Source: a virus
Taxonomy: Duplodnaviria > Heunggongvirae > Uroviricota > Caudoviricetes
Direction: 5' to 3' (one strand)
Virus record (IMG/VR): IMGVR_UViG_2617270974_000006
Length of the DNA: 4,861 bases
Shown here: positions 1 through 4,861 of the stretch, one piece after another
How the letters are laid out: every line of letters begins with the position of its first letter
Position numbering within the stretch: position 1 is the stretch's first letter
Translations under genes and position numbers: made by a program
The notes under the pieces: model-generated
Told to the model about the DNA's origin: nothing
Databases searched by the model: none
Seen by the model: the letters and a program-made list of their open reading frames with translations, nothing else

Positions 1-1
1 C

Positions 2-442
2 AGGTCTGCGGCAAGTAAGGCTCGCTGTGAGCATTGTGCTGGTACTGGATTTCATAATGTATTGCGCGAAGTGGTGAAACACTCCAGAAGCGGGGAGTCT
101 GTTATCAAGGAAGAGTGGGTGAAGGAACTATGTCAGCATTGTCATGGTAAGGGAGAAGTCAGCACAGCGTGCAGAGGGTGTAAGGGTAAAGGTATTGTCC
201 TGGATGAAAAAAGAACCCGGCTTCATGGCACGCCTGTTTATAAGATTTGTGGGCGTTGCAATGGAAACCGGTTTAGCCGTTTACCAACCACACTGGCGCG
301 GCTTCATGTCCAGAAGCTGGTACCAGACCTGACGGATTATCAGTGGTACAAAGGATATGCAGATGTCATTGATAAACTGGTTACAAAGTGCTGGCAGGAG
401 GAAGCTTACGCTGAAGCACAATTGAGAAGGGTGACGAGATAA
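2..442 (+). CDS. Putative late-gene antiterminator Q-like protein, 5'-partial, with DnaJ-type zinc-finger repeats
   Basis: Frame 2 is open from the first base of the window with no stop, so the TTG at 62 in the ORF track is not the real start. The translation (CEHCAGTG, CQHCHGKG, CRGCKGKG, CGRCNGN) carries four CxxCxGxG-type repeats. It lies immediately upstream of a short non-coding region ending in an intrinsic terminator and then a lysis cassette, which is where Q sits in lambdoid phages. The Q assignment is positional plus motif-based, not a verified homology. Confidence 0.45.
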   Translation, partial: RSAASKARCEHCAGTGFHNVLREVVKHSRSGESVIKEEWVKELCQHCHGKGEVSTACRGCKGKGIVLDEKRTRLHGTPVYKICGRCNGNRFSRLPTTLARLHVQKLVPDLTDYQWYKGYADVIDKLVTKCWQEEAYAEAQLRRVTR

Positions 443-550
443 GCGATTTTCGCCGAAGATAACGACATAATACTTGTGTTTCTCAAAAAATATGGATAAG
501 ATTTTCTCAACGATGGGGCTTGTGTATCTATCGTTGAACAATTTTTACGA

Positions 551-573
551 CCTCGCTATTGCGAGGTTTTTTT
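551..573 (+). terminator. Rho-independent terminator, tR'-like, downstream of Q
   Basis: Seen directly: stem CCTCGC (551-556), loop TATT, stem GCGAGG (561-566), then a 7-T run (567-573) and a second T run at 578-584. Lying about 110 bp after the Q stop, it matches the position of lambda tR'. Confidence 0.6.
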
Positions 574-610
574 ATGGTTTTTTTCTATTCAATCTACATC
601 AAAATCAATG

Positions 611-619
611 TGTTATAAT
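611..619 (+). promoter_or_regulatory. Extended -10 promoter element (TGnTATAAT) for the cargo cassette
   Basis: Seen directly: TGTTATAAT at 611-619, a perfect extended -10, about 38 bp upstream of the ATG at 657. No good -35 hexamer at 16-18 bp spacing, which extended -10 promoters tolerate. Downstream of the terminator at 551-573. Confidence 0.45.
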
Positions 620-656
620 GTTTTCTGTAAAACAACATTAAAGACAGGAGAACATT

Positions 657-926
657 ATGAAACTGACCTCTATCCATCTTGAAATACTACGTCGAGTGAA
701 TGAATTGCAGCCAAAGGATTCTAGAATTCAGGCTGCATCATTACCTCATCTCTCAGCAAAAGAGGTTAATTTTGCTATTTCAGATCTTGCTGATATAGGT
801 TTTATCGATGTTATACGAAGCAAATCTGCCGAAGGTGGATTGATTGCTAATGAGATAACGTCAAAAGGTTTTGCTTTTTTGAGTGAGATTGGCGCTGAAA
901 AAAATTCATCGATGAGCACTCATTGA
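657..926 (+). CDS. Hypothetical small protein (89 aa), predicted winged helix-turn-helix-like
   Basis: ATG at 657 with AGGAG at 646-650 (6-nt spacer), stop TGA at 924-926. AT-rich codon usage unlike the flanking phage genes. The pattern helix (IHLEILRRVNEL), helix (AKEVNFAISDLADIGFI), hairpin (DVIRSKS...LIANEITSKG), helix is compatible with a winged HTH. Fold assignment is inference from the primary sequence. Confidence 0.7.
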   Translation: MKLTSIHLEILRRVNELQPKDSRIQAASLPHLSAKEVNFAISDLADIGFIDVIRSKSAEGGLIANEITSKGFAFLSEIGAEKNSSMSTH

Positions 927-940
927 TTTCTGCTTCAATC

Positions 941-958
941 GGCTGCCAATTGGCAGCC
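941..958. repeat. Perfect 18-bp palindrome GGCTGCCAATTGGCAGCC (7-bp arms, AATT centre)
   Basis: Seen directly. It lies 15 bp after the stop of the 89-aa gene and is not followed by a T tract. A 15/18-identical copy (GGCTGCCAAATGGTGGCC) recurs at 1964-1981. Confidence 0.6.
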
Positions 959-1123
959 TAAACTGTAAAGTGAATTTAAAATCGCCTACAATTGATGCTT
1001 AAATTTTGTTCTGTATCATCTGCAGGTTTAGGGATATCACAGTAGCTTTCTGACAAGAAGAGTTCTTTTCTTCTACCAATGAAGTGGTTATGTTAACCTG
1101 CGCCAAATCGAGACTGGTGCGGA

Positions 1124-1930
1124 GTGGAATCGAAAGTGTCATATTTTTACAGAAGCAAGAATATTTCAGGTGTTTCTATAAATGAAGATAGCTTGATTAG
1201 CTTAAGCACGGCAATTGTCGAACGCTGCGTTAAAATGAATGAGCAAGCTCAAAAGGAAAGTAGGGAAGTTTGTGCTCAATGTGTTTTTTTTATTTTGTTC
1301 GATGGTAAGGGGTATAAAGTTGATTCTATCGGTGAGCTTGTGAAATACTTTAGACAGGCCACTAGGATTGATCAAATAATTTTTACTATTGAAACTTATC
1401 AAAGTCGACAGTCTAACAGGATGAATGGATCTTGGATGGAGCTACGAATTGATGAGAGGAATTCAAATAGCAGCACAATGATTGTAGCATCGGAAGATAA
1501 TGAGTGGGTTGACTCGTTATGGATTACGATTCAGGATTTACTTAACAAGTGCAAAAATAAATTTAGATTTTTTAGAACAGCTTGGACTATGTTAAGTATC
1601 CAGATTTCAGGTGTGACAGTTGGCTTTTTGCTTAGCTTATGGACAGCCTCAAAACTGGCGCCAAAACTATCAATCGATGGTGCATTTGCTTTATCATTTA
1701 TTTGTATCTTTATTTTGTTTTCGAACTTATGGAGCTTTGCTATTCCATTAATAATTAAGCTTATCGACTTTTTGTTTCCTAGTGTTAAGTTTGTTATTAA
1801 TGGTAAAAATTACTTTCACTGGAGTGTCCAGGCTATAATTGGAGCGATTGCCAGTGCGGTTATATTGTATTTTATTAGCTCCATGTTGCTTTTTGCATTA
1901 GAAATGTTAAATAGCATCATTAAGAAATAG
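1124..1930 (+). CDS. Hypothetical membrane protein (268 aa as drawn): soluble N-terminal domain plus three C-terminal TM helices
   Basis: ORF 1124-1930, stop TAG 1928-1930, strongly AT-rich. Hydrophobic segments WTMLSIQISGVTVGFLLSLWTA, GAFALSFICIFILFSNLWSFAIPLII and AIIGAIASAVILYFISSMLLFALEML suggest three TM helices in the last ~110 residues. No catalytic motif recognised in the N-terminal ~150 aa. The start is uncertain: GTG 1124, GTG 1136 (GGAG at 1121-1124) or ATG about 1234. Confidence 0.7.
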   Translation: MESKVSYFYRSKNISGVSINEDSLISLSTAIVERCVKMNEQAQKESREVCAQCVFFILFDGKGYKVDSIGELVKYFRQATRIDQIIFTIETYQSRQSNRMNGSWMELRIDERNSNSSTMIVASEDNEWVDSLWITIQDLLNKCKNKFRFFRTAWTMLSIQISGVTVGFLLSLWTASKLAPKLSIDGAFALSFICIFILFSNLWSFAIPLIIKLIDFLFPSVKFVINGKNYFHWSVQAIIGAIASAVILYFISSMLLFALEMLNSIIKK

Positions 1931-1963
1931 TTAATGAATTAGTTATAATTACATCAATTCTAT

Positions 1964-1987
1964 GGCTGCCAAATGGTGGCCTTTTTT
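1964..1987 (+). terminator. Candidate intrinsic terminator closing the cargo cassette
   Basis: Seen directly: GGCTGCC (1964-1970), loop AAAT, GGTGGCC (1975-1981) gives a 7-bp stem with two G-U wobble pairs, followed by TTTTTT (1982-1987). It lies 34 bp after the stop of the membrane-protein gene. Confidence 0.5.
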
Positions 1988-1990
1988 ATT

Positions 1991-2014
1991 CCTCTCATTT
2001 CTATTTCTGAGAGG
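1991..2014. other. Inverted repeat CCTCTCA-N10-TGAGAGG upstream of the first holin-like gene
   Basis: Seen directly: 7-bp perfect arms at 1991-1997 and 2008-2014 with a 10-nt loop, no T tract after it. It lies between the candidate terminator and the RBS of the first lysis gene. Confidence 0.35.
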
Positions 2015-2038
2015 ACTCACTGCAATAAGAGGTGGCTA

Positions 2039-2425
2039 ATGTCCGATCCGATTTCCGGCACAGGATTAGCTGGTGGAGCCCTAACGGGCGCTAGTATTTA
2101 TGGACTGCTGACCGGAACTGATTACGGCGTTGTTTTTGGCGCATTTGCAGGGGCTGTATTCTATATAGCAACAGCAGCAGATCTGAGTGCATCGCGCCGA
2201 CTGGCATATTTTATCGTGTCATATATTGCTGGGATCCTTTGCTCTGGATTGGTTGGCTCCAAGCTGGCAAACTTGACCGGATACAGTGATAAACCTCTGG
2301 ATGCTATTGGTGCCGTAATCGTCTCTGCTTTAGCCGTTAAAATCCTGACGTTCCTGAATAATCAGGATATCGGCTCGCTGGGGGCGCTCATAACGCGCCG
2401 GGGAGGGTCAGGTGGAGCTAAATGA
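2039..2425 (+). CDS. Putative holin (128 aa, glycine-rich, 3-4 TM segments)
   Basis: ATG at 2039 preceded by GAGGTGG (2029-2035), taken in preference to the upstream in-frame track start at 1973. Stop TGA at 2423-2425. Small, multi-TM, with a charged C-terminal tail, and first gene of the lysis cluster directly upstream of the endolysin. Holin assignment is positional and compositional. Confidence 0.6.
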   Translation: MSDPISGTGLAGGALTGASIYGLLTGTDYGVVFGAFAGAVFYIATAADLSASRRLAYFIVSYIAGILCSGLVGSKLANLTGYSDKPLDAIGAVIVSALAVKILTFLNNQDIGSLGALITRRGGSGGAK

Positions 2426-2693
2426 CCCGACAGCAACTATTAATGCGCTGTTATGTGCTTGTGTTGTTATTACTCTGATGTTTTATCGTCGTGGTGATTC
2501 GCGGCATCGTCCGTGGGTTTCACGTTTAGCCTGGCTGATTACTGTTACATACAGTGCTGTTCCGTTGGCCTATCTCTGTGGGATTTATCCCCATTCCTCA
2601 TGGCCCATTATCGTGGCGAACACTATTTTTCTTTCCGTGCTGGTGGCTGTCAGAGGCAACGTTGCACGTCTGGTTGATCATCTGAGGCACTAA
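2412..2693 (+). CDS. Second small membrane protein of the lysis cassette (93 aa), holin or antiholin-like
   Basis: GTG at 2412 preceded by GGGAGG (2401-2406, 5-nt spacer), overlapping the end of the previous gene by 14 nt. Two to three hydrophobic segments. Its stop TAA overlaps the endolysin ATG as TAATG at 2691-2695. Function inferred from position only. Confidence 0.5.
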   Translation: MELNDPTATINALLCACVVITLMFYRRGDSRHRPWVSRLAWLITVTYSAVPLAYLCGIYPHSSWPIIVANTIFLSVLVAVRGNVARLVDHLRH

Positions 2694-3303
2694 TGAACCA
2701 ACAATTATTTCAAAAGGCGGCTGGTATTAGCGCCGGGCTGGCTGCGCGCTGGTTTCCGCACATTGATGCGGCGATGAAGGAATTCGGCATTACAGTACCA
2801 GCGGATCAGGCAATGTTTATCGCTCAGGTAGGCCATGAGTCGATGGGGTTTAGCGCCGTAGTTGAAAATTTTAACTACACACCATCTGCGCTTGTGGCGA
2901 CGTTCGGAAAGAGGATCACACAGCAGCAGGCTGATGCCCTTGGCAGAACATCCGGACATGCAGCTCGTCAGGATGCTATTGCCAATCTGGTGTATAGCAA
3001 CCGACTGGGTAACAAAGCACCAGGTGATGGCTGGAAATATCGTGGTAGAGGATTAATTCAAATCACTGGCCTCCATAATTATCGCATCTGTGGCGCGGCG
3101 CTGAAGTTAGATCTGGTGACTTCACCTGAACAACTGGAACAGGAGCTACAGGCCGCGCGCTCAGCTGCATGGTTCTACACCTCTAAAGGTTGCATGGTCT
3201 ACGGTGCCGATATTAATCGTGTTACGCGCATCATTAACGGCGGTCTGAACGGTATTGAGGATCGTAAGGTTCGATACAACAAGGCGCGGGCGGCGCTGCT
3301 GGT

Positions 3304-3307
<4 letters not shown>
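2693..3307 (+). CDS. Endolysin, glycoside hydrolase family 19 (chitinase-like lysozyme)
   Basis: 204 aa. The N-terminal region resembles phage GH19 endolysins as recalled from Salmonella and E. coli phages, with two Glu nine residues apart (E49 in GHES and E58 in VVENF by my count) as candidate catalytic acid and base. GAGG RBS at 2684-2687. Sits between the holin-like genes and the Rz-like gene. Confidence 0.85.

Positions 3308-4861
<1,554 letters not shown>

Follow-up and report, generated by a model that had tools for sequence, protein, structure and literature searches.

A predicted winged-helix protein encoded by a moron-like unit between the antiterminator and holin genes of Escherichia coli lambdoid prophages

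The short open reading frame at positions 657 to 926 of the stretch of DNA analyzed here (4,861 nucleotides, hereafter the window) is a real gene, and its product is predicted to adopt a winged helix–turn–helix (wHTH) fold. Our analyses indicate that this gene, gene 1, is an independent moron rather than a conserved partner of the membrane-protein gene, gene 2, that follows it in the window; we assign these statements together a probability of roughly 0.85 to 0.9. The fuller reading of gene 1 as an autonomous wHTH moron whose product also binds DNA and regulates its own promoter has, taken as a whole, slightly less than an even chance of being correct (about 0.45).

The window corresponds to the part of an E. 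coli lambdoid prophage that is devoted to late control and lysis; there, the Q antiterminator gene is followed by a lambda-like pR′ promoter and tR′ terminator, gene 1, gene 2, the holin genes, and the endolysin gene. The genes and other large elements of the window are as follows:

1–442: 3′ end of the Q antiterminator gene, with its stop codon at 440–442 (Pfam Antiterm, PF03589, E 7e-31)
657–926, plus strand: gene 1, ATG start, encoding a winged-helix protein of 89 aa with a C-terminal helix (PHROG 32916)
1136–1930, plus strand: gene 2, encoding a membrane protein of 264 aa; its GTG start is backed by PGAP and by the N termini of homologues
2039–2425: holin 1 (Phage_holin_8)
2412–2693: holin 2 (Phage_holin_3_7)
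2693–3307: GH19 endolysin
3304–3633: spanin-like open reading frame, 109 aa
About 3650–4861: IS3-family element beginning just 3′ of the spanin-like open reading frame, with orfA at 3690–4001 and then orfB

Of 5,426 complete E. coli genomes, 41 contain positions 440–2040 of the window with an identity of at least 99%, on the chromosome in every case, and the prophage that carries these positions has an e14-type integrase, lambdoid early genes, and a contractile tail. The genes 3′ of the endolysin differ in other copies of the prophage. A strong Rfam match to isrC (150 bits) at 3686–3808 is part of the IS3-family element. Rfam and tRNA scans of positions 443–1135 found no RNA gene; matches to AbsR28 and Leu-leader over the tR′ region were far below threshold and were rejected.

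Between the Q stop codon and gene 1 lie two sets of signals, one of the lambda late type and one belonging to gene 1:

474–502, plus strand: lambda-like late promoter pR′, 32 nt past the Q stop codon, with −35 TTGTGT (474–479), a 17-nt spacer, and −10 TAAGAT (497–502)
509–518, plus strand: AACGATGGGG, the counterpart of lambda AACGATGGG, located 6 nt 3′ of the −10 in both
549–585, plus strand: tR′-like intrinsic terminator with an 8-bp stem, a 4-nt loop, and T-runs, called by the terminator scan (−13.7 kcal/mol, z −5.2)
589–619, plus strand: promoter block TCAATCTACATCAAAATCAATGTGTTATAAT, a candidate operator, which contains the extended −10 TGTTATAAT
646–650, plus strand: ribosome-binding site AGGAG, 6 nt 5′ of the gene 1 ATG

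The layout of the first set is identical to that of lambda pR′ (J02459), which consists of TTGACT, 17 nt, TAAATT, 6 nt, and the element named above, which we take to be the promoter-proximal pause element of lambda. This likeness, together with the position directly after a PF03589 Q gene, points to a pR′ role for 474–502. The TAACGATGGG sequence is retained in the loci of the Citrobacter lineage as well. The tR′-like terminator closes a short pR′ leader and marks where the add-on module begins on the left; every related locus has a counterpart in the corresponding position. We considered and rejected the possibility that the extended −10 is pR′ itself, as the lambda-type pR′, its pause-like element, and tR′ all lie upstream, at 474–585. 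Thus, the promoter noted ahead of gene 1 in the earlier reading of this DNA is a separate one.

The second set of signals belongs to a coding gene. RefSeq/PGAP annotates the identical open reading frame (WP_000779379.1), and Shine–Dalgarno-like, purine-rich sequences precede the gene in all homologous loci. The extended −10 at 611–619 is a perfect TGnTATAAT located 37 nt 5′ of the ATG, and in each of the four gene-1 lineages an extended −10, in the form TGTTAYAAT or TGGTAAAAT, is found about 30–40 nt 5′ of the start codon. The G+C content of gene 1 is 0.378, compared with 0.49 for Q and 0.48–0.52 for the holins, endolysin, and spanin. In homologues with 33–60% identity the reading frame is preserved and the length changes little (74–89 aa), and comparison of gene 1 with these lineages gives pN values of 0.24–0.42, pS values of 0.71–0.75, which are saturated, and dN/dS ratios of 0.09–0.20. 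Gene 1 is under purifying selection. The earlier note, made from the letters alone, had described an AT-rich open reading frame with a strong ribosome-binding site directly downstream of an extended −10 promoter, and each of these features is borne out.

The family to which gene 1 belongs is small and was recovered only in part by single-sequence searches. A word-indexed protein search with the gene 1 sequence returned near-identical E. coli copies only, and an exhaustive phmmer search of 1.8 billion representatives added just two true distant relatives. Proteins of 1100–1800 aa with LRR/Cna-B repeats that also appeared in the phmmer output (P0015–P0018 and P0020, with E-values down to 2e-10) proved to be false positives arising from summed weak repeat matches, and a scan of genome contigs with the first gene 1 alignment confirmed nothing. 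Profile searching, in contrast to the single-sequence searches, yielded about 40 clusters, all of 44–89 aa, with full-length members of 74–89 aa; those with a named organism come from E. coli, Citrobacter, and Klebsiella. Among cultured phages, megablast gave no match and a protein-level search found two Klebsiella phages. These clusters define a small uncharacterized family that is carried by prophages of the three genera in promoter–gene–terminator units.

The genomic setting of the family is constant. In 19 of 19 distinct loci the order is Q, tR′, the gene's own extended −10, the gene, a terminator, and a holin gene, with the gene located about 150–215 bp past the antiterminator gene and about 100–250 bp before the holin gene, except that gene 2 intervenes in the E. 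coli lineage. The antiterminators at these loci are of three families (PF03589, PF06323, and DUF1133, the last also matching PF06530), and the lysis cassettes that follow are of three kinds. In the Citrobacter, Klebsiella, and metagenomic prophages the homologue lies directly between Q and the holin gene with no membrane-protein gene beside it. The description of gene 1 as the first gene of a cassette therefore does not hold, since outside the E. coli lineage it sits alone in this interval.

This arrangement corresponds to that of a moron, an autonomous promoter–gene–terminator unit, a concept that arose from the comparative genomics of HK97 and HK022. Lambdoid morons carry their own promoter and terminator, lie between conserved phage modules, and are patchily present, and the gene 1 unit shares all of these traits. 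Indeed, four lineages conserve the extended −10, every relative has an intrinsic terminator behind the gene, the G+C content departs from that of the neighboring lysis genes, and sister phages with the holin_8 cassette hold other cargo in the same slot. We thus regard the gene 1 unit as a moron in the Q-to-holin cargo slot, with a promoter whose activity is predicted from its sequence. The products known from morons of the Q-to-S interval are toxins, tRNAs, porins, and cold-shock proteins; the gene 1 moron differs from these in that its predicted product is a small winged-helix protein.

The earlier note had proposed that gene 1 encodes a regulator, a sensor, or an antitoxin-like partner of the membrane effector downstream, the two forming a defense or toxin cassette. 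We consider this very improbable. In its favor, the two genes never occur apart within the E. coli lineage, being neighbors in 41 of 5,426 complete genomes and in all contexts sampled, and a hairpin lacking a T-run between them suggests cotranscription. However, this co-occurrence is confined to the one lineage, and gene 2 is absent from 18 of the 18 distinct gene-1 loci of other lineages. Gene 2 likewise exists without gene 1. Its homologues (34–79% identity) are located directly upstream of holin genes, mostly behind an N6_N4 DNA methyltransferase gene, and tblastn and hmmsearch detected no gene 1 relatives at any of 12 other gene-2 loci. Because gene 2 homologues occur without gene 1, the membrane protein is tolerated in its absence and needs no antidote. 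Co-occurrence across diverged homologues, by which a two-gene defense or toxin–antitoxin system would be recognized, is not seen in either direction.

Broken copies of gene 2 point the same way. In two E. coli genomes (GCA_900603045.1 and ERZ27273576) gene 2 is called as a truncated product of 164 aa while gene 1 is 100% identical; alignment of the first of these traces its truncation to an 11-bp deletion at about positions 1431–1441 of the window. In addition, PADLOC-DB v2 HMMs gave no match at E ≤ 1 for the product of gene 1 or gene 2. The separate distributions, together with an intact gene 1 beside a frameshifted gene 2, indicate that the two are independent modules, and that gene 1 does not serve gene 2 as a conserved regulator or as an antidote. 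Their adjacency in one lineage is thus not a two-gene system, which corrects a tempting over-reading. The predicted structure of the gene 2 protein (pLDDT 71) has an α/β domain of about 140 aa at the N terminus and three long helices at the C terminus. At the DNA level, the window is homologous to the other gene-2 loci from 1087 to 2039 only; we also considered whether 927–1135 is a remnant of the methyltransferase gene and rejected this, as the homology begins at 1087, past the stop codon of that gene.

How the two genes came to be neighbors can be read from the hairpins that flank gene 2:

941–958, plus strand: stem-loop GGCTGCCAATTGGCAGCC, the terminator stem of the gene-1 family minus its T-run (−15.7 kcal/mol, z −4.8)
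959–1963, plus strand: inserted DNA of about 1 kb, specific to the E. coli lineage, comprising a spacer (959–1086) and gene 2
1964–1987, plus strand: second hairpin copy GGCTGCCAAATGGTGGCC with a T-run, found by the terminator scan and by folding, and near-identical to the terminator and holin leader of locus L067

In relatives, gene 1 is followed by GGCTGCC-N4-GGYGGCC and a T-run (TTTT(T)), and then by the holin region. Locus L067 (positions 2741–2850) shows this in uninterrupted form, with gene 1, the hairpin, the T-run, and holin_8 in succession and a leader nearly identical to positions 1982–2041 of the window. The first hairpin of the window was not called by the terminator scan. As the hairpin is duplicated, its first copy lacks the T-run, and L067 is uninterrupted, the DNA at 959–1963 was inserted at the hairpin, and the gene 1/gene 2 junction reads as a recombination scar with a duplicated hairpin. 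This scar is a further argument against a partnership, a model that the distribution of the two genes already largely refutes. The insertion removed the T-run from behind gene 1, such that transcription from the 611–619 promoter likely reads on into gene 2, and transcription of the gene 1 and gene 2 unit is now predicted to end at the hairpin at 1964–1987, ahead of the holin gene. Gene 2 arrived with the insertion in the E. coli lineage, and its probable cotranscription with gene 1 would be an accident of recombination. The palindromes at 941–958 and 1964–1981 had been put forward as binding sites for the gene 1 protein. They are instead two copies of the family terminator stem and hence not obvious operators; what looked like operator palindromes is a terminator duplicated and left behind by recombination. 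The spacer at 959–1086, which is 128 bp long and AT-rich, is confined to the 41 E. coli genomes noted above and holds a weak sigma-70-like match, TTGATG-16-TATCAT, at 992–1019, which could serve gene 2.

The earlier note had also deduced, from residue patterning, a helix, helix–turn–helix, β-hairpin, and helix layout for the gene 1 protein, and had suggested structure prediction and a fold comparison as the check. We carried out both, and the layout stands. The AlphaFold2 model, obtained from a three-sequence alignment, has a mean pLDDT of 82 and a pTM of 0.72, and contains a helix at residues 5–15, a strand at 24, a short helix at 26–28, a helix at 34–47, strands at 50–54 and 62–67, and a helix at 69–84. 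These elements follow the wHTH order of H1, β1, H2, turn, and H3, with β2 and β3 forming the wing. In a Foldseek search of the PDB, the best 50 matches are all wHTH domains, almost all of them from regulators of the MarR, PadR, or HxlR type, including YodB and QsrR; the activation (N-terminal) domain of T4 MotA ranks 11th. The TM-scores of 0.55–0.68 are accompanied by weak E-values, none below 4e-3, and thus the matches establish the fold of the gene 1 protein but not its family. A fold search against BFVD returned weak, unnamed wHTH matches only. When the profile of the gene-1 family was compared with PDB sequences, the RPC6 winged helix was the best match (E 0.0018), and a MarR protein was also found (E 0.016).

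Assignment to a sequence family is less direct. In Pfam the gene 1 protein matches DUF2513 (PF10711, a wHTH family) with 21.8 bits and an E-value of 2.4e-4, which is below the gathering score of 29.6, and HTH_45 weakly. The DUF2513 match recurs in seven of seven family members scanned, with a best E-value of 3.4e-6, the alignment spans residues 9–78 of 89, and some relatives carry a precomputed PF10711 assignment. These sub-threshold matches suggest a distant outlier of DUF2513 rather than a clear member. To our knowledge, DUF2513 has no known function, so that membership would say nothing on mechanism.

The gene 1 protein shares its topology (H1, β1, H2, H3, the β2–β3 wing, and a C-terminal helix) with the PadR, MarR, and HxlR regulators. 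PadR structures are among its best fold matches, with TM-scores up to 0.68, and short PadR proteins consist, like the gene 1 protein, of a wHTH domain and one C-terminal helix. A MarR-like I-T-x-x-G passage from wing to helix is also present in the family. However, members of the gene-1 family have 79–89 aa compared with about 100–150 aa in these regulators, and a Pfam search gave no match to PadR (PF03551) or MarR. Unlike the palindromic operator of PadR, the conserved promoter block of gene 1 contains no palindrome. MarR proteins, moreover, have about 140–150 aa with N- and C-terminal dimerization helices, whereas the 89-residue gene 1 protein has a single helix on each side of the wHTH, and in an alignment to 3f3x the arginine of the MarR wing motif D-x-R has no counterpart (D-R-R is replaced by d-g-s). 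By length, wing arginine, and Pfam match, then, the gene 1 protein falls outside MarR. A search of NCBIfam was uninformative, PHROGs places gene 1 and gene 2 only in families of unknown function, and literature searches on DUF2513, on WP_000779379.1, and on combinations of Q, holin, moron, and winged helix found nothing relevant. The gene 1 protein belongs to no characterized family.

The strongest lead to the function of gene 1 is the 31-nt promoter block at 589–619, which spans both the −10 and the −35 region. Three Citrobacter sublineages match the E. coli lineage at 29–30 of the 31 nt of the block (94–97%). In the same comparisons the upstream flank is 53–57% identical, the 5′UTR 49–53%, and the coding sequence 62–68%, with synonymous sites saturated and tR′ diverged. 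The block contains TCAA direct repeats at 589, 599, and 605, and it has no dyad symmetry. It accompanies gene 1 behind PF03589 and PF06323 Q genes alike; because it moves with the gene behind two Q families, Q is not its constraint. It is a single-copy sequence, with no further copies found in the prophage or in E. coli genomes, which fits autoregulation.

The protein segment that is most conserved in the family, VNFAISDLA, coincides with the predicted recognition helix. Self-repression at the promoter is typical of small wHTH regulators. This habit, the conserved block, and the conserved recognition helix favor an autoregulating DNA-binding protein. The unit, which is carried by enterobacterial lambdoid prophages, is about 400 bp long and consists of a conserved extended −10 promoter of the sigma-70 type, a ribosome-binding site, a gene of 79–89 codons, and an intrinsic terminator. 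Gene 1 would probably be expressed in the lysogen from its own promoter, and would also be transcribed first in the Q-antiterminated late transcript. In the mechanism that we consider most likely, the protein would dimerize through helix 1 and the C-terminal helix, and the dimer would bind DNA at the 31-nt block and so repress its own promoter; it may in addition act elsewhere, on the host or on competing phages.

Several features count against the DNA-binding reading and leave room for a role in protein binding. The net charge of the family is acidic to neutral (about −1 to −3 by sequence count, with the Klebsiella lineage containing no arginine at all), the predicted recognition helix displays E36, D43, and D46 on its exposed side, the wing arginine is absent, and the block is without a dyad. 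Furthermore, AATCAATGTGTTA at 603–615 is the sole match in the window, on either strand, to the IHF core WATCAANNNNTTR; it overlaps the extended −10, lies within the block, and is retained in the Citrobacter lineages. The host factor IHF could thus account for the conservation of the block. These observations suggest an alternative in which the winged helix is a protein-binding module whose target is a host or phage protein, for instance RNA polymerase or a sigma factor, a repressor, or part of a competing phage, while the block is maintained by a host factor such as IHF. Winged helices that contact proteins are indeed found among the structural and profile neighbors, namely MotA and RPC6. We consider this alternative unlikely, yet serious enough to be weighed, as the fold neighbors are almost all DNA-binding regulators, many acidic MarR and PadR proteins bind DNA nonetheless, and there is no candidate partner, no gene covarying with gene 1 apart from its position.

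As it stands, gene 1 is ordinary prophage cargo that encodes a small wHTH protein, and what sets the family apart is only its tightly constrained promoter block and its unvarying position. It becomes a testable question whether a mini winged-helix protein of a prophage autoregulates or affects the host, the late genes, or competing phages.

The constant position raises the further possibility that the location itself is functional and that gene 1 modulates late transcription or lysis, for example by limiting read-through at tR′, by damping Q-dependent holin transcription in the lysogen, by setting the timing of lysis, or by blocking the late operon of a superinfecting lambdoid phage. In all 19 loci, with their three Q families and three lysis cassettes, gene 1 is invariably the gene next to tR′ and, gene 2 aside, the one that immediately precedes the holin gene, and across lineages the promoter block begins 4–25 nt past the T-run of tR′. 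We nevertheless judge a positional function improbable. The Q-to-holin interval accommodates cargo in general, with methyltransferase genes, gene 2, and other open reading frames located there in sister phages, and stx, tRNA, csp, and porin genes occupy it in other phages. Most lambdoid phages, including lambda, do without such a gene, and the block occurs nowhere else in the prophage. A bolder form of this idea, which we regard as a long shot, is that the gene-1 family is an undescribed, position-locked part of lambdoid late control, in which a winged-helix protein made in the lysogen acts at the tR′ exit. Such a protein might target RNA polymerase or Q-modified complexes, or form a roadblock on the conserved block; if so, it would prevent expression of the lysis genes or disrupt late transcription in superinfecting lambdoid phages. 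With regard to the transcript that ends at tR′, a pR′ leader RNA of about 70 nt is implied in the window; the 6S RNA of lambda is 194 nt long.

Follow-up and report, generated by a model that had tools for sequence, protein, structure and literature searches.

Two stacked morons closed by hairpins of a common phage terminator family probably fill the slot before the lysis genes of a lambdoid E. coli prophage

The 4,861-nt stretch of viral DNA analysed here, hereafter the window (IMG/VR record IMGVR_UViG_2617270974_000006), is by its gene content and order the late region, from Q to the lysis genes, of a lambdoid E. coli prophage, and two near-identical hairpins lie in it, one after each of two small accessory genes. 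The pair is probably ordinary phage architecture, namely two stacked morons that are each closed by a hairpin of one common phage terminator family, a reading to which we give a probability of about 0.7. No new mechanism is required for the hairpin pair, which would be textbook moron architecture stacked twice. As judged from sequence and conservation, hairpin 2 has the canonical form of an intrinsic terminator, is conserved and would be expected to terminate in vivo, whereas hairpin 1, because it lacks a U tract, is classed as a terminator-derived stem-loop and not as a terminator.

Organization of the Q-to-lysis region

The window runs from the 3′ part of Q, annotated as 'antitermination protein' in E. 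coli 300033, to a lysis cassette and beyond (Table 1). The Rz-like gene at the end of this cassette is cut at ~3619 by an IS3-family element, and homology to IS-free prophages stops at the same position. Downstream of Q, the -10 hexamer and the pause/Q-loading motif are presumably PR′ and its promoter-proximal pause, by comparison with the lambda PR′ region; the motif AACGATGGG also precedes tR′ in L056-L062, the seven loci with homologues of the 89-aa gene that are described below, and in L152/L164. The tR′-like terminator (-13.7 kcal/mol, z -4.9) has a stem that co-varies in the positional homologue of relatives, and the cargo slot would extend from it to the holin leader, with 0-5 kb of cargo in relatives. 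The holin leader is kept in all Holin_8-type cassettes, including those without a terminator.

The slot is filled here by an AT-rich insert (~580-1990; 30-38% GC vs 48-52% in the flanks), which was found in 41 of 5426 complete E. coli genomes, at one site per genome and always with both genes. Identity among the copies is 99.5% or higher for the insert and 96-99% for the more variable flanks. Lysogens with the cassette include APEC O78 (NC_020163) and CFSAN061769. The insert had no match in the phage collection. Phages SKA5 and 118970_sal3 share the same Q and lysis genes and carry a different small gene in the slot, and their homology to the window picks up again at the holin leader (~1990). 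Neither the 41 genomes (41/41) nor the contigs examined yielded an excised or empty form between the hairpins.

A moron is defined as a gene with its own promoter and terminator that lies between phage genes and differs from them in GC content (Juhala/Hendrix; PMC3594210). The insert is present or absent at a gene boundary among otherwise homologous phages, its base composition is unlike that of the flanks, and a terminator is present; its candidate promoter is a sequence match, an extended -10 at 611-619.

Pfam gave weak wHTH matches alone for the 89-aa protein and no match for the membrane protein, whose relatives are few, and the PADLOC search for defence systems returned no match for either. 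Structure modelling of the membrane protein predicts an alpha/beta domain at the N terminus and three helices at the C terminus. The start of its gene at 1136 agrees with the PGAP start, and an ATG occupies the equivalent position in the homologous locus L010. This gene is broken in some strains.

Table 1. Features of the window, numbered from its first nucleotide
Feature	Position	Strand	Basis or remark
3′ part of late antiterminator gene Q, lambda type	1-442	+	PF03589, Pfam Antiterm E=7e-31
Putative late promoter PR′: -10 TAAGAT (497-502) and pause/Q-loading motif AACGATGGGG (509-518)	497-527	+	
tR′-like intrinsic terminator, GACCTCGC-TATT-GCGAGGTT + T7	549-575	+	terminator scan; left edge of cargo slot
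Predicted promoter block of the wHTH moron, extended -10 TGtTATAAT at 611-619	587-619	+	conserved
89-aa wHTH-like gene, first moron	657-926	+	weak DUF2513 / HTH_45 matches; phrog_32916
Hairpin 1, GGCTGCCAATTGGCAGCC	941-958	+	stem-loop of terminator type that goes with the wHTH moron; T tract absent here
Spacer and membrane-gene leader	959-1135	+	alignment to membrane-gene homologues; weak promoter-like site 992-1019 (promoter scan)
Membrane-protein gene, second moron	1136-1930	+	ORF opens at 1124 (268 aa); likely GTG start at 1136 (264 aa); phrog_30208
Hairpin 2 + T6, GGCTGCCAAATGGTGGCC at 1964-1981	1964-1987	+	intrinsic terminator directly before holin leader
Holin leader: hairpin UCCUCUCA/UGAGAGGA (1990-2015), then SD	1990-2038	+	right-hand backbone
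Lysis cassette: holin PF16931, second holin PF05449, GH19 endolysin, Rz-like spanin	2039-3633	+	Pfam, annotation

Sequence and folding of the two hairpins

The sequence-only reading had described two hairpins, one on each side of the membrane gene, with a T tract after the second alone, and both observations hold: the hairpins agree in 15 of 18 bases on direct comparison, and the tract TTTTTTATT follows hairpin 2 and has no counterpart after hairpin 1. In the repeat search they form the direct-repeat family D12 (941-959 / 1964-1982, 84% identical) and the inverted pair I12. The 13-mer GGCTGCCAANTGG, with at most one mismatch, matches only these two sites within the window, against an expectation of 0.02 per shuffled window. 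The earlier statement that such a pair is unlikely by chance is thus correct in relation to random sequence (the observed count was reached in 0 of 200 shuffles), but not in relation to the phage background, in which the stem is very common. Since this stem is among the commonest terminator stems of these phages, two terminators with the same stem are unsurprising.

Both hairpins have 7-bp stems with at least five G-C pairs, and they differ in what these stems are at the level of DNA and of RNA. Hairpin 1 lies 14 nt past the stop codon of the 89-aa gene and is a perfect 18-bp DNA palindrome, whose RNA pairs at all seven stem positions around a loop of 4 nt (-13.5 kcal/mol for each strand, z -4.2). 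Hairpin 2 starts 33 nt past the stop codon of the membrane gene and is a poor palindrome as DNA (3 mismatches); both stem differences pair as G-U in RNA, its seven pairs are reached only with these two G-U pairs, and it folds at -10.2 kcal/mol on the + strand vs -4.9 kcal/mol on the - strand. The first eight bases of the 3′ flank contain seven T in hairpin 2 (TTTTTTAT), as fits the U tract of an intrinsic terminator, and three T in hairpin 1 (TAAACTGT). The terminator scan of the window returned two terminator-like sites, hairpin 2 and the tR′-like site. No Rfam family was found at either hairpin, or at 1900-2000, at E<=1. An E. coli interspersed repeat (REP/BIME, ERIC) was considered and rejected, the cassette DNA being single-site per genome and without an Rfam family.

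Each hairpin goes with the gene upstream of it

Membrane-gene homologues with 79, 78, 62 and 52% amino-acid identity all lie just before a holin and are all followed by a hairpin and a T tract: GGCTGCC-AAAT-GGTGGCC with T6 in L007, GGCTGCC-AAGT-GGTGGCC with T6 in L004, GGCTACC-GCGACT-GGTGGCC with T5 in L042, and GGCC(C)AC-CTATA-GTGGCC with T5 in L010. The changes preserve pairing (G-U to A-U in L042, U-G to C-G in L010). The upstream neighbour of these homologues is a DNA methyltransferase and not the 89-aa gene, and no hairpin was found upstream of them. Homology of the window to these loci begins at ~1085, in their leader. The preceding stretch (959-~1085) is unique to this cassette, with no match in the phage collection, in any fetched locus, or in metagenomes besides the same cassette. 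Together, these loci point to hairpin 2 as belonging to the membrane gene upstream of it.

For the 89-aa protein, a full HMMER scan of 1.84 billion representative proteins gave two small distant homologues and no others, and no confirmed relative was present in the species-representative genomes; a profile search of viral contigs recovered the seven loci L056-L062, with 47-60% identity. In all of them the homologue is a single-gene moron, in the order Q, tR′, promoter block, gene, hairpin with T tract, and lambda-S-type holin. Despite the 47-60% protein identity, 31-32 of the 33 nt of the putative promoter block (587-619) are identical in these loci. Their terminators read GGCTGCC-ATTT-GGCGGCC-TTTTCTATTT or GGCTGCC-TTCT/ATCT-GGTGGCC-TTTTTCATATT, and because the wHTH homologues thus end in GGCTGCC-N4-GGYGGCC plus a T tract, hairpin 1 would go with the wHTH gene upstream of it.

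The exact 89-aa protein was not found outside this pairing, the membrane gene always being next downstream. A recurrent pair of wHTH and membrane genes was considered and rejected: in L039 a 39% homologue does have a wHTH gene next to it, but the partner of this wHTH gene is a TumE toxin. On the sequences compared, the wHTH and membrane genes were brought together in a single recent fusion and do not form a conserved two-gene system. Terminators from both module families contain GGTGGCCTTTTTCATAT and so appear to be related; nevertheless, the stem being so common, the likeness of the two hairpin stems could reflect convergence rather than common descent.

A common terminator family at the border of the cargo slot

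Scans of viral contigs for GGCTGCC-N4-GGYGGCC-TTTT and for GGCTGCC-N4-GGCAGCC-TTTT each gave at least 120 loci (at least 240 in total), compared with 5 viral loci for a scrambled stem of the same composition, and the loops among the loci with the terminator stem were of more than 50 different kinds. At least 29 other contigs have the hairpin directly against the holin leader that is also present in the window. About 10 of these 29 carry no cargo, the hairpin following tR′ within a few nucleotides; the others carry unrelated cargo, whose end coincides exactly with the 5′ base of the hairpin. Between the stop codon of Q, which is of lambda, 21 or 82 type, and the hairpin lie 144 to 5148 nt. Many phages have the hairpin at the right-hand end of the cargo, and a few have it at both ends.

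When 80 contigs with near-identical holins were sampled without bias, 22 distinct upstream variants were seen. About 45% of the near-identical holin cassettes (SKA5 type) have no terminator before the leader, so a shielding terminator is not obligatory; the remaining ones have a terminator at exactly that position, with the T tract kept and with differing stems (GGCTGCC, GGCCGC/GCGGCC, GGCTCGC/GCGGGCC and GGCCTCT/AGAGGCC). Among 14 positional homologues, some of which may be independent replacements rather than diverged copies, all changes keep pairing except for one loop-closing mismatch in L308. Pair 4 is U-G, U-A or C-G, pair 5 is G-C, G-U, A-U, C-G or U-A, and both sides of pairs 6 and 7 are changed in one locus each. 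In 11 of the 14 the fold is more stable on the + strand than on the - strand, and 6-7 of the first eight bases past the stem are T in 13 of them, the sole exception being hairpin 1 with 3 T.

Two hairpins around cargo were also seen in L200, L228, L302 and L117. These loci are considered plain stacked terminators, because both copies keep their T tracts. The exact 18-mer of hairpin 1 occurs in 16 viral contigs, of which 12 are this cassette and 4 are unrelated (3 of the 4 with T tracts), and in at least 120 bacterial species across many phyla when one genome per species is counted; a T and/or A tract adjoins it in 99 of the 120 species listed. The recurrence of the 18-mer as a terminator across phyla argues for convergence rather than a repeat family, and on this distribution it is a generic terminator stem-loop that would have arisen repeatedly. 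This outcome largely agrees with what the sequence-only reading had named as evidence against itself, a motif that is common and not tied to this locus: its stem is present in at least 240 viral contigs, and the 18-mer itself extends well beyond phages.

Alternative explanations for the hairpin pair

The hairpins had also been proposed as a pair of operators for the 89-aa wHTH-like protein, which in this reading would control the membrane gene, and hairpin 1, a perfect 18-bp palindrome beside a gene with weak wHTH similarity, speaks for it. This does not extend to hairpin 2, which is a poor DNA palindrome whose differences pair as G-U in RNA. Across relatives the stem is kept by wobble or compensatory change while the loops vary freely, which argues for a structure of the + strand RNA and not for a DNA palindrome. 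The same hairpins occur elsewhere without a wHTH gene and without a membrane gene; in the contigs that carry the hairpin at the same holin (at least 29), the DNA upstream is unrelated to the cassette, so that no wHTH gene is adjacent. Both sites follow stop codons, neither overlaps a promoter, and no half-sites were seen at the promoters. The 33-nt promoter block, near-invariant among diverged homologues, would be a better candidate for an operator. Overall, the operator pair is very improbable, and this part of the sequence-only reading is not upheld.

Recombination sites are somewhat less remote, though still improbable. The hairpins would then be PeSL-like and loosely attC-like elements, short homologies by which cargo could be inserted, exchanged or excised, the membrane segment having entered by a single crossover at the hairpin, and the layout of hairpin, insert, hairpin and T tract is the expected product of such an event. 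Diverse cargo ending exactly at the hairpin 5′ base in many phages, the hairpin-cargo-hairpin layout of other loci, and a constant stem with hypervariable loops that is at least 24 times commoner than the scrambled control would all suit this, and PeSL-mediated shuffling offers a precedent (PMC2839356). However, ordinary double crossover between the conserved flanks, Q/tR′ to the left of the slot and the holin leader to its right, is already enough to explain the swapping of cargo, the over-representation could be due to sequence preferences of terminators (the same 18-mer being a terminator in unrelated phyla), and 18 bp with 3 mismatches is a poor substrate for homologous recombination. Both copies keep T tracts in the other double-hairpin loci, and all 41 genomes and all contigs examined carry both genes, with no excised or empty form among them. 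The earlier suggestion of a repeat-bounded cassette survives to the extent that the hairpins mark module boundaries, but each would be the 3′ end of its own upstream module and not a terminal repeat: in other contexts no hairpin lies upstream of the membrane gene, and no excision between the copies was seen. More weight, yet still well short of an even chance, goes to hairpin 1 as a selected intercistronic element, either a block to 3′-to-5′ exonucleases or a partial attenuator, by which wHTH mRNA would exceed membrane mRNA although both derive from one transcript. Its very stable perfect stem (-13.5 kcal/mol) 14 nt past a stop codon would fit this role, as would the Watson-Crick pairing here of both positions that are wobble-paired in relatives, and the breakage of the membrane gene in some strains fits a costly (possibly toxic) product. 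Its invariance in all copies might be added, but carries no weight, because the whole cassette is at least 99.5% identical; in addition, the wHTH-membrane pairing appears to be a single recent fusion.

Comparison with known systems

Hairpin 2 resembles the intrinsic terminators of lambdoid late regions in its GC-rich 7-bp stem, tetraloop and U6 just past a stop codon, as well as in its better fold on the sense strand, its pair-preserving changes and its position between Q/PR′/tR′ and the lysis genes, while hairpin 1 has no U tract, the defining feature of the class. In the papers searched, no terminator ahead of the holin was found under the name of a 'second late terminator'. Like morons, the insert is AT-rich, polymorphic among similar phages, and equipped with a conserved, predicted sigma-70-like promoter block and a terminator at its end; it differs in that two are stacked here, the first without a terminator U tract, and perhaps as one operon. 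The stx genes of Stx phages sit between Q and the lysis genes, as the insert does.

In the PeSL cassettes of T4-type phages a stem-loop is coupled to a strong early promoter, and recombination and mini-circle formation have been shown for them (PMC2839356). The present locus is like them in having small non-essential genes between repeated terminator stem-loops in a hyperplastic region, but neither a promoter next to the hairpins nor a product of recombination was found. At 18 nt, the hairpin is also without the features of attC. Pas sRNA genes lie directly upstream of prophage holin/lysozyme operons (bioRxiv 10.64898/2026.05.13.724894). They are likewise short transcription units with an intrinsic terminator directly before an E. 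coli prophage holin. In the window, 1900-2000 has no Rfam match and nothing that suggests an sRNA.

Proposed organization and implications

In the preferred reading of two stacked morons, module 1 would comprise the promoter, the 89-aa wHTH-like gene and hairpin 1, and module 2, joined to it head to tail, the leader, the membrane-protein gene and hairpin 2 with T6. Both hairpins would fall within one very common family of phage intrinsic terminators, GGCUGCC - variable loop - GGYRGCC - U tract. A shield for the lysis genes is the most likely role of hairpin 2: on the one hand, in the lysogen it would halt transcripts that start in the cargo or get past tR′, so that they do not extend into the lethal genes for holin and endolysin; on the other hand, after induction, Q-modified RNA polymerase would pass through it, by analogy with lambda. 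It is established lambda late-gene biology that Q-modified polymerase reads through terminators. Hairpin 1 would be a stem that travels with the wHTH gene, its U tract absent through the joining of the membrane module or through later change. It probably terminates weakly and is possibly vestigial, serving at most as a 3′ stabiliser or a weak attenuator. As the missing U tract probably makes for poor termination, the wHTH promoter may also drive the membrane gene, and with read-through at hairpin 1 the two morons may be co-transcribed as one operon. The earlier proposal of an attenuator followed by a terminator is thereby retained for its second element, a canonical terminator; attenuation at hairpin 1, which has no T tract, is putative and probably weak.

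The GGCUGCC-loop-GGYRGCC terminator could further be imagined as a short portable boundary element for gaining, stacking and swapping accessory genes before the lysis cassette, much as PeSL cassettes do in T4-type phages, which we regard as a long shot. If true, hairpin 1 without its T tract would be the scar of such an event, and the constant stem with hypervariable loops, the excess over the scrambled stem and the cargo that ends at the 5′ base would be explained.

For the annotation of this locus, the analysis suggests a cargo slot that opens at tR′ and closes at a second terminator before the lysis genes, occupied by two stacked morons, and a terminator-derived hairpin in such a place should not be mistaken for an operator or for the end of a mobile element. 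More generally, one terminator stem marks the right border of a variable slot of 0-5 kb, with three Q types, in many enterobacterial prophages, and this border would be a useful landmark for finding prophage accessory or defence genes.

Putative regulatory sites around the morons

The GGCTGCC/GGYRGCC stem shared by the two hairpins on either side of the membrane-protein gene is constant across the compared viral contigs (L063-L307), where it is combined with more than 50 different versions of a hypervariable 4-nt loop and lies ahead of genes of tail-like, head-like and several holin families. In viral contigs it outnumbered a composition-matched scrambled stem at least 24-fold, an excess that could come from terminator sequence preferences or from recombination-driven spread.

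The 33-nt block of the wHTH moron was 31-32/33 nt identical in loci whose wHTH proteins were just 47-60% identical, and is probably the moron promoter, judging from its sequence. As a candidate site for binding by the wHTH protein it is also preferable to the hairpins, which the sequence-only reading had considered as paired operators. The 89-aa protein itself (657-926) belongs to an extremely small family: a search of 1.84 billion representative proteins found two homologues, both small and distant. The same search also gave weak repeated matches within proteins of 1100-1800 aa. On the opposite strand, a promoter-like site takes its -35 element from the loop region of hairpin 2, downstream of the membrane gene, and its predicted RNA would be antisense to the 3′ end of that gene. 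However, the site probably arose by chance, because sequence comparison found no conservation of its -10 in L004 or L007.

Features located in the window
Feature	Position	Strand
Putative promoter block of the wHTH moron, ATTCAATCTACATCAAAATCAATGTGTTATAAT, extended -10	587-619	
Promoter-like site, TTGGCA - 16 nt - TGtAATTAT	1945-1972	minus
Holin leader, containing a hairpin with arms UCCUCUCA/UGAGAGGA	1990-2038	
Insertion sequence of the IS3 family; its two transposase ORFs overlap	3620-4861	

Lysis genes

The leader hairpin of the holin gene was kept across all Holin_8-type lysis cassettes, including those without an upstream terminator. The complementarity of its CCUCU arm to the holin Shine-Dalgarno sequence AAGAGGUGG suggests translational control of the holin. 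The Rz/Rz1 spanin genes are disrupted by the IS3-family element, inside which Rfam isrC is matched (3686-3808, E=1e-37), and the alignment to IS-free prophages ends at position 3619; lysis is probably impaired in this prophage.

Membrane-protein gene

Some strains carry a broken membrane gene. In L014 and L017 (~3480-4274) it was called as 164 aa, and the L014 copy has an 11-nt deletion, while the Hafnia/Citrobacter copy has an in-frame TAA directly before Met38 (L007 2990-3000) and was therefore called as only 231 aa. A homologue of the membrane protein with 39% identity lies away from lysis genes in L039 (1-3804), with GmrSD-like, HEPN and TumE/wHTH toxin-antitoxin genes as neighbours. These defence-island-like surroundings hint at an anti-phage role for the membrane-protein family.

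Follow-up and report, generated by a model that had tools for sequence, protein, structure and literature searches.

Background

RexB of phage lambda is an inner-membrane protein of 144 aa with four transmembrane (TM) segments, encoded in the immunity region of the prophage and produced by lysogenic cells. A collapse of the membrane potential upon infection is attributed to it, with a separate protein, RexA, as the cytoplasmic sensor that it needs. A second kind of device, exemplified by T4 Imm, P22 SieA and HK97 gp15, blocks genome entry at the inner membrane, and the cells survive. Genes of the SieA/SieB and T4 Imm type occur as prophage accessory genes, encode small membrane proteins and are flanked by a promoter and a terminator of their own; superinfection-exclusion (Sie) genes classically take the form of prophage cargo cassettes that end in a separate terminator. 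In the fused or stand-alone TM effectors of signalling defence systems (CBASS 2TM/4TM, PycTM, SAVED-TM, SLATT-type), a cytoplasmic ligand- or signal-binding domain is joined to a few TM helices, which kill via membrane disruption. Cargo is also known between Q and the lysis genes of lambdoid prophages, where morons such as stx form a foreign insert downstream of Q, pR' and tR' with a terminator of its own. The stx genes are described as lying in the late region, downstream of Q and under pR' (PMC6266700). Integron cassettes, for their part, have been reported with phage-defence genes (10.1101/2024.07.02.601719; PMC12614218).

The window analysed here is the whole of a 4,861-nucleotide stretch of DNA from a virus of the Caudoviricetes (IMG/VR record IMGVR_UViG_2617270974_000006). 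We show herein that one of its genes is a passenger in a cargo cassette of an E. coli prophage, between the Q antiterminator with tR' and the holin. Modelling shows its product as an inner-membrane protein in which some 140 aa form a cytoplasmic alpha/beta domain, joined to three long TM helices, oriented N-in/C-out. The family to which it belongs is sparse, widely scattered and previously undescribed, with a constant whole architecture and no conserved partner gene. We propose, on circumstantial evidence and with a probability of roughly 0.4, that the protein is a lysogen-expressed, single-protein phage-exclusion or abortive-infection effector acting on the membrane.

Results

A low-GC cargo cassette in the Q-holin interval

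The features of the prophage backbone and of the cassette are as follows.

1 to 442, plus strand: 3' portion of Q, which encodes the late antiterminator; belongs to the backbone (Pfam Antiterm PF03589, E=7.3e-31; phrog_127)
549 to 575, plus strand: tR'-like intrinsic terminator, last backbone element before the cassette (8-bp stem and T-run)
572 to 2002, plus strand: low-GC cargo (moron) cassette between tR' and the holin (GC drop; backbone breakpoints)
611 to 619, plus strand: extended -10-like element TGTTATAAT, a candidate cassette promoter read from the sequence
657 to 926, plus strand: 89-aa winged-helix-like (wHTH) ORF, first gene of the cassette (phrog_32916, E=2.9e-61)
941 to 958, no strand assigned: 18-nt perfect palindrome GGCTGCCAATTGGCAGCC after the wHTH ORF, lacking a T-tract
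992 to 1019, plus strand: promoter-like pattern TTGATG-16-TATCAT (9/12 matches)
1087 to 1135, plus strand: leader of about 50 nt conserved with homologous cassettes (window aligned at the DNA level with L009, L037 and L005)
1136 to 1930, plus strand: gene of the membrane protein, 264 aa (begins with GTG; stop codon TAG, 1928-1930; phrog_30208, E=8.5e-162)
1964 to 1990, plus strand: intrinsic terminator that follows the gene within the cassette (7-bp stem and TTTTTT; z -2.9)
2039 to 3307, plus strand: lysis genes, backbone (holin 2039-2425, second holin 2412-2693, GH19 endolysin 2693-3307)

The backbone is well defined on both sides. The RefSeq 'antitermination protein' in L001 ends at position 442, the tR'-like terminator folds at -13.7 kcal/mol (z -5.3), and the lysis genes match Phage_holin_8 (2.9e-34), Phage_holin_3_7 (7.3e-20) and Glyco_hydro_19, as well as holin and endolysin PHROGs. 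Between them, the 1.43-kb cassette has a GC content of 30-38%, compared with 47-57% in the flanks. Blastn against the sister prophages L039 and L040, which hold different cargo in the same slot, matched only positions 1-571 and 2003/2007-2700. As in a moron, an insert of foreign composition therefore separates genes that are direct neighbours in related phages (breakpoints 571 and 2003), and it carries a terminator of its own (1964-1990), also present behind the 78%-identical homologue in L009 (8863-8884). The tight or separate expression control that a sequence-only reading of the window had suspected from the spacer is supported insofar as the gene is an insulated unit, with a conserved terminator, in a low-GC cassette within an otherwise conserved backbone. 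The membrane-protein gene is the last of the cassette, with the holin 108 bp downstream, and its terminator would insulate the holin from cassette transcription. The first gene, the wHTH ORF, has weak matches to DUF2513 and HTH_45, below the cut-off. A scan of the window for known RNAs matched isrC alone, inside an IS element.

Candidate transcription signals

Three candidates may serve as promoter of the cassette. TGTTATAAT (611-619) was missed by a two-hexamer scan and has a poor -35; a -10-like TATGTT (1089-1094; TGtTATGCT in L009) lies in the conserved leader, which also holds a distant GGAG at 1120-1123. The third, at 992-1019, had been put forward earlier as a possible sigma70 promoter. 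The pattern is indeed present, but such matches occur at chance level (6 in the region, against 5.5 +/- 2.1 in shuffles), and this one lies outside the conserved leader. A hairpin in the leader (1096-1125) was rejected as an RNA element (z -1.4, no covariation). The palindrome GGCTGCCAATTGGCAGCC, whose RNA folds at -14.9 kcal/mol (z -5.5), shares 84% identity with the stem of the terminator (1964-1982), and may be an operator, a partial terminator or an RNA stabiliser.

A real gene that starts at GTG 1136

The 268-aa ORF that runs from GTG at 1124 to 1930 on the plus strand was found exactly as earlier described, and it is a real, conserved gene. The probability of no stop over 268 codons is ~1.3e-9 at 35% GC, dN/dS against the L009 homologue is 0.16, and an exhaustive profile search gave 230 family clusters at 50% identity (127 at E<=1e-30). 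All three starts previously regarded as ambiguous exist, but the choice among them can be made. Distant homologues start with 'MAxFLRDQ...' at the codon aligned with GTG 1136, the L005 homologue has an ATG at that position, and the RefSeq/PGAP call (WP_001459463.1, 264 aa) falls there as well; the true start is therefore GTG 1136, rather than 1124 or ATG 1235. The last of these, the PHROG start, gives too short a protein, since the residues before Met38 are conserved and are confidently folded in the AF2 model, where they form the first strands and a helix (pLDDT ~90). The spacer of 197 bp described after ORF 657-926 holds to 1124, and measures 209 bp to the true start.

Although the window protein is a member of phrog_30208, whose profile aligns in full (1-231 of 231) with aa 38-268, that model begins only at Met38, so that the first 33 residues, which are conserved, are missing from it. 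Whatever the function of the gene, two practical corrections follow: the start should be set at GTG 1136, and an N-terminal truncation has to be noted for the PHROG model.

Architecture of the protein

The predicted parts of the protein, numbered from GTG 1136, are as follows.

1136 to 1555, plus strand: cytoplasmic alpha/beta domain, aa 1-140 (beta-sheet against three helices)
1580 to 1666, plus strand: TM helix 1, aa 149-177 (AF2), with a basic stretch, KCKNKFRFFR, just before it; conserved Q156, G159, S167
1682 to 1774, plus strand: TM helix 2, aa 183-213; F188 and F-S196-N197-x-W199 are the signature of the family
1775 to 1819, plus strand: cytoplasmic loop with near-invariant FP215xxxF219 (net charge +1.7)
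1820 to 1924, plus strand: TM helix 3, aa 229-263, beginning at conserved W229; lowest conservation among the helices

The soluble N-terminal domain and C-terminal three-TM bundle seen by the sequence-only reading are supported by both hydropathy and modelling. The first ~145 residues are hydrophilic and are followed by three hydrophobic stretches, with Kyte-Doolittle windows above 1.6 at 179-225 and 233-266 and a weaker window at ~152-175. The better AF2 model (pLDDT 87.7, pTM 0.72) places helices at 149-177, 183-213 and 229-263, so that the final ~115 residues contain three TM segments. A positive-inside pattern throughout 101 homologues, with a family-wide net charge of +2.4 before TM1, points to an N-in/C-out orientation and a cytoplasmic N-domain. 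According to the model and this pattern, periplasmic exposure is minimal, consisting of a loop of ~10 residues and a tail of at most 8.

The N-domain and the TM module are conserved to an equal degree in the family alignment. The former has the motif IRFDxKGY (ILFDGKGY in the window protein) and conserved D56, G59, A75, G98, D106 and W124, and the latter has conserved polar residues within TM1 and TM2; helical conservation moments of these two helices were not significant. In the enterobacterial prophage clade, D7, R54 and E79-R80, near-invariant elsewhere in the family, are replaced, and for this reason the activity of this clade may differ from that of the rest. The earlier failure to recognise a nucleotide-binding, nuclease or protease signature agrees with negative Pfam, NCBIfam and PADLOC searches. 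The N-domain structure prediction and fold search that had been advised yielded the AF2 model and no significant structural neighbour; folds of the CorA type appeared among non-significant matches only. An alpha+beta fold of the TBP or AdoMetDC type is a candidate for the N-domain.

A rare family without described relatives

When the protein and 101 homologues were scanned against Pfam, PADLOC, PHROGs and NCBIfam, phrog_30208, which carries no functional annotation, was the sole family match. No Pfam or NCBIfam model matches the family, PADLOC-DB v2.0.0 gave 0 matches to the window protein at E<=1 and only scattered, weak ones among the homologues, and none of the three resources links it by homology to a validated defence protein. 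Neither Pfam nor PHROGs gave a holin or antiholin match for the window protein, and one of the 101 homologues had a chance-level match to a holin model (Phage_holin_3_3, E=0.019). A literature search for the RefSeq accession found no match and nothing on the family.

The SieA/RexB type of protein had earlier been offered as a possible identity. Direct comparison argues against this, with hhalign probabilities no higher than 10.5%. The 101-sequence family profile gave 0.8% against lambda RexB, 0.2% against RexA (and a RexA-like partner gene is not conserved at any locus), 10.5% against P22 SieA, where the 55 aligned columns are all TM, and 0.25% against P22 SieB.

Among the matches listed, nearly all are full length and of 255-272 aa. 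When a profile of the N-domain alone was run against a 5.8-billion set, it returned nothing except fragments of the same E. coli protein, and thus gave no sign of either domain with other partners. Departures from this are variants of 374 aa, which are extended at the N-terminus (L090/L091), and a single copy that is truncated (L081). The family is rare and very patchily distributed, occurring in Proteobacteria, Nitrospirota and Bacteroidota; none of 50,697 deposited phage genomes and none of 72,556 plasmids carries the gene.

Genomic settings of the relatives

Relatives occupy the same Q-holin slot in at least three lambdoid backbones, which have different Q families and, between them, two kinds of holin. 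Each prophage copy directly precedes the holin (110-160 bp upstream in L005, L009 and L046), and in L005 the slot also holds PDC-M11A/B. Elsewhere the context signal is mixed. Defence or toxin-antitoxin (TA) genes are neighbours in independent lineages: GmrSD_N, HEPN and TumE/HVO_A0114 in L003, AbiEi/AbiEii and RelB/YafQ in L044, DUF6088/AbiEii in L049, SocA_Panacea in L050, and HigBA-like and ParE genes in L018 and L024. On a Bacteroidota conjugative element (L042), the single locus with TIR, a TIR_2 gene lies ~6 kb away. On the other hand, most of the 13 GTDB loci have housekeeping neighbours (e.g. sdh, RecG, ABC transporters, nuo), and in Beta/Gammaproteobacteria and Nitrospira that live freely many homologues stand alone amid genes of core metabolism. 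Neither all-against-all BLAST of neighbours nor Pfam scans, which covered 86 and 73 neighbour ORFs, turned up a conserved partner gene, and the Pfam scans gave no link to an operon of defined physiology. No cyclase or other signal-producing gene is conserved at the examined loci of homologues. Pairing with a wHTH gene was considered and rejected: the window wHTH is unrelated to the upstream ORFs of L003 and L005, that of L003 being the partner of the TumE toxin, and its type adjoins no other homologue, the others having an MTase, unrelated genes or nothing upstream.

Several environmental copies may be cassettes of another kind, namely integron gene cassettes. Imperfect palindromes with AAC...GTT cores begin 6-10 nt past the stop codon in six of them. 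These attC-like sites vary in length and were folded one by one as ssDNA, with z of -5.1 (L017), -4.2 (L061), -3.1 (L014), -2.6 (L063), -1.5 (L072) and -1.2 (L058). Arrays of small same-strand ORFs flank these copies, a neighbour in L014 matches Pfam 'Integron cassette protein', and no intI was seen around them. The window copy, in contrast, has a plain terminator 3' of the gene.

Discussion

A proposed membrane-acting effector of the lysogen

A stand-alone sensor-plus-membrane effector fits the lack of a conserved partner, the cytoplasmic N-domain and the recurrence beside defence and TA genes. In the mechanism that we favour, a promoter within the cassette would drive transcription of the gene in lysogenic cells. 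The terminator at 1964-1990 would keep this transcription out of the lysis genes, and Q-modified polymerase would read through it upon induction. The protein would be a self-sufficient device, in which the cytoplasmic domain senses an infection cue and the TM module then oligomerises or opens, perhaps with participation of the mid-membrane polar residues Q156, S167, S196/N197 and W199. Membrane integrity or potential would be lost, and the superinfecting phage halted. Membrane disruption by the window protein is what we infer from this design, and pore formation would need oligomerisation. Of the readings proposed from the sequence, the sensor-plus-pore effector retains its architecture; membership of the SieA/RexB type is not borne out by the profile comparisons. 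Against the mechanism that we favour stand the lack of homology to a validated defence protein, the mixed genomic context, the residues replaced in the enterobacterial prophage clade and the absence of the gene from the deposited phage genomes and plasmids. A more specific version, namely a partner-free, single-protein anti-phage system with a TBP-like cytoplasmic sensor and a three-TM oligomeric pore, spread by at least four vehicles through Proteobacteria, Nitrospirota and Bacteroidota, is possible but doubtful. The vehicles counted there are the lambdoid Q-holin slot, integron-type cassette arrays, conjugative elements and defence islands.

The alternative that survives best, although unlikely, is a non-defence role in lysogenic conversion or of a housekeeping-like nature, for example that of a small regulated channel, a transporter subunit or an envelope-stress factor that rides on mobile elements and is of use to the host whether or not phages are present. 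The homologues amid core metabolic genes would be at home in such a role, the polar residues of TM1 and TM2 would suit an ion path as well as helix packing, and a cytoplasmic alpha/beta domain with C-terminal TMs recalls CorA, whose fold came up as a non-significant match. A rare and patchy family without ties to defined physiology is not what one would then expect, nor is its recurrence in prophage slots, on a conjugative element, in attC-like arrays and beside Abi and TA genes.

Superinfection exclusion at the point of genome entry, with survival of the cell, is distinctly unlikely, even though an inner-membrane protein encoded in a prophage cargo cassette with its own terminator is just what it would call for. 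The protein has almost no periplasmic part, its conserved 140-aa domain is cytoplasmic, it lacks homology to SieA and SieB, and its homologues also occur in chromosomes and cassette arrays that have no prophage.

An accessory lysis-timing protein, either an antiholin or a holin modulator expressed with the late operon, had also been suggested, and is now improbable. Its appeal lies in a multi-TM protein whose gene is the last before the holin in every prophage copy and, judged by its position, would be transcribed by Q-antiterminated polymerase. However, between the gene and the holin lies an intrinsic terminator that is conserved along with the gene, no holin or antiholin family matches the protein, sister prophages with identical lysis genes hold unrelated cargo in the slot, and most family members are found away from lysis genes.

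A membrane toxin of an addiction or TA-like pair that stabilises the prophage, with the 89-aa winged-helix protein as repressor or antitoxin, is very improbable: the wHTH ORF does lie directly upstream in the same cassette with a possible operator, GGCTGCCAATTGGCAGCC, in between, but it is missing beside all other homologues, the wHTH in L003 belongs to a TumE TA pair, the 209-bp spacer is unlike that of coupled type II TA genes, and a fixed 140-aa cytoplasmic domain is atypical of small membrane toxins.

If the membrane-acting effector that we favour is indeed a defence or exclusion protein, it would be a compact, partner-free membrane system of 0.8 kb that PADLOC, Pfam and NCBIfam have missed, and a clean case of one gene moving among prophage late-region slots, attC-type cassettes, conjugative elements and defence islands. 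If it is not, the family still offers a confidently modelled fold without a solved relative. The Q-holin interval of e14/lambdoid E. coli prophages is in addition a place to seek more unannotated cargo, since sister prophages hold other unannotated genes there and one relative has PDC-M11.

Comparison with known systems

Like RexB, the window protein is a prophage-encoded inner-membrane protein, and the collapse of membrane potential ascribed to RexB is the mode of action proposed for it. However, its cytoplasmic domain is fused to three TMs instead of being a separate protein, and its gene lies in the Q-holin slot instead of the immunity region. With the SieA/SieB and T4 Imm type it shares its form, a small membrane protein specified by a prophage accessory gene. 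The terminator typical of such genes is found here and the promoter is a candidate, whereas the conserved 140-aa cytoplasmic domain has no counterpart in them (profile comparison made for SieA and SieB). In design it resembles the CBASS 2TM/4TM, PycTM, SAVED-TM and SLATT-type proteins, and like them it would act by disrupting the membrane. Unlike the effectors of CBASS, Pycsar and Thoeris, its homologues are not adjoined by a signal generator. The window protein has no PADLOC or Pfam match, and weak, TM-driven ones turn up sporadically, in one or two of the 101 homologues. In position, the cassette corresponds to the lambdoid Q-to-lysis morons such as stx, being likewise a foreign insert downstream of Q, pR' and tR' with its own terminator. 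The cargo of stx is a toxin; that of the window is a membrane protein, with a candidate for an independent promoter.

The late-region junction and its cargo cassette

The window spans the late-region junction of a lambdoid prophage of E. coli, which has an e14-like early region and a contractile tail. A low-GC island, which contains the gene under study, lies between its tR'-like terminator and its holin genes.

Features of the window
up to 442: Q (late antiterminator) gene, 3' part; Pfam Antiterm, E=7.3e-31
549-575: tR'-like terminator
611-619: extended -10-like TGTTATAAT
657-926: winged-helix-like ORF, 89 aa; phrog_32916, weak DUF2513/HTH_45 matches
941-958: perfect 18-nt palindrome, z -5.5
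between the winged-helix-like ORF and the target gene: 209-bp spacer
1136-1930, plus strand: target gene, 264-aa membrane protein
1964-1990: intrinsic terminator, z -2.9
2039-2425 and 2412-2693: two holin genes
2693-3307: GH19 endolysin
3304-3633: Rz-like spanin gene, disrupted, leaving a 109-aa truncated Rz
~3606-4861: ISEc31, IS3-family element; transposase orfA from 3690

Two sister prophages (L039 and L040) are 91-96% identical to the window over 1-571, and likewise from 2003/2007 onward. Between these breakpoints they hold other, unannotated genes for hypothetical proteins (L039 893-1150, 85 aa; L040 1215-1856, 213 aa), which have no Pfam or PADLOC match; Q and the lysis genes around them are as in the window. 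Hence 572-2002 is a cargo cassette occupying a variable slot; its GC content is 30-38%, versus about 50% in the backbone. Window 450-2040 recurs at full length and at least 99.7% identity in 41 of 5,426 complete E. coli genomes, always in the chromosome and inside apparently complete prophages, and RefSeq labels both island genes "hypothetical protein" in these copies. Records from Salmonella and Shigella also fall in the target's 90% protein cluster.

The gene travels together with its terminator and ~50 nt of its leader: both are conserved at a 78%-identical homologue in two other prophages (L009/L037), and there the neighbouring gene upstream encodes a type II-like N6/N4 DNA methyltransferase instead. 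The winged-helix-like ORF, which is preceded by a good RBS, was found beside no other homologue and is specific to this cassette. By the established lambda model of late transcription, a terminator between cargo and holin is to be expected if the cargo is transcribed in the lysogen and has to be kept from reading into the lysis genes. In this phage, the cargo would be expressed in the lysogen, with the terminator shielding the lysis genes and Q-modified polymerase reading through it. The palindrome at 941-958 shares 84% identity with the terminator stem of the target (1964-1981), and a 17-mer with TTATAAT occurs both before the winged-helix-like ORF (603-619) and after the target (1933-1949). 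These repeats may be traces of modular cassette assembly or shared regulatory sites.

Since ISEc31 interrupts the Rz-like spanin gene, this individual prophage copy probably has an impaired lysis cassette; the Rz/ISEc31 junction was absent from all complete E. coli genomes in the collection. A strong Rfam match to the Hfq-binding sRNA isrC (150 bits, E=1e-37; 3686-3808) falls within the IS element, where it overlaps the beginning of orfA. The mechanical ORF of the first holin (1973-2425, 150 aa) reaches upstream across the terminator; annotation and HMM place its start at ATG 2039 (128 aa).

The target ORF and its start codon

The sequence-only reading described an ORF of 268 aa at 1124-1930, with a hydrophilic N-terminal part and three strongly hydrophobic segments, and both the ORF and its hydropathy were found as described. 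It is not a chance ORF, because 268 stop-free codons at 35% GC have a probability of about 1e-9 and dN/dS against the 78%-identical homologue is 0.16 (dS=0.74, dN=0.12). The candidate starts that it left open (GTG 1124, GTG 1136 and an ATG at 1235) exist, and comparison with homologues settles the start at GTG 1136 (264 aa). The codon aligned with GTG 1136 is the first residue of "M-A-x-F/Y-L-R-D" in all distant homologues, the L005 prophage homologue has an ATG at precisely this position, and PGAP annotation also starts there. ATG 1235, the start implied by the PHROG model, would truncate the protein, as the residues ahead of Met38 are conserved and well modelled. Translation initiation looks weak, since the closest Shine-Dalgarno-like sequence, GGAG at 1120-1123, is 12 nt away from the start codon on its 5' side. 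A sigma70 promoter had also been proposed at 992-1019. The pattern is present, but such matches are as frequent as in shuffled sequence (6 vs 5.5 +/- 2.1) in this AT-rich region, and it falls outside ~1087-1135, the sole upstream stretch conserved with homologous cassettes. The proposed promoter is not supported.

Fold, topology and conserved residues

An AlphaFold2 model built on a 27-sequence alignment was confident (mean pLDDT 87.7, pTM 0.72). Residues 1-138 form a beta-sheet packed on three helices, followed by a basic stretch (KCKNKFRFFR) and three long helices at 149-177, 183-213 and 229-263 (TM1 to TM3). Among 101 homologues, net charge is +2.4 before TM1, about neutral in the TM1-TM2 loop and +1.7 in the TM2-TM3 loop. 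This pattern predicts an N-in/C-out topology, with the large domain cytoplasmic and next to nothing periplasmic.

Conservation is equal in the N-terminal domain (1.81 bits) and the TM module (1.83 bits). The most conserved positions are the IRFDxKGY motif (ILFDGKGY in the target), G98 and D106 in the sheet; A75 and W124 elsewhere in the N-terminal domain; Q156, G159 and S167 in TM1; F188 and the F-S196-N197-x-W199 signature in TM2; the FP215xxxF219 motif in the cytoplasmic loop; and W229, the first residue of TM3. The conservation of polar residues in mid-membrane suggests that the TM module is a specific assembly rather than a mere anchor; helical conservation moments of TM1 and TM2 were not significant. 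Of 101 sequences, 93 retain a near-invariant D7/R54 pair and 80 retain E79/R80; all these residues are jointly replaced in the enterobacterial prophage clade that includes the target. The target has S for D7, L for R54 and D-Q for E79-R80, and the other enterobacterial prophage copies have different replacements. The change may mean loss of a salt bridge or site, or a shift in specificity.

Family size and genomic settings

With a word-indexed search, just 9 clusters were recovered; when 1.84 billion representatives were searched exhaustively with an HMM, the number was 230 at E<=1e-3, 127 of them at E<=1e-30. Nearly all matches listed are 255-272 aa long and align end to end, apart from linker insertions, a few N-terminal extensions and one truncated copy. 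Two 374-aa variants (L090 3329-4453 and L091 426-1550) carry an extra beta-rich N-terminal extension of ~130 aa, and the truncated 195-aa copy (L081 3118-3705), which lacks the TM module, is probably a frameshifted pseudogene. A low-yield search with the N-terminal domain found it fused to nothing else in any protein. Named hosts include Methylobacter, Gallionella, Thiobacillus, Methyloversatilis, Thiomicrorhabdus, Moraxellaceae, Methylophilaceae, Nitrospira and Bacteroidota. Searches of 50,697 deposited phage genomes and of 72,556 plasmids found no homologue.

In three lambdoid backbones with distinct Q families, the homologue is the last gene before the holin.

Lambdoid backbones carrying the target or a homologue (prophage; Q family; holin)
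Window; PF03589; Holin_8
L005/L006; PF06530; Holin_2_1 (L005; the L006 contig ends before the holin)
L009/L037/L046; PF06323; Holin_8

The L005 slot also holds PDC-M11A (E=1e-131) and PDC-M11B (E=6e-49), which PADLOC lists as a candidate defence pair; they adjoin the homologue (436-1849, minus strand). Elsewhere, a homologue directly follows AbiEi/AbiEii, with RelB/YafQ nearby (L044), and others lie near DUF6088/AbiEii (L049), next to both a GmrSD_N-HEPN pair and the TA pair TumE/HVO_A0114 (L003), beside a SocA_Panacea TA pair (L050), and downstream of HigBA-like genes (L018) or ParE (L024). Another (L042) is located in the cargo region of a conjugative element from Bacteroidota, in which a TIR_2 gene is also present. 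No neighbour family was found to recur among the neighbours of the homologues, which suggests that the protein acts alone.

Two protein lineages and two prophage backbones have a related N6/N4 (type II-like) DNA methyltransferase gene immediately before the homologue (L006 2541-3614, L009 6886-7941, L037 4856-5911 and L046 6760-7806), and a further locus (L007) has apparently kept a remnant of it. The methyltransferase and the membrane protein may be functionally linked.

Six environmental homologues are followed, 6-10 nt past the stop codon, by an imperfect palindrome of ~45-70 nt with AAC...GTT cores; two further cases (L066 and L075) are less clear.

attC-like palindromes after environmental homologues
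L014 6805-6860
L017 6805-6868
L058 1214-1272
L061 1722-1795
L063 1997-2086
L072 4805-4888

Folding as ssDNA gave z from -5.1 to -2.6 for L017, L061, L014 and L063, and weaker values for L072 (-1.5) and L058 (-1.2). These homologues sit in runs of small same-strand ORFs, a neighbour at L014 matches Pfam "Integron cassette protein", and no integrase was seen at these loci. As a lead, the environmental homologues may be cargo of integron-type (CALIN-like) cassettes. Phage defence is reported among the functions encoded by integron cassettes (10.1101/2024.07.02.601719 and PMC12614218).

Possible function

Established here are the gene, its fold, topology, cassette anatomy and contexts, whereas expression in the lysogen, sensing, oligomerisation and membrane damage are inferred. 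The best-supported reading, to which we assign a probability of about 0.4, is a self-sufficient phage-exclusion or abortive-infection protein. It would be expressed in the lysogen and detect a cue of infection with its cytoplasmic domain, whereupon the 3-TM module fused to that domain would oligomerise or open, compromising the membrane. The sensor-plus-pore effector proposed in the sequence-only reading is reasonable but unproven.

A non-defence membrane function hitch-hiking on mobile elements is unlikely, although many GTDB copies are single genes amid housekeeping genes (sdh, recG, nuo, ABC transporters), which counts against a defence context. Superinfection exclusion by blocking entry is somewhat less likely again, given that next to nothing of the protein would reach the periplasm. 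An accessory role in lysis timing, which the position before the holin might suggest, appears improbable in view of the intervening terminator, the unrelated cargo in the same slot of sister prophages and the many homologues without lysis genes. An addiction toxin under winged-helix control is very improbable, as the winged-helix-like ORF is unique to the window's cassette.

Relation to known systems

Neither Pfam nor PADLOC has a model for the target or 101 relatives, nor NCBIfam for the target or the three relatives scanned. Foldseek against PDB and BFVD gave no match below E=0.02, and profile searches of PDB sequences gave none. The sole family membership of the target is phrog_30208, which carries no functional annotation. 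The SieA and RexB types had been named as candidates; by profile comparison these families are excluded, the family profile scoring 10.5% probability against P22 SieA and 0.8% against lambda RexB. Kinship to lambda RexA (0.2%) and P22 SieB (0.25%) was likewise rejected. The family is undescribed, without relatives detectable by sequence or fold and missing from defence catalogues; in kind it is familiar, a prophage moron encoding a membrane protein that is probably protective.
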